Origin: a virus
Lineage: Duplodnaviria > Caudoviricetes
Virus record (IMG/VR): IMGVR_UViG_3300035491_000281
Strand: one strand, 5' to 3'
Length of the DNA stretch: 64,000 bases
Shown here: positions 1 through 64,000 of the stretch, one piece after another
Layout of the letters: each line of letters opens with the position of its first letter
How positions within the stretch are numbered: the first letter of the stretch is position 1
The notes under the pieces: model-generated
Databases searched by the model: none
Told to the model about the DNA's origin: nothing
What the model saw: only the letters and a program-made list of their open reading frames with translations
Position numbers and translations under genes: made by a program

Positions 1-1
1 G

Positions 2-607
2 ACCGGTTACCTGGCGGGTGGTGGTTACACCAAGCCGGTACCGCTGGTGCTCGACTACGCTCAGCGTTGGGCGCGCTTCGCTGGTGCTGGTAACGGCATG
101 ATGAAGGAAGGCTTCGATCCGGACACCAGCCCGAACAACCGGGTAAGTCTGGTCAAGGACCTGAACGTCAAGTTCTTCAACGAGCGCGTCCAGTCCGATC
201 TGTGGGCGTCGGGTGCCACCTACACGCTGTCCTACGATCGACGCAGTCAGTACTACCCGGCACTGCATTCGGTCTACAGCGACGACACCTCGGTACTGAT
301 CTCGCCGATCACTGTGGCTATCTGCTGTGACATCTTGCGTCTGGTGCGCAAGGTACATGCGGACTTCTCTGGCAACGCCAAGCTGACCAAGGAACAGCTG
401 ATCGAGCAGTGCGATAACCGCATTCTTGAACTGGCCGATGGTCGCTACGTCGGTCGGGTACAGATCGTACCGCAGACCTACTTCACCGACGCCGACGATC
501 AGCGCGGTTTCAGCTGGCACTGCAAAGTGACCGTTTACGCCAACAACCCGCGCACGGTGATGATCTTCGATCTCGAAACCCGCCGCATGGAGGACCTGGG
601 CCAATAA
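2..607 (+). CDS. Contractile tail sheath protein, C-terminal part (phiKZ gp29-like), 5' truncated by the window
   Basis: Frame is open from base 2 to TAA at 605-607. The C-terminus resembles a sheath domain and lies directly upstream of the tube-like gene, as in phiKZ-like phages. Confidence 0.75.
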   Translation, partial: TGYLAGGGYTKPVPLVLDYAQRWARFAGAGNGMMKEGFDPDTSPNNRVSLVKDLNVKFFNERVQSDLWASGATYTLSYDRRSQYYPALHSVYSDDTSVLISPITVAICCDILRLVRKVHADFSGNAKLTKEQLIEQCDNRILELADGRYVGRVQIVPQTYFTDADDQRGFSWHCKVTVYANNPRTVMIFDLETRRMEDLGQ

Positions 608-639
608 GGCCCGGGTTCGCCCCTTAAGAGGACGCTGTA

Positions 640-1503
640 ATGGCAAGGTACACCAACCCCTTTATCGGTAACCGCGCCTACGGGCAAGGTCAAGCCGTGA
701 ACACCATCGACCTGTCGCAGGCCGGTAGCGTTCAGTTCGCTCCCAATCTGGCCAATCTGGCCGGTAACACCCCGTACGTACGTCGTAACGTCGTACCGTT
801 TCTGATCGAAGCACCGCGCTTCTTCCAGTACGCTCCAGACCCGGATCTGATGGTGCGTTGCCTGAAAGCGATGATCGAGAACCACACTCGTACCATCGAC
901 GGTCTGAACCAGCAGCTGACAGTCGACACGGCCGAAGCGCCGGTCGGTGGTTCGGGTGAGCGCATTCAGACTGCCACCAACGTTACTCGTGCGGTGTCCA
1001 ACCCCTCGCACGGCATGTGGGAACTGCAGGGTCGTGCGATCTCCAAGTTCGTCAAGTGGTGGATTCAGTACGGCATCGGTGACGAGAACACCAAGGTTCC
1101 GCTGGTGGTCTCCAACGGTCAGGTTCGCGCTGAGGATTACGACGCTACCTTCTACGGAGCGACTATCCTCTACGTCGAGCCCGATCCGACCTTCACCGAC
1201 GTGGTCAGTGCCTGGCTCTGCACCAACATGTTCCCGACCGGCACGCCGCCGTGGGAAGGTTCCAAGGACGCCGGCCAGCTTGGCCAGAACCTCGACATCA
1301 ACATCGAGTTCACGGCGACCACGGACGTCTCGGTGGGCACCATGCTGTTTGCCAAGCAGATCATGCAGAGCCTGAACCTGGCGGGCATGAACCCGAACGA
1401 GAATCCGCTGTGGCTGGAAAACATCAGTGCCGATGTTCGCAAAGCCAACAACGGTATCGAGACGCAGCTGGAAGAAGGCGCAAGCCAGCGGATCAGCTAC
1501 TGA
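640..1503 (+). CDS. Tail tube protein (phiKZ gp30-like)
   Basis: 287 aa, SD GAGG upstream, strongly C-ending codon bias, follows the sheath gene, followed by a hairpin. Confidence 0.7.
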
Positions 1504-1508
1504 TCCAC

Positions 1509-1530
1509 AGCCCTCCCTTCGGGGAGGGCT
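1509..1530 (+). terminator. UUCG hairpin after the tube gene
   Basis: AGCCCTCCC-TTCG-GGGAGGGCT, 9-bp stem, no U tract. Confidence 0.55.
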
Positions 1531-1554
1531 ACCTATAACGTCCTGAGGTGACTT

Positions 1555-1704
1555 ATGGCAACCACACTGCAAAGCAAAGCGACCCCTCAACCGGCCAAAC
1601 GGCAGGTGACCTATCCGGATGCGGTCTCGTCACTGGTGGCTAAACAGCCTGTAGGGCTGGCCCACCAGCTCAACGAAGGCGCTCGCAAGCGTCTGACCTT
1701 CTGA
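1555..1704 (+). CDS. Small hypothetical protein (49 aa), not in the ORF track
   Basis: GAGGTG SD then ATG at 1555. MATTLQSKATPQPAKRQVTYPDAV... ends at TGA 1702-1704, just before the SD of the next gene. Confidence 0.55.
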   Translation: MATTLQSKATPQPAKRQVTYPDAVSSLVAKQPVGLAHQLNEGARKRLTF

Positions 1705-1714
1705 GGTGGGTCCG

Positions 1715-2176
1715 ATGAAAATGTGGTTGGGGTTTCTTGTTCTCTTGATCGGCTTGTTTGGGTTTGCCGACCGTAGTTGGAGTCACGACCAGACGCTCTG
1801 GTTGACCCCAAAACACATCACCCGTGTGTATGACGGGGATACGCTTTTCATCACGCTTCCGGAGCAGCTGGATGTCTTTGGAAAAGACTTGGGAGTGCGC
1901 GTTCTGGGAATCAACACTCCAGAGGTGCGCAGCAGCTGTACCACCGAAGAGCTTCGAGCGCGGGAACGGACCAAAGCCTATGCGGCTCGGGACTACTTGG
2001 CCACGCTACTGACACAAGCCCGCACGATCGAGTTGACGCAGTTGGATCGTGACAAGTATTTTCGACTGCTGGCCAATGTCACCCTGGACGGCTGGCCGGT
2101 GAGTAAGCTGATGATAGATGCCGGTTACGCCCTCCCGTACAGCGGTGGGACCAAAGAGAGTTGGTGCGGTAAGTAA
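1715..2176 (+). CDS. Thermonuclease (SNase-like) with N-terminal signal/membrane anchor
   Basis: SNase motifs VYDGDTL, VRVLGINTPE, DKYFRLLA, GYALPY. Hydrophobic N-terminus MKMWLGFLVLLIGLFG. Confidence 0.8.
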   Translation: MKMWLGFLVLLIGLFGFADRSWSHDQTLWLTPKHITRVYDGDTLFITLPEQLDVFGKDLGVRVLGINTPEVRSSCTTEELRARERTKAYAARDYLATLLTQARTIELTQLDRDKYFRLLANVTLDGWPVSKLMIDAGYALPYSGGTKESWCGK

Positions 2177-2232
2177 CCTTCAGCCCTCTCCAGTCAGGAG
2201 AGGGTTTATGTCGTTAAAGCCACGAAGCTTGG

Positions 2233-2244
2233 GATCTATATCAC
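2233..2244 (+). promoter_or_regulatory. Putative early (vRNAP) promoter motif GATCTATATCAC
   Basis: The same motif recurs in intergenic DNA at 18329, 23297, 28249 and 33304, each upstream of a + strand gene. Confidence 0.6.
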
Positions 2245-2283
2245 CGACTGGATAACCCCCTATCTGTCTTGGAGTATCTCTCG

Positions 2284-2583
2284 ATGAAAGCCCTTTTGAC
2301 TGGTTTGTTTAATCTTGCATTCCTGATGCCTGTGGTGACTGCATCTGCCGTGTCCGGTGAACTTACCCCGCAGGAGATCTACCGCGACGCTCAGGTCGTG
2401 CTCTGTCAGCTGGATGCTGGCTGTTATGACCTGGAAACCGGGGAATCGGTAATCGAACCTGATGGGGAGTATGCCGAAGGTTATTCGGTGATATTGCCGC
2501 TGGATAAGTACAGCCCTGCACAGATTGAGGCCGCCCGGCAGATTCTGGAGCAAAAGTATCGGGACATGGTGTTGGGTGATTGA
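2284..2583 (+). CDS. Small exported hypothetical protein
   Basis: ATG 2284 with GGAG upstream. Signal-peptide-like MKALLTGLFNLAFLMPVVTASA followed by an acidic mature part. Confidence 0.6.
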   Translation: MKALLTGLFNLAFLMPVVTASAVSGELTPQEIYRDAQVVLCQLDAGCYDLETGESVIEPDGEYAEGYSVILPLDKYSPAQIEAARQILEQKYRDMVLGD

Positions 2584-2592
2584 CGACATACA

Positions 2593-2633
2593 CGGAGGCC
2601 CGCTGGGGCCTCCGCATAAGGTTTCTTTTTTTT
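2593..2633. terminator. Bidirectional hairpin between convergent genes
   Basis: CGGAGGCCC...GGGCCTCCG stem with a T-rich tail on the + strand. Confidence 0.55.
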
Positions 2634-2636
2634 GTT

Positions 2637-3863
2637 TCAGTTGGTGTAATACTGCTTGGTCATGGCGCGCAGAATCACGTACAACAACAGTCCGGTACGC
2701 ACCGACGCGATCACGGCCCCATTGCGGGTCTTAACTGCGTTCATCACCAGCTTCTCTGCTTGTTCCCTCATCTTCAACACCGATGGGTCGGACGAGCGCG
2801 AGGCCATCAGCAACGAACGGACGTTGGCCACCAATGCTGCCAAGTCATTACTACGCCCCACCAAACTGCGGTTGGACTGCAGGTAGTCAAAGGTGTAGAG
2901 CAGGGTTTCCTTGACCAGCTCCTCCAGGTAGGCCTGGCCCCGTTGTTGGTAGTTACGGGTCAGGTACACCAAGGTTTCCTTCAACAACTGCGGGGGCATG
3001 GTCGGCATAGCCGAGGCAATAACGTTGATCAACTCATCTTTGATCAGGTTTCGTTCAGTCTGTGCCACCTCGTTCATATAGCGCAGGTAATCCGCGTAGC
3101 CGTTCTTGCGATCGCGCAGCACCATCTCACCGTCGGTGGTCATCATGGTGTCGCTAGTTGAAGTTACCCGCACGCCCGACTGTAGGGTTTCCAGGTAGAC
3201 GGCGTAGATCTTCTTTACTACTTCACGAATCCGACCCTGGGTGTCGGTCACCACCCGAATCAGTGAGGGATCGGGTTTGAAGTCTTGGATCGCTCGGCGG
3301 TAAATGCTGTTGGGGGACACCAGGTCTTCAGACCGCGCTTCCAACAGGGCCCGCCATGAACCATACCGGCGAATGTCGTAGCGTCCCGACAGCATGCTGT
3401 AGGTGGCCTGCGCCACTTCCCGGTCGGCTGGATAACGGAAACGGGTCACCAGCAGACTCGTTAGGAAGCGGTAGTGCAACACCATGAAGCCATGGACTTG
3501 GGCATCGCGCTTGAGCTTCTGGGGTAGGTTGGCCTGCTCCAACCGATGAGCCAGGTAAATCGGTGTGTAATTGAACACATCCGACATCACCTTAAATTCG
3601 TGGTTGATCGACTTGACCTTACGGAAGGCGTTGGTGAGCAGGGCTTCGTCGACGTCCAGAACGTCTTCGTACCAGGCTTCACGGTCGGACTCCAGGAAGC
3701 GGATCGGGTTGACCCCCAACAGTACACCGCCGAAGAAAGCGCTGTGGTCATCGTTACGGGTCATGAAACGTTGCGAGTATTGAATCACGCGCTGGCACAA
3801 GTCGCGGTCGAACTTGACTTGGTCAAACTGCTGATCAAAAACCTCTTTCAAGGTTGGGTTCAT
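2637..3863 (-). CDS. Conserved phiKZ-like virion/morphogenesis protein (gp32-like by synteny)
   Basis: Long ORF, ATG at 3863 with GGAG SD, positioned between the tube gene and phuZ. Confidence 0.55.
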   Translation of the reverse strand: MNPTLKEVFDQQFDQVKFDRDLCQRVIQYSQRFMTRNDDHSAFFGGVLLGVNPIRFLESDREAWYEDVLDVDEALLTNAFRKVKSINHEFKVMSDVFNYTPIYLAHRLEQANLPQKLKRDAQVHGFMVLHYRFLTSLLVTRFRYPADREVAQATYSMLSGRYDIRRYGSWRALLEARSEDLVSPNSIYRRAIQDFKPDPSLIRVVTDTQGRIREVVKKIYAVYLETLQSGVRVTSTSDTMMTTDGEMVLRDRKNGYADYLRYMNEVAQTERNLIKDELINVIASAMPTMPPQLLKETLVYLTRNYQQRGQAYLEELVKETLLYTFDYLQSNRSLVGRSNDLAALVANVRSLLMASRSSDPSVLKMREQAEKLVMNAVKTRNGAVIASVRTGLLLYVILRAMTKQYYTN

Positions 3864-3989
3864 GGGGGACTCCACTGGGTCGAGAAAACACAGCAGTAAA
3901 ACACTCTGCCGTCTAAATCTTTGGATCTAAATCATTAAGCAGGTTAGGTCCGTCGCATCCAATGATTATAACGATAGAGGTAACCGTCA

Positions 3990-4304
3990 ATGAGTACTGT
4001 CTTGCCAATGCAGTTCGAGGGTCTGGAGCAGGAAATCCAATCCTTGGTCAGCCAACTGGACACCGTCCACGGCTTCCTACAGGTCGATGCCCAGATGGGT
4101 CATTACCCCCCGCAGGAGAATGCCGATGAGTACCTGCAGTTCCACACCCCTCAGTTGATCCAGCGCCTGCGTGAGCTCCTCAACGACCCCGTACAGGGTG
4201 TTGTCGCCGAAGAGCGCCTCAGTGCCCAGGGGTACGCGGTAACGGTGGTAGAGGAGCAGAGCCGGCGGTTGTACTTGAAGGGTACGACCTACATCACCCT
4301 CTAG
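3990..4304 (+). CDS. Hypothetical protein
   Basis: 104 aa, SD GAGG, preceded by a variant of the promoter motif (GATCTAAATCAT 3924-3935), followed by a UUCG hairpin. Confidence 0.6.
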   Translation: MSTVLPMQFEGLEQEIQSLVSQLDTVHGFLQVDAQMGHYPPQENADEYLQFHTPQLIQRLRELLNDPVQGVVAEERLSAQGYAVTVVEEQSRRLYLKGTTYITL

Positions 4305-5117
4305 GTCATACATCGGGACCCTTCGGGGTCCCTGTTTATGCCGTACTGTCTATCACCCCTACCAGCCCGCAGGGCTTTTAAAATTTTCGCGACGCCGCGG
4401 CGCGCGCAGTACGTCTTGTGGGTTCCTAAGGAGTCCATGGGTAGCGTATGCTAAACCCATGTCAAGCTTAAAGTAGCGGTCGCTAGATACCCGTTAGGGA
4501 ATCCGGATAGCTCTAGTTTGTTATCGTCCCATCGGACGTATGATAACAAACTAGAGCGTACAGGAGTCTGAGGAAAGCTTTTGCTCTTATAAACCGGAGA
4601 GCGACAAGCGCTCTCCTCCTTATTTTCTTCTACGAAGTATAACCTAAACCAGCCAGACCCTGAGGGGGGTCTGGCTGACCTTATTCTTCTTCTTTCCTTC
4701 GCCAGAAGAAAATACTGTTTTTTTGTTTATTATATAGAGGGGGACCGACACCGACAACGGAGGGGGCGGGACCCCCTCCTTATTCTTTCGCTCTTGGAAG
4801 AAAGCGCCCTAATCATCGTACCATAGTAGTTTTTAGTTTTTCTTTCCGCAAATCCCAAAGAGTGCCGTCAAGCACTCGTTTATACCGACTCGTCCCGACG
4901 CAGAAAAAACTTACCCCCAAGCTGAAGCTATGTGGAGGAGTGTCACCTCCAGGCATGTGTTCTCTTGATCCTACCTGACCAGTCGCCGGGCCTGGTTGGT
5001 TTAGCTGTAAAGCGTAGGCTCGCTCTCTCCGTACAGCCCGGCCTCGAATTCTTAAGCGCTCTGTCAGACGACAGGGCGGCTATACCGAAGCTAACCAAAC
5101 CAAAAGGAGCAACACCC
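4305..5117. other. Long structured non-coding region upstream of phuZ (function unknown)
   Basis: About 810 nt without a credible gene, with many inverted repeats: 4315-4332, 4510-4557, 4596-4616, 4651-4676, 4759-4779. Confidence 0.6.
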
Positions 5118-6059
5118 GTGTCGATCAAGACTCGTATCTACTGCTGTGGCGGAGCTGGCACCAACCTGGGCCAACAACTGAACCCGCACTACGCCACCCA
5201 CTGCTACATCGATACCAGCCAATCCAACCGCACGGCTGGTCTGGATCTGGATCTGTGCCATTTCATCGAGGGACTGGACGGCTCGGGTAAGAACCGCCGT
5301 GAAAACTACGCCCCGATCGCCAAGGAAGTCCAAACCGTCCTGAATCGCTTCCCGGCCGGTGACTTCAATATCGTGCTGTTCTCCGCAGCCGGTGGTTCGG
5401 GGTCGGTGATCGGCCCGCTGGTACTCAAGGGTCTGCTCGAAGCAGGTTTCCCGGCGGTAGCGGTAGTCATTGGCTCGGATGACAGCGCCATCGCGGTAAC
5501 CAACACCATCAATACCCTGAAGTCGCTCGAATCCATCTCGGTGATGGCCAAGCAGCCGGTGGTGATGGCGTACCTGGAAAACACTGTTGGCGTCAGCCGT
5601 GGTCAAATCGACCAGGACGTGCTGTTCATGCTCGAAAGCCTGGGCGTGTTGACCAGCCAGGAAAACCGCGAACTGGACACCAAGGACCTGACCAACTGGG
5701 TGCAGTATCAGAAGGTCTGTGCGGCGGCTCCGCAACTCTCGGCCCTGTCGGTCTACGACAACCGCACCGATGCCTCCAGCAGCATCGAACCGATCTCGAT
5801 CGCCTCGCTCTACGCCGATCCGAGCAAGGACACCCCGTTCGGCAATCCGCACTACGCCACCGTCGGTTACCCTGAGCTCGAAGCCATGCACCTGGCCGAC
5901 CAGCTGCACTTCGTGATCAACCACGCCGACATCGAAGAAACCTTCAAGCACCTGACCGAGCGTCAGACGCAGCTCAACCGTGCGTTCAGCAGCTACCGTC
6001 AGCGCAAGGCGGTGGTGGACGTCGACGACAGCGTCACCCCGGACGGTCTGGTAATCTAA
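5118..6059 (+). CDS. phuZ: Phage tubulin PhuZ (spindle protein)
   Basis: GTG 5118 after AAGGAG. Motifs CCGGAGTNLG, tubulin signature AAGGSGS and ELDTKDLTNW, plus the PhuZ-type acidic tail VDVDDSVTPDGLVI. Confidence 0.93.
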   Translation: MSIKTRIYCCGGAGTNLGQQLNPHYATHCYIDTSQSNRTAGLDLDLCHFIEGLDGSGKNRRENYAPIAKEVQTVLNRFPAGDFNIVLFSAAGGSGSVIGPLVLKGLLEAGFPAVAVVIGSDDSAIAVTNTINTLKSLESISVMAKQPVVMAYLENTVGVSRGQIDQDVLFMLESLGVLTSQENRELDTKDLTNWVQYQKVCAAAPQLSALSVYDNRTDASSSIEPISIASLYADPSKDTPFGNPHYATVGYPELEAMHLADQLHFVINHADIEETFKHLTERQTQLNRAFSSYRQRKAVVDVDDSVTPDGLVI

Positions 6060-6071
6060 CCGTAGCCACTG

Positions 6072-6101
6072 AGGCCAGGGTTCGCCCTGGCCTTTTTCTT
6101 T
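6072..6101 (+). terminator. Intrinsic terminator after phuZ
   Basis: AGGCCAGGG-TTCG-CCCTGGCCT followed by TTTTCTTT. Confidence 0.8.
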
Positions 6102-6119
6102 GTCAAAGAGACTGCCAAC

Positions 6120-6548
6120 ATGTTTACCGGTATCAAACAACTTCCGCCTGGGGAGGCGCGTTGGCTTGACCAGACGGTCATGAACAACGATGAGGAAGGA
6201 CTCCGGGGTAACTGTGCCCAAGCGGCCATCGCCAGCATTCTGGCGGTACCGCTGGAGCAGGTACCGAACTTCATTGAGCTGACCGAAACTGCGACTGAGT
6301 TTTGGGACGCCATCGAAGCCTTTTTGAAAAGTCATGGTTATCTTGTGGAGTATGGCTCTGAATCCTACCGTCCCCCGATTGTCTACCTAGCCAGCGGTAC
6401 GTCCCCGCGCGGCTTGGCTCACATGGTGGTGATGTACGGCGAGGAACTGCTGCACGACCCCCACCCCTCGCGGGCGGGGCTGGTGGAGATTACCAACACT
6501 TTCATTTTAACGCCGATCGATCCGGCAGTGCGGGGAACCAGGATATGA
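6120..6548 (+). CDS. Hypothetical protein, possible papain/C39-like fold
   Basis: Cys-His-Asp spaced motifs GNCAQAAIASIL, AHMVV and LHDPHP resemble C39-like peptidase domains. Fold is inferred. Confidence 0.45.
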   Translation: MFTGIKQLPPGEARWLDQTVMNNDEEGLRGNCAQAAIASILAVPLEQVPNFIELTETATEFWDAIEAFLKSHGYLVEYGSESYRPPIVYLASGTSPRGLAHMVVMYGEELLHDPHPSRAGLVEITNTFILTPIDPAVRGTRI

Positions 6549-6811
6549 GTCAGTCAGACCACAGCAGTGAGGCATACCAGGCTGCCGTAGCTCAGGGTTT
6601 TGTGGGGACCGAATCGGAATTCAACGACTTGGTCATCAATTCGGAATACGTTGAATTTCCTATCGCTGCCGAAGCCGATAGCGCGACCGTTTACTTCAGC
6701 CAACCGACTGACACCATCCCCCTGATTTGGGCGGTGGGAACGCTGGGTATAGCAACCCTACTGGCCCACGCACTGTTCTTTGCCTGGAATCGCTGGATCG
6801 GGTTCGACTAA
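6545..6811 (+). CDS. Small membrane protein
   Basis: ATGA overlap with the previous gene. C-terminal hydrophobic segment LIWAVGTLGIATLLAHALFFAW. Confidence 0.6.
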   Translation: MSQSDHSSEAYQAAVAQGFVGTESEFNDLVINSEYVEFPIAAEADSATVYFSQPTDTIPLIWAVGTLGIATLLAHALFFAWNRWIGFD

Positions 6812-6829
6812 CCATAAGGGGTGCGCCAG

Positions 6830-7330
6830 ATGGCCAAGTCCAAGCGTCACGAGATGGACCGCCAGCTGGCGGAGGAGCTAGGGTTGACCCTGGCGCCCTT
6901 CGTGTTGACGGTCAAACACGTCACCAAACTCCAAGGGGTGGGGAAGGGCTTCTTCTTTGCCTTCGAACACAAAGGCCAACTCTGGTATGACCGCGCCCCG
7001 GTGTGGAATGAATCGCTCGGCTGCCGGATCAAACCCGAACGCTTCTTTTTGCCCGACCTGGTTGCCAAACGACTACGTGAACACCACTACCAGAGATGGT
7101 ACTTCCACGACCACAGCTATCTCTACCCTGTACAGATGGCTAAGTTGGACAAACTCCATCAGTTGTTCTGGTTTGTACCGGACCCCGATCCCCTCTACCG
7201 CAGTGAGGTAATCTTCGAGGTGGACAAGTTTCAGCTGCGCCGTAAAGCCCTGCGTAGTGCCCAAGCCCCCCAGCCGGGGTGGGACGATTGCGCCCCGTAC
7301 GTGGTTCGCCGCCAGCGCCAAACCGCATAG
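6830..7330 (+). CDS. Hypothetical protein
   Basis: Coupled ORF with AAGGGG SD, ending at a hairpin element. Confidence 0.55.
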   Translation: MAKSKRHEMDRQLAEELGLTLAPFVLTVKHVTKLQGVGKGFFFAFEHKGQLWYDRAPVWNESLGCRIKPERFFLPDLVAKRLREHHYQRWYFHDHSYLYPVQMAKLDKLHQLFWFVPDPDPLYRSEVIFEVDKFQLRRKALRSAQAPQPGWDDCAPYVVRRQRQTA

Positions 7331-7366
7331 ACCCCTCCCACACGCGGGAGGGGTTTTTATGCCGTA

Positions 7367-8121
7367 CTACGGCACTAATTCCAACACGGGACGCCAGACG
7401 TAGCTGCTGCTTGAAAGGGTGGGTTGTGCACTTCCGTAATAGTTCACGTCATAGAAACCACGTATTACTACGGAAGACGTGCTACCGTGGTATTCCTGAC
7501 AAGTGGTGCCCTTAAACACCGTGGGGTTGTCTTGACCCACCCCTAGATCGGCCGCAGTGTAGTCAGCCCAAAGATCAGCCCCTAACCCAAGAGGATCTTC
7601 AGCGCTTACTCGAAAGAGTAGGTCATTCCACTCACCACCGGCGGCTGTAGAGGGGTTAGTATTACCGCCCGTTATTAACCGAACTTTGTAGGTGTGTTCT
7701 CCAATCTGTACGGTCGTGGTGCCGAATACGATCCCGAGAGAATTAAGCGTATTCCAATCAATCGAATGACGCAAGCCCCTCTTTGCCACGAAAAGGCGTC
7801 GACCCTGGTGATTGAATCCCAACCAGGGTGTAGTGTCGTCCCCAATCGGGTAGCCGGCCGACAAACCAACCGCCATGGCCAAGGCCGACCCAGTAATAAA
7901 GTCGGCAGCCTCTACCTCGCCATACCAGCCCAGTTGGTCATCGCCGGCAATTAATGTTTCTCCCGGCTTAAAAGCCTGTACACCCACTGCCTCAAACCCC
8001 CGGGGGTGATGCCATCATGAATCCGCAGGGCTTTTTTCTCGATGTCAATCGAGAGCTCGCCTGCTAACAAAACCAAACTGTTGTTCTCTTGGGTGTTACC
8101 CCGTTTAAATCGAGTACGCAT
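7367..8121 (-). pseudogene. Frameshifted paralog of the 39999-40817 virion protein (Mtd-N-like leader plus lectin-like C-terminus)
   Basis: ATG 8121 reads MRTRFKRGNTQENNSLVLLAGELSIDIEKKALRIHDGITPGG. Homology continues in the -1 frame (FEAVGVQAF...WRPVLELVP). The tract is C5G5 here and C5G6 in the intact paralog. Confidence 0.75.
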
Positions 8122-8132
8122 TATTACTTACC

Positions 8133-8930
8133 TCAAGGGGCACCAACGATGGTGCGGATGTGACGACGCCGAGCTTCGGGGTCATTAAGAACAGAGATCT
8201 TCTTCCAACGACGCAGGCCGTCACGATACATCTGATCGCTGTCAGCATAGTTCATGATGGTCTCACGGAACACCCCGAGCATTTGACCACCCGAGAGCTG
8301 CCCCTGGTCCATGATCACGAGCATGCGATTATAGATGTAGGCTTTGGTGGCCATCACGCATAGCTGCGCGAAGTCCGGAATAGCTGTGGCGCGAATGTGC
8401 GACAAGGCGTTGTCATTCCCCAGTCGTACCCGCATGAAGGCGCTGGTGTAGGGGAGGTAGACAAAACGAGCCATGATGGTGTTGTGCGCTACCAGGTTCA
8501 GGTAACTGGTCACCGCTGGCGGAATACGAGTGGCGGCATCGAGTACCTTGCGCGTCTCCGCCGACAACGGCGACTCGGTGTAATTCATGGCCATACCCAT
8601 GTTCTGGTAACCGAGGATACCGAAGTGGATCGAATAGACCTGCACGATCGGACGGTTCTGCACCACCTCATCCGGAATCTGGTAAACCACACTGTACGGG
8701 TCGACATACTCCGACCGCACCGGGTGGTCCAGCGAGATATAGGCTTCCGTCCCCCCATGTAGATCAATGTCGGTAAACACCCGGGGTTCGAGGACCATTT
8801 CTCGGATGCGGGTCTCCAGGGACACATGTCCGGGGTAGTTGGCCAGTTCCTGGGTGATGAACGTTTGGTTCAGAATTTCTAACGGGATCTGGAACCGGAT
8901 TTCATCCAGTGCCTTCGTAATAGGGTTCAT
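8133..8930 (-). CDS. Conserved phiKZ-like virion-associated protein (gp42-like by synteny)
   Basis: ATG 8930 with AGGAGG SD, 265 aa. Confidence 0.55.
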   Translation of the reverse strand: MNPITKALDEIRFQIPLEILNQTFITQELANYPGHVSLETRIREMVLEPRVFTDIDLHGGTEAYISLDHPVRSEYVDPYSVVYQIPDEVVQNRPIVQVYSIHFGILGYQNMGMAMNYTESPLSAETRKVLDAATRIPPAVTSYLNLVAHNTIMARFVYLPYTSAFMRVRLGNDNALSHIRATAIPDFAQLCVMATKAYIYNRMLVIMDQGQLSGGQMLGVFRETIMNYADSDQMYRDGLRRWKKISVLNDPEARRRHIRTIVGAP

Positions 8931-9080
8931 AAAACCTCCTGTGAGCGCTTCTGTGAGGCGATTGGGCATCAGGGAATACTGGGCCCCCAGATACTATGAG
9001 AACGGCCCTTAGCGGGCTTAATAGAACGAGAATGAAACCTACATTATTCAGACGAGTACCATCGATTATAAGGTCGTCTT

Positions 9081-9467
9081 ATGACCCAGACCCTCACAGC
9101 CCCAGCCCAGATCTTCGTCTACGACGTCGGTCAGGTGCTCGCTCTGCTCGAACCTCAGTTGGAGATCATCGAGACGGACTACCAGGGGCGGCGCTATAAC
9201 CAAGAACACCTCATCGATCTCTTTCTCACGCTGGCCGTAGACAGTTTCGAGATCGTTACTGTGCGGGAGTTTGATGAAGCCAGCCACCCGACCGCTTTGA
9301 CCAATACCCTCCGTCAACTGGGACGGGCGATCAGCCAGCTCTGGGACCTGCTCTGGTTCCCCCCGGATTGCTCCGGATGTGAGGTGCTGCTCAAACGGGT
9401 TCGGTCGACACTCTGGGTAGTGGTGTTTGATCCTCACCGCCTGCAACCTTTCACTCGACTTTATTAA
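9081..9467 (+). CDS. Hypothetical protein
   Basis: 128 aa, first gene of a tightly packed + strand cluster. Confidence 0.6.
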   Translation: MTQTLTAPAQIFVYDVGQVLALLEPQLEIIETDYQGRRYNQEHLIDLFLTLAVDSFEIVTVREFDEASHPTALTNTLRQLGRAISQLWDLLWFPPDCSGCEVLLKRVRSTLWVVVFDPHRLQPFTRLY

Positions 9468-9474
9468 GGTGTCA

Positions 9475-10470
9475 ATGTCCATGGAACAGAGTTTTATCGT
9501 GCTGGAGACCACAGGGTATCTCAATACCCTGATCGAGGCGTCACATGATTGCGCACGCGAAACGGTCACAGCCCTGAAACCGATTACCCGGCAAGTCTTT
9601 GTCGACGGCAAAGTCGAAATCACCTACGACGATGAGGAGATTCCGCTGGAGCCGATCAAACCGCTGAGCCGACCCCGGGCCATGAAGTTGCTGGCAGCGC
9701 TGGTGGAAGAATGCGTGAGTCAGTACGTGCGTTACCGCATGGCGCGGTCACCGCTACCGGCGATCGCTGCAGCCCTGCGCGACACCGTCACCCCTAGCGG
9801 TTACGACTACGTGGTGGCGGAGCATTTCCTCTGCATGCCGGAAGTCGACAGCATGGTCATTGAGATGACCCGGCAGATCGGGTTCCACGTTGCCGAAGAC
9901 ACCTGGCGGCAGTGGGACATTGCGGCCACCCCGTACATGATCGGCCTGATTGGCGGGCAGGACTACCGCATTGCTGAATGGGAGCGGGCACACGGAGTCG
10001 ATCCGGATGAGAACATGAAGCTCACCGTGGATATCAGTGCTGTGGTCAACTACCTGCATACTCAGCTCACCGGTCATTACGGCGAAGTCGCGCGGAAGAT
10101 TCCGCTGCGGGCGGTGGTGATGGACGCAATCCATCGCCGCTTCCCAAAGGTGGAGTTCCAGCCGTTCGAAGCCGTGCCGTTTGATCTGTTCGCCAGTCTG
10201 GGGATTGAGAGTTACGAGCTCTTCTACGAGAAATTCATCCATGAAGTCATGGATGCGTTTGGCGTGACCTTCCTCCTGACCCGAATCGATCGGACCATTC
10301 ATTACCGCGCCGAGATCACGGGTAATTTTACGCTGGTGTTCTATGCTTCAGAACGCCCGAAGAACGAAGAGGCCCTGTACTTTCATGAACTCAAACAGTC
10401 CATTGAACGTGGCGACTGGGTTCCTGAGCGCGAACGCCGCCGACTCGACGACTACGAACGCACCCACTAG
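9475..10470 (+). CDS. Hypothetical protein
   Basis: About 331 aa, AAGGTG SD, typical codon usage. Confidence 0.7.
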   Translation: MSMEQSFIVLETTGYLNTLIEASHDCARETVTALKPITRQVFVDGKVEITYDDEEIPLEPIKPLSRPRAMKLLAALVEECVSQYVRYRMARSPLPAIAAALRDTVTPSGYDYVVAEHFLCMPEVDSMVIEMTRQIGFHVAEDTWRQWDIAATPYMIGLIGGQDYRIAEWERAHGVDPDENMKLTVDISAVVNYLHTQLTGHYGEVARKIPLRAVVMDAIHRRFPKVEFQPFEAVPFDLFASLGIESYELFYEKFIHEVMDAFGVTFLLTRIDRTIHYRAEITGNFTLVFYASERPKNEEALYFHELKQSIERGDWVPERERRRLDDYERTH

Positions 10471-10537
10471 GGCGCTGTTCGTATTGGAGACGTGGCGCAT
10501 TCTGCAACGACACCCCGGTCTACTAGACCGGGGGTCT

Positions 10538-10888
10538 ATGCTCGGTGTACCCGAAACAGCTACCTGGGAACTACTGGCGACTTTGGCCGATATCCTGTCG
10601 GTCATGTCACCGCAGTCCGATGTTCCGGCCGATGCCCTGGACTGCATGCTCGACACCATCGGCTATCAGCAGGAACGTTATAAACAACCAGCGGACAATG
10701 TGGCCGAGGCTATGTGGCAGGTCCACACGGACGCCCTGTTGGAAACAGCACACTGCCTGCGTTTGCTGTTACCGCCGACGGCCTGTCGGTTGTACTACCA
10801 TCCCAGTCGCATCCCTGGAGTGATTCACCTTGAAGCCGATCTCTACCAATGGCGGTTACCTGACTTTGATACCGAAGCCTACGCTTAA
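10538..10888 (+). CDS. Hypothetical protein
   Basis: ATG 10538 directly after a CCCCGGTC/GACCGGGG hairpin. Confidence 0.5.
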   Translation: MLGVPETATWELLATLADILSVMSPQSDVPADALDCMLDTIGYQQERYKQPADNVAEAMWQVHTDALLETAHCLRLLLPPTACRLYYHPSRIPGVIHLEADLYQWRLPDFDTEAYA

Positions 10889-11336
10889 CGGTCTGTGGGT
10901 TGTGCTACTCCCGGAGATCTTGACTCCGGAGCTTCTGGAGTTGGGGCGTTGTTTGGGCATTCCGCGCACGGAAACCCTGCGCCTGGTGGTGGATGCCGCG
11001 GATTTCCTCCTGAGCGGTGGGCCACAGCATCCTCTGACACCACCACCCATTGATTCGGTGCTGGCCCCGTTAAAAGGGGTTAGTCCTGATCCTGTTCTAC
11101 TCCATCTAAACCGCGCCCGTCTTGACTGGCAGCACTTCTGCCAGGTCGGGGAGCCTGACCTATCGCGCTGTTGGCGACTACTTTACGATGGAGTAATTAC
11201 CACCGCCTGGCGTTTGGCACAAACCGCACCGCCGGGGTGCAAGGAAATCAGTTATGTCCAAACCTCCAAAGGACGTGACCTCTTCTTACGTATCCGACAA
11301 GAAGGAACAAGTCGTGAAAGCGTTGTTGGTTTTTAA
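10830..11336 (+). CDS. Hypothetical protein (start uncertain)
   Basis: Fills the gap in the cluster and overlaps its neighbours. Confidence 0.4.
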   Translation: MKPISTNGGYLTLIPKPTLNGLWVVLLPEILTPELLELGRCLGIPRTETLRLVVDAADFLLSGGPQHPLTPPPIDSVLAPLKGVSPDPVLLHLNRARLDWQHFCQVGEPDLSRCWRLLYDGVITTAWRLAQTAPPGCKEISYVQTSKGRDLFLRIRQEGTSRESVVGF

Positions 11337-11766
11337 CGCCCGCCCATTGCGGGACTATTACGAACCGGCGTTTGGCTATAATGCGATCAAGGCGGCGATT
11401 GAAGTCTTTCTAAGCTATCTGCTGTTTGCGGGGTTGAGGAAAAACACCGGCATGTGTGATAGCTTGACAGACTTCGCTTATCAGCATTACCTGGATCTGG
11501 TCGAGAACGGGCAGACCGGAAGCATCTTAGATGGCACCACCGGTGAGGTAATCGGCGGTGGGTGGTTTGAGCACTACATGGAAGTGCTGGATGTGCTGGA
11601 ACGCTTTTACCGGGAAGACATGCTAAGCGCGCTGCATGCCCTGCAGCAAGATTATTCCGTTGCGCACTTACGGCTGCATCGGATCACCCACTTTCTACTT
11701 GTAGTCGAGGCGACAGGGTTCTACCTGTTACCACCACCTCAGGGGGTTAGCGACCATGCGTGGTAG
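11254..11766 (+). CDS. Hypothetical protein (start uncertain)
   Basis: ORF in the coupled cluster. Confidence 0.55.
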   Translation: MSKPPKDVTSSYVSDKKEQVVKALLVFNARPLRDYYEPAFGYNAIKAAIEVFLSYLLFAGLRKNTGMCDSLTDFAYQHYLDLVENGQTGSILDGTTGEVIGGGWFEHYMEVLDVLERFYREDMLSALHALQQDYSVAHLRLHRITHFLLVVEATGFYLLPPPQGVSDHAW

Positions 11767-12214
11767 CTTGTTTGTTGAACGCCGCTTGTTTGAACCAGCC
11801 CTGCATCGGGTGGTCGATTGCCTGTTGGCCAACCTGGACCTGGTGGGCGTGCCGCCACCTAAGTGCCAGAGCTTCGACGAAGGCGGCATGCCGGGGTTTT
11901 TGATGACCCGCTGTTGGGAGGCATTCGCCTACTACCTGGAACAGGTCCACACCCGAGTGATGGGCGGGCCGAGCTTTGATTACCTCCTGCGTGAATACCT
12001 CATGGGTAACCATGTGGTGCCGCACCGCTACAGTGAGGTGTTGAATTTCATCGCCACCACGTTCGACCATGCCGCCCGCGAACTGAGTCCCAACCTTGCG
12101 AAGGTGGTGGACACCCTAGAGGAATACTGCGAAGAGATCTACGAGGTAACGCTCGAACCGATCGCTTCACGTAACCTCGCGTTGGTCGTGGTGGATTCAC
12201 AGCCTTATGGGTAA
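11756..12214 (+). CDS. Hypothetical protein
   Basis: Short overlaps with both neighbours suggest translational coupling. Confidence 0.6.
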   Translation: MRGSLFVERRLFEPALHRVVDCLLANLDLVGVPPPKCQSFDEGGMPGFLMTRCWEAFAYYLEQVHTRVMGGPSFDYLLREYLMGNHVVPHRYSEVLNFIATTFDHAARELSPNLAKVVDTLEEYCEEIYEVTLEPIASRNLALVVVDSQPYG

Positions 12215-12668
12215 CGCCAGCTACCGAAGCATCGTCGCCTTTGAACGGGACGTGGTGTACCATTACCTCGGAGGGATCTTTGATCGCGCCATCGCCGCCG
12301 ACTACAACCTCGACATGGTGTGGTTCACCTACGCTGAATACCTGCAGTTGGTTTACAGTGGGTATCAGATCACCGGTAAACCCAACGTGGTCGATCAGGA
12401 TGTGGCGGCGGAGTTGGCGTACATCTATCTCTACACGCTGGTCTCTCCCGGGGTTATGTGCCGACAGTTCCAGGCACTGACTAAACACTACGAGTTTGCA
12501 ATTTTGCAGGCGATGCGGGACATGCACCAACACCAGGCGTATCTGAGTCAGGTCTTTAACCATTGGGTCAATCCACCCGCCGACGGCAAACCTCTGATCG
12601 TGTTTGAGGGGGTGAGCATGATGTCTGGTGGTGAAAACCCAACCTACTCGATTCCACTGGCCCACTAA
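12207..12668 (+). CDS. Hypothetical protein
   Basis: Coupled ORF, Tyr-rich. Confidence 0.6.
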   Translation: MGNASYRSIVAFERDVVYHYLGGIFDRAIAADYNLDMVWFTYAEYLQLVYSGYQITGKPNVVDQDVAAELAYIYLYTLVSPGVMCRQFQALTKHYEFAILQAMRDMHQHQAYLSQVFNHWVNPPADGKPLIVFEGVSMMSGGENPTYSIPLAH

Positions 12669-12680
12669 CTTTGACCGGGA

Positions 12681-13052
12681 GTGGTTATGGCACACGCGTT
12701 GTATGTGCACGACATCCGGGACTTCGGCTACCTTGAGGTTCCCGGCCACCCCCTGTTTGGCATCGCGCTGTCACAAGCGTTGATTCACAATTACGTGGTA
12801 TACCACTGCAAATGGGGGCAGGGTAACTTTGACACTATGGAGGACACTGAAGCATACGTCGCCTCGATCATCGAAGGTATCGACGGGTTTGACCGGTTAT
12901 CAGAGCCGTACTGTGACCGACTTTTAAACGAGGCCATCGTTTACCTGTACCGCTTCATCGACCATGCCAATTCGATTCGAGGAGCGGTCACCCACTACCT
13001 GGATGTCTACCCGCCGCGTGAAAAACAACGTCGGGTTGCCTTGATAGTGTGA
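12681..13052 (+). CDS. Hypothetical protein
   Basis: GGGAG SD, coupled ORF. Confidence 0.6.
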   Translation: MVMAHALYVHDIRDFGYLEVPGHPLFGIALSQALIHNYVVYHCKWGQGNFDTMEDTEAYVASIIEGIDGFDRLSEPYCDRLLNEAIVYLYRFIDHANSIRGAVTHYLDVYPPREKQRRVALIV

Positions 13053-13101
13053 ACTATAATTACACCGCCTGCACTAACACCACCAAGGAAAACCCAAGCA
13101 A

Positions 13102-13461
13102 ATGCTGATCTCTCTTACGGCGGAGTTACCAACATTAGCGCAACTCATCCAGATGCTGCTGCATCACGAAACGTTGGATGTACCCTGTAGTCATTCTCTC
13201 CGTCGCCTCCTGATCAACCGGGCCCGTCGTTGGGTAGAGTTGGCCGCCCTGCCGGAATACATCGGCAGTGAGGACAGTCTTGAACTCGACGAACTCGACC
13301 CCTCGATCCGGACGCAGCTGGACTTGGTGTGTGACGAATTGGTTACCCAAGCTCTTCGGGTTGTCGATCAAATGGAACTGATCGCCGTGGTTCCTATCGA
13401 TGAGCGTGGCACTACCGTGGTACTTCTGACTCAGAACGGACTTAAGGAGTCTCAATCATGA
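13102..13461 (+). CDS. Hypothetical protein
   Basis: AAGGA SD, ATGA overlap with the next gene. Confidence 0.6.
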   Translation: MLISLTAELPTLAQLIQMLLHHETLDVPCSHSLRRLLINRARRWVELAALPEYIGSEDSLELDELDPSIRTQLDLVCDELVTQALRVVDQMELIAVVPIDERGTTVVLLTQNGLKESQS

Positions 13462-13874
13462 CCTCAATCTACGACATCCAAATCGGCCAGCGCTTCTCGT
13501 TCGAAGTCTACCCCAGCGCTATTCTGGGTAACAACTTCCAAGACGTTCGCCTGGAGGGTATTGTCAGTGCCCGGACAGCCGCCGCCTACGGCGTGGACAT
13601 CCAGGCGCTGCACGCCAATGTTTACCCAACTCTGCCGGCCGGCATGGCCCCCAACGATCCCTTCCAGTACCCCTACGTACGTATCCAATACCAGAATGGG
13701 GAATACGGTGTTATCGGTATCCCGTGGATTCGTCAGGAAAGCATCCAGATCTCCCAAGGGGGTCGCATCGTGCTGATGTTCAACGACAAGACCCAAACCG
13801 ACCTGGACCGCATGCTGTTGGCCCTGTCCTCGAACGGCTTCCGTCCCGACGATGTACAGATCCTGCAGAGCTGA
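13458..13874 (+). CDS. Conserved Chimalliviridae protein preceding the DNA polymerase gene (gp49-like)
   Basis: AAGGAG SD, strong codon bias, synteny. Confidence 0.6.
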   Translation: MTSIYDIQIGQRFSFEVYPSAILGNNFQDVRLEGIVSARTAAAYGVDIQALHANVYPTLPAGMAPNDPFQYPYVRIQYQNGEYGVIGIPWIRQESIQISQGGRIVLMFNDKTQTDLDRMLLALSSNGFRPDDVQILQS

Positions 13875-13932
13875 GTGAAAAATAACCAGCCTGCTCGATA
13901 ATGTAGTGTACTCGTTGACACTCGTCTCTTCG

Positions 13933-13959
13933 CCGCCCTTCGGGGCGGTTTCTTTTTTT
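13933..13959 (+). terminator. Intrinsic terminator
   Basis: CCGCCC-TTCG-GGGCGG followed by TTTCTTTTTTT. Confidence 0.75.
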
Positions 13960-14053
13960 GTCTAACCCCGTCCCACCCGGACGGGCGCTATGCCGCCAAC
14001 CCCGCGGGAAGGATTACCTAGGGGGGTAATGGGATAGAGAGCAAGGAGTACCC

Positions 14054-16219
14054 ATGGAAAATCCATTTATTCTGCCGAATGAGGCGTACGAACGCGACCT
14101 TAACGTGGTCGCGGCCTATCAGCACGACGCTGCCAAATACCTCGCCCTACGTACCGGACAGCCGATCGAGGTCTGTCTGGATTATGTCAGGCAGGTGACC
14201 CACCCCGGACAGCCCACCGGGTTCAAGGACCCCAAGGCACTGGTGCTAGTCAAGAACAAACAAGGCGACCGTGAAGCCACCACCATGTCCTTCATGCGGT
14301 TTTTGGGACGGGTCAACAAAGAAAAGTTACTCTTGTCGCCGAGCATGGCGGCATACCTGCCGGAGCAGTACCGACAGTCAACCCACGCCCAGTACATTGA
14401 AGAAGGGGTGAAAAACCGGAAGCGGGTGAAGGGGGAAATGTTCGACGCCGAACGCGATATGGCCGCGGCCATCGCCGCTGGCAACGACGCACTGGCGGCG
14501 CAGAAAAAAGAATTGGCGATGGTCAAGAAGGGTGAGCAGAACAACCTGAAGATCAACAACAACTCCTACTCTGGCGCCACGGTGTCGACTGCTACCATCC
14601 TTTATTACAAGTCGACCCACAGCTCGTTGACCTCGACCTGTCGTACTGCGACGTCCTATGCCAACGCCTCGAACGAGAAGTTCCTGGCCGGGAATCGGCA
14701 CTACTACGACCCAGAGATCACCAAGGCCAACCTGCTGGCGTTGATCAGTGCGGCCGATCTCGGTAAGGTCCAGCAGACCTGCGACACCTTCGGCCTGGTC
14801 TATCCCAGCGCAGACCAAGTCGTGGAAATGGTGCGCCACTCCAGCGATCTGTATTGGCAGGGCGAGACCCACCTGCAGGCGATTGCCCAGATGGCGGCGA
14901 ACATGACACCGGTTGAGCGGGCGGCGGTGGTCTACATCTCCGACCTCTACCACCTGCACAAGTTCAACCCGGAGTTCACTGTCAACTTCCTGATGGAACT
15001 GTCCCAACCAGGTGAGGCCTCGGCGGGGGTGTCCGAAGACGAGTTCAAAGCTTACGACGAGGATATCCGGCTGTTGGCCAACTTCATCAACTACGACGTG
15101 GTTGGTGGTCGCGACAAAAAGGCCTTGCTGGCCGAGGCGCCGGAGGTGTACGAACAGATCAAAGCCACCGCGCGCCGGGCGGTGGAAACGCTCAATCGCT
15201 ACCGTGGCTTGATCGAAGCCTTTTGGCTGACCCGCTCGGTGCCCAGTTCGGTGCATGCTTTCCCCAGCGCCTACCGGAAAGCGGCGGTGATCTCGGACAC
15301 TGACTCGACCATGTTCACCATGCAATACTGGGTGGAACAGTGCTTTGGCAATGTCAGCTTCTCGGCCCCGGCGAAACGAGTGGTGTTTGCGGTGGTGTTC
15401 CTGGTCAGTGAGATGGTGCTGCATATCCTCGCGATCCAGTCGGCCAACATGGGGGTGACCAAAAAGCTCCGTTTGCTGGCGATGAAGAACGAGTTCTACT
15501 TTGCGGTACTCTCGATGACCACCCGCTCCAAGCATTACTACGCGTCGCGAGATGCGCAGGAAGGCTTGATGAAGGCTCGCGCTGAGCTGGAAGTCAAAGG
15601 TGTGGGGCTGCGGGATTCAAAAGTTCCGAAGCGCATCAACGACACGGCCAAGGAAATGATGGAGGAGATCATCGCCACCATCAAAGCCGAGCAGGAATTG
15701 GATATGCGTGACATCCTCAAGCGTATCGCCGACATCGAACGCGAGATCATTGCCAGTATCAACAACGGTAGCTACGAGTACATGACCACCGGGCAGGTCA
15801 AGGCCAAGGAGTCGTACAAGAACGAAGATAACGCTACGTATCAACAGTACGAGATGTGGCGTGATGTCTTCGCTCCGTATCTGGGCATGACCAAAGAGCC
15901 GCCGTATTCGGTGGTGAAGGTCTCGTTGGCGGTGAATAACCGCACCGAGCTGGACGAGTGGTGTGTGCGGATGAACAACCCCTACCTGGCCAACAAACTC
16001 AAGGAGTGGATGCTGGCTAAGAAGCGTAAGGACCTCAGTACGTTGCTGATTCCTTACACGGTGGTGGAGACGTCGGGAATCCCGAAAGAAATCGTCGCCG
16101 GGGTGGATATCCGCAAAATTATCTTCAACACCATGGGGGTGTTCTACCTGATGCTGGAATCCTTGGGGATCTTCATGCAGGATAAGAAAATCACCCGCCT
16201 GATCTCGGACTACTACTAA
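14054..16219 (+). CDS. Family-B DNA polymerase, catalytic (DTDS) subunit of the split polymerase (phiKZ gp50-like)
   Basis: Motif B-like KINNNSYSG, motif C VISDTDSTMF, YYA...LEVKGVGL, AAGGAG SD. Confidence 0.85.
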   Translation: MENPFILPNEAYERDLNVVAAYQHDAAKYLALRTGQPIEVCLDYVRQVTHPGQPTGFKDPKALVLVKNKQGDREATTMSFMRFLGRVNKEKLLLSPSMAAYLPEQYRQSTHAQYIEEGVKNRKRVKGEMFDAERDMAAAIAAGNDALAAQKKELAMVKKGEQNNLKINNNSYSGATVSTATILYYKSTHSSLTSTCRTATSYANASNEKFLAGNRHYYDPEITKANLLALISAADLGKVQQTCDTFGLVYPSADQVVEMVRHSSDLYWQGETHLQAIAQMAANMTPVERAAVVYISDLYHLHKFNPEFTVNFLMELSQPGEASAGVSEDEFKAYDEDIRLLANFINYDVVGGRDKKALLAEAPEVYEQIKATARRAVETLNRYRGLIEAFWLTRSVPSSVHAFPSAYRKAAVISDTDSTMFTMQYWVEQCFGNVSFSAPAKRVVFAVVFLVSEMVLHILAIQSANMGVTKKLRLLAMKNEFYFAVLSMTTRSKHYYASRDAQEGLMKARAELEVKGVGLRDSKVPKRINDTAKEMMEEIIATIKAEQELDMRDILKRIADIEREIIASINNGSYEYMTTGQVKAKESYKNEDNATYQQYEMWRDVFAPYLGMTKEPPYSVVKVSLAVNNRTELDEWCVRMNNPYLANKLKEWMLAKKRKDLSTLLIPYTVVETSGIPKEIVAGVDIRKIIFNTMGVFYLMLESLGIFMQDKKITRLISDYY

Positions 16220-16394
16220 CCGTAAACGCCGGAGGGTAGCCTCCGGCGTATGGGGGTGTTATTAAACTACGCTTTCCCTTTGGTCCCACAACCTTAAAAC
16301 CGCAGGGTTGGACCGGCCAGTACCCGCTGTACCAGCGACTGCGGGCAGTCGGTAAGTCGACTGCGTTACGTTTACCTCAAGCACGAGAACAACA

Positions 16395-16769
16395 ATGACA
16401 GAGAAACTACCGAATCAACAAACCACCTGGGCGGGCCTGTCGACTCAGGTCACCGATTTTGCTGTTTGGCGCGACGCTCAAACCACCCAGTACGCCAGCC
16501 GCTCGGCGGAGCTACTGGGCTACCTGCTACACGAGATCAATGCCGAGAGCCAGGACTTGCTGTTGTCCGATACTCCAGCGGTATCGGTGCTGCAGGTTAC
16601 CGGTATCCGCCCTCGGTTGCTGGAGCTGTACTACGCCTACCTCAGTATCACCCTCACTGATGATACGGTCCCGGCCGAACGGCTGGTGCGCGGGTACCGA
16701 CTGAATCGCAACCTACATCCGGACTACATCAAACGCACGCGCTGTCTGCGTGACATCCCCGCTGTGTAA
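16395..16769 (+). CDS. Hypothetical protein
   Basis: 124 aa ORF with typical composition. Confidence 0.55.
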   Translation: MTEKLPNQQTTWAGLSTQVTDFAVWRDAQTTQYASRSAELLGYLLHEINAESQDLLLSDTPAVSVLQVTGIRPRLLELYYAYLSITLTDDTVPAERLVRGYRLNRNLHPDYIKRTRCLRDIPAV

Positions 16770-16787
16770 CAGCGGGCTTTATGCGCC

Positions 16788-17168
16788 ATGGAGGCACGTA
16801 TGTCTATTGTTCATCTCAAAGGGGCGATTTACGGATACCTCACGCGATCGCCCTGTAACCTCGATCCGAACAACACTCAGGCGGTGCGTAAAGTTTGCGT
16901 TGAGATTGAGGAAAGCAAGGTCAGCACCATTGTCCACGGGGCCGAGCACGACCAAACCTTCACCTGTGAGGGTGGCGAAGTCGAATACGAGGCGTGGGAC
17001 TACTTGGTGGCGATGCGGGTAAAGACCGAACAGGTCAAGCGCATTAAGGTCAACATCACACCGGATCTGTTTCAGGTGGTGACCGAAGACGCCACCGACC
17101 GACCCAGCAATGTCTTCAATTACGAACAGAACCCGACCTACGGGGTTTGTTTTCCAGACTACGCCTGA
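16788..17168 (+). CDS. Hypothetical protein
   Basis: 126 aa. The start may be the second Met after GGAGG. Confidence 0.6.
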   Translation: MEARMSIVHLKGAIYGYLTRSPCNLDPNNTQAVRKVCVEIEESKVSTIVHGAEHDQTFTCEGGEVEYEAWDYLVAMRVKTEQVKRIKVNITPDLFQVVTEDATDRPSNVFNYEQNPTYGVCFPDYA

Positions 17169-17201
17169 CGGCATAACGGAGGCCCCACTGGGGCCTCCGG
17201 C

Positions 17202-18455
17202 TTATGTCCACCCTTGTTTTTTCTCTTCCAGCAGGGCCACTAGGCCCCGCAACTGCTGCCGGTAGTGCTTGACTATCTCTGGCGAACCTACGCCAGCAAA
17301 GACCTGATCATACCCGGCTTCCATCAGCGAGGTGTAGAGCTCGTTCAGGTACTGCCGATCGCCCCGCTCCCCACGTACGGCGGTTTCGATCAAGTAACGC
17401 ACGTAGGGCAGTCGGGCGAGTTGCAGTGCCCACTCGTTGGCCCGCGTCACTGGGTCCTTCGGTAGCCGGAGAACGTCCCAGAGCCGGTCTTGCACCAGCA
17501 TGGGGGTGGTGGCCACCACCTGTTCTAAATCATCGCTACGGCGCTCCTGGCTGGCCAGGATCTTCTGACAGAGCAGGTCTACCCGCCCAGAGAAATCCGT
17601 CAGGTAAAACGGATGCGGTGTGGGAAAGCGACTCATGCCGATACCCTGTGCTTGTCGCGCTAGCCGATTGAACATCGCGATGTCCAGATAGCTGTCAATG
17701 GTGTTGGGTAACACCACCCCGCCAATAAAGCGGTACACGCTTTCTTTCTGCTCGAAGCGTTCCTTCTGTTGCTGTAACCAGTAACGGTACTGCAGGGCGA
17801 GCATCGGAATGTCCAGCACCGCCACCCCATAACCTTTCCCGGGTGTGGTGTTGTTGGGGATCGGCATACCCAGATCGGTGCGGGTGTGGTACAGGTAACG
17901 ATAGGCCGCCCAGTTGCGCCAATCCCGTTTGGCATTGTTAACGTCCACCACCCCGTAGGAGACTAGCACCACCTCATCGGTTTTACTGCCTAGGGTCACC
18001 CCACCTTCGTGCACCTTCCCGCGGTAGGTACTGGAGGTGAGACCAAACGCCCGCGCCACCCCCTGTGCGGTGTCTTCTACGAAACGCAAATACCGGCGGT
18101 CGTCGAGATCAGTCCGTTGGGGTATATGGAGCAGCAGATTACCCAACAGGTTGTCCGCATCCACCCGCTTAGGAAAGCGGCGGTAGTACGCCTTCACGTC
18201 GTCCAGCTGTTGGGCAAACGACCGACGCAGGTACGGCAATTCTGGAAAGGTCAGTTCGCCGGTAAACCGTCGGGCCGGCTGACGAAACAGATCGTACATG
18301 TGGGGTACCTGCAATACAAAGGGAATGAGATCTATATTATCGGTTTGGTATCTGTCCCCCACTACTCTATTAAAGGAGAGTCCCATGGAGAATGTTACCT
18401 TAACGCAAGTGCGCGAAGCGATCCAGCATATGCAGGCGGTCGAGCGCGCCCTCAT
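17202..18455 (-). CDS. Conserved phiKZ-like protein upstream of chimallin (gp52-like; true start probably internal, near 18300-18390)
   Basis: Long minus-strand ORF in the syntenic position. Confidence 0.6.
   Translation of the reverse strand: MRARSTACICWIASRTCVKVTFSMGLSFNRVVGDRYQTDNIDLIPFVLQVPHMYDLFRQPARRFTGELTFPELPYLRRSFAQQLDDVKAYYRRFPKRVDADNLLGNLLLHIPQRTDLDDRRYLRFVEDTAQGVARAFGLTSSTYRGKVHEGGVTLGSKTDEVVLVSYGVVDVNNAKRDWRNWAAYRYLYHTRTDLGMPIPNNTTPGKGYGVAVLDIPMLALQYRYWLQQQKERFEQKESVYRFIGGVVLPNTIDSYLDIAMFNRLARQAQGIGMSRFPTPHPFYLTDFSGRVDLLCQKILASQERRSDDLEQVVATTPMLVQDRLWDVLRLPKDPVTRANEWALQLARLPYVRYLIETAVRGERGDRQYLNELYTSLMEAGYDQVFAGVGSPEIVKHYRQQLRGLVALLEEKKQGWT
18327..18340 (+). promoter_or_regulatory. 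Putative early promoter GAGATCTATATTAT
   Basis: Copy of the recurrent motif, 45 nt upstream of ATG 18385. Confidence 0.55.
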
Positions 18456-18951
18456 GTTGGGTGTCCATCAACCGGTGGCTGGCTTTAATGCCAACGACCT
18501 ACTCAAAGACCACCGTAAGGAAGACAAGCGCTGGGAGGTTACCCAGGAGCCGCCGCAGTTGGTGGCACAGCTGTCCTGGCGGGAAGACGGCGAGCCGGCC
18601 AGTATTGCCGGCATGCCCAAGCTGCCGCGCTTGAAGACACTCTTCCATGAGAAGGACGAAACCCTGTCGACCTTTGTTGGGCGGGTGGCTGACTTCATCC
18701 GCACGTTGGAAGACCAGCAGTCGGTGCTGTTGAACTTCGGTATCCACTACCAGCGGCGCAGCGCCCACCTCTCGGTGGTCGACGCCGAAGCCATTGTCAA
18801 TACCCGTCCCTTGACCCTGGACGAACGCAAAGAGATTTACGCAGCGACCGCTACCCAACCGGCCGACTTCAGTCAGCTGGACGACGAACAAGCTCACGCC
18901 GTGTTGGATGCCGCCGGCATTCCCACCCATGGGCCGAACACTGAGAAATAA
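18385..18951 (+). CDS. Hypothetical protein
   Basis: ATG 18385 with AAGGAG SD. Confidence 0.65.
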   Translation: MENVTLTQVREAIQHMQAVERALMLGVHQPVAGFNANDLLKDHRKEDKRWEVTQEPPQLVAQLSWREDGEPASIAGMPKLPRLKTLFHEKDETLSTFVGRVADFIRTLEDQQSVLLNFGIHYQRRSAHLSVVDAEAIVNTRPLTLDERKEIYAATATQPADFSQLDDEQAHAVLDAAGIPTHGPNTEK

Positions 18952-19178
18952 CTAAAACTTTTACTCAGTGTGTAATAGTATAGCGAGGGTATACATCCTC
19001 ACAACTCGATGCCGCGACATCGGGTCCGTCCCCTATGCCCGTATGTTCAAGCAGGTGGGTTTCCGGTTGATTGAAAAAAACTTGAAAACCATATCACTTG
19101 GGTGAGCATGCATCGAGCATTGCACCAATGAGATCGCGCGAATCTCACAACCACCATCACTGTAAAAGGTATTGAAAG

Positions 19179-21068
19179 ATGGCCGTTAACGACCGTAATG
19201 AGCAGAACCAATCCACCACCCAGCAGGCCGCTCCGCAAGCGCAGCCGCAACAGCCGTACGCTAGCCAGGCCGGTGTCGGCGCCGGCGTAGGTCAGCCGCA
19301 CGTCGGCATGGGTAACATCAACCAGGTCCTGCGTCGCAGCGGCACCTACGACAGCAGCGAGACCCACAGCGCCGAAGCCCTGCGTGGTCTGAAGGAAGCG
19401 GCCCGCCAGGCCCTCGAAGCCCAGCGTCTGACCGACGACTTCGAACTGATCCGCTTCGACCGCGACGCCAACCGCGTTGGTCTGAGTGCCATCCTGGTGA
19501 CCAAGTTCGTCAAGAGCTCGGGCACCGTTTACGCCGCCGTGCGTACCCTGCTGCTGGATTCCGAAGGCGTGCGCCTGAAGCCGAAGGTTGAGCAGTACGG
19601 CGCTCAGCGTATCGAACTGCCGACTCGCCCGCAGGACGTGTTCAACGACGTCTACTGGGGTCGCCTCACCGACTTCCTGCGTCGTCAGCGTGGCATGAAC
19701 GACCTGGTGGTCGTCGACGCCGGCCCGCTGGTCGTGCCGACCGACTTCGACTTCAAGGACGAGCTGGCCACCAGCCGCCTGCTGATCACCAGCGTCAACC
19801 GCTGCGATGACATCAAGGCCAAGGTGCAGGGCGAAGTACCGTTCAACGCCGCTCAAGTCAAGCGTGCCGATGAGCGCCTGACCGCGCGCATCGACCTGAC
19901 TGGCGAGCCGAGCTACAACGTCGTCGGTGAGCCGGTACGTTCCGACATCCTGATCAACATGAACCGCACCAGCGCCCAGGCGTCCCAGGAGGAGGACTAC
20001 TACGAGCGTGAAACGCAGTTCAACTCCGTGGCCGGTTTCGTCAACCTGGAATACACCCCGGCACCGGTGGTGCAGCAGGTTCCGGGCTGGGGTCAGCAGC
20101 CGCAGGGTCCGCAGCCTATCTTTACGCCCACTTTCGTCATCACTGACGTGAGCCAGGCGGACTGGATTCAGGCCCAGACTCCTGAGCTGTACTGGCTGGC
20201 ACTCTCCAACGCCTACCGCGTCACTGCCGGCACCCAGTGGGTGAAGGCGTTCCTGCCGCAAGTGGGCCGCAAGGGTGTTGACCCGCGCGACATCGGCGCT
20301 CTGGGCTACCTGACCCAGGCCGGTGCCAAGATCGAGACCAAGTCCGACTCCTTCACGGAGCAGGACTTCATCGAACTCATGGGCGCGCTGGTCAAGCCGC
20401 AGCCGAGCTTCCTGATCGACGTCAATCCGGTCGGCGACCATGCTGCTATCGAGAACTACCTGATCGATGCGGCGTTCGAAGGTCCCAACCAGGCCAAGGC
20501 GATCCAGAAGCTGATCCAGGCAGCCGACAACCTCACCGGTGGTCGTTTCAGCGCGCACTTCAATGCGCGTGAGAACGCCCTGGTCGTTCCGTACGGTCAG
20601 GAAATCCACCTGGGTCACTACATCGGCGAAGACGGCGAGAAGCGCGACATCCGCGACCTCGACGTGCTGGCAATGCTGAACCTGACTCAGGGTAACGTCG
20701 GTGACTTCATGGAGTGGTACCGCACCCTGTGCGACACCTCCATCCCGCATGCCCTGCGCCTGCAGCAGCGTGAGCGTTTCGAGCGTCAGTTCCTCAGCAA
20801 GTCGCTGAAGATCACTGGTCGCGCGGTGCGCCTGCTGTTCACTCCGCAGTGCATCGAGGCTCTGGATCTGGCCACTCGCGAAGCCGGCGTCACTGTCGAC
20901 TTCGAGAACATGACCAGCATCATGGGCGGTCAGCGCTTCACCGGCAACACCATGGTCGGTCAGTACACCGTCAGCCGCAGCGCCAACATGGGCTACGGTC
21001 AGCCGGCCGGTGCCAGCTACAACCCCGCTGCCTACGGTGGCGTGACTGGTAGCGGTCGCCTGTACTGA
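19179..21068 (+). CDS. chmA: Chimallin, major phage nuclear shell protein
   Basis: 629 aa with a Q-rich N-terminus. Motifs LIRFDRDANRVGLS, SVNRCDDI, QTPELYWLALSNAYR, RDIGALG, KRDIRDLDVLAMLN and GQRFTGN match the 201phi2-1/phiKZ chimallin pattern. It lies directly upstream of the nvRNAP beta' gene. Confidence 0.93.
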   Translation: MAVNDRNEQNQSTTQQAAPQAQPQQPYASQAGVGAGVGQPHVGMGNINQVLRRSGTYDSSETHSAEALRGLKEAARQALEAQRLTDDFELIRFDRDANRVGLSAILVTKFVKSSGTVYAAVRTLLLDSEGVRLKPKVEQYGAQRIELPTRPQDVFNDVYWGRLTDFLRRQRGMNDLVVVDAGPLVVPTDFDFKDELATSRLLITSVNRCDDIKAKVQGEVPFNAAQVKRADERLTARIDLTGEPSYNVVGEPVRSDILINMNRTSAQASQEEDYYERETQFNSVAGFVNLEYTPAPVVQQVPGWGQQPQGPQPIFTPTFVITDVSQADWIQAQTPELYWLALSNAYRVTAGTQWVKAFLPQVGRKGVDPRDIGALGYLTQAGAKIETKSDSFTEQDFIELMGALVKPQPSFLIDVNPVGDHAAIENYLIDAAFEGPNQAKAIQKLIQAADNLTGGRFSAHFNARENALVVPYGQEIHLGHYIGEDGEKRDIRDLDVLAMLNLTQGNVGDFMEWYRTLCDTSIPHALRLQQRERFERQFLSKSLKITGRAVRLLFTPQCIEALDLATREAGVTVDFENMTSIMGGQRFTGNTMVGQYTVSRSANMGYGQPAGASYNPAAYGGVTGSGRLY

Positions 21069-21086
21069 GTGATCAGCCAGCGGTAG

Positions 21087-21118
21087 AGAGAGGAGCCTTC
21101 GGGCTCCTCTCTTTTTTT
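21087..21118 (+). terminator. Intrinsic terminator after chmA
   Basis: AGAGAGGAGCC-TTCG-GGCTCCTCTCT followed by TTTTTT. Confidence 0.85.
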
Positions 21119-21151
21119 GTTCCGTTTACCCTTTCGAAGAGCGAGAAACAG

Positions 21152-22600
21152 ATGGGTATTTATGCAGAGCTCGTTGACTTCGACGATGAATTTGCGCAGT
21201 TGGATATCGAACCGATTGTGGTCAACGACTACAACACGAGTATCCCTGAGGAAAAAGCGGCCTTAGATCGCCACCTCTTCACCCATTACCAAGACACCGA
21301 CACCATCGAGCATTCCGCGTCCTGTGACTGCGGCACCCTGACTGGGGTGTACAGCATCGGGGTTAAGTGCACGGTCTGTAACAGCGTGGTGCAGGGTACC
21401 ACTGACAAACCAATCGAGTCGATTCTGTGGATCAGAGCTCCTGAGGGCGTGCGGGGATTGTTCAATCCCGAGGCCTGGATGATTCTGGAACCGGTGCTGA
21501 AGGTCAAGGACTTCAACTTCCTGGAATACATGACCAACACCGGCTACCGCTTCGAGCAGGACCGGATCGTCTCTAAGGAAACCCTTCGTAAGATCGACAA
21601 GTTGCAAGCACGCAATTTCCAGCGTGGCTACAACTACTTCATCGAGCACTTCGATGAGATTATGGAGTTCTTCTTCAACTCCGGGATTGTCGATTCTAAC
21701 AAGGCCAACAAAACCGAACTGTGGTTGTTCATTCAACAGAACAAACATAAGTTCTTCCCCAAACACCTACCGATCCCCTCGCGGATCTGCTTCGTGGTGG
21801 AATCCACCACCTCGGGCGTGTACATCGACAAGCCGTTGGGTCTGGCGATGGATGCGGTGCTAACCATGGCCAGCATTCGGTCCACGGCGTATCCGCTGAA
21901 GTCGATCGTGATCCAGAATCGAGTGGCCAAAACCATTCGCGAACTGGCCAGGTTCTACGACACCTACACCAAGCAACGTCTGTCGAAGAAACCCGGGATC
22001 TATCGTCGCCATGTGTTCGGCTCACGCTTGCATTTCAGTGGTCGTGCGGTGATCTCCAGTATCAGCGACCCGCACGACTACGATGAACTGCATATCCCTT
22101 GGGGGATGGCTGCCCAGTTGTTCAAGTACCATTTGATCAACAAGCTGCTCAAGCGTGGCTACACCGCCAACGCCGCGTTGGAATTTATCTACAGTCATGT
22201 ACTGCAGTACAATGCGCTGTTGGATGAATTGTTCCGAGAACTGATTGCGGAAGCACCGCAGGGTGGGATACCCTGTATGTTTCAGCGAAATCCCACACTC
22301 CAGCGTGGCTCCACTCAGCAGTTCCGGATCACCAAGGTCAACACCAACATTCACGAGAACACCGTGGCCATGTCGGTGATGTGCCTGCGTGCCCCTAACG
22401 CGGACTTCGACGGCGACCAGCTCAATCTCATCCTGATCCTGGACAATGAACTGCGGGCAGCGACCAGTCGCCTGGCGCCCCACCTCTGGGTGATGTCGCC
22501 GGACGACCCGCACGAGCTATCCGGTAACCTGGAGTTGCAGGGTCCGGTGGTGGATACGGTGGTCAGTTGGCTGCACGCAGATTACTTACCTGAAACTTAA
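21152..22600 (+). CDS. nvRNAP beta' N-terminal subunit (phiKZ gp55-like), uninterrupted
   Basis: Zn motif SCDCG...KCTVC, FSGRAVIS, QRNPTLQRGS and catalytic NADFDGD. Confidence 0.92.
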   Translation: MGIYAELVDFDDEFAQLDIEPIVVNDYNTSIPEEKAALDRHLFTHYQDTDTIEHSASCDCGTLTGVYSIGVKCTVCNSVVQGTTDKPIESILWIRAPEGVRGLFNPEAWMILEPVLKVKDFNFLEYMTNTGYRFEQDRIVSKETLRKIDKLQARNFQRGYNYFIEHFDEIMEFFFNSGIVDSNKANKTELWLFIQQNKHKFFPKHLPIPSRICFVVESTTSGVYIDKPLGLAMDAVLTMASIRSTAYPLKSIVIQNRVAKTIRELARFYDTYTKQRLSKKPGIYRRHVFGSRLHFSGRAVISSISDPHDYDELHIPWGMAAQLFKYHLINKLLKRGYTANAALEFIYSHVLQYNALLDELFRELIAEAPQGGIPCMFQRNPTLQRGSTQQFRITKVNTNIHENTVAMSVMCLRAPNADFDGDQLNLILILDNELRAATSRLAPHLWVMSPDDPHELSGNLELQGPVVDTVVSWLHADYLPET

Positions 22601-22609
22601 GGAGGGCGT

Positions 22610-23233
22610 ATGGCCACCTATGTACAAGGCGGCGCCGACCTGATCGACGCATTGGGTGGCGGCCTGCCGGACGAGTCCACGAAACAGTGGTTTGCCCAGC
22701 ACACACAAGCGGTGACCCAAACCCTGAGTGCTACCGGTCAGGCCTTCTTCGAGCGGGCTCGGACGATGTACCAGACCATCTCCGAAAGCCAGGCATTGCA
22801 GATGCTGCGGAACCTGCGCAACAAGATGGACGATGTTTGGTCAGGTAACAAGATCCAACCGCTACAGACCCTGGCGGCACTGCAGACCGCCGGGCCAATC
22901 ATGCAGCGGTGGGTGATGGCCGAACCTACACTGCGGGCGCGTTACCTGAACCAGGAAGTGGAAGGTTATGGCGAGAACTATACCAACTACCACGGCGATG
23001 CGGTCGGTGAGAGTCATTTTGACTACCGTCGGGTGATGAACGGAGTGGTGGTCGTGCCGGAAGACGATTCCAAAGAATTTGTCCTGCGGCATTACTACGA
23101 TCCGCTCAGCGACGATGAGCGAGAGCTCACGCTGTACGAGAAGATCGATATCCTCAACACCTGGGATCTGGTCAAGAGCCTACTGGAGGAGGGAGGTGAA
23201 GACCCCACTAGCCAGTACGGCGCCATGTTGTAA
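22610..23233 (+). CDS. Conserved Chimalliviridae core protein (gp59-like by synteny)
   Basis: AAGGAGG SD, follows the beta' gene. Confidence 0.6.
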   Translation: MATYVQGGADLIDALGGGLPDESTKQWFAQHTQAVTQTLSATGQAFFERARTMYQTISESQALQMLRNLRNKMDDVWSGNKIQPLQTLAALQTAGPIMQRWVMAEPTLRARYLNQEVEGYGENYTNYHGDAVGESHFDYRRVMNGVVVVPEDDSKEFVLRHYYDPLSDDERELTLYEKIDILNTWDLVKSLLEEGGEDPTSQYGAML

Positions 23234-23294
23234 CCCGGCGGGGGTGGGCTCCGGCCCACCTCCCTTATGCCCGTGGGTGGAATGAAATCACTTT

Positions 23295-23308
23295 GAGATC
23301 TATATCAC
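23295..23308 (+). promoter_or_regulatory. Putative early promoter GAGATCTATATCAC
   Basis: Exact consensus copy in intergenic DNA upstream of the 23411 operon. Confidence 0.6.
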
Positions 23309-23410
23309 GTACGTAGTAACTTGGGTTACATCGTCGCTTTCTTTTAGATCCCTCTACTTCGGTAGAGGGGCTCTTTACTTGACTTTGTTTTTTCGCCGCG
23401 AGGGGATGCC

Positions 23411-23875
23411 ATGAGTGGTATAAGAATACGGGGACCAGCCAGTATTGGCCTGGAAATGGCCGAGGCCTTGGAGTTGTTCTTTGACGAAACCCCACCTCCC
23501 TTCGAGCAGGTGATACGGGAACAAGACCAGATCGAGGCGATCTGGCTCTGCCGGATATACCGCGGTAAGGGTGATCGCATGAAGTATCTCATCGACAGTC
23601 TACAGCAGCGGCTAGTGCCGACCGCTGCGGGGTCGATCCCGCGCTACGACATGTGTAAGGTTCTCTTTGACCTGCTGCATCAAGGAGTCTTCCGCTTTTG
23701 GTACTTGCAGTACACCGATCGGTTGGTCCGGGGTCCGGCGGTAAAACCCAAAGACCTCATCGCCCAGCTGAACATTCGTCTAGTCAAACACTCGCGTCCC
23801 GATCATCGATACTTGGAGTTGGGGGAGCTTAAAGCTGGATTGGCCACCCCGTATCCGTCACTGGCGTGCCACTAA
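23411..23875 (+). CDS. Hypothetical protein
   Basis: 154 aa, GAGGGG SD. Confidence 0.55.
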   Translation: MSGIRIRGPASIGLEMAEALELFFDETPPPFEQVIREQDQIEAIWLCRIYRGKGDRMKYLIDSLQQRLVPTAAGSIPRYDMCKVLFDLLHQGVFRFWYLQYTDRLVRGPAVKPKDLIAQLNIRLVKHSRPDHRYLELGELKAGLATPYPSLACH

Positions 23876-23930
23876 TCGCAACAGAAAAGTCTAGGGTTGG
23901 CGATAGTATGCTAACCAAGAGGAGACACCC

Positions 23931-24335
23931 ATGGGTACGTCGATTCCAACCTTGTCCAGCAAGGGCTGGGTCAAGACCATCGAGGAAAAGGGCGACTTTG
24001 CCCTGTCGTATTTCATCACCACCGAACAGTCGCAGTCGGTGCTCTACCAGGGTAAGCTGATTTCACTGCAGTACCTGGTCCAGCGTTACGGCAACGACGA
24101 GGTCACTCTTCAGGCCGAAGTAGGTAAAGCCCTGGAGCAGTTGATGCGCGGGTACTTTGGCGAGTCGGTTGATGCCGTGGTTGATGTGGCCGAAGCTGAC
24201 CCCAACAAACCCGGGCAGCTGACCATCACGTTCCGCTGTATTGTCCGTGAAGACGGGCGCGAGCATTCATTAGGGCGTCGAGTGCAGTTCCTGAACTCGA
24301 AGCTGGTTGACATCATCAAGATCAATAATGGGTAA
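23931..24335 (+). CDS. Conserved protein, possibly T4 gp25-like baseplate wedge subunit
   Basis: AAGGAG SD, 134 aa. The alpha/beta pattern (LEQLMRGYF...VDVAEADPNKPGQLTITFRCIV) resembles the gp25 fold; this is inferred. Confidence 0.4.
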   Translation: MGTSIPTLSSKGWVKTIEEKGDFALSYFITTEQSQSVLYQGKLISLQYLVQRYGNDEVTLQAEVGKALEQLMRGYFGESVDAVVDVAEADPNKPGQLTITFRCIVREDGREHSLGRRVQFLNSKLVDIIKINNG

Positions 24336-24340
24336 CTGTC

Positions 24341-24814
24341 ATGAGCACTGAAAACACCGAGATTCTCACCCCCTCCGAAGAAACCCCGGAGCAGCGCCAA
24401 GAGCGCCGTATTGCCGCTTTGGAAAAGCAGGTAGCCCTGCTGGAAGAGACGGTCCTCAACATTGTCGGTGACCTCAAGGACCACGGCAGCCGCACCCTGG
24501 AAATGCTGGGGCTCTCCCTGGTGCAGACTGCCCGTCGGCAACGCCAGGTGGCAGTGCAGAAGGTAAAACCCGAGTTCAGCATTGCGGCGGTCCCGTCGGA
24601 GGAGGCCCAGACCGAGCACACGATGCTTATGCGCCAAGACGTCGAGGGTAATATCCAGCTGCTGGCTATGGTTGAGGGCGACTGGAAGGAAGTCCATTTC
24701 CCAGAGCTGAACCCAGCCCTGCTGCAACAGTACTATCACAGCCATGCCACGGCCGATGAACCGGTGGTCATGGTCAACATCTACAAGGTGGACAAGAAGG
24801 AGCCGACTGCGTGA
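24341..24814 (+). CDS. Hypothetical protein
   Basis: Coupled ORF with a coiled-coil-like N-terminus. Confidence 0.65.
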   Translation: MSTENTEILTPSEETPEQRQERRIAALEKQVALLEETVLNIVGDLKDHGSRTLEMLGLSLVQTARRQRQVAVQKVKPEFSIAAVPSEEAQTEHTMLMRQDVEGNIQLLAMVEGDWKEVHFPELNPALLQQYYHSHATADEPVVMVNIYKVDKKEPTA

Positions 24815-25362
24815 GCTCGAAAACCCACGAAGAGCTGCTGCTGGGTAATGCCCCGGAAATGATCCTGGCTGGCGAGCAGCGCCGCAACCCCACAATCACC
24901 GAGGCCTTGTTCGAGCAGGAGGTTCTTCCTATTCTGGAAAACCCTTTTGGCGAGGATGCCCTTGCCGCTTACGGACGTTACGTAGGTGAGCTGACGAAGC
25001 CCCTTAAGGTGTTGGATAACGAGGACCTGGACAAGGTCCTCTTTACCGTACCTGCGCTGGTGCAATCGCCGGTGACCACCATTCCCACCGGGCGCGGGAT
25101 GAGCGCAGAGATGTTCCTGCGCAGCCTGAGTCGCGACGTCGATCTGGGTGGACGCCATGTCAACGCCAAGATCCTCAACTTCATGACGCACATGACCAAG
25201 GTTCCGGATTACGTGGAGGTGGTGATCAAACCCATTCAGGAGATCCTGGCCCGTTACAACCGCCGTTTGACTGCAGTACCTGGGGTCGAGTCGACGGCAC
25301 CGACGGCACCGACCGTAGCCTCGTCCAGCGGGTCGAGCTTCACGGACGACTATGAAGACTGA
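24811..25362 (+). CDS. Conserved hypothetical protein (gp64-like by synteny)
   Basis: GTGA overlap, acidic C-terminus, precedes the SbcD-like gene. Confidence 0.6.
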   Translation: MSSKTHEELLLGNAPEMILAGEQRRNPTITEALFEQEVLPILENPFGEDALAAYGRYVGELTKPLKVLDNEDLDKVLFTVPALVQSPVTTIPTGRGMSAEMFLRSLSRDVDLGGRHVNAKILNFMTHMTKVPDYVEVVIKPIQEILARYNRRLTAVPGVESTAPTAPTVASSSGSSFTDDYED

Positions 25363-26497
25363 GGCCACTAAGACCCCGGGTGTGTTACGGATCAAGCAGG
25401 CGGGGGACATTCACCTGGGGCACCATCAGACCTCCACCGCTTCGATCATTGCCAACCTGGACCGGTACCTGACCAGCGACACCAGCTTGAAGGATGTGGA
25501 TATGCTGGTGCTGACCGGCGATATCTTCGACCGCCTGCTGCATAATGCCGATGACGCGGTCCACCAGATCAACCGGTGGGTCACTCGTCTGCTGTACCGC
25601 TGTGCCTATCTCGACGTGGTGCTCTGTGTGGTGGAGGGAACTCCTTCGCACGATCGGGGTCAGTCGCGGTTCTTTTGGGAACAGAAGCAAAACGCCAACA
25701 TCCCGGTGGAGCTACACTACGTCACGGAACTGGCGATTGTTCGTCTGGATCGGTTCGCCATCGACGTGTTGTTTGTTCCAGACAAATGGCGCCCGGATAC
25801 CACCGAGACCCTCGCCGAAGTGCGTCTGTTGATGAAACAGCGTGGGCTGGAGCAGGTGGATTTCGCCATCATGCACGGGGCCTTCGAGTACCAGTTACCG
25901 GCCATGGTACCCGAACCGACGCACGACAGCGCCGCATATCTGGAGTTGGTGCGCTACCTGATCATGATCGGTCATGTCCACCTCGCCAATCCCCGCGACC
26001 GCATTCTGCCGGCGGGGTCCTTCGATCGCCTCACGCACGGTGAGGAAGGCCCCAAAGGCTATTTCGATATTGAAGTGCGGGCCCCGGATGACTTTCGGGT
26101 GACCTTTGTCGAGAACAAAGGGGCGAAACGGTACGACACCCTGGCCCTGCACGGGCTCGACACCAAGGAGGCCAATGTCAAGATACGCAAACACCTCGAT
26201 GGCTTACCGAAGGGTAGTGCCATCCGGCTGCGCTGTGATGCCCATGACGCCGTCACCGGCGACCTGGACGGGCTGAAAAAGCTCTATCCGGATTACGAGT
26301 GGTCGCTCAAGATCGATGATAACAAAAAGAAAGAACGGGCGTCGGTGCTGGACACGTTCATGAAAATGGACATGTCGGAGTTTGTTCCCATCGACACCCA
26401 GTCCTTGGCGGGATTGGTCGGGCAGGAATTGGGTAAGTACAGTCCTGATACCGCAGTCACCGAGCGGTGTTTGCAGCGTTTAGCGGAGTTGATCTAA
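25352..26497 (+). CDS. SbcD/Mre11-like metallophosphoesterase nuclease (gp65-like)
   Basis: Motifs GDIHLGH, LTGDIFD, EGTPSHD, IMHG and MIGHVH. Confidence 0.88.
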   Translation: MKTEATKTPGVLRIKQAGDIHLGHHQTSTASIIANLDRYLTSDTSLKDVDMLVLTGDIFDRLLHNADDAVHQINRWVTRLLYRCAYLDVVLCVVEGTPSHDRGQSRFFWEQKQNANIPVELHYVTELAIVRLDRFAIDVLFVPDKWRPDTTETLAEVRLLMKQRGLEQVDFAIMHGAFEYQLPAMVPEPTHDSAAYLELVRYLIMIGHVHLANPRDRILPAGSFDRLTHGEEGPKGYFDIEVRAPDDFRVTFVENKGAKRYDTLALHGLDTKEANVKIRKHLDGLPKGSAIRLRCDAHDAVTGDLDGLKKLYPDYEWSLKIDDNKKKERASVLDTFMKMDMSEFVPIDTQSLAGLVGQELGKYSPDTAVTERCLQRLAELI

Positions 26498-27334
26498 ATG
26501 GAATACATCGAGCGTGAAACGGGGCAGTTCCCCCTGTCAATTGGGACCTCGTTGGCGCTGGAAGGTTTGTTTCAGATCCACCCCAACCAACCGCCGATCC
26601 CAACTGCTGGGCGGCGGGTGAACGCGCTGTGGGTGAACCTGCGGACCCTGATCCGTAACTTCTACGCGTCGATGAAGGCCGACCAGCAACGGTCGGCCCC
26701 AGTCAGTCAGGCAGTGGACCTTCTGGTAGAGGAGATTCGCAGTCTGCAGGACATCGTTCAACAACAGGGTAAGGGACGTTACCAGCTGGTGATTTATCAC
26801 AACGACCTGTCGGAGGTCCGCTGGCAATTTCCCCATGCCCATTACAAGGAGCCTAAAACCGAAAAACAAATTTACCAAGCCCACCTGGAAGCCACCGTGC
26901 TGAAACTGGTGCTGGATCAGGTGATTGAAGAGAAACTGCCAGTGGCTAATGTAGTAAAGCAACCGCCCACCACCCCGCAGGTGGCGGCGCTGCTGACGCA
27001 TTATCCGCATGAGTTGCTGTGGCGGTTTCAATTTGACAGCCTATTCCTGCTGGAATCACACACCGGTAAACTCAAGGGCTACAGCCAGTGGTGCAGTAAG
27101 CTAAACGGGTTGACCGTGGACCACCACATCCCCTTCAATGCGTTTACCCTGCAGCTGTTCGGTGAGGGCGTGCTGTTTAGTAGCTTCCCCAAGAAACTAC
27201 TTGATGAAGTAAAACAACTGGCCGGTAGCCGTAAATGGAGTGCGGTGACCACCATTGAGAAGATCCGGGACGACGTGAGTCGCTATGGCGGCGAGGTACT
27301 CCGCCAGACTTACGCCACCCTGATGTCACGCTGA
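26498..27334 (+). CDS. Conserved Chimalliviridae protein (gp66-like), possibly a nuclease fold
   Basis: Abuts the SbcD-like gene; WVNLRTLIRNF and ESHTG motifs; synteny. Confidence 0.55.
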   Translation: MEYIERETGQFPLSIGTSLALEGLFQIHPNQPPIPTAGRRVNALWVNLRTLIRNFYASMKADQQRSAPVSQAVDLLVEEIRSLQDIVQQQGKGRYQLVIYHNDLSEVRWQFPHAHYKEPKTEKQIYQAHLEATVLKLVLDQVIEEKLPVANVVKQPPTTPQVAALLTHYPHELLWRFQFDSLFLLESHTGKLKGYSQWCSKLNGLTVDHHIPFNAFTLQLFGEGVLFSSFPKKLLDEVKQLAGSRKWSAVTTIEKIRDDVSRYGGEVLRQTYATLMSR

Positions 27335-27452
27335 GAAACTTTACGCCCCAGCTTAATAATACGAGAACACCTACTCCTTCCCCAACGGCATTGCCTCAAA
27401 GGACCTATGGCGCCTTGACCGTGCCGCTTTCACAGACCTGGAGTCTACCCCC

Positions 27453-28181
27453 ATGAACGATCGCAACAATAATCGTCCGCCCATCGCGCCGAACCCGCTC
27501 GACGTCATGTCGACCTGGTTGTACGCCGACCCGGTGGCGGGCAGCAACAAGCGTCCCAACTTCCGCGTCAAGGTATTTGGTAACGTCCCTCGCCTGACCG
27601 TCAAGACCAACGTCCAGGACGACAAGAACAACGGCAAGATCGACTTCAACACCGATCTGGCCACGTTCGCGGTAATCTTGCACAAGCTGCGTGAAATTGC
27701 CGAAGGGCGTGACGAAAAATCCTACGCCTTCGAGTACGTCGATGACTTCGTCGCCGGTAAGAAGTTCGACAAACCGGTGACCCTGGCCACCGTCAAGATC
27801 GGCAAGGATCGCGACAGCGGTAAGGTGTACATCGCAGTGCTCGGCTACAACCGCCCTAAGATCCAGTTCTTCTTCGGTCCGTCCAAGTACCATGCCATGA
27901 AGCATGGCGACGGTAGTGAGGTCAGTGAAGCCGAAGTGTCGGCGGCCTACGCCGTGGGCTTCGTGTTGTCGATTGGCCCGCTGGTCCAGCAGCTGCTGGT
28001 CACCGAGTTCAATCCCGACGCCAAGAACGTCGCCAAGGCGCCGGTCCCGGGTCAGGGTGGTGGCGGTGGTGGCTACAACCGCAATGGCGGTGGTGGTGGC
28101 GGTTACAACCGCAACAACGGCGGCGGCAACAGCGCCCCGCGTGTCGACGACAAGGTCGACGACTTCGACGAGTGGCTGTAA
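27453..28181 (+). CDS. chmC: ChmC-like nucleus-associated RNA/ssDNA-binding protein (gp67-like)
   Basis: 242 aa, GGAG SD, compact N-terminal domain, Gly/Asn/Tyr/Arg-rich tail and acidic end DDFDEWL, directly upstream of the gp68-like gene. Assignment rests on synteny and architecture. Confidence 0.65.
   Translation: MNDRNNNRPPIAPNPLDVMSTWLYADPVAGSNKRPNFRVKVFGNVPRLTVKTNVQDDKNNGKIDFNTDLATFAVILHKLREIAEGRDEKSYAFEYVDDFVAGKKFDKPVTLATVKIGKDRDSGKVYIAVLGYNRPKIQFFFGPSKYHAMKHGDGSEVSEAEVSAAYAVGFVLSIGPLVQQLLVTEFNPDAKNVAKAPVPGQGGGGGGYNRNGGGGGGYNRNNGGGNSAPRVDDKVDDFDEWL
28057..28128 (+). repeat. Tandem coding repeat (G5-6YNRN)x2
   Basis: GGTGGTGGCGGTGGTGGCTACAACCGCAAT followed by GGCGGTGGTGGTGGCGGTTACAACCGCAAC. 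Confidence 0.8.
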
Positions 28182-28191
28182 GCAACTAAAT

Positions 28192-28217
28192 AGACCCCAG
28201 GGCTGTCCCTGGGGTCT
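28192..28217 (+). terminator. Hairpin after the chmC-like gene
   Basis: AGACCCCAGGG-CTGT-CCCTGGGGTCT, 11-bp stem, no U tract. Confidence 0.55.
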
Positions 28218-28246
28218 GTGCTCTTAAGTCCGATTGGAGTTGAAAT

Positions 28247-28260
28247 AAGATCTACATTAT
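28247..28260 (+). promoter_or_regulatory. Putative early promoter AAGATCTACATTAT
   Basis: Variant of the recurrent motif upstream of the gp68-like gene. Confidence 0.5.
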
Positions 28261-28316
28261 CAAATCGAAGGTCCACAACGAAGGACACGTGTTTAATACA
28301 GACGAGGCCAACCGAA

Positions 28317-29885
28317 ATGCATCTTGAGGTTACGCAAATCCAGGGTAGTGGCTTTACCGAGGTCGCCGCAGTCCACAAAGGCGAACGCCTGGTGTGGTCG
28401 GTGGGCACCTACGGCAAGGTCAAGCTCAATGACCCGCTGCGGGTGTTCGATGAAATCAACGCCTACTGGGCATGGATGGGGGCGGACGTTCAGGAGAAAG
28501 TCTGGGAGCAGTACAAAGAGCTCAAGCATTACCTAGAGCAGGTCATGGACCCGTTCCACATCAGCAAGTACCTGCGCCGGCACATCGTACTGATGTATCA
28601 GGCCATGCCACTGGACAGCTTCTCCAAGTGGTTGCTGACCCGCGGTAACCTGTATATCCCCTCGGACATTCAGGACACCATCACCGCCGACGCTCATTAC
28701 AACAACGCTGAGCAGACCTACCTCAAAGCCGATTACATCAACCTGGCGGCATTGTCGCTGGCGTTACGTCCGATGTTGCCGGTGTGGGGGGAATACATCG
28801 ACCAGGGTGGTCAGGGTGTGGGTAACGACCTCTACAAGGAAATGGAGGCAGTCGGACTGATCAACGAAACGGAGATCACCAATTGGCCGGTTGATAACCC
28901 CGCGTTCGACAAGCTGCACAACTACATCCGTATCACCACCGAGGACACACCGATCACCCTGGGTCGGTTGTGGGAGGGGATGGGGAGTGCCGAGATCCCG
29001 ATCTGGCTACAGGCCAAGGTTTTGGTTCGGCGTCTGACCATTGTGCCGCTCTGCGACCACAGCGCCACCCACTCGATCATTGCCAACGTCTACCGTTACG
29101 TCAAGTCCAACCTCAAACCCACCGATCGCCGTACCACGGACCGGGTCAATGAGAAGCGCCCAGAGGGCGAAGGCCGCGACGAAGATGACAAGACCTCCCT
29201 GCTCGAAGGCTACAAGGTCAAGCAACGCATTGCCCATGGCGACGCTGTGCTGTTCACGGTGTTCAGTGAGAACATGGCAGGGCTCGCGCAACGAGTCGAT
29301 CCCACGGTCGACCTGAAGCTACTGGACCGGACTATCGAGGTTTTGCCGGATGTGGCCAAGGTCCAGATCCATGAACACCAGATTCGTCTGGCGCAATGGG
29401 TGTTGGCCAAAGCCTATTCGCCGCGGGCGTTCTATCATATTCCCAAGGCCGCAGTCAATCGCCTGCTGGCCACGGCACAAGCACTGCTTTGGCACTGGGG
29501 GTACATGGACATCGCTTGCCTGTTGCAGGTGGAGCGGATCAACACCACCGATCAGGAGATCCCTGGGATCACGCAACAACCGCGGTCGAGTACGAGGATT
29601 TCACGCAAGTACGTGGATGAATTGATGCTCCTGTATCCGCACGTCAAGCCACAGAAAGCCAAAGCGAACGATCCGGAAGGCTCGACCCGCAATGGCAATG
29701 TCGCCGCCCTTGGCATCAACAACCTCACTCGCCTGATCATGGCGGGTAACTGGTACTACCATGGCCCCCGGGAACTGCGTAAATTGGCAGGTCAACCGGA
29801 AGGTCGGGGATTGCTAGTGGTTGCTCCTACTATAAAAAGCAGAATCACCGAGCTGGTCATTGATCTGGCCAAACTCAACCGTTAA
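28317..29885 (+). CDS. nvRNAP promoter-specificity (sigma-like) subunit (phiKZ gp68-like)
   Basis: ATG 28317 with GAGG SD gives 522 aa. Size and position in the gp67-gp71 block fit. Confidence 0.72.
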   Translation: MHLEVTQIQGSGFTEVAAVHKGERLVWSVGTYGKVKLNDPLRVFDEINAYWAWMGADVQEKVWEQYKELKHYLEQVMDPFHISKYLRRHIVLMYQAMPLDSFSKWLLTRGNLYIPSDIQDTITADAHYNNAEQTYLKADYINLAALSLALRPMLPVWGEYIDQGGQGVGNDLYKEMEAVGLINETEITNWPVDNPAFDKLHNYIRITTEDTPITLGRLWEGMGSAEIPIWLQAKVLVRRLTIVPLCDHSATHSIIANVYRYVKSNLKPTDRRTTDRVNEKRPEGEGRDEDDKTSLLEGYKVKQRIAHGDAVLFTVFSENMAGLAQRVDPTVDLKLLDRTIEVLPDVAKVQIHEHQIRLAQWVLAKAYSPRAFYHIPKAAVNRLLATAQALLWHWGYMDIACLLQVERINTTDQEIPGITQQPRSSTRISRKYVDELMLLYPHVKPQKAKANDPEGSTRNGNVAALGINNLTRLIMAGNWYYHGPRELRKLAGQPEGRGLLVVAPTIKSRITELVIDLAKLNR

Positions 29886-29912
29886 CGATTGCAGTAAGAG
29901 ACGAGGTGTAAC

Positions 29913-31520
29913 ATGTTCGGTCACCAAAATGCCGAAGTCCATATCGTGGATTTTATCCTGACCCAGACCGGGACCTATCAGGAGCAAGGTCTGCGTCCAT
30001 TCGAGACTCACATCGAAGCTCACCACATCGATGAACTGGTTCGTAACACCCGGGGTGGGCAAAACCTCGGTGTGGCGGCGGTGGAGTCGGTAGCTGGCGA
30101 AATCATCCGCCCGCAGGCCACGGTGGAAGCGCCGGTCAACATCGCCCACGGCTGGCGTTCGCGCCGGTTCCGCTTCCTGATGCGTGTGGTTGAGCGCCAC
30201 CCCTTCGCCGGGACCGCCACCCAGCGTGTCTACTTCGGGTATACTGACCAGTGCGACGCATCCTTTAATCACCTTGATCCGAACATGCGGATCTACTTCA
30301 ACTCCGAGACCATCGTCAACGACTTCATCCGCCAGACCCCCAACGGCCCGGTGGTGGAGGCGCAAGTCATCGGCGCCAATCAGATCGTGTCCCCGCTGGA
30401 CATGTCGGGTGATGTTCCGGCTAATGGCTACTACCATAAGCCAACAGCGTTCCTGATCCGCCCTGAGGATGTTTTCGGGGTGGGACAGACCCAGCACATG
30501 GCACAGATGATGGCGGCCACGGGACAGTTCCCGGGCGGTTTCGATGTCACCTACGATGCCCGCAACATGGTAGGGCAGGGTGGGGCCTACAAGTATTCGC
30601 GCCGCCGTGACACTGCCCCGTCGCGGTATCTGTCCGATACCCTGCAGGCTTACAACCATGCCATCAGCGAAGCGCGGATGAGTGAGGACGAGAACCTGGT
30701 GAATGACCGGGACCTGATTTACGGTGAGGCCCAGAGCCATGCTGCGAACCAGGACATCCACAAGAACCTGTTCTTTGCCAAACTCAAGGACGGCGCCGGC
30801 TTCATGGAGCGCGGCTTTGTCACCCTGGCCGACCTGCAACGGATTTGTCCGGAGCTGAACAGACCCGGCGTGCTCAACTACTCGTTGGATGACGGCCGTT
30901 CTATCCGCCAGGTGAACTTTGCCGAGCAAAGCGAGCAGTGGATGGGTTCGGATCGCATGACCCTTGCGGCATCGACCCTGGCCCAGGTGGTACCCTCGAT
31001 CATGATGGATAACTTTATCCGTTCGATCAGCTTCGCTGTGACTAACGGTCGGGGTTTGGGGGACTACGCCATCCATCTGCACGAACACAGCACCCGTAGT
31101 GTGGTGGACAACCTCCCGATGATTCCGTATCTGACGGAGTTCCAGCGTCGCCTGGTAACCGACGCCTTGAACACCATTACCCACCACAACCAAATCGGTT
31201 TTCAGATCAGCATGGCCAGCGACTTGGCCGGAGACAGTGTGATCGACATCTCGCTTGATGGTGAACCCGTACGCCGGTACGTGGCACCCACCTTCAGCGA
31301 TTCGTTGTTCGCGCCGATTATCACCCACCGTCGTGACCTGCCGAACCTGATCTCCAACGACCTGATGTTCCTGGTCGAGAACGCCGTCCCGGCTCAGCGC
31401 CAGGCCCAGCCGATCATGACCCAGCCGCACCAGGCCTACCACCAGCAACCCAGCGCCTACCCGGGCGTGAGCATTCCCCAGCAAGGACCTTCTTATGACA
31501 ACGATTCAGGACTTCTATAA
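29913..31520 (+). CDS. picA: PicA/Imp1-like nuclear protein import factor (phiKZ gp69-like)
   Basis: 535 aa directly after the gp68-like gene, with a Q/P-rich tail. Assignment rests on synteny. Confidence 0.65.
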   Translation: MFGHQNAEVHIVDFILTQTGTYQEQGLRPFETHIEAHHIDELVRNTRGGQNLGVAAVESVAGEIIRPQATVEAPVNIAHGWRSRRFRFLMRVVERHPFAGTATQRVYFGYTDQCDASFNHLDPNMRIYFNSETIVNDFIRQTPNGPVVEAQVIGANQIVSPLDMSGDVPANGYYHKPTAFLIRPEDVFGVGQTQHMAQMMAATGQFPGGFDVTYDARNMVGQGGAYKYSRRRDTAPSRYLSDTLQAYNHAISEARMSEDENLVNDRDLIYGEAQSHAANQDIHKNLFFAKLKDGAGFMERGFVTLADLQRICPELNRPGVLNYSLDDGRSIRQVNFAEQSEQWMGSDRMTLAASTLAQVVPSIMMDNFIRSISFAVTNGRGLGDYAIHLHEHSTRSVVDNLPMIPYLTEFQRRLVTDALNTITHHNQIGFQISMASDLAGDSVIDISLDGEPVRRYVAPTFSDSLFAPIITHRRDLPNLISNDLMFLVENAVPAQRQAQPIMTQPHQAYHQQPSAYPGVSIPQQGPSYDNDSGLL

Positions 31521-32853
31521 GCACGTACTCTCGGCGCTGCGCTACCGCGTGGATGACGAGGGGCTGATCAGCTTCATGGCGCCGGACGGCACCGTGATTC
31601 CGGCCAGCGTGGACAAGCGGCGGTTGGTCTTGCCGACGGATGCGTGGCTGCGTAAGGGCTTCACCGAGGACCTACAGCCGTTCCATCCGCTGTCGGAAAG
31701 CATTGCCCGCCGCGCCGCCTCGCCGGTGTTGGTGCACATGCAGCGTACTGCTCGGGCAGTATTGGCTCACAACTTCCTGGAGTTGGCCACCCGCTTGTTG
31801 GCGGTGGCAGCGGAGCCCAGCCTGCACAAGGACTTGCCGCCAGCGTGCGGCGAGTACCTGAAGAAGGTGCCGCATGCCGACAAGAAAACGCTGGCTGCCT
31901 TCGAACAGCTGACCGAAAAGGCCATGGCCAAGAATCAGCTGATCACCCTCTACCTGAAAAACGGCGGTAAGTATGACGGCAAGAAGGTCAATCGTCTCTG
32001 CGTGATTCGCTTCCCGCTGATGGACCTGCTGGAAGGTGATGACGATGCGCCGCTCGGCGTGAAGCTGCGCAAGAAGGACAAGCAAACCCTGCATGCGCTG
32101 CTGCACCACATCATGCCGTTCGGTGACAGTCCGGAGGAGTACAGTGCCGGTTCGGATTCCCGGATCGCGCCGTTCTTCGACGCCTTCCTGCGCGCGTACA
32201 CCAAGGCGGCCACGCAGCAGAACAAGATCATCAATCGCTACGCCAAGGCGATGGACATGAGCTTGTCTCCGCTGCCGCTGGATTACTTGGAAGAGCTGGA
32301 GAATCTCGGGCAGTTCTACGAAAAGATCCCGGCCCTGCGCGGTAACCAAGGCGGCATCAATGAGGAGGACGAAACGACCCCGGCGCCACAACCGCAAGCT
32401 GCACCCGCGGCACGTCAACAAGCGGCTACGGCTCCGGCACGTCCTGCGGTAGAAACCCGCCCGGCGACCAGGCAGGAAGCAGAGGCGTCGGGTAAGGCAA
32501 CGGTGTCGGTCAAGGACTTCCTTAACAGTACCCGCCCACCGCAGCCACCGGCGTACCCGCAACAGCCCCAACAGCCGTATGGTGCGTATCAGCAGCCCGC
32601 TGGCTACAGTCCGTATGGTCAACCACAACAACCCAACCGCTACGCGGCCTATCCGGTAACCGACCCACGCCGTCCGGCTTGGCTCGGCGGTCAGCCGCAA
32701 CAACCCCAGCAACCGGCGAACCCGTTCGCACAAGCGTTCGCCACCACCCAAGCGCCGCAGCAACCGACAGGCTATCAAATGCCTTACGGCCAACCGCCTG
32801 CCGCCGCCCAGAACCTGCCGTGGAATAACGGTCAGGACTCCGGTCGGCTGTAA
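31495..32853 (+). CDS. Conserved core protein (gp70-like) with a long Q/P/Y-rich disordered C-terminus
   Basis: AAGGA SD; folded N-terminal part of ~285 aa followed by a low-complexity tail. Confidence 0.7.
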   Translation: MTTIQDFYKHVLSALRYRVDDEGLISFMAPDGTVIPASVDKRRLVLPTDAWLRKGFTEDLQPFHPLSESIARRAASPVLVHMQRTARAVLAHNFLELATRLLAVAAEPSLHKDLPPACGEYLKKVPHADKKTLAAFEQLTEKAMAKNQLITLYLKNGGKYDGKKVNRLCVIRFPLMDLLEGDDDAPLGVKLRKKDKQTLHALLHHIMPFGDSPEEYSAGSDSRIAPFFDAFLRAYTKAATQQNKIINRYAKAMDMSLSPLPLDYLEELENLGQFYEKIPALRGNQGGINEEDETTPAPQPQAAPAARQQAATAPARPAVETRPATRQEAEASGKATVSVKDFLNSTRPPQPPAYPQQPQQPYGAYQQPAGYSPYGQPQQPNRYAAYPVTDPRRPAWLGGQPQQPQQPANPFAQAFATTQAPQQPTGYQMPYGQPPAAAQNLPWNNGQDSGRL

Positions 32854-32874
32854 GCAACCCTAAGCTACGGCATA

Positions 32875-32907
32875 GGGGGAGTCCCGTTGGGGACTCCTCC
32901 TTTTTTT
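32875..32907 (+). terminator. Intrinsic terminator
   Basis: GGAGTCCC-GTTG-GGGACTCC followed by TCCTTTTTTT. Confidence 0.75.
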
Positions 32908-32914
32908 GTTGCAA

Positions 32915-33280
32915 CTACCGCCGTGTAGTGAGGTACAAGGTGCGTAGATCACTGATCATTTCCGTCGGTGGTCGGCGTAGCTGGAACCGTTGCTCCTTGA
33001 TGTACGGATCGCGGAGTTGACGACCAAACTGATTAGGGCTTTCCATGCCGTTGACGCGCAGATAAATCCAGTGCAGTTCCATCCCCACGCCCAGCTCACC
33101 CAGCAGTCCGTAAAAGTCGCCTTCGTATTGGTGCAATTTGTCAGGACTGATGGCGCTGCGCTGAGTGGCCGGGTGGTTGCGCAGGAGCGTCAGGTGGGTT
33201 TCGATCACCGTGCGGAAACCGGGTTCGTAATAAACGGTGTCGCCAGGATCGCCCGCCAAGGCGTGAACAGAGAATACCAT
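32915..33280 (-). CDS. Small protein, possibly T4 gp53/LysM-like baseplate wedge component
   Basis: GDFYGLL...LHWIYLRVNGMESP resembles the gp53/LysM-type W-I-x-x-x-N-x-x-x-x-P pattern; inferred. Confidence 0.45.
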   Translation of the reverse strand: MVFSVHALAGDPGDTVYYEPGFRTVIETHLTLLRNHPATQRSAISPDKLHQYEGDFYGLLGELGVGMELHWIYLRVNGMESPNQFGRQLRDPYIKEQRFQLRRPPTEMISDLRTLYLTTRR

Positions 33281-33301
33281 GTCAGGGCTCCTAAAAGCAT
33301 T

Positions 33302-33315
33302 GAGATCTATATCAT
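33302..33315 (+). promoter_or_regulatory. Putative early promoter GAGATCTATATCAT
   Basis: Consensus copy 36 nt upstream of the nvRNAP beta ATG at 33352. Confidence 0.6.
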
Positions 33316-33351
33316 CGCTTGTGGAGTCACTTCAGTAAAAAGGCACTTAGC

Positions 33352-34530
33352 ATGACCGAGCGTATACGTAAAGAGATTGGAGTTGACCTGTTGGGGGTTA
33401 ACGCCATCGATCCATGGTTTCGCAACTCGTCGAGTCCGCGTAAAACCATGATGGCCTCGCACATCGGCCAGAGTCCGATGGTTGACGGCAACGAGCCACG
33501 CCGGAACTTCACCGGGGTGGAAACCGAATACTCGAAGTACACCTTCGATATCAAACTACCCTGCGATGCAACGATCCTCAAGATCATTCGCAAATACCCC
33601 ACCGGTATCGGCGCCGACGCCATTCGGCATAACCCGCTGACCACCATCATCTACGAGGACTTCAACGACCCGCACAAAAGCATCGGGGTGCTACATGTGC
33701 CGGACTTTGCCTCCTTCCATCAGGACTTCGGCTTTCCTTACAAGCGCCGTAGTGATGTCTGGGAACGCCTGGCGCCGGGGGCGTATATTGCCGAGGGCGA
33801 GGTGTTGGCCGCCTCGCCGGCGGTGCGGGAGAACGGTCAGTACGGCATGGGAATCGAGGCCGAAGCGGCGTTCATGTCATTGCCTGGAACCATCGAGGAC
33901 GGCTTCATTGTCTCCGAGAGTTTTCTCAAGCGCATGACTCCCACCACTTACAACACCCTGGTGGGGAACTGGGGTCGCAAGGCCTTCCCATTGAACCTGT
34001 ACGGGGACGACACCCATTACAAACCCTTCCCCGATATCGGCGATAGGATTCGCGAAGACGGGTTGGTGTTCGCCCTGCGTGAGATCGACGACGACCTGGG
34101 TGTGGCCGAGATGACCCCGCGTGCTCTGCGCTGCGTGGATCACGCCTTTGATCGCCCGCTGTACGGTAAGCCGGGTTCGGTGGTGGTGGATATCAATGTC
34201 TACCACGATGATCGGTTGAACCCGTCGTGGACGCCGGTGGGTATGGATACCCAGGCGCGCAAGTACTACGACGCCCAGGTGCAGTATTACCGCACCCTAC
34301 TGGAGGAGTATCAGCGCCTACGTAAGCGCCGCGGTGCGGGGTTGGTGATCACTCAGGAATTCAACACTCTATTGGTGGAAGCCCAGCTGTTTTTGCCGGT
34401 GGCGATGGACAAGCGCAAGCTGTCGCGCATGTACCGCCTGGAACCATTGGACGAGTGGCGTGTGGAGGTCACGTATGAAACCAAGATGACGTCAGGAGTC
34501 GGTTTTAAGTTTACTGATTTTCATGGTGGT
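33352..34530 (+). CDS. nvRNAP beta C-terminal subunit, exon 1 (phiKZ gp71-like)
   Basis: Beta motifs SSPRKTMMASHIGQ and GTIEDGFIVSESF. Ends at GFKFTDFHGG, the first half of the K..RHG.KG motif. Confidence 0.88.
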
Positions 34531-34894
34531 AATTAATTGCCTCTCTTGCCAGTAACGGCTAGAGATTATTCCTCTAATTGCGGGGATGCCCTTAGAGTCA
34601 CACTCACCAACCCGACGCAGGAAACTCGTCGAGGGGCCAGTCTAACTAACTGGGTATGGTAACAGTAGTGTGGATTGGGTGATCCGCAGCGAAGTCTCTA
34701 CATATTGCTGAGAAGCAAGATACGAGAAACGTTCAACGACTAACCGCTTACCACGGTGTAGGAGTCAGTGACTCCGAAATGGGGAACTCCCGAACAGCTT
34801 GGCTGAGGGAGAAGATATAGTCTGCTCCTGTGGGAAACCACAGGCGGGTGTCGTTGCACACCGGCTTGGTCTAACGAACCAAGTGGACAAAAGG
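34531..34894 (+). ncRNA. Group I self-splicing intron (364 nt, no homing endonuclease ORF)
   Basis: 5' exon ends in U and the intron ends in G. P AATTGCGGGGAT 34576, Q GATCCGCAGC 34681, R TTCAACGACTAA 34732, S AAGATATAGTC 34812. P7 GACTA/TAGTC; P9 CCTGTGG-GAAA-CCACAGG. Removal restores DFHGG|KGVDCK in frame. Confidence 0.92.
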
Positions 34895-35881
34895 AAAGGC
34901 GTTGACTGCAAGACAGTGCCTGATGACCACATGCCGGTCGACGAAAACGGTAACCGGGCCGACGTGATCATCTACGGTGGTTCGACCATCAAACGCATGA
35001 ACATCGGCCGTCTCTACGAGCAGTTCATCAACGCCGCCAGCCGCGACCTAACCCAAAAGGTGCGGGTCCAAGCGGGGCTGCAGCCCAAGCTGCAACCGAC
35101 CCAGTTCCAGCTGAGCAAGCTCAAAGAGCAACCGCAACTGGTAGAGGCGATCTGGGATCAGTTGCTGCGCTACTACGCCATCGTCGCCCCCCTGCAGTAT
35201 GACCTGCTGTATCGGGACGATGATCACTACCGGCACGTAGCGGCGGTGCTGCGCGATGGCATCTATCTGTACATTCCGCCGGACAACCCGGTCAACAACC
35301 TGGAAATGGTTAAGCAGCTCCGCGAAAGCGAGTTTTGCCCACACTATGGAAAGGTGACCTACCGCGACAACGCCGGGAAGGTGGTGACCACCGCCAACCA
35401 GGTATTGATCGGTAGCCTGTACATGATGATGCTGGAGAAAACCGGCGAGGACTGGTCCGGAGTGGCGTCGGTGAAAACCAACCACTTCGGGGTCCCCTCC
35501 AAACTCAACAACTACGACAAGCAGACCACCCCGGGTCGTCAGGCACCGGTGCGGGCTCTGGGTGAGTCGGAAACCCGTTCGTACATCTGTACGGTGGGAC
35601 CGCAAGCCACCGTCGAGTTGTTGGACCAGTCCAACAGTCCGGAAGCGCACATGAACGCGACCGAGAATATCCTCAAGGCTGCAAAGCCAACCGATATCGA
35701 CAAGGTGGTGGACCGGACCAAGGTTCCCTACGGTGGCTCACGCCCGGTGGCCTTCACCGAGCACTTGCTGGCCTGCCGGGGACTGAGGTTCCGCTACGCT
35801 CCAGACACCGATAACGGTGATATGGAGTACACCCCATCGATGGATGAGCTCTATGCCGATCAAGAAGGAGGTCTTCTGTAA
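34895..35881 (+). CDS. nvRNAP beta C-terminal subunit, exon 2 (phiKZ gp73-like)
   Basis: KGV...HMPVDENGNRADVII...KRMNIGRL, GSLYMMMLEKT and RALGESETR are beta conserved regions. Spliced product is 721 aa. Confidence 0.9.
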   Translation, partial: KGVDCKTVPDDHMPVDENGNRADVIIYGGSTIKRMNIGRLYEQFINAASRDLTQKVRVQAGLQPKLQPTQFQLSKLKEQPQLVEAIWDQLLRYYAIVAPLQYDLLYRDDDHYRHVAAVLRDGIYLYIPPDNPVNNLEMVKQLRESEFCPHYGKVTYRDNAGKVVTTANQVLIGSLYMMMLEKTGEDWSGVASVKTNHFGVPSKLNNYDKQTTPGRQAPVRALGESETRSYICTVGPQATVELLDQSNSPEAHMNATENILKAAKPTDIDKVVDRTKVPYGGSRPVAFTEHLLACRGLRFRYAPDTDNGDMEYTPSMDELYADQEGGLL

Positions 35882-37858
35882 ATGAACCGTTATCATGCAC
35901 GCGATCTCTTGGCGTTGGATGCCGATGTCCTCTGGGCACTGCCGGAAGAACGCCATGTCGTGGTGTTCGACGACGGCGAGGTGGTGACGCACACCCGCGC
36001 TACCATCACCTCGGTCTACCTCTGGGAACCGCTGCGGCAGTTCCCGGATGTCCCGCTGTCGAGTCGTTTTCACCTGGGCGACAAACGCTTCACCAGTAAG
36101 TCCATGCTCAAACAGATCAATACCGTGATCTGGGCGATCCACAGCTTCCGTAACGAAGAAGTCGATCCGGAGTTGCTGGCTAAACTGGCTTTCCAGACCG
36201 TAAACCGGTTCTACAACGAATTCACGGTACGGTTGTCGGCGTTCCCAGCGACGTTGTCGATGTTCGACGTCTTGGACGTCATGTACCACCCCCAAATCAA
36301 GGAGGCGAACGAGAAGGTCGAACCAACGCAGTACTCGATCGAGGAGGTCTGCTACAAGCAGATCAAGGATGTGTTCAACGATCAGACTCAGCTGCGCGGT
36401 AACCCGTTGGCCGAGGCGATCCGTTCGGGTACGCTGAAGATGGATCAGATGCTGCAGTGTGTGGGTCCCCGGGGGTTCATGACCGACATCGATTCCACCA
36501 TTTTCCCGGAGCCGATCACCAAAGGCTACGTGGAAGGGATCGACTCACTGCACGACGCCATGATCGAATCGCGCTCCGGCTCCAAGTCGTTGCTGTATAA
36601 CAAGGAGCTGCTGCGCGATACCGAGTACTTCAACCGCAAGACCCAGCTGATCGCCCAGTACGTGCAGCGTCTGCATCCCGGTGATTGCGGCGGTCAACCG
36701 ATTGACTTCCCCGTCATGGAAAGCCTGCTCAAGACTCTGCGTGGCAAGTACCATGTGGTGAACGGCAAACTGGAAGTACTCAACGGCGATGAGAAACACC
36801 TGATCGGTCAGCGGATCAAGCTGCGTTCGGTGTTGGGGTGCCGGCATCCCGATCCGTCGGGTATCTGCGCGGTGTGCTACGGGCGCCTGTCCTACAGCGT
36901 ACCCCGTGGCACCAACATCGGTCACATCAGTGCGGTCAGCATGGGGGACAAGATCACCTCCAGTGTGTTGTCGACCAAGCATTTGGATTCGACCTCACGG
37001 GTGGAGAAATTCAACCTCGGTAAGACTGAAGCCAAGTACTTGCGTTACCGCGATCAGGACGAGCAGGACCTGTACCTGAAGCGGGAACTCAAGGGCAAGT
37101 CGAAGCGGATTGTGGTATTCCGCAACGAAGTGCAGAGCTTGGTGGACATCTTGATGCTGTCCAGTCTGGAAGACTACCCGGTGGGTAACGCCAGCAACCT
37201 GACCATGATGCAGATCATTGTCGATGAGGGCGACGAAGGGCAGACCAGCGAATTGCTGCGGGTATCGTTGTACAACCGCAAGTCCAGTTTCTCGAAAGAG
37301 CTGCTGGAGCATATCGCCAAGGTAGGTTGGTCGCATGACGCCAAGGACAACGTGGTGATTGACATCACCACCTTCGATGTCAGCAAACCCTTCCTGTCGT
37401 TGCCTTTCAAGCACGTTAACATGTACGAGGTGATGAAACGCATTCAAAGCTTCCTGCATTCGGGTAGTGACACTGAAACCAAACGCTTAGGAGAACGTGG
37501 GGACGATAGCAACCGTGGTCGCAAGAACTTCCTGAAGAACTACAAAGATCCGGTCGAGGCCTTGGTGGTGTTTGCCACCATGCTGAACGAAAAGCTCAGC
37601 ATCAACCTCGTCCACTGCGAAGTTCTGGTATACGCTATGATGGTTAGGTCCGCCACTCAGCGGGATTACCGACTGCCAATTCCGGGGATCTCTGGCGTGT
37701 TTGAGAAATACAACACGCTGATGATGAACCGGAGCCTGGCCGATGCCATGGCGTTTGAGAAGCAGGATAGGCCGTTGATCAATCCTGGCAGTTTCATTTA
37801 TACCAAGCGCAACGACCACCCCTATGACCTAGTCATGTTGGGAGGTCGACTGACTTAG
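35882..37858 (+). CDS. nvRNAP beta' C-terminal subunit (phiKZ gp74-like)
   Basis: GDCGG, Zn motif LRSVLGC...ICAVCYG and SVLSTKH; abuts the beta gene. Confidence 0.88.
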   Translation: MNRYHARDLLALDADVLWALPEERHVVVFDDGEVVTHTRATITSVYLWEPLRQFPDVPLSSRFHLGDKRFTSKSMLKQINTVIWAIHSFRNEEVDPELLAKLAFQTVNRFYNEFTVRLSAFPATLSMFDVLDVMYHPQIKEANEKVEPTQYSIEEVCYKQIKDVFNDQTQLRGNPLAEAIRSGTLKMDQMLQCVGPRGFMTDIDSTIFPEPITKGYVEGIDSLHDAMIESRSGSKSLLYNKELLRDTEYFNRKTQLIAQYVQRLHPGDCGGQPIDFPVMESLLKTLRGKYHVVNGKLEVLNGDEKHLIGQRIKLRSVLGCRHPDPSGICAVCYGRLSYSVPRGTNIGHISAVSMGDKITSSVLSTKHLDSTSRVEKFNLGKTEAKYLRYRDQDEQDLYLKRELKGKSKRIVVFRNEVQSLVDILMLSSLEDYPVGNASNLTMMQIIVDEGDEGQTSELLRVSLYNRKSSFSKELLEHIAKVGWSHDAKDNVVIDITTFDVSKPFLSLPFKHVNMYEVMKRIQSFLHSGSDTETKRLGERGDDSNRGRKNFLKNYKDPVEALVVFATMLNEKLSINLVHCEVLVYAMMVRSATQRDYRLPIPGISGVFEKYNTLMMNRSLADAMAFEKQDRPLINPGSFIYTKRNDHPYDLVMLGGRLT

Positions 37859-37908
37859 GCATGGGAGGGACGGATGGGGGTCTTCGGGCCCCCTAACCGT
37901 AAGATACA

Positions 37909-39441
37909 ATGACACCTATCGTTAAACTGGAAATCTATACCCACGGGGTCCGCATCAGCGGTTACACGCGGGACACTTTTCGACACCTCTCTCATTTTTT
38001 GGAAGGGTTGACCCTGAAAGAGCCCCGTCGCCTCCCCGCCCATCAAGGCGGGCACATGGTGATGGAATTGAAAAAGCGCTTTTATGGATTGGCTGAAAAC
38101 CATCGAGAGGCGTTCATTCATCGGCATCAACTGAAAGACCTGTTGAGCTTTCTGCGCGAACGCGGGATTCCACCGGAGCGCATTGAGCAGGTAGCCATTC
38201 CGGTACCGGTCGCCACCAAGGCGACGTTTCGCATCAAACCCCATTTCACACCGATGGATTACCAGGTGCCGATCATCGAAGCCCTGGCCGATTACACCAC
38301 CCACTCGCGTCGGTTGGATCTACAAACCGGCAAAGGTAAAACGTTCTCGGCACTGGCCGCAGTGGCCAAGCGCGGCGAACGTACTGTGATCATGCTGCCG
38401 CCGAAATACTTCGGCATCTGGACTAAAGCCCTGGCTGACGTCTACGAAGATATCGAGGGGCGTTACTGCACGGTGTCGGGCTCGGCGGAATTGCAGGCAC
38501 TGATCAACCAAGCCGTGGAAGGGGAGCTGGTCCATGACCTTTACCTGATCTCCTCGGTGACCTACCGGGGCTACCTGGAAGCCTACGAGAAGTTCGGCGA
38601 GAGCATCGTTGACATGGGCTACCTGGTACCACCGCCGCGCTTTCATGAGGCGCTGGGGGCGGGGATTCAGATCAACGATGAGTTCCAGGAAGACCCAGGT
38701 TTGGTGTTCCGCACCGACATCTTCAGCAACGTCGACAAGCAGATCTATCTGTCGGCAACGCCGTTCACCGGGAGTGACTTTGTCACCCGCATGATCGATG
38801 TGATGTTACCAGCGGAGACGGCCTGCCCGTTGCCGGAGTACGACCAGTACATCAACGTCATTGGTCTACTCTACAACGACCCTGGGATCACCTCCAAGGA
38901 CTTTCTGACACCCTTCAAGAATACCTACAACCATGCCCGCTACGAGACGCGTTTGCTCAAGCATCGTAAACGGCTGGATCGGTATTGTTCGATGGTGCGC
39001 AAGGTCATCACGGGCATCTACTACAAGGATCGGATTCCCGGGCAGAAGATCCTGGTGCTCTGCGCCACCGTGGAGTTCATCAAGCATCTAACCCAGTACC
39101 TCAATACCGCCTTCCCGGACTTGCGGGTGGGGATGCACGTGGCCGGCAGCGATTTCCGTAAGCTGGAAACCAACGACATCACCGTCTCGACCATCAAGTC
39201 TTCGGGGACCGGGGTGGATATTGCGGACTTGCGGGAAGTGCTGCTGCTGCAATCGACCGACTCGAAGAAGGACAACATCCAGATTCTCGGGCGACTGCGG
39301 CGAATGAAGAACTACCCTGACCATACCCCGCGGATGACGTACATGGTCTGCATGGACTGTCCGCAGAGCGTCAAGTATCACAACTCCAAGAAGGACCATT
39401 TCAATGGTCGGGCCTTGAACCACAAGGTCATGCGCATCTAG
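37909..39441 (+). CDS. Superfamily 2 (DEAD-like) helicase (gp75-like)
   Basis: Q-motif MDYQ, Walker A QTGKGKT, Walker B NDEFQE, motif III LSATP, SSGTGVDI and motif VI QILGRLRR. Confidence 0.9.
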   Translation: MTPIVKLEIYTHGVRISGYTRDTFRHLSHFLEGLTLKEPRRLPAHQGGHMVMELKKRFYGLAENHREAFIHRHQLKDLLSFLRERGIPPERIEQVAIPVPVATKATFRIKPHFTPMDYQVPIIEALADYTTHSRRLDLQTGKGKTFSALAAVAKRGERTVIMLPPKYFGIWTKALADVYEDIEGRYCTVSGSAELQALINQAVEGELVHDLYLISSVTYRGYLEAYEKFGESIVDMGYLVPPPRFHEALGAGIQINDEFQEDPGLVFRTDIFSNVDKQIYLSATPFTGSDFVTRMIDVMLPAETACPLPEYDQYINVIGLLYNDPGITSKDFLTPFKNTYNHARYETRLLKHRKRLDRYCSMVRKVITGIYYKDRIPGQKILVLCATVEFIKHLTQYLNTAFPDLRVGMHVAGSDFRKLETNDITVSTIKSSGTGVDIADLREVLLLQSTDSKKDNIQILGRLRRMKNYPDHTPRMTYMVCMDCPQSVKYHNSKKDHFNGRALNHKVMRI

Positions 39442-39447
39442 CGAACA

Positions 39448-39471
39448 CCCCTCCTTCGGGAGGGGTTTTTT
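39448..39471 (+). terminator. Intrinsic terminator
   Basis: CCCCTCC-TTCG-GGAGGGG followed by TTTTTT. Confidence 0.8.
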
Positions 39472-39521
39472 CTACGTAGTCGTTCAATGGTAAGAACACA
39501 CATAACCAACAGGAGTCACGT

Positions 39522-39908
39522 ATGTCTCTCGTTCTTCCTCCGGGGCAACTGGAAAGCTTCATCGGCACCTTTTATAAGGTCAATGCCAAACGCCCTCCGG
39601 CCAAACCCGAATACGCCGGTACCGGCGCTTTGGAGCGCTTGGTCATCGCCAAGGGCATGTTGCAGATGCACATCGGTGAGCAACAGGCGGTTGTGAATAT
39701 CCCGGACGCCGAGCAGGTGGATCAGGATACCTACCGGGCGCTCCTCCCGTTGCTGGTCAACCAGCTCGCGCAACTCTTGCAGGTCCCCCATCACAGCAGT
39801 GACATTGCCGGTGCGATGGAACGTTGTGGGTTGATTGCCTACTTCCAAGGCTCGACCTTGCGCATGAACCCGCTTACGCCCGGCTTTGGTGAGAGCGATC
39901 AGTTCTGA
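39522..39908 (+). CDS. Hypothetical protein
   Basis: AGGAG SD, 128 aa, flanked by hairpins. Confidence 0.65.
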   Translation: MSLVLPPGQLESFIGTFYKVNAKRPPAKPEYAGTGALERLVIAKGMLQMHIGEQQAVVNIPDAEQVDQDTYRALLPLLVNQLAQLLQVPHHSSDIAGAMERCGLIAYFQGSTLRMNPLTPGFGESDQF

Positions 39909-39998
39909 TTTAACCCCTCCCTTCGGGGAGGGTTTATGCCGCCGATTCTTTTTTTTTCATTTACGGTATGTCCAGCAGTAACCCAAAGGACCTTTTTC

Positions 39999-40817
39999 AT
40001 GCGTACGCTAATCAAGCGTGGTAACACGCAGGACAACAACGGTTTAGTTTTACTACCAGGTGAACTTTCGATCGATACCGAGAAGAAAGCCCTGCGGATT
40101 CATGATGGCCTCACCCCCGGGGGGTTTGAGGCGGTAGGGGTACAGGCATTTGTTCCACCGGTTGGACCGGGTCCCAAAACCCTAGCTGTAGGAACAACCG
40201 ACCACGGCTGGTACGGTGAGGTTGCTAGCGCTGACTTGATCGACGGCACGGCATTGGCCGCTTTGGTTGGATTGAGTGCTGGTACTGCGCAAGAGTCTAC
40301 TAGCGGATGGCTGAAATTTGCTTTGAACGGTAAAGTGTTGTTCGTTGCTAAACGACCGCTGCGACACACCGTGAGCTGGAACCAGCTCGACCAGGCGGGG
40401 GTGGTGTACGGCAAAGAAGTCACGATCGGTACGGATCGGTTTCTGGTGCGTTTGATCCGCGGTGCTAACAGTGACCCTACCGTTGGGCAAACGGGTTACG
40501 ACATGCCTTTGACCCACGGCTCCGAATGGAACCGCTTGATGTACCATGTGCATGACGGCGTGCATGGCAACAACAGCAATACCATGGCATCGGAAGGCAT
40601 CACCGTGGGCGACTTCGCACAGTACGCCGACGCCGATCTGTTTGTTAGAACCGGTAACGGTCGATTGACCATTTGTCAGGAACGTATCTCGACTATCGAT
40701 TCTGTGGACCGCTTGTATCGCGGCCATAACGGCATCTCATCGTCAGGAGCTGTAAACGCAACACAGACCCCGTCGATTGCCTATGGCTGGCGTCCGGTGT
40801 TGGAATTGATCCCGTAA
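39999..40817 (+). CDS. Putative virion/tail-fibre-associated protein (Mtd-N-like leader, lectin-like C-terminus)
   Basis: RGNTQDNNGLVLLPGELSIDTEKKALRIHDGLTPGG resembles the major-tropism-determinant N-domain. GWYGEV...WLKF...LFVAKRPLRHTVSW...GWRPVLEL follows. Confidence 0.65.
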   Translation: MRTLIKRGNTQDNNGLVLLPGELSIDTEKKALRIHDGLTPGGFEAVGVQAFVPPVGPGPKTLAVGTTDHGWYGEVASADLIDGTALAALVGLSAGTAQESTSGWLKFALNGKVLFVAKRPLRHTVSWNQLDQAGVVYGKEVTIGTDRFLVRLIRGANSDPTVGQTGYDMPLTHGSEWNRLMYHVHDGVHGNNSNTMASEGITVGDFAQYADADLFVRTGNGRLTICQERISTIDSVDRLYRGHNGISSSGAVNATQTPSIAYGWRPVLELIP

Positions 40818-40859
40818 CACGACATAGACCCCTCCCCGTGTGGGGAGGGGCTTATGCTG

Positions 40860-41336
40860 TTAGTTACCGGTGAAATCCAGATCCAGTTGGCGTTGCACCG
40901 ACCGGTGGGTGGATTCGGTTTGCGTGGCATCGGCCCGACAGATGTCGTAGAGCAATTCAGTCACGAACGGTGGCAACTCCAGAAACTCACTCAGGGATAA
41001 GCCGAAGTGTTTCGTGATCTGGTAGTTGTAGAACTTGCGAATGTGACTGAACAACGGCCCACCTTCCATGACATCCTCTTTGGGGTGCATGGCGACCAGA
41101 GCCAACGGGCGATCCGGTCGGGGGCGGTCGTGTGGGTGGATACCGTACTCGGTTTGGTAGCAGCTAAGTGTGATGATCTCAGCCGCCGTAGGGCGCACCG
41201 CTGGGAGCTCTTGGAGGAGCACATCCAGCTGACCTTTCTTACTTAGGTGACTCAGTCCGAAGCTGGAAAACGCCACATGCCCGTTTCGATCGTTCAGGTC
41301 AAGCGTCAAACGACTGAACCGGGCATCGGTGTTCAC
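40860..41336 (-). CDS. Small conserved protein, possibly a baseplate hub assembly factor (T4 gp51-like)
   Basis: FGLSLSEFLELP motif, coupled to the upstream Zn-ribbon gene; function inferred. Confidence 0.4.
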   Translation of the reverse strand: MNTDARFSRLTLDLNDRNGHVAFSSFGLSHLSKKGQLDVLLQELPAVRPTAAEIITLSCYQTEYGIHPHDRPRPDRPLALVAMHPKEDVMEGGPLFSHIRKFYNYQITKHFGLSLSEFLELPPFVTELLYDICRADATQTESTHRSVQRQLDLDFTGN

Positions 41337-41344
41337 CTCAGGGG

Positions 41345-42967
41345 CTAGCTGTGCTTCAGGCTGACCATCGTAAAAAAAGTGGTCAGGACGTCCAGGGGCA
41401 CCAAGTGGTTGAAGCGTTCATGGAACTTCTTCGCCGCCGGCGAGTGGCACGCCGGGCAGTTGAAGGACGGGATTGCCACCATGCTGATTAGGCTGTCGTC
41501 CATGAAGCGGTCAACTTCCTCGAAGAACCGCTTCTCGAATTCGTCCGTCGAGAACACGTGGCTCAGCGCCTCGTTGATCACTTCGAGCTCATCCGACAGC
41601 AGGCTTTCTTCCCCGTTCTCATCACGTTCCCAGATATCGGCAATCCAGTGCGCGTACTGCCGCGCGGTGGTTGCCATCCCCAGCTGGGTGATGTAGTTAT
41701 TGCGGTTCTCGCCATGCGGTGGTTCGTTGAACGCCCCTTGGGTCATGTCGATGATACCGCCGATCCAGGCACGCCCTGCTTCCTCGTACTCCTGCACCGT
41801 AGGTACTTTCAGCGTCAAGCCGATGTCATCGAACCAGACCAGGCGCTTGTTGCCACGGGTGTGTTCAGCCAGATAGAGCTTATGCTCTTCGTCGCTGAGA
41901 CGTTGGAAGCGCTTAGCCATCAGCTTGCGCTGAGTTTGGCTGAGCGAAACAGAGTCAGTCCAGAACAGGCGGTTGAGGTTGAGGGTTTCCTTGGTGATGT
42001 GCTGGCAGTTATCCGGATCGGCCACGCAGGGGTGTGCGTAGGGATAGCCTTTCGGGAACAGGGTTACCGCCAGACCCCACAGTAGCACCGGCGCATCCAG
42101 CAAACTGATCTTTTCCTTGAGGTCACTCGGCGTGCTGTAATGAATGTTGGCATCGATCACGTACTGCAGTGTGAAATCCACCACCAGCGACGTCAGCGCC
42201 TGCGCTGTGTTGGAGAACGCCAGCCCTTTGGAGTCCGAGCCCAGCGAAACCCGCAGTTGAGCCAGCTGATAACGCAGGCTCGACAATGCTGCCAACGTCG
42301 GGGTCTTCAAACGAACCCAGACACCACTGTGGTACAGCGGGACGTCGAACGCGGTACCCACCCCAGTCCGGCGCGAGATATAAGTCAACATCTCGCTGGC
42401 GTTATGTTTACCACCCCCAACCTTCTGCTTCGGGATGCCGGCGCGCAACCCGATACCTTCATGTTCGAGCACCTGACGCCAGTCGCTGCCGTCGCGGGCG
42501 AGGCTGTCCTCACCCATCAGGTTAACCTGGGCATGCGGTAGTGCAGACATGACCGTGCGGAACCATGCGCTGCCCTCGTCCTCCGAAGGCCCACGCCCCA
42601 CGGCACGGAGTTTCTTCGCCAGCTGTTCCTCGCGCTTATTGATGTTCTCCAACAGATCGTTGGAGCGTTCCAGCACCGCCCCCACGGTGCTGTACGCTTC
42701 ACGCAGAATCGCAACCATCTCACCCAGCTCGGCTTCCTTGGTGAGTGGGGACGTAGTGGGTAGCTCTTCTTTAAAATTCACAGCGCGCTGTTCCGGAATG
42801 TAGATCTCCGGTACCGCTTCGTCGTCCGCAGTCTCGGGAGATTCTACCGGGGTATGGTTTCCTGGAGCCTCGGTTTCGATGACCGGATCGACCTGGTTCA
42901 ACGGCACTGTGGTATCCGCAGTGTTGATCGCCGTTTCGCTTTGAGTTTGATTATCCTGCATTTCCAT
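41345..42967 (-). CDS. Conserved core protein (gp77-like), possibly T4 gp26-like hub assembly protein
   Basis: About 540 aa, acidic N-terminus, C-terminal Zn ribbon FNCPACHS. Confidence 0.5.
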   Translation of the reverse strand: MEMQDNQTQSETAINTADTTVPLNQVDPVIETEAPGNHTPVESPETADDEAVPEIYIPEQRAVNFKEELPTTSPLTKEAELGEMVAILREAYSTVGAVLERSNDLLENINKREEQLAKKLRAVGRGPSEDEGSAWFRTVMSALPHAQVNLMGEDSLARDGSDWRQVLEHEGIGLRAGIPKQKVGGGKHNASEMLTYISRRTGVGTAFDVPLYHSGVWVRLKTPTLAALSSLRYQLAQLRVSLGSDSKGLAFSNTAQALTSLVVDFTLQYVIDANIHYSTPSDLKEKISLLDAPVLLWGLAVTLFPKGYPYAHPCVADPDNCQHITKETLNLNRLFWTDSVSLSQTQRKLMAKRFQRLSDEEHKLYLAEHTRGNKRLVWFDDIGLTLKVPTVQEYEEAGRAWIGGIIDMTQGAFNEPPHGENRNNYITQLGMATTARQYAHWIADIWERDENGEESLLSDELEVINEALSHVFSTDEFEKRFFEEVDRFMDDSLISMVAIPSFNCPACHSPAAKKFHERFNHLVPLDVLTTFFTMVSLKHS

Positions 42968-42977
42968 TCTTAAATCC

Positions 42978-43532
42978 TTAAGCGACTGCTTCCAGGGACA
43001 GCATGTCACCATGCTCGGCTTTGATGACGTCGATCAGCGTGAAGATCAGCGGGGCGATCACCGATTCGAAATAGGAGATCAGGTTGCTGTAGTTTTGGCT
43101 GATCGCGAAAATGGTCGGCCAGTCAGCTTCGGTCGGCGTGCCGGTTTTACCTTGGTGCTGGGCTTGAATTCCGTCGAGCTGCAGCTTGAACGCCTGGATG
43201 TCGTTGAGCAGCGTGCTGAAGCTGCGCTGGAAGCCGTCCGGGTCATTCAGCTTTTCTTTCAGGACCGACATCTGCGCCAGTACCGGGACAGTGAATCCGC
43301 GGGTATGGAGCAGCTTGTTAGCGCACTCCAGGTAAAGGGAGTTGAGAATATCCCAGCTCTGCTCGGATTTCAGCAGATGATCGGCCACAGCGGCTTGAAC
43401 CTCTTCGACGTTGTCTTTGTTGATATCGAGTGATACTTCTTCCATCGCTACGTTTTCACCAGCGATGTTCTCGTGAACGGAAACCGCCAGCGGCGAGGGG
43501 TTCAGGTTGGTAGTGTTCTTTTCGGCAGACAT
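42978..43532 (-). CDS. Hypothetical helical protein (gp78-like)
   Basis: GGAG SD, 184 aa. Confidence 0.65.
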   Translation of the reverse strand: MSAEKNTTNLNPSPLAVSVHENIAGENVAMEEVSLDINKDNVEEVQAAVADHLLKSEQSWDILNSLYLECANKLLHTRGFTVPVLAQMSVLKEKLNDPDGFQRSFSTLLNDIQAFKLQLDGIQAQHQGKTGTPTEADWPTIFAISQNYSNLISYFESVIAPLIFTLIDVIKAEHGDMLSLEAVA

Positions 43533-43685
43533 TGGTTTCTAGCTCCGGGTAGTGCAGGCAAGTCGTGTTTGGGTGTTAGCGGCGAACCATCATATATTAC
43601 CTTATTAGCGTAGTTTCATGTTTACTAACCATTACAGTTCGACGTAACGGTATGTCAACAGTACTTTATGCCCTTGGGAGCTGTC

Positions 43686-44525
43686 ATGAACGAAGAATTG
43701 CAATTGGCCTTGGCGGGCGTGGTCAGTCCGGAGCGACTGGAGGTGATTTTGCAGGGACAGCGCCTAATCAACGACCTGGGTCTGACGACCGCGGATGATG
43801 AGCTGCAGCAGATCTTTGGTCTGCAGGATGGCATCTCCGATAATCAGCTGTTTGTATCACGAATCGAAGACTGCCTGTTGCTGGCTGTGGGTGACAGCTT
43901 GCGTCAGTACGGCATCACCGTCGCCGAGCATACCCCCTTCGCGATGATGGTGGGGATTCTGCACGCAGTCAGTCAGTTCGAATACTACATTCTGCCGGAA
44001 ACTCTGCTCGATCTTACCAGTGGTACTGACGACAGCGAAGTATTGCTGGCCGGCTTGGTGCCGTTGTTCAGCGAGCTGCAGCGAGAGGAGGTACTGGAGT
44101 ATTTGACTGCGGTCGAAGCATCCACTATTGCTCGCATTCGTCAGATTGCCAGTGACCACTTGGCCCTGCGTGAAGTCACCGTCACCCGCCCCGATGACTA
44201 TCATCAGCGCATCCGGATTCTGAACGGCATGCTGCGCCGCAGCCTGAATGCCCACCCGCAGGTAGTATTGCAGTTGGCCAAAAACGGTATCCATGCCGGG
44301 TTGCCGGTTGGTGAATTGCTGGAGCAGGCGTTGGATGACCTCGACGCGCTCAAGCTCGAAGCTGCCGCGCGCGAGATCGTCGCCTTGGTCTACTTCAGCG
44401 ATACACCCCTGGACGATATCTGGCACACTACGGTTGAAACCATCCGCGACTACGTCGATGAGTACCGTGACCAGGTCCGTATGGAAGCGGCGGCAGAAGA
44501 CTTCTATCAGAGTGTGAAGGAATAA
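43686..44525 (+). CDS. Conserved protein upstream of the vRNAP beta' fragment (gp79-like)
   Basis: GGGAG SD, synteny. Confidence 0.6.
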   Translation: MNEELQLALAGVVSPERLEVILQGQRLINDLGLTTADDELQQIFGLQDGISDNQLFVSRIEDCLLLAVGDSLRQYGITVAEHTPFAMMVGILHAVSQFEYYILPETLLDLTSGTDDSEVLLAGLVPLFSELQREEVLEYLTAVEASTIARIRQIASDHLALREVTVTRPDDYHQRIRILNGMLRRSLNAHPQVVLQLAKNGIHAGLPVGELLEQALDDLDALKLEAAAREIVALVYFSDTPLDDIWHTTVETIRDYVDEYRDQVRMEAAAEDFYQSVKE

Positions 44526-44529
44526 CCCC

Positions 44530-45858
44530 ATGGAAAAACGTGAGTTTTTCATCAAGGCCCTCCAGGCCGGAGCGTGTAAAAAACGCTCCTGGGTCAACAG
44601 CGTGTTCGGGATTGTAGAAGAAACTCCCGAGGCGTACCATGCCGACCTGTACCCGTACCGAGTGGTGCGCGTACCGGATTCGGATCGGGTCCATTACCTC
44701 GACCCCGACGACCTATCCCTGCAGGTGATTGACGACAGTGATGCGAGTCAGCCGCTGTGTGCGTTTCGCGAGCCGCTAACCATCCACCCGGGTGAGGTGG
44801 CTAACTACACCAAACCCGAGCCGTTGGTGACCAGCTACGGCAATGCCTTGGTCAACACCATTGTACTGGTGTTGCCGTTCGGCGCGGCCATCGAATACCA
44901 GACCGGACATATCCAGATTGGTAAGATTGAAAAGCGCATCCTGGACATGCTGATTGACGATCCGATCGATGACGACGGCGTCTCTCCGCCACCGGCGGGT
45001 AAGGTGTATGTGCGCCAATACTTGACTTTCTGCGATAACGCGCTGTCTATGGTAGCGTACGCCTCCCTGGCCGTGACCTCAGTGTCCTACAAGGCCATGA
45101 TGGGTCATCCGGATGCCCGTAAGGTTCGGGCTGAGCAGGTGGAGAAATACAAGGATAAGCTGGCCGACCCCGCCATTGTCGCCCGCATCGGCCAGGTGCT
45201 GGAGGACCTTGATCGCGATTGGCTCAAGGGTGATCCAGCGGCTGATTTCTACGCGGTTAAGGCCAACAAGTATTACGGGGATGTGCGTAAGCGCCTGTAC
45301 TACATGTTCGGTGGCGAGTCGCCGTTCCAAGACGGCACCAGCGTGGAGTTCATCCAGAAGTCACTGGAGGAAGGGATCGACACCGACCACATGCCGGCGA
45401 TGATCAACTCGATCCGTTCGGGTTCCTACAGTCGGGGTAGTCAGACTCAGATGGGGGGCGAGCAGACCAAGACCATCTACCGCATGCTGGGCACGGTACG
45501 CATCGCCGAAGATGACTGCGGCACGACGCTTGGGATTCCTACCGATATTACGGCCGCAAATAAAGGACAGTACCTTGGCTACTGGGTTATCGCTAACGGT
45601 AAGAGCGTACTGCTCGATGAGCATAACGTCGACTCCTTCGTTGGCAAGTTTCCGCAGCTACGCGGGCCGTTGACGTGCAAAACCGAAGGCAAGAACGTCT
45701 GCAGTCGCTGTGTGGGTATGGCCCTATCGGAACAACCCAACGGGATTCCGGCAGCGGCGGCAGGTCTGGGGGGTCGCTTCCTGACCCTCTTCCTCAAGAA
45801 AATGCATGCCAGCTCGCTCAGCACCGCCAAGTGGGATATGGCTAAGCGCCTGACCTAA
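44530..45858 (+). CDS. Virion RNA polymerase beta' fragment (phiKZ gp80-like)
   Basis: Bridge-helix region SQTQMGGEQTKTIYR, AEDDCGT, Zn motif RGPLTCK...VCSRCVG and trigger-loop-like AAAGLGGRFLTLFLKKMH. Confidence 0.88.
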   Translation: MEKREFFIKALQAGACKKRSWVNSVFGIVEETPEAYHADLYPYRVVRVPDSDRVHYLDPDDLSLQVIDDSDASQPLCAFREPLTIHPGEVANYTKPEPLVTSYGNALVNTIVLVLPFGAAIEYQTGHIQIGKIEKRILDMLIDDPIDDDGVSPPPAGKVYVRQYLTFCDNALSMVAYASLAVTSVSYKAMMGHPDARKVRAEQVEKYKDKLADPAIVARIGQVLEDLDRDWLKGDPAADFYAVKANKYYGDVRKRLYYMFGGESPFQDGTSVEFIQKSLEEGIDTDHMPAMINSIRSGSYSRGSQTQMGGEQTKTIYRMLGTVRIAEDDCGTTLGIPTDITAANKGQYLGYWVIANGKSVLLDEHNVDSFVGKFPQLRGPLTCKTEGKNVCSRCVGMALSEQPNGIPAAAAGLGGRFLTLFLKKMHASSLSTAKWDMAKRLT

Positions 45859-45941
45859 GCGTCTTATTTATTGAATACCGAAGGGGTCTGCGGACCCCGC
45901 CGTTTCGGACCACCGCCCCAGACTCCACAGGAGCCTCTCTC

Positions 45942-47114
45942 ATGAGCGAACAAAACGAAACCATCCAACCCTCCGACGAAACCCTGAACGAGGCGCCAGC
46001 GCCCGAACAGAACGGTTCTGAGGAGGTAGTTGAGCCTTCCACCGACGTATCCGCGAGCGAAGCGGTCGATGCAACCGCAGAACAGGTGTCTCTGCGTGCA
46101 GTGCACCAACTGCCGGACGACTGGACCGACGCCGATATCGACCAGTGGGCGAAACTGCAATCGGCTGACGCACCGGTGCGGACCGAAGCTGGCCTGCTGG
46201 TGGTTGACCCGACCCGTAACCGTCGTGCGCTGCGTGACTGGTCCACCGCCGAACTGCTGGCAACCCTGAAGGGCGAGCTGGTCGGGGTCGCGGATCGTCT
46301 ACTCGGTCCGATCGTCAAGGAATACGGTCGTCGCGAGAAACTCGAAGCCGCCTGGTCGGAACAGCAGGTTTTGGCATTCTTCCGTGAGGGTGTGGAACCG
46401 GCCAAGACCACCAATGGGGTCTGGGTCCAGGACATCACCCGCGCTAACCGTCAGGCCAACGAATGGTCCGACGCCGAACTGCACGCTTGGGCGCTGGGTG
46501 AGATCAAGGCCATTGGCAAGACCACCGACATGAAGCTGGCCCGCGAACTCACGGCCCGGTTCAAACTGGCGGGCGCGGACAACGTCGAGGTCATCCTCAA
46601 ACAGTACCAGCACAAACAATCCACCCTCGCCACCCCCGCGGAAGCACCTGTTGCTGCCGAGGCGCCCGTGGCCGAACCCGAGGTAGGGGCACTTACACCC
46701 ATGAACGTCAGCTTTATCGACAACACCCTGGCTCGTTATGCCGAACAAGTCATGCCCGGCAAACCGACCTCCGAAGAAACCGGCGCCGCAGCGCAACGTG
46801 CCCTCGACAACGTGTTCCAGTACGTCCTGCGCCTGGAAGGTCAAGCCCTGCTCGACGGCCTGCAGCGCATCAAGGCGTTCGTGGCGAAGCACCGCTCCAC
46901 GCTGTTTGCTCCGAGCTATGCCTACCGTTTCACCCACCTGATCAAGGGCGACCGCAAGACTCAACAGAAGCACGTACACTTCATCGAGCTGTTCGTGATC
47001 GTCACTGATTCCAACAAGGCGGTACGCAAGCAGGTGGACATTCGTCACCTGCTGGCCGGTCACAAGCCGGAGCAGATCGACGCGTTGGTGGATTACTTCA
47101 CCAACTACGCCTGA
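45942..47114 (+). CDS. Hypothetical protein with an internal duplicated Trp-rich module
   Basis: AGGAG SD, strong codon bias, acidic N-terminus, two similar modules 77 aa apart. Confidence 0.7.
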   Translation: MSEQNETIQPSDETLNEAPAPEQNGSEEVVEPSTDVSASEAVDATAEQVSLRAVHQLPDDWTDADIDQWAKLQSADAPVRTEAGLLVVDPTRNRRALRDWSTAELLATLKGELVGVADRLLGPIVKEYGRREKLEAAWSEQQVLAFFREGVEPAKTTNGVWVQDITRANRQANEWSDAELHAWALGEIKAIGKTTDMKLARELTARFKLAGADNVEVILKQYQHKQSTLATPAEAPVAAEAPVAEPEVGALTPMNVSFIDNTLARYAEQVMPGKPTSEETGAAAQRALDNVFQYVLRLEGQALLDGLQRIKAFVAKHRSTLFAPSYAYRFTHLIKGDRKTQQKHVHFIELFVIVTDSNKAVRKQVDIRHLLAGHKPEQIDALVDYFTNYA

Positions 47115-47127
47115 TGCCACACCCGCT

Positions 47128-47151
47128 GGGGGAACTTCGGTTCCCCCTTTT
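47128..47151 (+). terminator. Intrinsic terminator
   Basis: GGGGGAAC-TTCG-GTTCCCCC followed by TTTT. Confidence 0.75.
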
Positions 47152-47178
47152 ATCCCGACCCCACTAGGATTTTTGGTC

Positions 47179-48234
47179 ATGTCTAACGCAGCTGCTCTGC
47201 TTAAGAAAAACTTTCCCCTCGGCACCACCGAGGCACTCCCCAGCTTGGAGGCCCTGCTAACCCTCACCGCCGCCGAAGTCTCCAACGAAGAGTTCGAAGG
47301 TATCCTGGGGGGTGTTGGTAACCTCTTCGGTGACCTGTTCCGCAACATCGCCCAAGGTCGCCGCCCCAACGTCAAGAAGATCGCCAAGGACCGCCTGCTG
47401 TCATCGCTGCGTCTGGCCGCTAACTCCTACTACGGCAACCGCGCCTGGTTGGAAAAGCGTCGCATCATCACCGGCGATATCAAAGCGGCCGGCATCGCCG
47501 AGTTCCTCAGCATCGATGGGGTGGTTACCACCGACCCCGATCGCATCCGCATGGTGGCTGACAGCGTCGCTCCGTTTACGAATGATTACCTGGCCGAAAT
47601 TGAACGTTGGAAAAAAGCAGTGATGCCGATCTCCAACCGCCTGCGTAACGAGCGTCTGACGCGCGATACGCTTGCCGATATTCTGCCGCAGCTACAGTCG
47701 ATCCCGCACGCTGACATGATGTTCAACAACAAGCTGGAGCGTACGTTCAAGTACGAACTGGGTAAGCGCCTGATCCAGGACGGCGAACCCACCGCGCCCC
47801 AGAAGAACCCGGTGAAGTACATCCGCGCTCTGACCGTGGATGAGATCATCGACGTCTCCAACGTGATCGTCATGCTCATGAACCGCATCGCTGAGAACAT
47901 CGAAGCCGTGGATGACAAGGTCCGCGACCCGGCCCTGTGCTTTACTGCCAATGAAGGCTGGCACGGTTGGAAAGATATCGAAGATCAGGTTTACGGTAAA
48001 TTCAAGATCTTCAAGTACGCTCCCAACGACTTGGGGCGGGACGTAAACCCCTGGTTGCGTTTGGCATACAAGGGCGTCCGGGCGGCGGTGGTTAATACCA
48101 AGCTGGCGGAGAGCTGGAGCGACGTAACCGAAGTCTTCAGTGGCGCGCACTACTACGGCCTGGAAAACATCAACAGCGTTATGTACGACACCGCTCTGGC
48201 GCTGGCCCGTTACATCGATCGCTCGATTCGTTAA
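47179..48234 (+). CDS. Probable internal head protein
   Basis: N-terminal SLE and SNE sites match the phiKZ prohead protease S/A/G-x-E specificity, followed by a Gly-rich amphipathic helix. Confidence 0.5.
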   Translation: MSNAAALLKKNFPLGTTEALPSLEALLTLTAAEVSNEEFEGILGGVGNLFGDLFRNIAQGRRPNVKKIAKDRLLSSLRLAANSYYGNRAWLEKRRIITGDIKAAGIAEFLSIDGVVTTDPDRIRMVADSVAPFTNDYLAEIERWKKAVMPISNRLRNERLTRDTLADILPQLQSIPHADMMFNNKLERTFKYELGKRLIQDGEPTAPQKNPVKYIRALTVDEIIDVSNVIVMLMNRIAENIEAVDDKVRDPALCFTANEGWHGWKDIEDQVYGKFKIFKYAPNDLGRDVNPWLRLAYKGVRAAVVNTKLAESWSDVTEVFSGAHYYGLENINSVMYDTALALARYIDRSIR

Positions 48235-48347
48235 CTGTTTCTGCGGTAATACTATAGTCAGATTGCCGGCCGCTCACCGGCACCTGGCGGCTCGGTGTTA
48301 CTGCCGAAGTGCTCTTTACGGTTCATTCGTTAACTTTGCTCCTTGTG

Positions 48348-48375
48348 CCCTCCCTTCGGGGAGGGTTTTTTTTTT
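48348..48375 (+). terminator. Intrinsic terminator
   Basis: CCCTCCC-TTCG-GGGAGGG followed by T10. Confidence 0.85.
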
Positions 48376-48426
48376 GTCAAGTCCCGACGGCATAAACCCT
48401 CCCCAACTGGGGAGGGCTTTATAACG

Positions 48427-48816
48427 CTACACCCGGGTAAGTTCCTGATGGTGACGGGCCCGGTCGTAGACCCAGGCTTTTTGTTCGTCCGTCAACTGCA
48501 GGTAACCGGTTTCGTGAGAGACTGTGGCGTAGAAACAGACCTTGTTGATCTTGGCGTTGATGCGACCCCGAATCTCGGGTTCTGGGGTTTGGAAGGGGAA
48601 CAGGTGGTCCCCCGCCAATAGAGTCGTAAACTCCGGCTGGTCACTGAGCATCCGCGCCACCCCCGCTAGGTCGGCCAACTCGTGTTGGAGGGCCACTGCC
48701 GCCGGCTCGCCATGAAAGTAACTGTCGCAGCCGAATTGGGCTTCCTTCAACGCCTCTTTCGCGACCTCGTTGGCTTCCTCGGCGAGTTTGATGAGTAGGT
48801 ATTGCAGAAGGTTCAT
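48427..48816 (-). CDS. MazG-like NTP pyrophosphohydrolase
   Basis: KLAEEANEVAK...QHELADL matches the ExxE...ExxD metal-binding pattern. Confidence 0.65.
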   Translation of the reverse strand: MNLLQYLLIKLAEEANEVAKEALKEAQFGCDSYFHGEPAAVALQHELADLAGVARMLSDQPEFTTLLAGDHLFPFQTPEPEIRGRINAKINKVCFYATVSHETGYLQLTDEQKAWVYDRARHHQELTRV

Positions 48817-49283
48817 TGGGGGATTGCTCCTTTCATTTCCAGTACCCGCTTACCCAAGGCGTCGTTCTCGATCGACAAACAGTACTCGGTTTCGTTCACC
48901 ACCATGAGCGCGCTACCGTGGACGCTGTCCCACGCCAGCAGCATAGTCCCGTTCGGGTTTTCGTCGGTGGTTACATTCTTTTGGTTCAGGTTGTAACTTG
49001 CCATCAGAGCCGCTGCATTTGCGCGGATGCGTTGGCGACGTGGGCTGTCTTTTTCCTGCCCATCCAACCAAGCGTGGTACAACGCTTCGAACTCGGGGTG
49101 TTCCCAGTACAGATTGCAGAACAGGTTTTTCTTGACCCAACCGTCTACCGGGGTGGGACTACGTACAGTCCTCAAGAACTCGTCTTCCACCCGACTGAAC
49201 AGCTCGTATTCAGGTGTGTCGACCGGCGGGCGCGTCAGCGTCGCCCGCACGTAAACGTTCTTTTGTGGGATTTGCGACAGCAT
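48813..49283 (-). CDS. Hypothetical protein
   Basis: Coupled to both neighbours in the polymerase operon. Confidence 0.6.
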   Translation of the reverse strand: MLSQIPQKNVYVRATLTRPPVDTPEYELFSRVEDEFLRTVRSPTPVDGWVKKNLFCNLYWEHPEFEALYHAWLDGQEKDSPRRQRIRANAAALMASYNLNQKNVTTDENPNGTMLLAWDSVHGSALMVVNETEYCLSIENDALGKRVLEMKGAIPQ

Positions 49284-49589
49284 TCAGTAAATTCCCTCGT
49301 TCAGTAATTCGGCTAACGCCCGGGCCTGCGACACCGGCCCACTGGCAAACATATCAGACAACACGCCATCAAACTCCAGCGCCCGCTCCGCTAACTCCCG
49401 CATGAGGCTTGGATTCTCTCCGGCCCACTCACGCCAGAGGGCTTTGTATGCAACATAAAGGTCTACCGACGCATCACGCGCCGGCTTCCCTTTTCCTTCC
49501 CGCCACGAGTCTTGACCGAGGACCCCCCAACCCTTAACTCGCAGTTGGTAGTGTTCCTCGATCGAGTACCCGTCCGAGAGTTTAGCCAC
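49284..49589 (-). CDS. NADAR/YbiA-like domain protein (frame open upstream to 49679; may be a -1 frameshift extension of the polymerase)
   Basis: (FSAL)VAKLSDGYSIEEHYQLRVKG resembles NADAR FS..F..DG..Y...EHYYQA.K. The fold is inferred. Confidence 0.5.
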   Translation of the reverse strand: MAKLSDGYSIEEHYQLRVKGWGVLGQDSWREGKGKPARDASVDLYVAYKALWREWAGENPSLMRELAERALEFDGVLSDMFASGPVSQARALAELLNEGIY

Positions 49590-51361
49590 TAAAGCCGAGA
49601 ATCGCCGATCGCCCTTGGTAGAGCATTCGTAGCCTCCGCGTCGTTGGAAGCGGTAGCTGGCTTTTTTAGTACGTGTTCCTCAAAACCCGCCAGCAGCTGG
49701 TCCAGACTCGGCGCGCCGAGAATCTTCTGGCAGATTTCCACCGCGTTGACGCGCCCGCCGGTGAGGTTCACCCCCACTTCCCGCCGATGGTGTTCCGAGA
49801 TCCCCTGCATCCGCGAGAACTCCATCATGCAGGTTTCCCGGGCGATGTTGAGCAGCTGTGAAACGTTGGGGTAAGTCGAGACAATATCCAAGTCTGCGAC
49901 GTGCGCAAAGATCAACGTGCGGTAATCAGGGTACTCCTTAACGCAGGGTAGACCCGTCGGCCCGGCCATGAATGACGGTAGCGTCACAATCCAATCGTCG
50001 TGACCGATCACGTGCTCGTCGAGTTCGTCGACCATCTGATCGGAACTGGAACCGATCACACAAGGCTCTGGACGGTTGAGGTACCAGAAATGCATGTCGT
50101 CGCAGAGTCGTTTCGGGTTGGAGTTGAAGTTCTTGTAGTCCGAGTTCTTCGAACTGGTGGTGATCTTCGACGCCAGGTCGTTGGTCTTCTCGTCCAGCAG
50201 CTCCAGTGAAATACTATCGAACACGTTATACACCCCGTATTCGATTTTGTATTTCTCCTGCATGACTTCGTGCCAACGCAGCCCCGAGAGGTGAGCGGTA
50301 GCGGCGAACTTGAGCTTGGTTATCTTCAGCTCTTTTTGCAGGATATAATCCAACGCGTACGACGAGTCCTTCCCGTCGGTCAATCGCAGTAGGCGATACA
50401 CCGGTAGCGCATCGATGCACTGGAAGCTGGCCGGGTGGGTCACCCAGTTCCAACGGTCCTCGATGTTGATCGACATGGTCTTGCCCGAGGCCGTCACTTT
50501 TTGTGACTGTCCACGGCGGTACTCGAAATACCGATACTGGGCGGGAACCCGCGGGTCGGAGAACACCGTGGCCGGATCGATGTTGGCCCGTTCCAGGGTA
50601 CGCACCATGTTGGTGATATCGAAGTCCATATTCCAGAAGGTGAAGAACTCCGGCTGCCATTCGTGTAGGGCATTGAGCATCCCGATGACGATCTCAGCTG
50701 GGGTGTCGACCACGAACACTTCCAGCTGGAGTTGGCGTTTATCTAACCACTCGCCAATGTGCTCCCGCGCCTTGGCGTGGGTTTCGGCCACCGGGTCGGC
50801 AATGTCGGCGACCCAGCTGCGCAAGTAGAACAAACGGGCGTTGCGCTTACATGTGACCGAGGCGCAGATGATCTCCCCTTCCTTGGAATGGACGTTGGTC
50901 TCAATGTCACCGGCGGCGACTTTGTTCAACGAGATCAACCCCGGCCAACGGTTACGGTATTCGGCCTTGTAGAGTGCTGCGCTGGTGATATCGGTGCCGT
51001 ACAGGTAAGGACTCCGACCGAGTCGCCGCAGGGGTGGGTTCGGACCGGCGGAATAATCACCTAAGGCGCGGGCAACCGCCTTAGGTAGTTCGAGTTGGGT
51101 ACAGGTGTATTTCTGGCAATTCTTTTCCAGCTCGTAGTCTTTCTTGTCCTTGTGGGTCTGTCGCCCTTTGTGGGTGATCCAATACGGGCGCTTGTAGTCT
51201 TCCTTGAAACGGAGGTTCGGGATGCGCCGGCCGTCTTTGAGGTGAATCATTTCCTTGACCACGAGCATGTCGTGGTTGGAACCATCCTGCGCCCGGACAT
51301 AAGTGAGGTGCTTGGGTTCGATCCCGAGCACGTCTTCGGACTTAAAATTCTGTTGGGTCAT
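49589..51361 (-). CDS. Family-B DNA polymerase, exonuclease plus motif-A subunit (phiKZ gp82-like)
   Basis: ExoI AGDIETN, ExoII FWNMDFDI, ExoIII YNVFDSI and motif A ADLDIVSTYP. Complements the 14054 subunit. Confidence 0.85.
   Translation of the reverse strand: MTQQNFKSEDVLGIEPKHLTYVRAQDGSNHDMLVVKEMIHLKDGRRIPNLRFKEDYKRPYWITHKGRQTHKDKKDYELEKNCQKYTCTQLELPKAVARALGDYSAGPNPPLRRLGRSPYLYGTDITSAALYKAEYRNRWPGLISLNKVAAGDIETNVHSKEGEIICASVTCKRNARLFYLRSWVADIADPVAETHAKAREHIGEWLDKRQLQLEVFVVDTPAEIVIGMLNALHEWQPEFFTFWNMDFDITNMVRTLERANIDPATVFSDPRVPAQYRYFEYRRGQSQKVTASGKTMSINIEDRWNWVTHPASFQCIDALPVYRLLRLTDGKDSSYALDYILQKELKITKLKFAATAHLSGLRWHEVMQEKYKIEYGVYNVFDSISLELLDEKTNDLASKITTSSKNSDYKNFNSNPKRLCDDMHFWYLNRPEPCVIGSSSDQMVDELDEHVIGHDDWIVTLPSFMAGPTGLPCVKEYPDYRTLIFAHVADLDIVSTYPNVSQLLNIARETCMMEFSRMQGISEHHRREVGVNLTGGRVNAVEICQKILGAPSLDQLLAGFEEHVLKKPATASNDAEATNALPRAIGDSRL
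49631..49681 (-). other. Candidate -1 programmed ribosomal frameshift cassette
   Basis: GAGG (49681-49678), 10-nt spacer, in-phase A_AAA_AAG (49667-49661), then hairpin AGCUACCGC/GCGGAGGCU (49658-49631). Confidence 0.55.
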
Positions 51362-51477
51362 GGGTTCATCCAAGCCTGGGTTAGTCTGTAGCATTGGACC
51401 CCTCCGTCTTTTCTCCTACGGTCAAAGCCGCCTATTTCTATGACTTGATAACAATCAGGCTTCTTGGAGAGACGACC

Positions 51478-52776
51478 GTGTCCCGAGTTCTAACTATTTC
51501 ACAGGAATTTCTGAAAGTCGGGGGTAACCTGACCTTCGCTCCCCTGGTATTGAGCCAGGTGGAGAAACTGTTCGACAAGATGCGCATCGCCAAAACCGTC
51601 AGTAAATCGGATCTGTCGGACTTGGAGCAATGCCTGCGTAAACACACCAATATCAACTTCAGTCTCCATCTCGCCCTTGGTCATCCGTTGCAGCTGGGGG
51701 TCTACTGCGTGCGCTTTCACGGCCATAGTGGGGCGGCGGGCAAGTACAGTCAAAGTCCGGCCGATATCAGCGGAACGGTCTTTCACGAAAAACTGCTGCG
51801 CTCAACCATTGACTTGGAAAAAGCGCAGGTCACCGGGGAGCTCAGCAAAGTACCGTTCACCATGGTGGTCCCCACCGGGTTGTTCTCGGCGAGCTGGGGC
51901 CTGACGCCCGAGGAGGTTACCAGCCTGCTGCTGCATGAGGTGGGCCACGCCTTCTATTGCCTGGCAACCCTCGGCGAATATGTCTGGTTGAACTACTACC
52001 TGACTGACGGCATCGACGTTCTGCTGGGTAAGAAGCCGAACAAGTACCGCATTGAGTTGCTCAATGCCAGTTACCTGCAAGCCAAGACCACCGACCCTGA
52101 CCTGCGCAAAAAGCTGGAGGCCGATCCAACTGAGGAGAACTTGCGCCGCGCCGTGCTGGTCTATACCTTGAAAGAACCGCGCAATCACCTGACCGGCCAG
52201 TCGGTCCGGGGGATGAACCGCCGCGACGAGCAGTTGGCCGACATGTTTGTCTCCCGCTTAGGTTTTACCCGCCCGTTGGCCAGTGGGTTGGTAAAGATCA
52301 CACGAATGGGTTCCAGTGGCCGGCGCTTTACCCGCAGCCGCGAAGACTTTATGGCGATGGAAGCTCTGAAGGTGCTGGTCGCCACGGTCGGGGTGCTCGC
52401 GGCGCCATGGACTGCCGGTGTTGGGTTGCTGCTCACACTCGGGGTGATCTCGACCTCCGTGACTGAGGCTCACGTGCATCCCTTCTACGACAACCCGACC
52501 GAACGACTACAGAAGCTGCGCAACGACCTGGTGTCACAGCTGAAGAGTCCGGAGATGTCAGAACAACAGCGTTTGGCCCTCGACGAGGACATCAAGACGT
52601 TGGATGACATCTTGAAAAACCACAACCAATACCTGAGTCTTTGGGAAGTGATTGGATTTGCCCTCGCCCCCAAGGCTCGCCGCGATCACCAACGTCTCAA
52701 GCATGAAGAGATGTTGGAGCAACTGCTTAGCAACGATCTGTTCGTGCAAGCCCACCGTTTCCGTCAGCTCACCTAA
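51478..52776 (+). CDS. Virion-type protein with a HExxH zinc-metallopeptidase motif and a hydrophobic segment (gp84-like by synteny)
   Basis: GTG 51478 with GGAG SD. LLLHEVGH, RRDEQLADMF...LASGLVKI and a TM-like VLVATVGVLAAPWTAGVGLLLTLGVI. Confidence 0.6.
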   Translation: MSRVLTISQEFLKVGGNLTFAPLVLSQVEKLFDKMRIAKTVSKSDLSDLEQCLRKHTNINFSLHLALGHPLQLGVYCVRFHGHSGAAGKYSQSPADISGTVFHEKLLRSTIDLEKAQVTGELSKVPFTMVVPTGLFSASWGLTPEEVTSLLLHEVGHAFYCLATLGEYVWLNYYLTDGIDVLLGKKPNKYRIELLNASYLQAKTTDPDLRKKLEADPTEENLRRAVLVYTLKEPRNHLTGQSVRGMNRRDEQLADMFVSRLGFTRPLASGLVKITRMGSSGRRFTRSREDFMAMEALKVLVATVGVLAAPWTAGVGLLLTLGVISTSVTEAHVHPFYDNPTERLQKLRNDLVSQLKSPEMSEQQRLALDEDIKTLDDILKNHNQYLSLWEVIGFALAPKARRDHQRLKHEEMLEQLLSNDLFVQAHRFRQLT

Positions 52777-52792
52777 CCGAGGAGTACACACC

Positions 52793-53236
52793 ATGAAAGC
52801 TGCCGCCGCTCTGGTCAAACAACTGCGTCAGATGTCCGTTCCCGAAGCCCACACCCGCCGTTTCCGCGCTCTGTTTGTCGCGCAAGCCCTGGCGTACCAT
52901 GTCCCGGTCCAAGCTGGCAAGTCGCTGGATGAGGTCCACCAGCAACACGAGAAGCCATTCCTGGCCCTGCTCAACGACGTCAACGAGTATCTGCCGGTCG
53001 ATACCCGCCTGGCGCGCGAGTTGTTCCGTCGCCTGCTGAAGGGTCGCCTGGAGCTGCTCAATGGCTTTACCGACATCAGCCTGCTCAAGGCCCTGCTGGC
53101 CAGCGACACCCAGCTGGAACAGCTACCGCCGGAAACCGCCGGCGTGATGGATAATCTGCTGAGCCAACCGCAGTTCGCGCAAGCCCAGTACGCCATCCAC
53201 GAGTTGGTGGCTGACGTATACGCGCCGGCTGAGTAA
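52793..53236 (+). CDS. Conserved hypothetical protein (gp85-like)
   Basis: GAGGAG SD, ATG 52793. Confidence 0.65.
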   Translation: MKAAAALVKQLRQMSVPEAHTRRFRALFVAQALAYHVPVQAGKSLDEVHQQHEKPFLALLNDVNEYLPVDTRLARELFRRLLKGRLELLNGFTDISLLKALLASDTQLEQLPPETAGVMDNLLSQPQFAQAQYAIHELVADVYAPAE

Positions 53237-53258
53237 CGCGCCCGCTTGAGAGGTTGGT

Positions 53259-53555
53259 ATGACCGGCCCTGCCGCTCCCCGTCCACTCCAGCATCCATGG
53301 TTGACCGACGACTATCTCCAATCCCTGATCGCCCATGAAGCGTACCACCATTTTGAGGGTACGCGAGTAACGGTGTGTTGCATTGTGCTGCACACTGGCT
53401 ATGCTCTGGTCGAGTCGGCGATTTGGGCGTCGCCCGCCACCTTTGACCCGGAACGGGGTCGGCAACGGGCCAAGCGCAAGGTACTCGATGCTTTGCTGGA
53501 GCGGGAATACTACGTACTGCGTCAGCGCCTACACGACGCTGACCATCCCCATTGA
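53259..53555 (+). CDS. Phage protein of the N4 Gp49/Sf6 gp66-like family
   Basis: TRVTVCCIVLHTGYALV...FDPERGRQRA...LEREYY pattern. Confidence 0.6.
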   Translation: MTGPAAPRPLQHPWLTDDYLQSLIAHEAYHHFEGTRVTVCCIVLHTGYALVESAIWASPATFDPERGRQRAKRKVLDALLEREYYVLRQRLHDADHPH

Positions 53556-53567
53556 GAAAGGTGTCCC

Positions 53568-54758
53568 ATGGACCAACATGAAGAACAGAACCCGGACTCG
53601 GTGCCGGTGGATTACCCTGAGACGGAACAGGCCGAACTGACCCAAGTGGCGACCGCGGTCACCTGGCTGCGCGACCTCAACGACACCATCCGGCGTCACG
53701 GGGTATCCAGCAGCGACATCCAAGCCTTGCACGAGATCAAAACCAGCCTGGAAGCCATCGGCCTGGAGTTTGAGCCCATTCCAGCGCTGGAGCAATACAG
53801 CGTGGGCTGCTTCACCGGTGAGCGCACCAGCGTCAACCTGACCGTCAGCCAAGAAGCCATCGGCCAGACCATCCTGCAGACCATCAAGAACTGGCTGCGT
53901 AAGATCGTCGAGTTCCTGAACAAGATGGTGCGCTGGGTCCGCGGTGCCTTTATGAGCGAGGTGATTATTCAGCACAACCTGAAGAAGGTCGAAAAGGCCA
54001 TCTTGAAGGTGGGTGACAGCAACCGTGAACTGACCCGCCGGTTCTACCGCCCTGACGCCGAATTCGAAGCTCGTTTACTGCGCCTAGCTGGCGAACTGCT
54101 GCAGGACCCACAACTGAAGCGCACGCCTTATCAGGTGGCGGCGTTCGGGGTGGCGGGGGAGTTGCAGAAGGTTACCCAGTTGCACTTGGAAACCACCACG
54201 ATCGCCAATGGGCTGCAGACGCTGGTCAAAGAACTGACAGCGTTCCTCACCGACGACAACGCTCCCGGCTTCGACGCCAACACCCGGGTGTTCGATATGC
54301 TGCGCATCCAGCACCTGACCTCCATGGAGCTGGAGATCGAAGCGCCGAAGTTCGACGCGTTGCTCCGCCAAGTCACTCCCGCGGTGTTCGAGCAACCGCT
54401 GCCGGCCGGCATCGCCGACGTTCTAGGCTATGACCACCTGACCAAGCTCTACGAGTCGTTGGGTGACGAACTGCGCCGGGCGCAGCGAATCAGCAACGCC
54501 GATGAAATCGATGGCATCCTGGACGTGTTGAGTGAGATGTTGCAGGCGGTGGATCGCGTGGGTAAGATTGCATCGTTCCTCTACACCTTCAACAAGGCCA
54601 AGCTCAACGTCCTCAAGCTGCGCTATCAGTACGAGAACCAAAAGTTCACCTGGTTGGTGGCCGAAGCGTTGCGTCAAGCGATCACCGACAGCCAGCGTAA
54701 CACGGTGGAGCGACTGCGGGCGGAACTGACCAAAGTCATCAGCGATATTCTCAAGTAG
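53568..54758 (+). CDS. Internal head protein, paralog A (gp86-like)
   Basis: ALE and SQE processing-type sites; clear paralogy with the next gene. Confidence 0.6.
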   Translation: MDQHEEQNPDSVPVDYPETEQAELTQVATAVTWLRDLNDTIRRHGVSSSDIQALHEIKTSLEAIGLEFEPIPALEQYSVGCFTGERTSVNLTVSQEAIGQTILQTIKNWLRKIVEFLNKMVRWVRGAFMSEVIIQHNLKKVEKAILKVGDSNRELTRRFYRPDAEFEARLLRLAGELLQDPQLKRTPYQVAAFGVAGELQKVTQLHLETTTIANGLQTLVKELTAFLTDDNAPGFDANTRVFDMLRIQHLTSMELEIEAPKFDALLRQVTPAVFEQPLPAGIADVLGYDHLTKLYESLGDELRRAQRISNADEIDGILDVLSEMLQAVDRVGKIASFLYTFNKAKLNVLKLRYQYENQKFTWLVAEALRQAITDSQRNTVERLRAELTKVISDILK

Positions 54759-54766
54759 AGGTGCGC

Positions 54767-55996
54767 ATGGACACACCGGAACCACTCGATTCAGTGATCG
54801 AGTTCAGCCCGACGGGCCAGGCTGACGAACTGACCCAGCTAAAGCAGGTCTCCGAGCGCCTGGGGTGGTTACAAGACCTGCAGCTGACCATTTCAAGGGA
54901 AGGGGTCTCCTCGACCGACATGCAGGTCTTAGGCGAGATCCGGGACGCGCTCACGACACTGGGCGTTGAGTTCGAACCCAAACCCAGTCTGGAGTGTTAC
55001 ACCCCAGCCTGTTTCACCGCCGAGCGCAGCAGTGTCAACCTCAGCGTGGCTCAAGAAGGTATCGCTGACGCCATCTACCAGACCATCCGTAAGTTGCTCA
55101 AGCGCCTGCATGACTTCATGAAAACCACCCTACAGTGGTTGGGGGAGTTGGTGCGAAGCGAAACGCTGATGCGGTTCAAGATCGAGAAGCTCTACAAGGC
55201 GACACTCAAGGTCAGCGAGGGCGCCAATCAACTCACCCACAAATTCGTAGCCGATACCTCCGGGGTCAACAAGAACCTGGACAAACTGCGCCACGATATC
55301 CTGCGGGGGAGTGGGTTGAAGCCAACGCTCTATCAGCTGGCGGCTTTTGGCGAACCCAACAGCAAGCGGCGGGTCGATGCGTTGATTCTCAACATTCGGC
55401 AAGTGGTGGCGGGACTGAACCGTTTGACCAACAACACGGTTCAAGCCCTAGCTCGCAAAGGCGCCCTGGACGTCAGCGCCCTGCGGGATCTGCGGGTATT
55501 CGATAACCTCAGCCAGATCGTCACCGAGATGGGGTTACTGAGTGCGGTCGATCCCACGAAGGACTACTTCCTGCGCAAGCCCTTGCCGTATCTGCCAGCC
55601 GAAACCGGTCAGCACGTCCAATTGGACAGTAAGGCGCAGGACCTGGCTCCATACGGGCCGGTGCTGGAGTTTTACAAGGAGCAGACCAAGAAGGTGGATA
55701 AGCTGTGGATGGCCAACCTCGGGGGGTCGGAAATCAGCGATGAGGCCAAATTCGTGGTCGAGGTGCTGCGCAAGTTGTCGGGGGCGTTGGAGGAGCTGGA
55801 GGAAGTGATTCGTTTCCTCTACACCTTCAACAGGGCCAAGCTCAACGTGTTGGCGTTGTGCTACCGCTATGAGAACCATCGGTTCACCTGGCTGTACAAG
55901 GAAGCTAGCAAGGCCGCCTTGACCGAGGCACAGGAGAAAGCCATCGAGAAGATCCGGGACGACTACCGGCAGATCGTGGCCAGTATCCTTAGCTGA
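54767..55996 (+). CDS. Internal head protein, paralog B (gp86-like)
   Basis: SLE and AQE sites; shares CFT.ER.SVNL.V.QE and FLYTFN.AKLNVL...YEN..FTWL with paralog A. Confidence 0.6.
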   Translation: MDTPEPLDSVIEFSPTGQADELTQLKQVSERLGWLQDLQLTISREGVSSTDMQVLGEIRDALTTLGVEFEPKPSLECYTPACFTAERSSVNLSVAQEGIADAIYQTIRKLLKRLHDFMKTTLQWLGELVRSETLMRFKIEKLYKATLKVSEGANQLTHKFVADTSGVNKNLDKLRHDILRGSGLKPTLYQLAAFGEPNSKRRVDALILNIRQVVAGLNRLTNNTVQALARKGALDVSALRDLRVFDNLSQIVTEMGLLSAVDPTKDYFLRKPLPYLPAETGQHVQLDSKAQDLAPYGPVLEFYKEQTKKVDKLWMANLGGSEISDEAKFVVEVLRKLSGALEELEEVIRFLYTFNRAKLNVLALCYRYENHRFTWLYKEASKAALTEAQEKAIEKIRDDYRQIVASILS

Positions 55997-56036
55997 CGAC
56001 ATAAGCCCCTCCCCAAATGGGGAGGGGTCTATGCTG

Positions 56037-58934
56037 TTACCGCGCCACGCTGTGCCGCATGAAGTTGATGTCCAGATCGTCCTGCACGGCCAGGAACTGG
56101 TTGGACAACACCGTCAGGCGTTTCCGCAGTGCCAGTCGCACGGCCTTATCGGTGATACTCACCACGGTGAAATTGTTATCGCCACCCAAACCTCCAGCTT
56201 CGATGTTGATGACGTCTTCCCCCGCGTTGGCTTTCAACCGACTGACGATGTCCGACACCGCCACTGTCTCCCGCCCCAGTAGCTCATTGACGATCTCCCG
56301 GGTGCTGGCAGTCAATGCTTCACGCAAGCTGGCATTACCGTAGGCCGTATCGGTCAGGTAGTAGTTGACGTAGAAGTGTTGGTCCAGCGCCAGTGTCGAC
56401 TTCAGACCTTCGCGCACCACCGCTACCGTGTCACCCAGGGTGGTGGTTGGATGCAGGTACAGCTCGCTCTGTTCCAGCAACTGCTGCTTGATGGCCCCGA
56501 TGTCGTTTCGTAGCCAGTTCACCACCTGCATCGGTACATCGTCGCGGTAGGCCGTAGCCTCTCCGTCCGTGGCGAAGTAGTAGCAACCATCCAGCAGGAA
56601 CAGGGTGAACTCCCGCAAGATCTGCCGCGGGGAGATCAATTCCGGCTGGCCGTTGGCGTCCAGGACCACGTCCCCTTTCAGGTAGCGGAAAGTTGGATTA
56701 CCCTCGGCGTCTAGAACTGGGTCACCGGCCTGGTGTTCCACCTCGTAGGTGATATTACCCTCCGCGTCGTACCCCAGCACAATCTGTCCGTTGCTGTCGC
56801 GCTTGTAGACCGTACTTTCGTACAACCACGGGACATCCTGTGCGTACTGGCGGTAACTGGCACTGCTGATCAGGCTGCGATTCCGCCGCCAGAGGTTGGT
56901 CAGCGCATACCCGAAACGCAACCGCAGCCGTTCCCGGGCCAAGACCATGTACTCATCCGGCAACAGGTGCCGCTGAACCTGATTGTCCATCAACGTGGGG
57001 CGATAGCCGGGCGTGGTCAAGTCGACGACGATAAAGCTCAGATCGAAGTCGTGCTCCAACTCACTGCGAAAATCCCGTTGCGCCAAGTCGTACATCGACA
57101 GGTTAGTGGTCCGCAGGTTATTGGCGGCGTCGAGGTCGAAGTTAGTCAGCAGGTCAAACTGATACACCCGCTCGTTATCTTCTTTCCCCACCAGGGTTCC
57201 GTTCAGGCTGGCGTAGTTGTTCTCCCCCACCGGTCGGTAGCCCAGCTGTAGCACCACATTGGCATCGTTCAGCGCCTTGAACTGGTCACCGCTGACCACA
57301 GTCACCGTCAGACGGTAACCCCCCTCGATCCGCTCGAACTGTTGGCGGGCAATGCTTGCTTGGTACTGCGCCGTGTCGTTCTCATCGACGAATACCTTGC
57401 GCACTACTTCCGGACGGTCGAGGTAGTAGGGACGCACGTCGAACCCCTTGTTGCTAGTGTCGAACACATAATGCAAAGGCGAGTAGAGGAAGCGTCGACC
57501 ATTGACCTGACGGGTCAGGGCGTCGGGGCCGAAACTCAGCAGCCGGGTGATCTCCGCATCCGGTACCGGTTGAATCACGCCATTGACAAACTCGTACAGG
57601 GCACTCGGCTTGACCGTGAGGCGATCACCGTTGTCGAGAACGTGGGCGGACCCCACCCACTGCGCCAGGGTCAATTGCAGCTGCCCCATGACACAGCCAA
57701 TCCCGCCGGCCACGGATTTGTTGGCCGGTGCCGGTAGCTTGCGCGACGCCAGGAATTGCCGGTTGGTGATGTTGTCGATGTTGGTAACCACCCCGAAGCC
57801 ACGACTCTGCAGGACCGTACCCAGTTGTGCATGGGTTATCGGGGTTTGGCTCGTGCCCAGGGTGTTGTGAATCACCTGGTTGCGCAGCTCCTCGAAACTG
57901 ACTGCTCCACTCCCACCGTTGACGCGATTCAGGTTCAGTGCCTGAAACCGGGTGAAGGTGTTCAGCGGCGAGACGTAGGTGCGGTCGTCGTCAATCGCAT
58001 TGAACTGGGTGACGAACTGGGCGGCCTGGTAGCTACCCAGATCCATTTCCAGCTTACCTTTGGTGGTATAGATGTCGATGCGGATCTCATCGGTCATCAA
58101 TCCCTGACTGAAGTACACCAACGGTACTTTGACGTTCAGGGACGAACCCTTGACCTGCAGCACCGCGGTGGGGTTCGTCGGGTCATAGACCTGGTCGGTG
58201 TGGGTGGTGCGGATTTCAGTCCAGCCGCCACGGCCATCGGCCAGGTAGGCGCGGGCAAAGTAGAAGTGGTCCTGGAAGCTGTAATCAACATCGAAGCCTG
58301 CCGCTGCGTTCAGGGTTTCGTTGTGGGTGGTGACGGCGAATTGCCCCATGGGTACCCGCAGCAACAGGAGGTTTTCCCGGTTGAGGGTGACCATGTCCCA
58401 ATCGACCATGTTCGATTCCAGCACCTGGATCGGTGAGGTCTGGTCGGTGCCGTACACCACCTGAATCCCACCGTGTGACATGATGCGGATTTCAATCGGA
58501 TACTGCATGGTGAAGGTGACCCCGGCCACGACTACGTTGGTTAGGCGTGGGATCACCAGTTTCCGCACCCCGCTGACATCGGTGGCCACGGCCTTGGCTA
58601 ACACCTCGTCTTTACCGATGTAGAAGTCGAAGGTGGTCCAGCTGGGACTGCTGAAGCGGCCGATGTAGTCATCGTCGGCCATGTGTAGATACAGCTCGTC
58701 GCTGGTCAGTGCCATCCGCGGGTACAGGCGTCGCAACAGGGCTTCGCCTTCACTGACGTTCATGCTAGCATTCAGGACACTGGCTTCCATTAGAAACACG
58801 AACGGGTTGCTGGCATCAGGAACATCGTAGCTGCCCTGACCGCTGGTCTGCGCTTCGAGTTCGTCGAGAATCAGGTTCTGCATCAGCATCGGGTTAAACC
58901 GCAGATCGCTGAGGCGTTGCTTAAAGTCGCTCAT
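56037..58934 (-). CDS. Large baseplate wedge protein (T4 gp6/J-like; phiKZ gp87-like)
   Basis: 965 aa. NPFVFLMEA N-terminus and VNGGSGAVSFEELRNQV (baseplate-J GG...E..EELR motif); synteny. Confidence 0.7.
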   Translation of the reverse strand: MSDFKQRLSDLRFNPMLMQNLILDELEAQTSGQGSYDVPDASNPFVFLMEASVLNASMNVSEGEALLRRLYPRMALTSDELYLHMADDDYIGRFSSPSWTTFDFYIGKDEVLAKAVATDVSGVRKLVIPRLTNVVVAGVTFTMQYPIEIRIMSHGGIQVVYGTDQTSPIQVLESNMVDWDMVTLNRENLLLLRVPMGQFAVTTHNETLNAAAGFDVDYSFQDHFYFARAYLADGRGGWTEIRTTHTDQVYDPTNPTAVLQVKGSSLNVKVPLVYFSQGLMTDEIRIDIYTTKGKLEMDLGSYQAAQFVTQFNAIDDDRTYVSPLNTFTRFQALNLNRVNGGSGAVSFEELRNQVIHNTLGTSQTPITHAQLGTVLQSRGFGVVTNIDNITNRQFLASRKLPAPANKSVAGGIGCVMGQLQLTLAQWVGSAHVLDNGDRLTVKPSALYEFVNGVIQPVPDAEITRLLSFGPDALTRQVNGRRFLYSPLHYVFDTSNKGFDVRPYYLDRPEVVRKVFVDENDTAQYQASIARQQFERIEGGYRLTVTVVSGDQFKALNDANVVLQLGYRPVGENNYASLNGTLVGKEDNERVYQFDLLTNFDLDAANNLRTTNLSMYDLAQRDFRSELEHDFDLSFIVVDLTTPGYRPTLMDNQVQRHLLPDEYMVLARERLRLRFGYALTNLWRRNRSLISSASYRQYAQDVPWLYESTVYKRDSNGQIVLGYDAEGNITYEVEHQAGDPVLDAEGNPTFRYLKGDVVLDANGQPELISPRQILREFTLFLLDGCYYFATDGEATAYRDDVPMQVVNWLRNDIGAIKQQLLEQSELYLHPTTTLGDTVAVVREGLKSTLALDQHFYVNYYLTDTAYGNASLREALTASTREIVNELLGRETVAVSDIVSRLKANAGEDVINIEAGGLGGDNNFTVVSITDKAVRLALRKRLTVLSNQFLAVQDDLDINFMRHSVAR

Positions 58935-58950
58935 GGGTTATCCTTCTGGT

Positions 58951-59985
58951 TCACACGTTACCGTACGCCCGCAGTACGTTGCCTTTCTGCGATTCGTAGT
59001 AGTTCTTAAACACCCACCACTCCAGCTCCATCGTGGCTTCATTGATCCGGGGGTAGGCGTGGTAGTTGAAATACTCCCGCTCCGCTGGGTGGAGTTTCAC
59101 CATATTGCGCTGACGCTCACCGTCGCGCATGCTGGCATTGAATAGCTCCCCCACCGTGTTGAACTCGTAGATCAGAATATGATCGTAGTAGGTAAAGCCC
59201 ATACAGCGGAAGTTCACCGAGATCTGGTCGTTGGCGGTGGTGAACGGAGTTTCCGAACCATCTCCTTCGAAGTTGAAGATATTGCCGATCGGGGCCGTCA
59301 TCGGGAAGGAAGCACCACAGGCGCCAATGCGGGTCACATAGGTCCGCGTCTTGTCCATGATCAGCCGGTAGATCCGGGTGTTGTAGTCAACTCGGTTATA
59401 CAGGACGTGATCCGGATAGGGCATCAAGCGCCCTTCGTAGACCAAGCCCATGTACCAGCCCCACAGCAAAAACATGAATGATATAGGATCGCCAGAAATA
59501 TTGCGGAAACTGGCTTGTATGTCGAACGACTCGTAGTTGTAGGGTACGTCGTCCACGTACGAGTATGCTTCGCGGTACAGACCCGGTTGGGTGGTCTGGG
59601 TATTCAGGGTAAAGTCCGGCCACCCGGACAGCGAAATCAAGTTGTTCGACAACAGGGGAATAAACGGATTGAGGTTATCCACCCCCGGGGACGTGATACC
59701 CTGCAATGGTAGTCGCGGGTCGAGGTAACAACGGATCATCCGTTGCACGCTGTAGGGGTTCTCCATCAGCAAGTTGGAGAGCACCCGATCGACTGCGAGG
59801 TTATCGTATGACAGGTTCAAACTTGGGCGGGTGAAAAACGTAAAGCCGTGGTTTTCCGTGTTCACCGCAATCGGGGCGTTACGCCCGACGATGTTCAACC
59901 CGTAAAACGAATCAGAAATCGTTCGATCGCGTGGCGCTTGACCGATGTTGCGTGAAATCTGATTTAAGTAATCATCGAGTGCCAT
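58951..59985 (-). CDS. Virion baseplate/tube-initiator-like protein (gp88-like)
   Basis: ATG 59985 with GGAG SD, FFTRPSLNL motif, co-transcribed with the wedge gene. Confidence 0.55.
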   Translation of the reverse strand: MALDDYLNQISRNIGQAPRDRTISDSFYGLNIVGRNAPIAVNTENHGFTFFTRPSLNLSYDNLAVDRVLSNLLMENPYSVQRMIRCYLDPRLPLQGITSPGVDNLNPFIPLLSNNLISLSGWPDFTLNTQTTQPGLYREAYSYVDDVPYNYESFDIQASFRNISGDPISFMFLLWGWYMGLVYEGRLMPYPDHVLYNRVDYNTRIYRLIMDKTRTYVTRIGACGASFPMTAPIGNIFNFEGDGSETPFTTANDQISVNFRCMGFTYYDHILIYEFNTVGELFNASMRDGERQRNMVKLHPAEREYFNYHAYPRINEATMELEWWVFKNYYESQKGNVLRAYGNV

Positions 59986-60018
59986 AACCACTCCAGTTAG
60001 AAGAGAAGGAAGTTAACC

Positions 60019-61155
60019 ATGCCATTACCTCTCACCCCTGTTGCGGCACAGGTGGGCGCTCAGCTGGGCATGACCCTGCTGGGTAAGCTGTCTAATGTCG
60101 CCATCAAAGGCGGTAAAATCGGGTCGCTTGCTGACCTGGCCCGTCCGGCTCGGGTCGAGCCGTTGGTGCTGGTCGACCAGTCCATCGCTGACCAACCGTA
60201 CATGGAAGACATCATGAAGATGTCGCTGACCACTTTTGCCGGCTACTACATGCAGGCGGTGGCCATGGTCATGAACGTGGGACGGATCGACACCCTCAAG
60301 GTACTCGATAGCCTGAACCCCACCCGCAGTGAGGGTTCCCTGACCCAGGCAGTCAAAGACGCGGTCTGGTCGAAAGAAAGCTATGCCCAAGGACTGCCCT
60401 CGCTGGAAGCATTCCAACAGCCGATGGAGCCGGGTCTGATCCTGTCGCTCGAAGATGCTGGCGGTAACCGTGCGCCCTCGCTCAGTGTCGAGGACGACTC
60501 GATCAAGAAACTGTACGAGGTCGAGAACCTGGCGGTGGGCAAAATGCTCAACGTTGAGCTCAAGGACGGGGAGAACAGCGGTAAGCTGCCGGTCCTGATC
60601 CGCCTGCTGCCGACCAAGGTCCCGTCCAAGGTCCTGACTCATATCTTTACGGCCACCACCAAGAACACCAGCTGGAAAGAGCGCTACCACCTGTGGCGTG
60701 CCGGCCAGATCCGCTTCGTGCGCGACCTGATGTTCTCCATCGACCTGATCGACGAGCACCGCAAGGCGCTGATCAACGACACCTCGAACGTCTACATGAC
60801 GATCACCGACCGCCGCCGTAACAATCTGACCAAAGCGGCTGCCACTGGCACTCCGAGCATGGCTGATGCGTCCAACATCGCAGTGATCTCCATGGCTACG
60901 GCCAAGGATATCGGTCGGACCCTGGCCGGTAAGATCGAGCAGGTCTCGGTACGCAAGAAGATCTTCGATGCCACCTACTTGATGCTGCTGGTCGTGGTGG
61001 ACGAGCGTTGGGAGCGGGTGACTGTGTACCACCGTGGGGTGGACATGCCGACTGAGCTCAGCTTCAAGGAGATCAAGAACTCCGAGAAGGGCAAGGGTCC
61101 GGACATCACCGAGATCCTCAAGGCTTACCAGCTCGGCGCCACGCCGTCGATCTAA
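60019..61155 (+). CDS. Inner head protein (gp89-like)
   Basis: Several SLE/SKE/SVE sites, strong codon bias, synteny. Confidence 0.65.
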   Translation: MPLPLTPVAAQVGAQLGMTLLGKLSNVAIKGGKIGSLADLARPARVEPLVLVDQSIADQPYMEDIMKMSLTTFAGYYMQAVAMVMNVGRIDTLKVLDSLNPTRSEGSLTQAVKDAVWSKESYAQGLPSLEAFQQPMEPGLILSLEDAGGNRAPSLSVEDDSIKKLYEVENLAVGKMLNVELKDGENSGKLPVLIRLLPTKVPSKVLTHIFTATTKNTSWKERYHLWRAGQIRFVRDLMFSIDLIDEHRKALINDTSNVYMTITDRRRNNLTKAAATGTPSMADASNIAVISMATAKDIGRTLAGKIEQVSVRKKIFDATYLMLLVVVDERWERVTVYHRGVDMPTELSFKEIKNSEKGKGPDITEILKAYQLGATPSI

Positions 61156-61212
61156 CCGATGGGGACTACCATGCGCCTCATTGAAACCCTTTAACCGGAG
61201 CACAGTCCAGTT

Positions 61213-62112
61213 ATGAAAATCATCCAATACGTCAAATCGCTGGCGCCGGTGTACGAACGCAAAGAGCTGATCGCCGCCCTGAACCAGCTACAGGAAGAGT
61301 TGCGTGATAACACCCTGCCGGTGGCCAAGGACATCCAGGAAGCCTTTGCCAATCATCAGTTCCGCTCTAAGTACATCGAGCAGGTGCGCCGCGCCCTGGC
61401 CCGTCACGTGGTCTTCCAAGGTTCAGGTATCGACCTGATGGTCGGTTCGCTGGAAAACCTCGACAAGAGCCTGCCGGCCCTGGAGCGGGAAGTCAAGCGG
61501 GCGTTCTCTTTCCAGTTCGCCACCACTGGCATCACCTACGACCGGGTGCAGATCCTGCAGTTCATCGAATCGGCGTTTTTCTACCTGCGCTTCTTCCGCA
61601 AGATGATGCTGCGCCTGGTGGCCGAAGAAGCCATCGCGGTCGGTACCGCCACCCCGATGTCTTGGGCCAAGGCCGAGCGCGAATGGCTCGACGAAGGTCT
61701 GGCCACTTTTGCCGGTCTCTACCAGGCAATGAACCAGTCCGAATCGCAGCTCAAGCAGAGCCTGGCCCGCACCTCCACCGCCGAAGTGTCCGAGGACACC
61801 TATGACGTGGCGGTGTCCTCGATCGGCATGACCAAGCTCGACCCGCTCAAGTTGTCGAACTTCTCGGCTACGCAGTTCAACCCGTTCTTCTCGTTGGGTA
61901 AGGCCATCGCCGAATGGAAGGTCAAGCGCTACCAGGCGGCCAAGGAAGAGCATCAGGGACTGCAATTGCGCCTGCAGGAGTTGCGTGAGCTGCGTAGCGA
62001 AGGCCGGGCGTCGGCCAAGCTGCAGAAGCTGATCCAGCACACCGAGCAGCGCATCGAGCAGCTCGACTACAAGCTCACCAAGATCGAAGAAGCCAACCGG
62101 CTCGACGACTGA
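61213..62112 (+). CDS. Inner head protein (gp90-like)
   Basis: 299 aa helical/coiled-coil protein following the gp89-like gene. Confidence 0.65.
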   Translation: MKIIQYVKSLAPVYERKELIAALNQLQEELRDNTLPVAKDIQEAFANHQFRSKYIEQVRRALARHVVFQGSGIDLMVGSLENLDKSLPALEREVKRAFSFQFATTGITYDRVQILQFIESAFFYLRFFRKMMLRLVAEEAIAVGTATPMSWAKAEREWLDEGLATFAGLYQAMNQSESQLKQSLARTSTAEVSEDTYDVAVSSIGMTKLDPLKLSNFSATQFNPFFSLGKAIAEWKVKRYQAAKEEHQGLQLRLQELRELRSEGRASAKLQKLIQHTEQRIEQLDYKLTKIEEANRLDD

Positions 62113-62122
62113 GGATTACCCC

Positions 62123-62665
62123 ATGGCCATGCCCAACCACGTGAAAATGTTTCCGCGCGGATACAGCGGTGGGCAGTCGCGGGCTAAGCCCGTGCACAGC
62201 AACCGCGAAGGTGATCCGGAGATCACCGCCCTGTGGAAGCAGTACTGCGAGCCGGTCAACAACTCCACCAGCTGGCAATTCCGCCGGCTGGTGTTGGGTT
62301 GCGCCAAGCGCCTGCTCGGTGGTCGCCCCAACTGGTTCCTGAGCCAAGACCCCAACCCGTGGGTCCTGGCCTACAACTACCAGTTCGTGATCGACACCCT
62401 GCGGTTCATCGGCACCGGCCGGCGACGGATCAGCATCCACGCCTGGCCGGACCTGCTCAGCAACTACCCCAAGAACGAACTGCCGGACGTGAGTAACCGC
62501 CATGAGATCGCGGACACGTTCACCCAGCTCGCCCTGACCACCTCGATCGATGCGCTGCTCCAGCTCTGGTGCAGCCACCCGAAAGGCTTCGACGACATGA
62601 TATGCACGTTGAATCTGCTCTTCGGCGATCATCCGCTCAAGATCGAATCCGATCCCAACGCCTAA
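62123..62665 (+). CDS. Conserved hypothetical protein (gp91-like)
   Basis: GAGG SD, synteny. Confidence 0.6.
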   Translation: MAMPNHVKMFPRGYSGGQSRAKPVHSNREGDPEITALWKQYCEPVNNSTSWQFRRLVLGCAKRLLGGRPNWFLSQDPNPWVLAYNYQFVIDTLRFIGTGRRRISIHAWPDLLSNYPKNELPDVSNRHEIADTFTQLALTTSIDALLQLWCSHPKGFDDMICTLNLLFGDHPLKIESDPNA

Positions 62666-62682
62666 CCATGGAGTAAGTCCAG

Positions 62683-64000
62683 ATGTCCAAATCCACCCTC
62701 AAATCCTACCTGGCCGATGCCACCACCTCGCTGGGTCTGGAAGAGTTCACCGACGGCGAGCAGAAGCTCGACGTGATTGTCTCCAGCGAACCGAGCGTTG
62801 ACCAGGTTGTTACCGAAATGGTCGAAGCCAAGATCGTCCAGGACGAAATCTCCCGCGACTGTGACGCCCTGGTGGAAGCCCAGTGCGCCATGGAATCCTA
62901 CGCTGCGCTGCTCAGCGCCGCCACCAGCGAAGGCGGGATCGACGGTCATTCCGCGGCCTTCCTACGCGTCGGCCTGGAGCGTTACGAAGACCTGTTCGGT
63001 CTGAGCGAACCGCTGACCCCGTCGGTGGAAGCTTTCGGCGGTAGCGCTTCGAAGCAGCACGCCACCACCGTCTCCCTGGAGAAGCTCTCCGAAACCCTGA
63101 AGAAGGGCTGGGAGATCATCAAGAAGGCCCTGGCTGCGCTGTGGAACGCCCTGAAAGACGTCTACGCCAAAGCCACGGGCGCTGCCACCCGCCTGGAGCG
63201 TCGCGCCAAGGAACTGGAAGTCAAGGCCGCCAAGCTGATCGGTACCGACGCACCCGACGCCAAGATCACCATCCGTGGCGCCTCCAAGCTGTTCGCTGAT
63301 GGCGAGAACCTGGCAGGCGATATCAAGCCGATTGCCGGCTTCGTGGCCTTCGCCAACAAGGTCTATCCGGAAACCATCCTGCGCTACGTTGCCGACGTAG
63401 CTGGTGCCGTGGGCAGCTACGACCCGGCCAGGGGTAAAGATGCCGCCTTCACCGGGCTGACCAGCAAGATCCTCTCCATCGGTGACGTCGTCGCCCGGTT
63501 CAGCGAGTTCAAGGCGGCATCCGCCAGCGACCGTCGTTTCGGCAGGGACGTCTATGTGGTGCGCAGTGAAGTGCTGCCGGGGAACCAGGCGCTCTACATC
63601 AGCGCGCCGCAGCGCGATGGCGCCAGCATGGAGGAGAAGATCCGCAAGTTGGGCGGTAGCCTGAACGCGCAGATGCTGGTTGACACCGGTGCCAAGGCTG
63701 CTCCGGAATCGGTAGAGGTGGAAGTCAAGGGTCCGGCCCAGCTGAAGAACACTGCCGCGGAAATCGCCCGTACCGCCGCTGCCGTCGTTCGCGGTGCCGA
63801 CAACGCCGACAAGGTGAAGAAGGCTGTGGACGAGCTGATCAAGGCCGGTGACGCGCTGAAAGAGCGCGCGGACAAGGCGGAGCTGTCGAGCGAACATCAG
63901 CAGCAGGTCGATGCGGTCCTGCGTGGTCTGGTGTCGGTGCAGAAACTGCTCGGTACCTCGATCAACGGCATGCTCTCCTACAGCGTCTCGGCACTGAACG
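62683..64000 (+). CDS. Inner-body family head protein (gp93-97-like), 3' truncated; not in the ORF track
   Basis: ATG 62683 with GGAG SD reads MSKSTLKSYLADATTSLGLEEF...AMESY...GLERY...SVEAF...VSLEKLSETLKKGWEIIKKALAALW, a propeptide with repeated S/A/G-x-E sites. Confidence 0.75.
   Translation, partial: MSKSTLKSYLADATTSLGLEEFTDGEQKLDVIVSSEPSVDQVVTEMVEAKIVQDEISRDCDALVEAQCAMESYAALLSAATSEGGIDGHSAAFLRVGLERYEDLFGLSEPLTPSVEAFGGSASKQHATTVSLEKLSETLKKGWEIIKKALAALWNALKDVYAKATGAATRLERRAKELEVKAAKLIGTDAPDAKITIRGASKLFADGENLAGDIKPIAGFVAFANKVYPETILRYVADVAGAVGSYDPARGKDAAFTGLTSKILSIGDVVARFSEFKAASASDRRFGRDVYVVRSEVLPGNQALYISAPQRDGASMEEKIRKLGGSLNAQMLVDTGAKAAPESVEVEVKGPAQLKNTAAEIARTAAAVVRGADNADKVKKAVDELIKAGDALKERADKAELSSEHQQQVDAVLRGLVSVQKLLGTSINGMLSYSVSALN

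What the first reader, a model, noticed from the sequence alone, without database searches (positions are those of the whole stretch)
49284..49682. Candidate -1 frameshift fusing the DNA polymerase exonuclease subunit to a NADAR-like domain
Seen in sequence: near the end of the minus-strand polymerase gene the codons CTA AAA AAG form an in-phase A_AAA_AAG heptamer (49667-49661). GAGG lies exactly 10 nt upstream, and an 8-of-9-bp hairpin (49658-49631) lies downstream. The -1 frame is closed by TGA only five codons before the slip site. It then stays open for 125 codons (ASYRFQRRGGYECSTKGDRRFSALVAKLSDGYSIEEHYQLRVKG...) to 49284, with no start codon before GTG 49589. Established: A_AAA_AAG plus an internal SD 9-14 nt upstream plus a 3' hairpin is the E. 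coli dnaX/IS-type -1 signal. NADAR enzymes remove ADP-ribose from guanine added by DarT1 toxins. Inference: the NADAR-like FS motif lies upstream of the GTG, so only the frameshift product would contain the whole domain. That product would be a ~690-aa polymerase-NADAR fusion, which could clear ADP-ribosylated DNA at the fork as an anti-DarT counter-defence. The alternative is simple coupled reinitiation at the TAG/GTG overlap.
Basis: partly seen in the sequence, partly recalled or inferred. Interest (0 to 1): 0.8.

Follow-up and report, generated by a model that had tools for sequence, protein, structure and literature searches.

The report
Frameshift joins phage polymerase to NADAR-like domain
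In this phiKZ-type giant phage, a slippery sequence near the end of a DNA polymerase subunit gene most likely makes some ribosomes slip back one base, adding a start-less domain that folds like an ADP-ribose-removing (NADAR) enzyme; relatives keep the same site, and I found no paper or opened genome record describing it.

Summary
On the minus strand, the DNAP-N gene (phiKZ gp82 homologue, 51394-49589) contains an in-phase A_AAA_AAG at 49667-49661. The -1 frame opens four sense codons before it and runs 125 codons to 49284. It has no start codon before the GTG at 49589.

That frame encodes a conserved family (phrog_9995). Three of its invariant residues (D18, R20, F21) lie upstream of the GTG.

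- **Conservation of the slip site:** every relative with the domain in the -1 frame keeps an in-phase X_XXA_AAG at the homologous spot, in three variants (A_AAA_AAG, C_CCA_AAG, G_GGA_AAG). The neighbouring amino acid and synonymous sites have diverged, and most of these relatives have no start codon.
- **Natural fusions:** metagenomic relatives carry the same polymerase-domain junction fused in frame. Others fuse the domain to Rhc, the polymerase's third subunit.
- **Fold:** the domain's three best matches among 48,161 solved chains are all NADAR proteins (Z 8.2, 7.3, 6.8), but no sequence method detects NADAR.
- **Weaker parts:** the GAGG and the hairpin exist in the window but are not conserved. 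The proposed anti-DarT1 role is untested.

I found no paper describing this. Earlier reports of this scan reached the same reading on phiKZ and other relatives. I judge a programmed -1 frameshift about 75% likely.

The parts
49589..51394 (-). DNAP-N gene (N-terminal subunit of the split family B DNA polymerase, phiKZ gp82 homologue). The 0-frame product is 601 aa and ends at TAG 49591-49589.
   Evidence: phrog_3011 'DNA polymerase', E 5.6e-227. DNA and protein matches to phiKZ gp82, 201phi2-1 gp144 and Noxifer polymerase. Exo motifs and motif A (DLDIVSTYP) are readable, and motifs B and C are absent, as described for phiKZ DNAP-N (bioRxiv 10.64898/2026.09.30.755723).
49678..49681 (-). SD-like GAGG, 10 nt upstream of the heptamer. 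It is a possible stimulator but is not conserved in relatives.
   Evidence: By my reading of the junction sequences printed, relatives with A_AAA_AAG show no consistent SD-like element at this spacing.
49661..49667 (-). Slippery heptamer A_AAA_AAG, in phase (CTA AAA AAG). This is the proposed -1 shift site.
   Evidence: It is positionally conserved as A_AAA_AAG, C_CCA_AAG or G_GGA_AAG in every relative with the domain in the -1 frame. It is rare in the window and uses disfavoured codons.
49631..49658 (-). Hairpin of 8 of 9 pairs with a 10-nt loop, starting 2 nt after the heptamer. Its role as a stimulator is doubtful.
   Evidence: RNAfold, (z -2.5). No comparable conserved structure was found in relatives.
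49284..49661 (-). -1 frame extension: 125 codons plus stop, encoding a NADAR-fold domain (phrog_9995 family, P0001).
   Evidence: Translation. phrog_9995 at E 2.8e-44, covering profile positions 2-123 of 124. AF2 model with pLDDT 92. NADAR chains are the top three of 48,161. A profile search finds 795 representative relatives. dN/dS is 0.07-0.17 where it can be computed.
49680..49682 (-). TGA closing the -1 frame four sense codons upstream of the AAA AAA codons. It sets the 5' limit of the entry window.
49587..49589 (-). GTG overlapping the polymerase stop (TAGTG). It is the first canonical start in the -1 frame and would give a 101-aa product lacking invariant residues D18, R20 and F21.
   Evidence: ORF 49284..49589. 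Family invariants come from the 45-sequence alignment A2. This codon is not a start codon in L004 or L005.
48813..49283 (-). Downstream 156-aa gene of unknown function. Its ATG overlaps the domain's stop (TGAATG).
   Evidence: No Pfam or PHROG match.
48427..48816 (-). Downstream 129-aa MazG-like nucleoside triphosphate pyrophosphohydrolase.
   Evidence: phrog_4856, E 3e-11.

Best explanation
This is a programmed -1 ribosomal frameshift. Host ribosomes translating the DNAP-N mRNA reach CUA-AAA-AAG. In a fraction of passages the two Lys-tRNAs re-pair one base back, on A-AAA-AAA. Translation then continues in the -1 frame for 125 codons. The result is two products. The major one is the 601-aa DNAP-N, which ends 23 codons after the slip site. 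The minor one is a 703-aa DNAP-N carrying a C-terminal NADAR-fold domain. The domain cannot be made whole in any other way, because its conserved N-terminal third lies upstream of the first start codon. What is shown here: the site, its conservation, the selection on the start-less frame, natural in-frame fusions at this junction, and the fold. What is inferred: that slippage actually occurs and at what rate. Also inferred is that the domain is an N-glycosidase acting on ADP-ribosylated DNA bases (a DarT1-type lesion), and that tethering it to the polymerase delivers it into the phage nucleus and to the single-stranded template at the fork. I put the frameshift at about 0.75 and the de-ADP-ribosylase function at about 0.35-0.4.
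For: 1. The heptamer is in phase and lies in a roughly 10-codon entry window with no start codon. 2. The family profile starts at the slip site: phrog_9995 positions 2-123 match P0001 residues 3-124. Invariant D18, R20 and F21 lie upstream of the GTG. 3. Every relative with the domain in the -1 frame has an in-phase X_XXA_AAG within the last 33 codons of DNAP-N (19 loci besides the window, some from the same phage). A_AAA_AAG occurs in the window, Noxifer, L004, L005/6, L007, L026 and L027. C_CCA_AAG, 0-1 codon before the stop, occurs in phiKZ, PA7, 201phi2-1, Viktualia, Phabio, PhiPA3, PS119XW, HPP-Temi, L024 and L029. G_GGA_AAG occurs in L028. 4. The codon before the heptamer encodes L, A, G, N, S, P or V, yet its third base always equals X. 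This is a covariation signature. 5. Synonymous sites between these lineages are mostly saturated, while dN/dS is 0.07-0.17 where computable, including the part before the GTG. 6. The heptamer uses disfavoured codons. 7. Most of these lineages lack any canonical start before the conserved motif: the window, phiKZ/fnug/PA7, Phabio, HPP-Temi, L004, L005/6, L007, L024, L026-L029. In several phiKZ-type records the region carries no annotated gene, or only a 38-aa fragment. 8. In the overlap, the -1 frame carries the conserved motif while the 0-frame tails differ in length and sequence. 9. In-frame fusions exist. P0098 is a DNAP-N homologue (E 1e-50) joined to the domain (53% identity), encoded next to a phiKZ-type capsid gene. 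P0042 joins the polymerase C-terminal segment (59% identity) to the domain. 10. P0034 and P0055 join the domain to the RNase H-clamp protein Rhc, the third polymerase subunit (bioRxiv 10.64898/2026.09.30.755723). 11. Fold: NADAR chains 8bat, 2b3w and 8bau score Z 8.2, 7.3 and 6.8, and the next chain scores 3.8. Foldseek ranks 8bat first at probability 0.97. 12. The motif IEEHYQLRVK resembles YbiA's SEHYFQAQK, which holds the catalytic Glu and Lys (PMC11543638, PMC11825919).
Against: The classical stimulators are weak. The SD-like GAGG is not conserved. The hairpin starts 2 nt after the heptamer, where I recall 5-9 nt as usual. No conserved downstream structure was found in relatives. Some relatives have a start codon at the domain's N-terminus: GTG in 201phi2-1, Viktualia and PS119XW, ATG in PhiPA3. 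Three phages (RVTF4, Psa21, D6) encode the domain in the +1 frame with their own GTG or TTG and no heptamer. So a free-standing form is viable and fusion is not obligatory. NADAR kinship is not detectable by sequence. The catalytic-residue match was made by eye, not by superposition.
Confidence: 0.75

Rival explanations
1. There is no frameshift. The downstream ORF is made separately by termination-reinitiation at the TAG/GTG overlap (49591-49587), giving a 101-aa protein, or from a non-canonical start.
For: The TAGTG overlap exists. Some relatives have stop-start overlaps at the junction, TAATG in PhiPA3 and GTGA in PS119XW, and three phages have an independent GTG or TTG start. These show the domain can work unfused.
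Against: The GTG product would lack invariant D18, R20 and F21 and the first strands of the fold. The GTG codon is not conserved as a start. By my reading, no near-cognate start lies in the entry window. The N-terminal part is under purifying selection. The start codon comes and goes among relatives, while the heptamer is kept wherever the domain lies in the -1 frame.
Confidence: 0.1
2. The fusion is made at the RNA level. The phage RNA polymerase stutters on the A6 run and adds one A to some transcripts, which puts the domain in frame.
For: The window's site holds six consecutive A. One extra A in the mRNA would give nearly the same protein.
Against: From my own knowledge, efficient transcriptional slippage usually needs longer runs. 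The C_CCA_AAG and G_GGA_AAG relatives have only three A at the homologous site. One mechanism for all of them favours ribosomal slippage. What is conserved is the X_XXA_AAG phase pattern, not a homopolymer.
Confidence: 0.05
3. The -1 ORF is a decaying remnant that lost its start codon, and the heptamer is coincidental.
For: There is no start codon, no SD of its own, and the region carries no annotated gene in several deposited phiKZ-type genomes.
Against: The frame is intact over 120-125 codons in every relative examined. dN/dS is about 0.1 against saturated dS. The family invariants are kept. The heptamer is maintained in three compensating forms.
Confidence: 0.03

Closest known systems
E. 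coli dnaX tau/gamma programmed -1 frameshift (A_AAA_AAG; recalled from established knowledge)
   Same: The heptamer is identical and in phase, it sits in a replicative polymerase subunit gene, and the window has an SD-like element 10 nt upstream plus a 3' hairpin. Two isoforms would be made from one gene.
   Different: In dnaX the shift truncates the protein, since gamma ends almost at once. Here it extends the protein by a 125-aa enzyme-like domain. The SD and hairpin are not conserved here, and the hairpin spacer is 2 nt.
Phage lambda G/GT tail-assembly chaperone frameshift (G_GGA_AAG) and its positional equivalents in other tailed phages (recalled)
   Same: The slip lies near the end of the upstream ORF and adds a C-terminal domain. 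The site is conserved by position while the heptamer itself varies; one relative here, L028, uses exactly G_GGA_AAG. No strong conserved stimulator is needed.
   Different: The genes are unrelated (replication and putative counter-defence versus tail assembly). Here in-frame fusions, an in-frame stop and free-standing versions all coexist in the clade.
NADAR de-ADP-ribosylases: DarG1 antitoxins, T4 AdfN (gp30.3), E. coli YbiA (PMC11543638, PMC11825919)
   Same: The predicted fold matches (Z 8.2-6.8, top three of 48,161 chains). There is a helix motif with a conserved Glu, Gln and Lys, and a conserved acidic residue (D103) in the C-terminal half.
   Different: The domain is about 120 aa, against 160-219 aa for the matched NADAR chains. 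It has no Pfam NADAR match, and hhalign against YbiA finds nothing. The Glu-Lys spacing may differ by one residue. Its activity is unknown. It is expressed as a polymerase appendage, not as a free protein.
Chimallivirus AdfM, a nucleus-localised DarG2-like macrodomain that counters DarTG2 (PMC13309987)
   Same: It shows that nucleus-forming phages need a de-ADP-ribosylase inside the phage nucleus. The NADAR-like domain could be the counterpart for DarT1 (guanine) lesions.
   Different: It has a different fold and is a separate gene with no recoding. Pfam Macro (PF01661) found no match in this genome at E <= 0.01.
phiKZ three-subunit DNA polymerase: DNAP-N gp82, DNAP-C gp50, Rhc gp155 (bioRxiv 10.64898/2026.09.30.755723)
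   Same: The window's 601-aa protein is the gp82 homologue, and its genome also has an Rhc homologue.
   Different: The preprint's main text has no occurrence of 'frameshift', 'NADAR' or 'isoform'. It expressed gp82 and gp50 recombinantly.

Membership tests
Programmed -1 ribosomal frameshift site (X_XXY_YYZ type) | Slippery heptamer X_XXY_YYZ in phase with the upstream ORF | tested here: met
   CTA AAA AAG at 49667-49661. Only 3 such in-phase X_XXA_AAG sites occur in 17,470 codons of the window.
Programmed -1 ribosomal frameshift site (X_XXY_YYZ type) | The -1 frame downstream is open, coding and under purifying selection | tested here: met
   125 codons. The family has 795 representative relatives. 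dN/dS is 0.07-0.17 where computable, and dS is otherwise saturated.
Programmed -1 ribosomal frameshift site (X_XXY_YYZ type) | The downstream coding region has no initiation codon of its own for the full product | tested here: met
   There is no ATG, GTG or TTG (nor, by my reading, CTG, ATT, ATC or ATA) between TGA 49682-49680 and GTG 49589. Invariant D18, R20 and F21 lie upstream of the GTG.
Programmed -1 ribosomal frameshift site (X_XXY_YYZ type) | The slip site is conserved in relatives beyond what coding constraints require | tested here: met
   All relatives with the domain in the -1 frame keep X_XXA_AAG in three variants. The third base of the preceding codon covaries with X although the amino acid changes. 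The codons used are disfavoured.
Programmed -1 ribosomal frameshift site (X_XXY_YYZ type) | Stimulatory elements (upstream SD-like sequence, downstream structure at a suitable spacing, or adjacent stop) | tested here: inconclusive
   In the window, GAGG lies 10 nt upstream and a hairpin (z -2.5) starts after a 2-nt spacer. Neither is conserved, and the RNAalifold consensus is only -1.95 kcal/mol. In the C_CCA_AAG and G_GGA_AAG relatives the 0-frame stop follows the heptamer within 0-1 codon.
Programmed -1 ribosomal frameshift site (X_XXY_YYZ type) | The trans-frame protein is demonstrated | not testable with these tools
No ribosome profiling or MS evidence was found.
NADAR superfamily (Pfam PF08719; DarG1, AdfN, YbiA) | NADAR fold | tested here: met
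   The AF2 model has pLDDT 92. 8bat, 2b3w and 8bau score Z 8.2, 7.3 and 6.8, and the next chain scores 3.8. Foldseek gives 8bat probability 0.97. This compares a prediction with solved structures.
NADAR superfamily (Pfam PF08719; DarG1, AdfN, YbiA) | Sequence match to the family model | tested here: not met
   P0001 has no Pfam hit at E <= 1. None of 45 family members hits NADAR at E <= 10. hhalign against YbiA finds nothing. A PDB profile search finds no NADAR.
NADAR superfamily (Pfam PF08719; DarG1, AdfN, YbiA) | Catalytic Glu and Lys on the same helix (E36 and K43 in T4 AdfN; E88 and K95 in E. coli C7 NADAR) plus a further acidic residue (E125 or D171) | tested here: inconclusive
   E35 is nearly invariant, and K43 and D103 are invariant. 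IEEHYQLRVK resembles YbiA's SEHYFQAQK. The match was made by eye, the spacing is ambiguous by one residue, and no residue-level superposition was possible.
NADAR superfamily (Pfam PF08719; DarG1, AdfN, YbiA) | Hydrolysis of ADP-ribosyl-guanine in DNA, or another N-glycosidase activity | not testable with these tools
   This needs a biochemical assay.
Chimallivirus split PolB subunit DNAP-N (phiKZ gp82) | Homology to gp82-type proteins; exonuclease motifs and motif A present, motifs B and C absent | tested here: met
   phrog_3011, E 5.6e-227. Matches to phiKZ-like polymerase genes. The motifs were read (my reading).
Chimallivirus split PolB subunit DNAP-N (phiKZ gp82) | Partner subunits encoded in the same genome | tested here: inconclusive
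   An Rhc homologue was found (500 aa, RNase H, 48.6% identity to the phiKZ-type protein). DNAP-C was not found with Pfam DNA_pol_B. That is plausible for so divergent a protein, and I did not pursue it with a gp50 query.

The most novel reading that the evidence does not exclude
The frameshift is a dosage-setting and delivery device. It tethers a DNA-base de-ADP-ribosylase to a fixed fraction of replicative polymerases. The enzyme is then carried into the phage nucleus with the polymerase and sits on the single-stranded template, where DarT1-type toxins act. That would make the replisome of nucleus-forming phages self-repairing against an abortive-infection toxin. The same junction has been solved in several ways in evolution: -1 slippage with three heptamer variants, in-frame fusion, an in-frame stop, fusion to Rhc, and a free gene.
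Probability: 0.3. Interest if true: 0.85.

Novelty: new variant of a known kind. Interest (0 to 1): 0.72.

Why it matters
If real, the model jumbo phage phiKZ and its relatives make a second, unannotated isoform of their replicative DNA polymerase. Current structural and biochemical work on that enzyme uses only the short form. The case would add a replicase to the few well-supported bacterial and phage frameshift genes. It would also be a rare one where recoding attaches an enzyme-like, probably counter-defence, domain to a polymerase. It suggests a simple answer to how a small enzyme reaches the selectively permeable phage nucleus: by riding on an imported protein. It also gives a concrete, testable candidate for resistance of chimalliviruses to DarTG1, complementing the recently described AdfM against DarTG2. 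On the practical side, genome annotation of these phages misses or truncates this gene.

Tried and rejected
- **Sequence searches for NADAR:** Pfam on P0001, Pfam on 45 family members, a PDB profile search and hhalign against E. coli YbiA all failed to detect NADAR. Only the fold searches do.
- **Protein atlas:** it returned only 'hypothetical protein' clusters.
- **Conserved RNA structure downstream of the slip site:** single-sequence folds in seven relatives were mostly unremarkable, with z from +0.8 to -1.7, except Phabio at z -4.5. RNAalifold on ten C/G-type junctions gave -1.95 kcal/mol and one compensatory pair. I rejected it as a conserved stimulator.
- **Literature:** searches for phiKZ plus frameshift, programmed ribosomal frameshift, gp82.1/PHIKZ082.1, chimallivirus plus NADAR, and phiKZ plus ribosome profiling found no description of this recoding. 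The Grad-seq supplements do not list PHIKZ082. Two guessed identifiers for the 2014 phiKZ transcriptome paper were not held.
- **TAG reassignment in G001 (the contig of L031):** rejected, since standard-code ORFs are not notably improved by reading TAG as sense.
- **Second in-phase CCCAAAG in the window (about 10143, plus strand):** the -1 frame closes after 11 codons, so it serves as a negative control.
- **Giant proteins holding the domain (P0016, P0054):** no Pfam domains at E <= 1e-4, so they gave no functional context.
- **Pfam Macro and DNA_pol_B in the window's own genome:** no matches.
- **Not run:** I did not fold the trans-frame fusion, because a -1 fusion cannot be passed to the fold tool by reference. 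I did not run complex prediction, because no binding claim depends on it.
Full report
**Observation**

The window is part of a 231-kb phiKZ-like (chimallivirus) genome. On the minus strand, the ORF 51394-49589 encodes a 601-aa protein. [quoted passage not shown]

- CTA AAA AAG gives an in-phase A_AAA_AAG at 49667-49661.
- GAGG lies 10 nt upstream.
- A hairpin at 49658-49631 has 8 of 9 pairs.
- The -1 frame is closed by TGA at 49682-49680, four sense codons before the AAA AAA codons.
- The -1 frame then stays open for 125 codons to 49284.
- The first start codon in that frame is the GTG that overlaps the polymerase stop (TAGTG).

By my reading, no near-cognate start lies in the entry window either. 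The fusion would be 578 + 125 = 703 aa.

**The -1 frame product must be translated from before the GTG**

The 125-aa product (P0001) matches phrog_9995 over profile positions 2-123 of 124. The family therefore begins at the slip site, not at the GTG.

A profile search of 1.84 billion representative proteins found 795 relatives, and most of the best 150 listed align from profile positions 1-8. In a 45-sequence alignment the invariant residues are D18, R20, F21, K43, K57, Y72, W76, L90, D103, Q112 and A113. Three of them precede V25, the GTG codon. The predicted first strands of the fold also lie there.

Between lineages, synonymous sites are mostly saturated. Where dS can be computed, dN/dS is 0.07-0.17, including the 21-22 codons upstream of the GTG column. 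So this stretch is translated, and ribosomes must enter the frame inside a window of about 10 codons that has no start.

**Comparative evidence for slippage**

I examined the same junction in eleven deposited phages (twelve records): fnug and phiKZ, 201phi2-1, Noxifer, Viktualia, RVTF4, Phabio, PhiPA3, PS119XW, HPP-Temi, Psa21 and D6. I also examined IMG/VR contigs.

Wherever the domain lies in the -1 frame, an in-phase X_XXA_AAG sits within the last 33 codons of DNAP-N, at the homologous place about a dozen residues after the conserved ...LDxLL... segment:
- **A_AAA_AAG:** the window, Noxifer, L004, L005/6, L007, L026, L027.
- **C_CCA_AAG, 0-1 codon before the stop:** phiKZ, fnug, PA7, 201phi2-1, Viktualia, Phabio, PhiPA3, PS119XW, HPP-Temi, L024, L029.
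- **G_GGA_AAG directly before TAG:** L028.

The preceding codon encodes L, A, G, N, S, P or V. Its third base is always the base that completes XXX (CTA, GCA, GGA; AAC, TCC, CTC, GCC, CCC, GTC; CTG). That is covariation at a position with no protein-level reason to be fixed.

The codon choices also run against usage. In the window genome, CTA is 5% of Leu codons and 11.5% of codons end in A. In the phiKZ locus, 14% of codons end in C and AAG is 29% of Lys codons. In the window itself only 3 in-phase X_XXA_AAG occur in 17,470 codons. One other (about 10143) opens a -1 frame of only 11 codons.

Most of these lineages have no canonical start before the conserved motif. In several phiKZ-type records the stretch carries no annotated gene, and the phiKZ RefSeq record annotates only a 38-aa C-terminal fragment.

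The linker between heptamer and domain varies from 2 to about 14 residues. The 0-frame tails after the slip differ in length and sequence. This is what a by-product frame should look like.

**Independent fusions**

- **P0098 (698 aa):** from a metagenomic contig, encoded beside a phiKZ-type major capsid gene. It is a DNAP-N homologue (26% identity over 544 columns, E 1e-50) continuing in frame into the domain (53% identity, E 2e-35).
- **P0042:** it joins the last roughly 85 residues of a closer polymerase (59% identity) in frame to the domain. That contig's polymerase is broken further upstream.
- **L031/G001:** the domain follows the polymerase in the same frame after a single TAG, with no start codon. 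The contig uses the standard code.
- **P0034 and P0055:** the domain is fused to the N-terminus of an RNase H-clamp protein. This protein is homologous, over both domains, to the window genome's 500-aa RNase H protein, which is itself 48.6% identical to the phiKZ-type ribonuclease H. I equate it with Rhc (gp155), which the preprint shows to be the third subunit of the phiKZ polymerase.

So the domain has been physically joined to the replicative polymerase complex several times and in several ways.

**Counter-evidence**

- 201phi2-1, Viktualia and PS119XW have a GTG, and PhiPA3 has an ATG, at the domain's N-terminus, although they keep the heptamer.
- RVTF4, Psa21 and D6 encode the domain in the +1 frame with their own GTG or TTG and no heptamer.

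A free-standing form is therefore viable. The start codon comes and goes, even between PS119XW and HPP-Temi of the same genus. The heptamer is kept wherever the frame relation is -1.

**Stimulators**

The window's GAGG and hairpin are real: -22 kcal/mol for the 61 nt after the heptamer, z -2.5. But the spacer is 2 nt. By my reading of the junction sequences, the GAGG is not conserved among A_AAA_AAG relatives. No conserved downstream structure emerged.

In the C/G-type sites, the conserved feature is a 0-frame stop within 0-1 codon of the heptamer. This is the 'shifty stop' arrangement known from classical work on E. coli frameshifting (recalled, not checked here).

The 'dnaX-type three-part signal' is therefore only partly supported. 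The heptamer is the conserved element.

**Domain identity**

The AF2 model is confident (pLDDT 92, pTM 0.87). In a search of 48,161 solved chains that does not rely on Foldseek, the top three are all NADAR proteins:
- Geobacter lovleyi NADAR, 8bat: Z 8.2
- E. coli YbiA, 2b3w: Z 7.3
- Phytophthora NADAR with ADP-ribose, 8bau: Z 6.8

The next chain scores Z 3.8. Foldseek also ranks 8bat first (probability 0.97). The AFDB and viral libraries add weak NADAR, YbiA and DUF4326 rows.

No sequence method sees NADAR. By eye, GDRRFSAL and DG..IEEHYQLRVK parallel YbiA's GDFSNF and DG...SEHYFQAQK. The latter carries the Glu and Lys that are catalytic in DarG1-type NADARs and T4 AdfN (PMC11543638, PMC11825919). 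E35 is nearly invariant, and K43 and D103 are invariant.

I file the domain as NADAR-fold and possibly a distant NADAR. It is not an established family member.

**Mechanism and function**

Most likely, at about 0.75, a fraction of ribosomes slip -1 on A_AAA_AAG and make a 703-aa DNAP-N-NADAR-like isoform beside the 601-aa form.

The proposed function is inferred, at about 0.35-0.4. It is an N-glycosidase that removes ADP-ribose from DNA bases (DarT1-type guanine lesions). Attachment to the polymerase would bring it into the phage nucleus and to the single-stranded template.

The inference rests on the fold, on the repeated fusion to polymerase subunits, and on the precedent that chimalliviruses need a nucleus-localised de-ADP-ribosylase, AdfM, against DarTG2 (PMC13309987). 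Other substrates, or a non-catalytic role, are not excluded. The recurrent RNase H partnership would also fit a role in primer or R-loop processing.

**Novelty**

The mechanism is of a known kind (dnaX, lambda G/GT). I found this instance in no paper. The October 2026 structural preprint on the phiKZ polymerase has no occurrence of 'frameshift', 'NADAR' or 'isoform' in its main text.

Earlier AI reports of this scan reached the same reading on phiKZ and other relatives. I treated them as leads only. One pointed me to the preprint, which I then read.

**Limits**

- The lineages are related, so the counts are not independent trials. Saturated dS and the three heptamer variants mitigate this.
- The catalytic-residue mapping is not based on a superposition.

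Noticed in passing
L031:2206-2240 (= G001:C1, IMG/VR contig of 112 kb): At the same junction, the NADAR-like domain follows the polymerase in the same frame after a single TAG (TAG CTG AAG...). It has no canonical start before the conserved motif. The contig shows no sign of general TAG reassignment. The candidates are stop-codon readthrough or CTG reinitiation.
   Followed up: partly
L036:2990-3010: In this metagenomic phiKZ-like contig the DNAP-N gene is broken inside the palm region by a TGA and a change to the -1 frame (482-aa and 236-aa calls). The second piece runs in frame from polymerase motif A into the NADAR-like domain. It could be an assembly indel, a real split or another recoding site.
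   Followed up: partly
P0034, P0055 (L041:6001-7812): In these proteins the NADAR-like domain is fused to the N-terminus of an RNase H-clamp (Rhc-like) protein. P0039 (1150 aa) holds two matched stretches of the domain and an RNase H.
   Followed up: partly
P0016, P0054 and about 35 other hits: The domain is embedded in giant proteins of 2,000-6,100 aa. The two I scanned have no Pfam match at E <= 1e-4. Other partners seen are DUF4326 (P0031) and DUF488-N3a (P0003).
   Followed up: partly
L017:1-2501 (HPP-Temi) and L015:94-2498 (PhiPA3): The DNAP-N gene is interrupted in these phages. In HPP-Temi an HNH endonuclease ORF lies between two 'DNA polymerase' pieces. In PhiPA3 there is a gap of roughly 300-580 nt between the annotated CDS end (1920) and the last 85-codon piece. 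They look like intron or homing-endonuclease insertions.
   Followed up: no
L013:2499-2567 (Phabio): An unusually stable pair of hairpins lies right after the CCCAAAG-TAG junction (-31.6 kcal/mol, z -4.5). It is not shared by the other C-type junctions.
   Followed up: partly
window 10143-10149 (+): This is another in-phase C_CCA_AAG in a long ORF of the window (9421-10467). The -1 frame closes after 11 codons, so no extension is likely.
   Followed up: yes
L005/L006:536-3064: The stop-to-stop open frame of the polymerase is 842 codons in these two IMG/VR contigs, against about 600-725 elsewhere. This suggests an N-terminal extension or an insertion.
   Followed up: no
G000 (own genome), whole record: Pfam Macro (PF01661) finds no match at E <= 0.01. 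An earlier first-reader note proposes a DarG-like macrodomain about 12 kb beyond the window. It may be too divergent for this model.
   Followed up: partly
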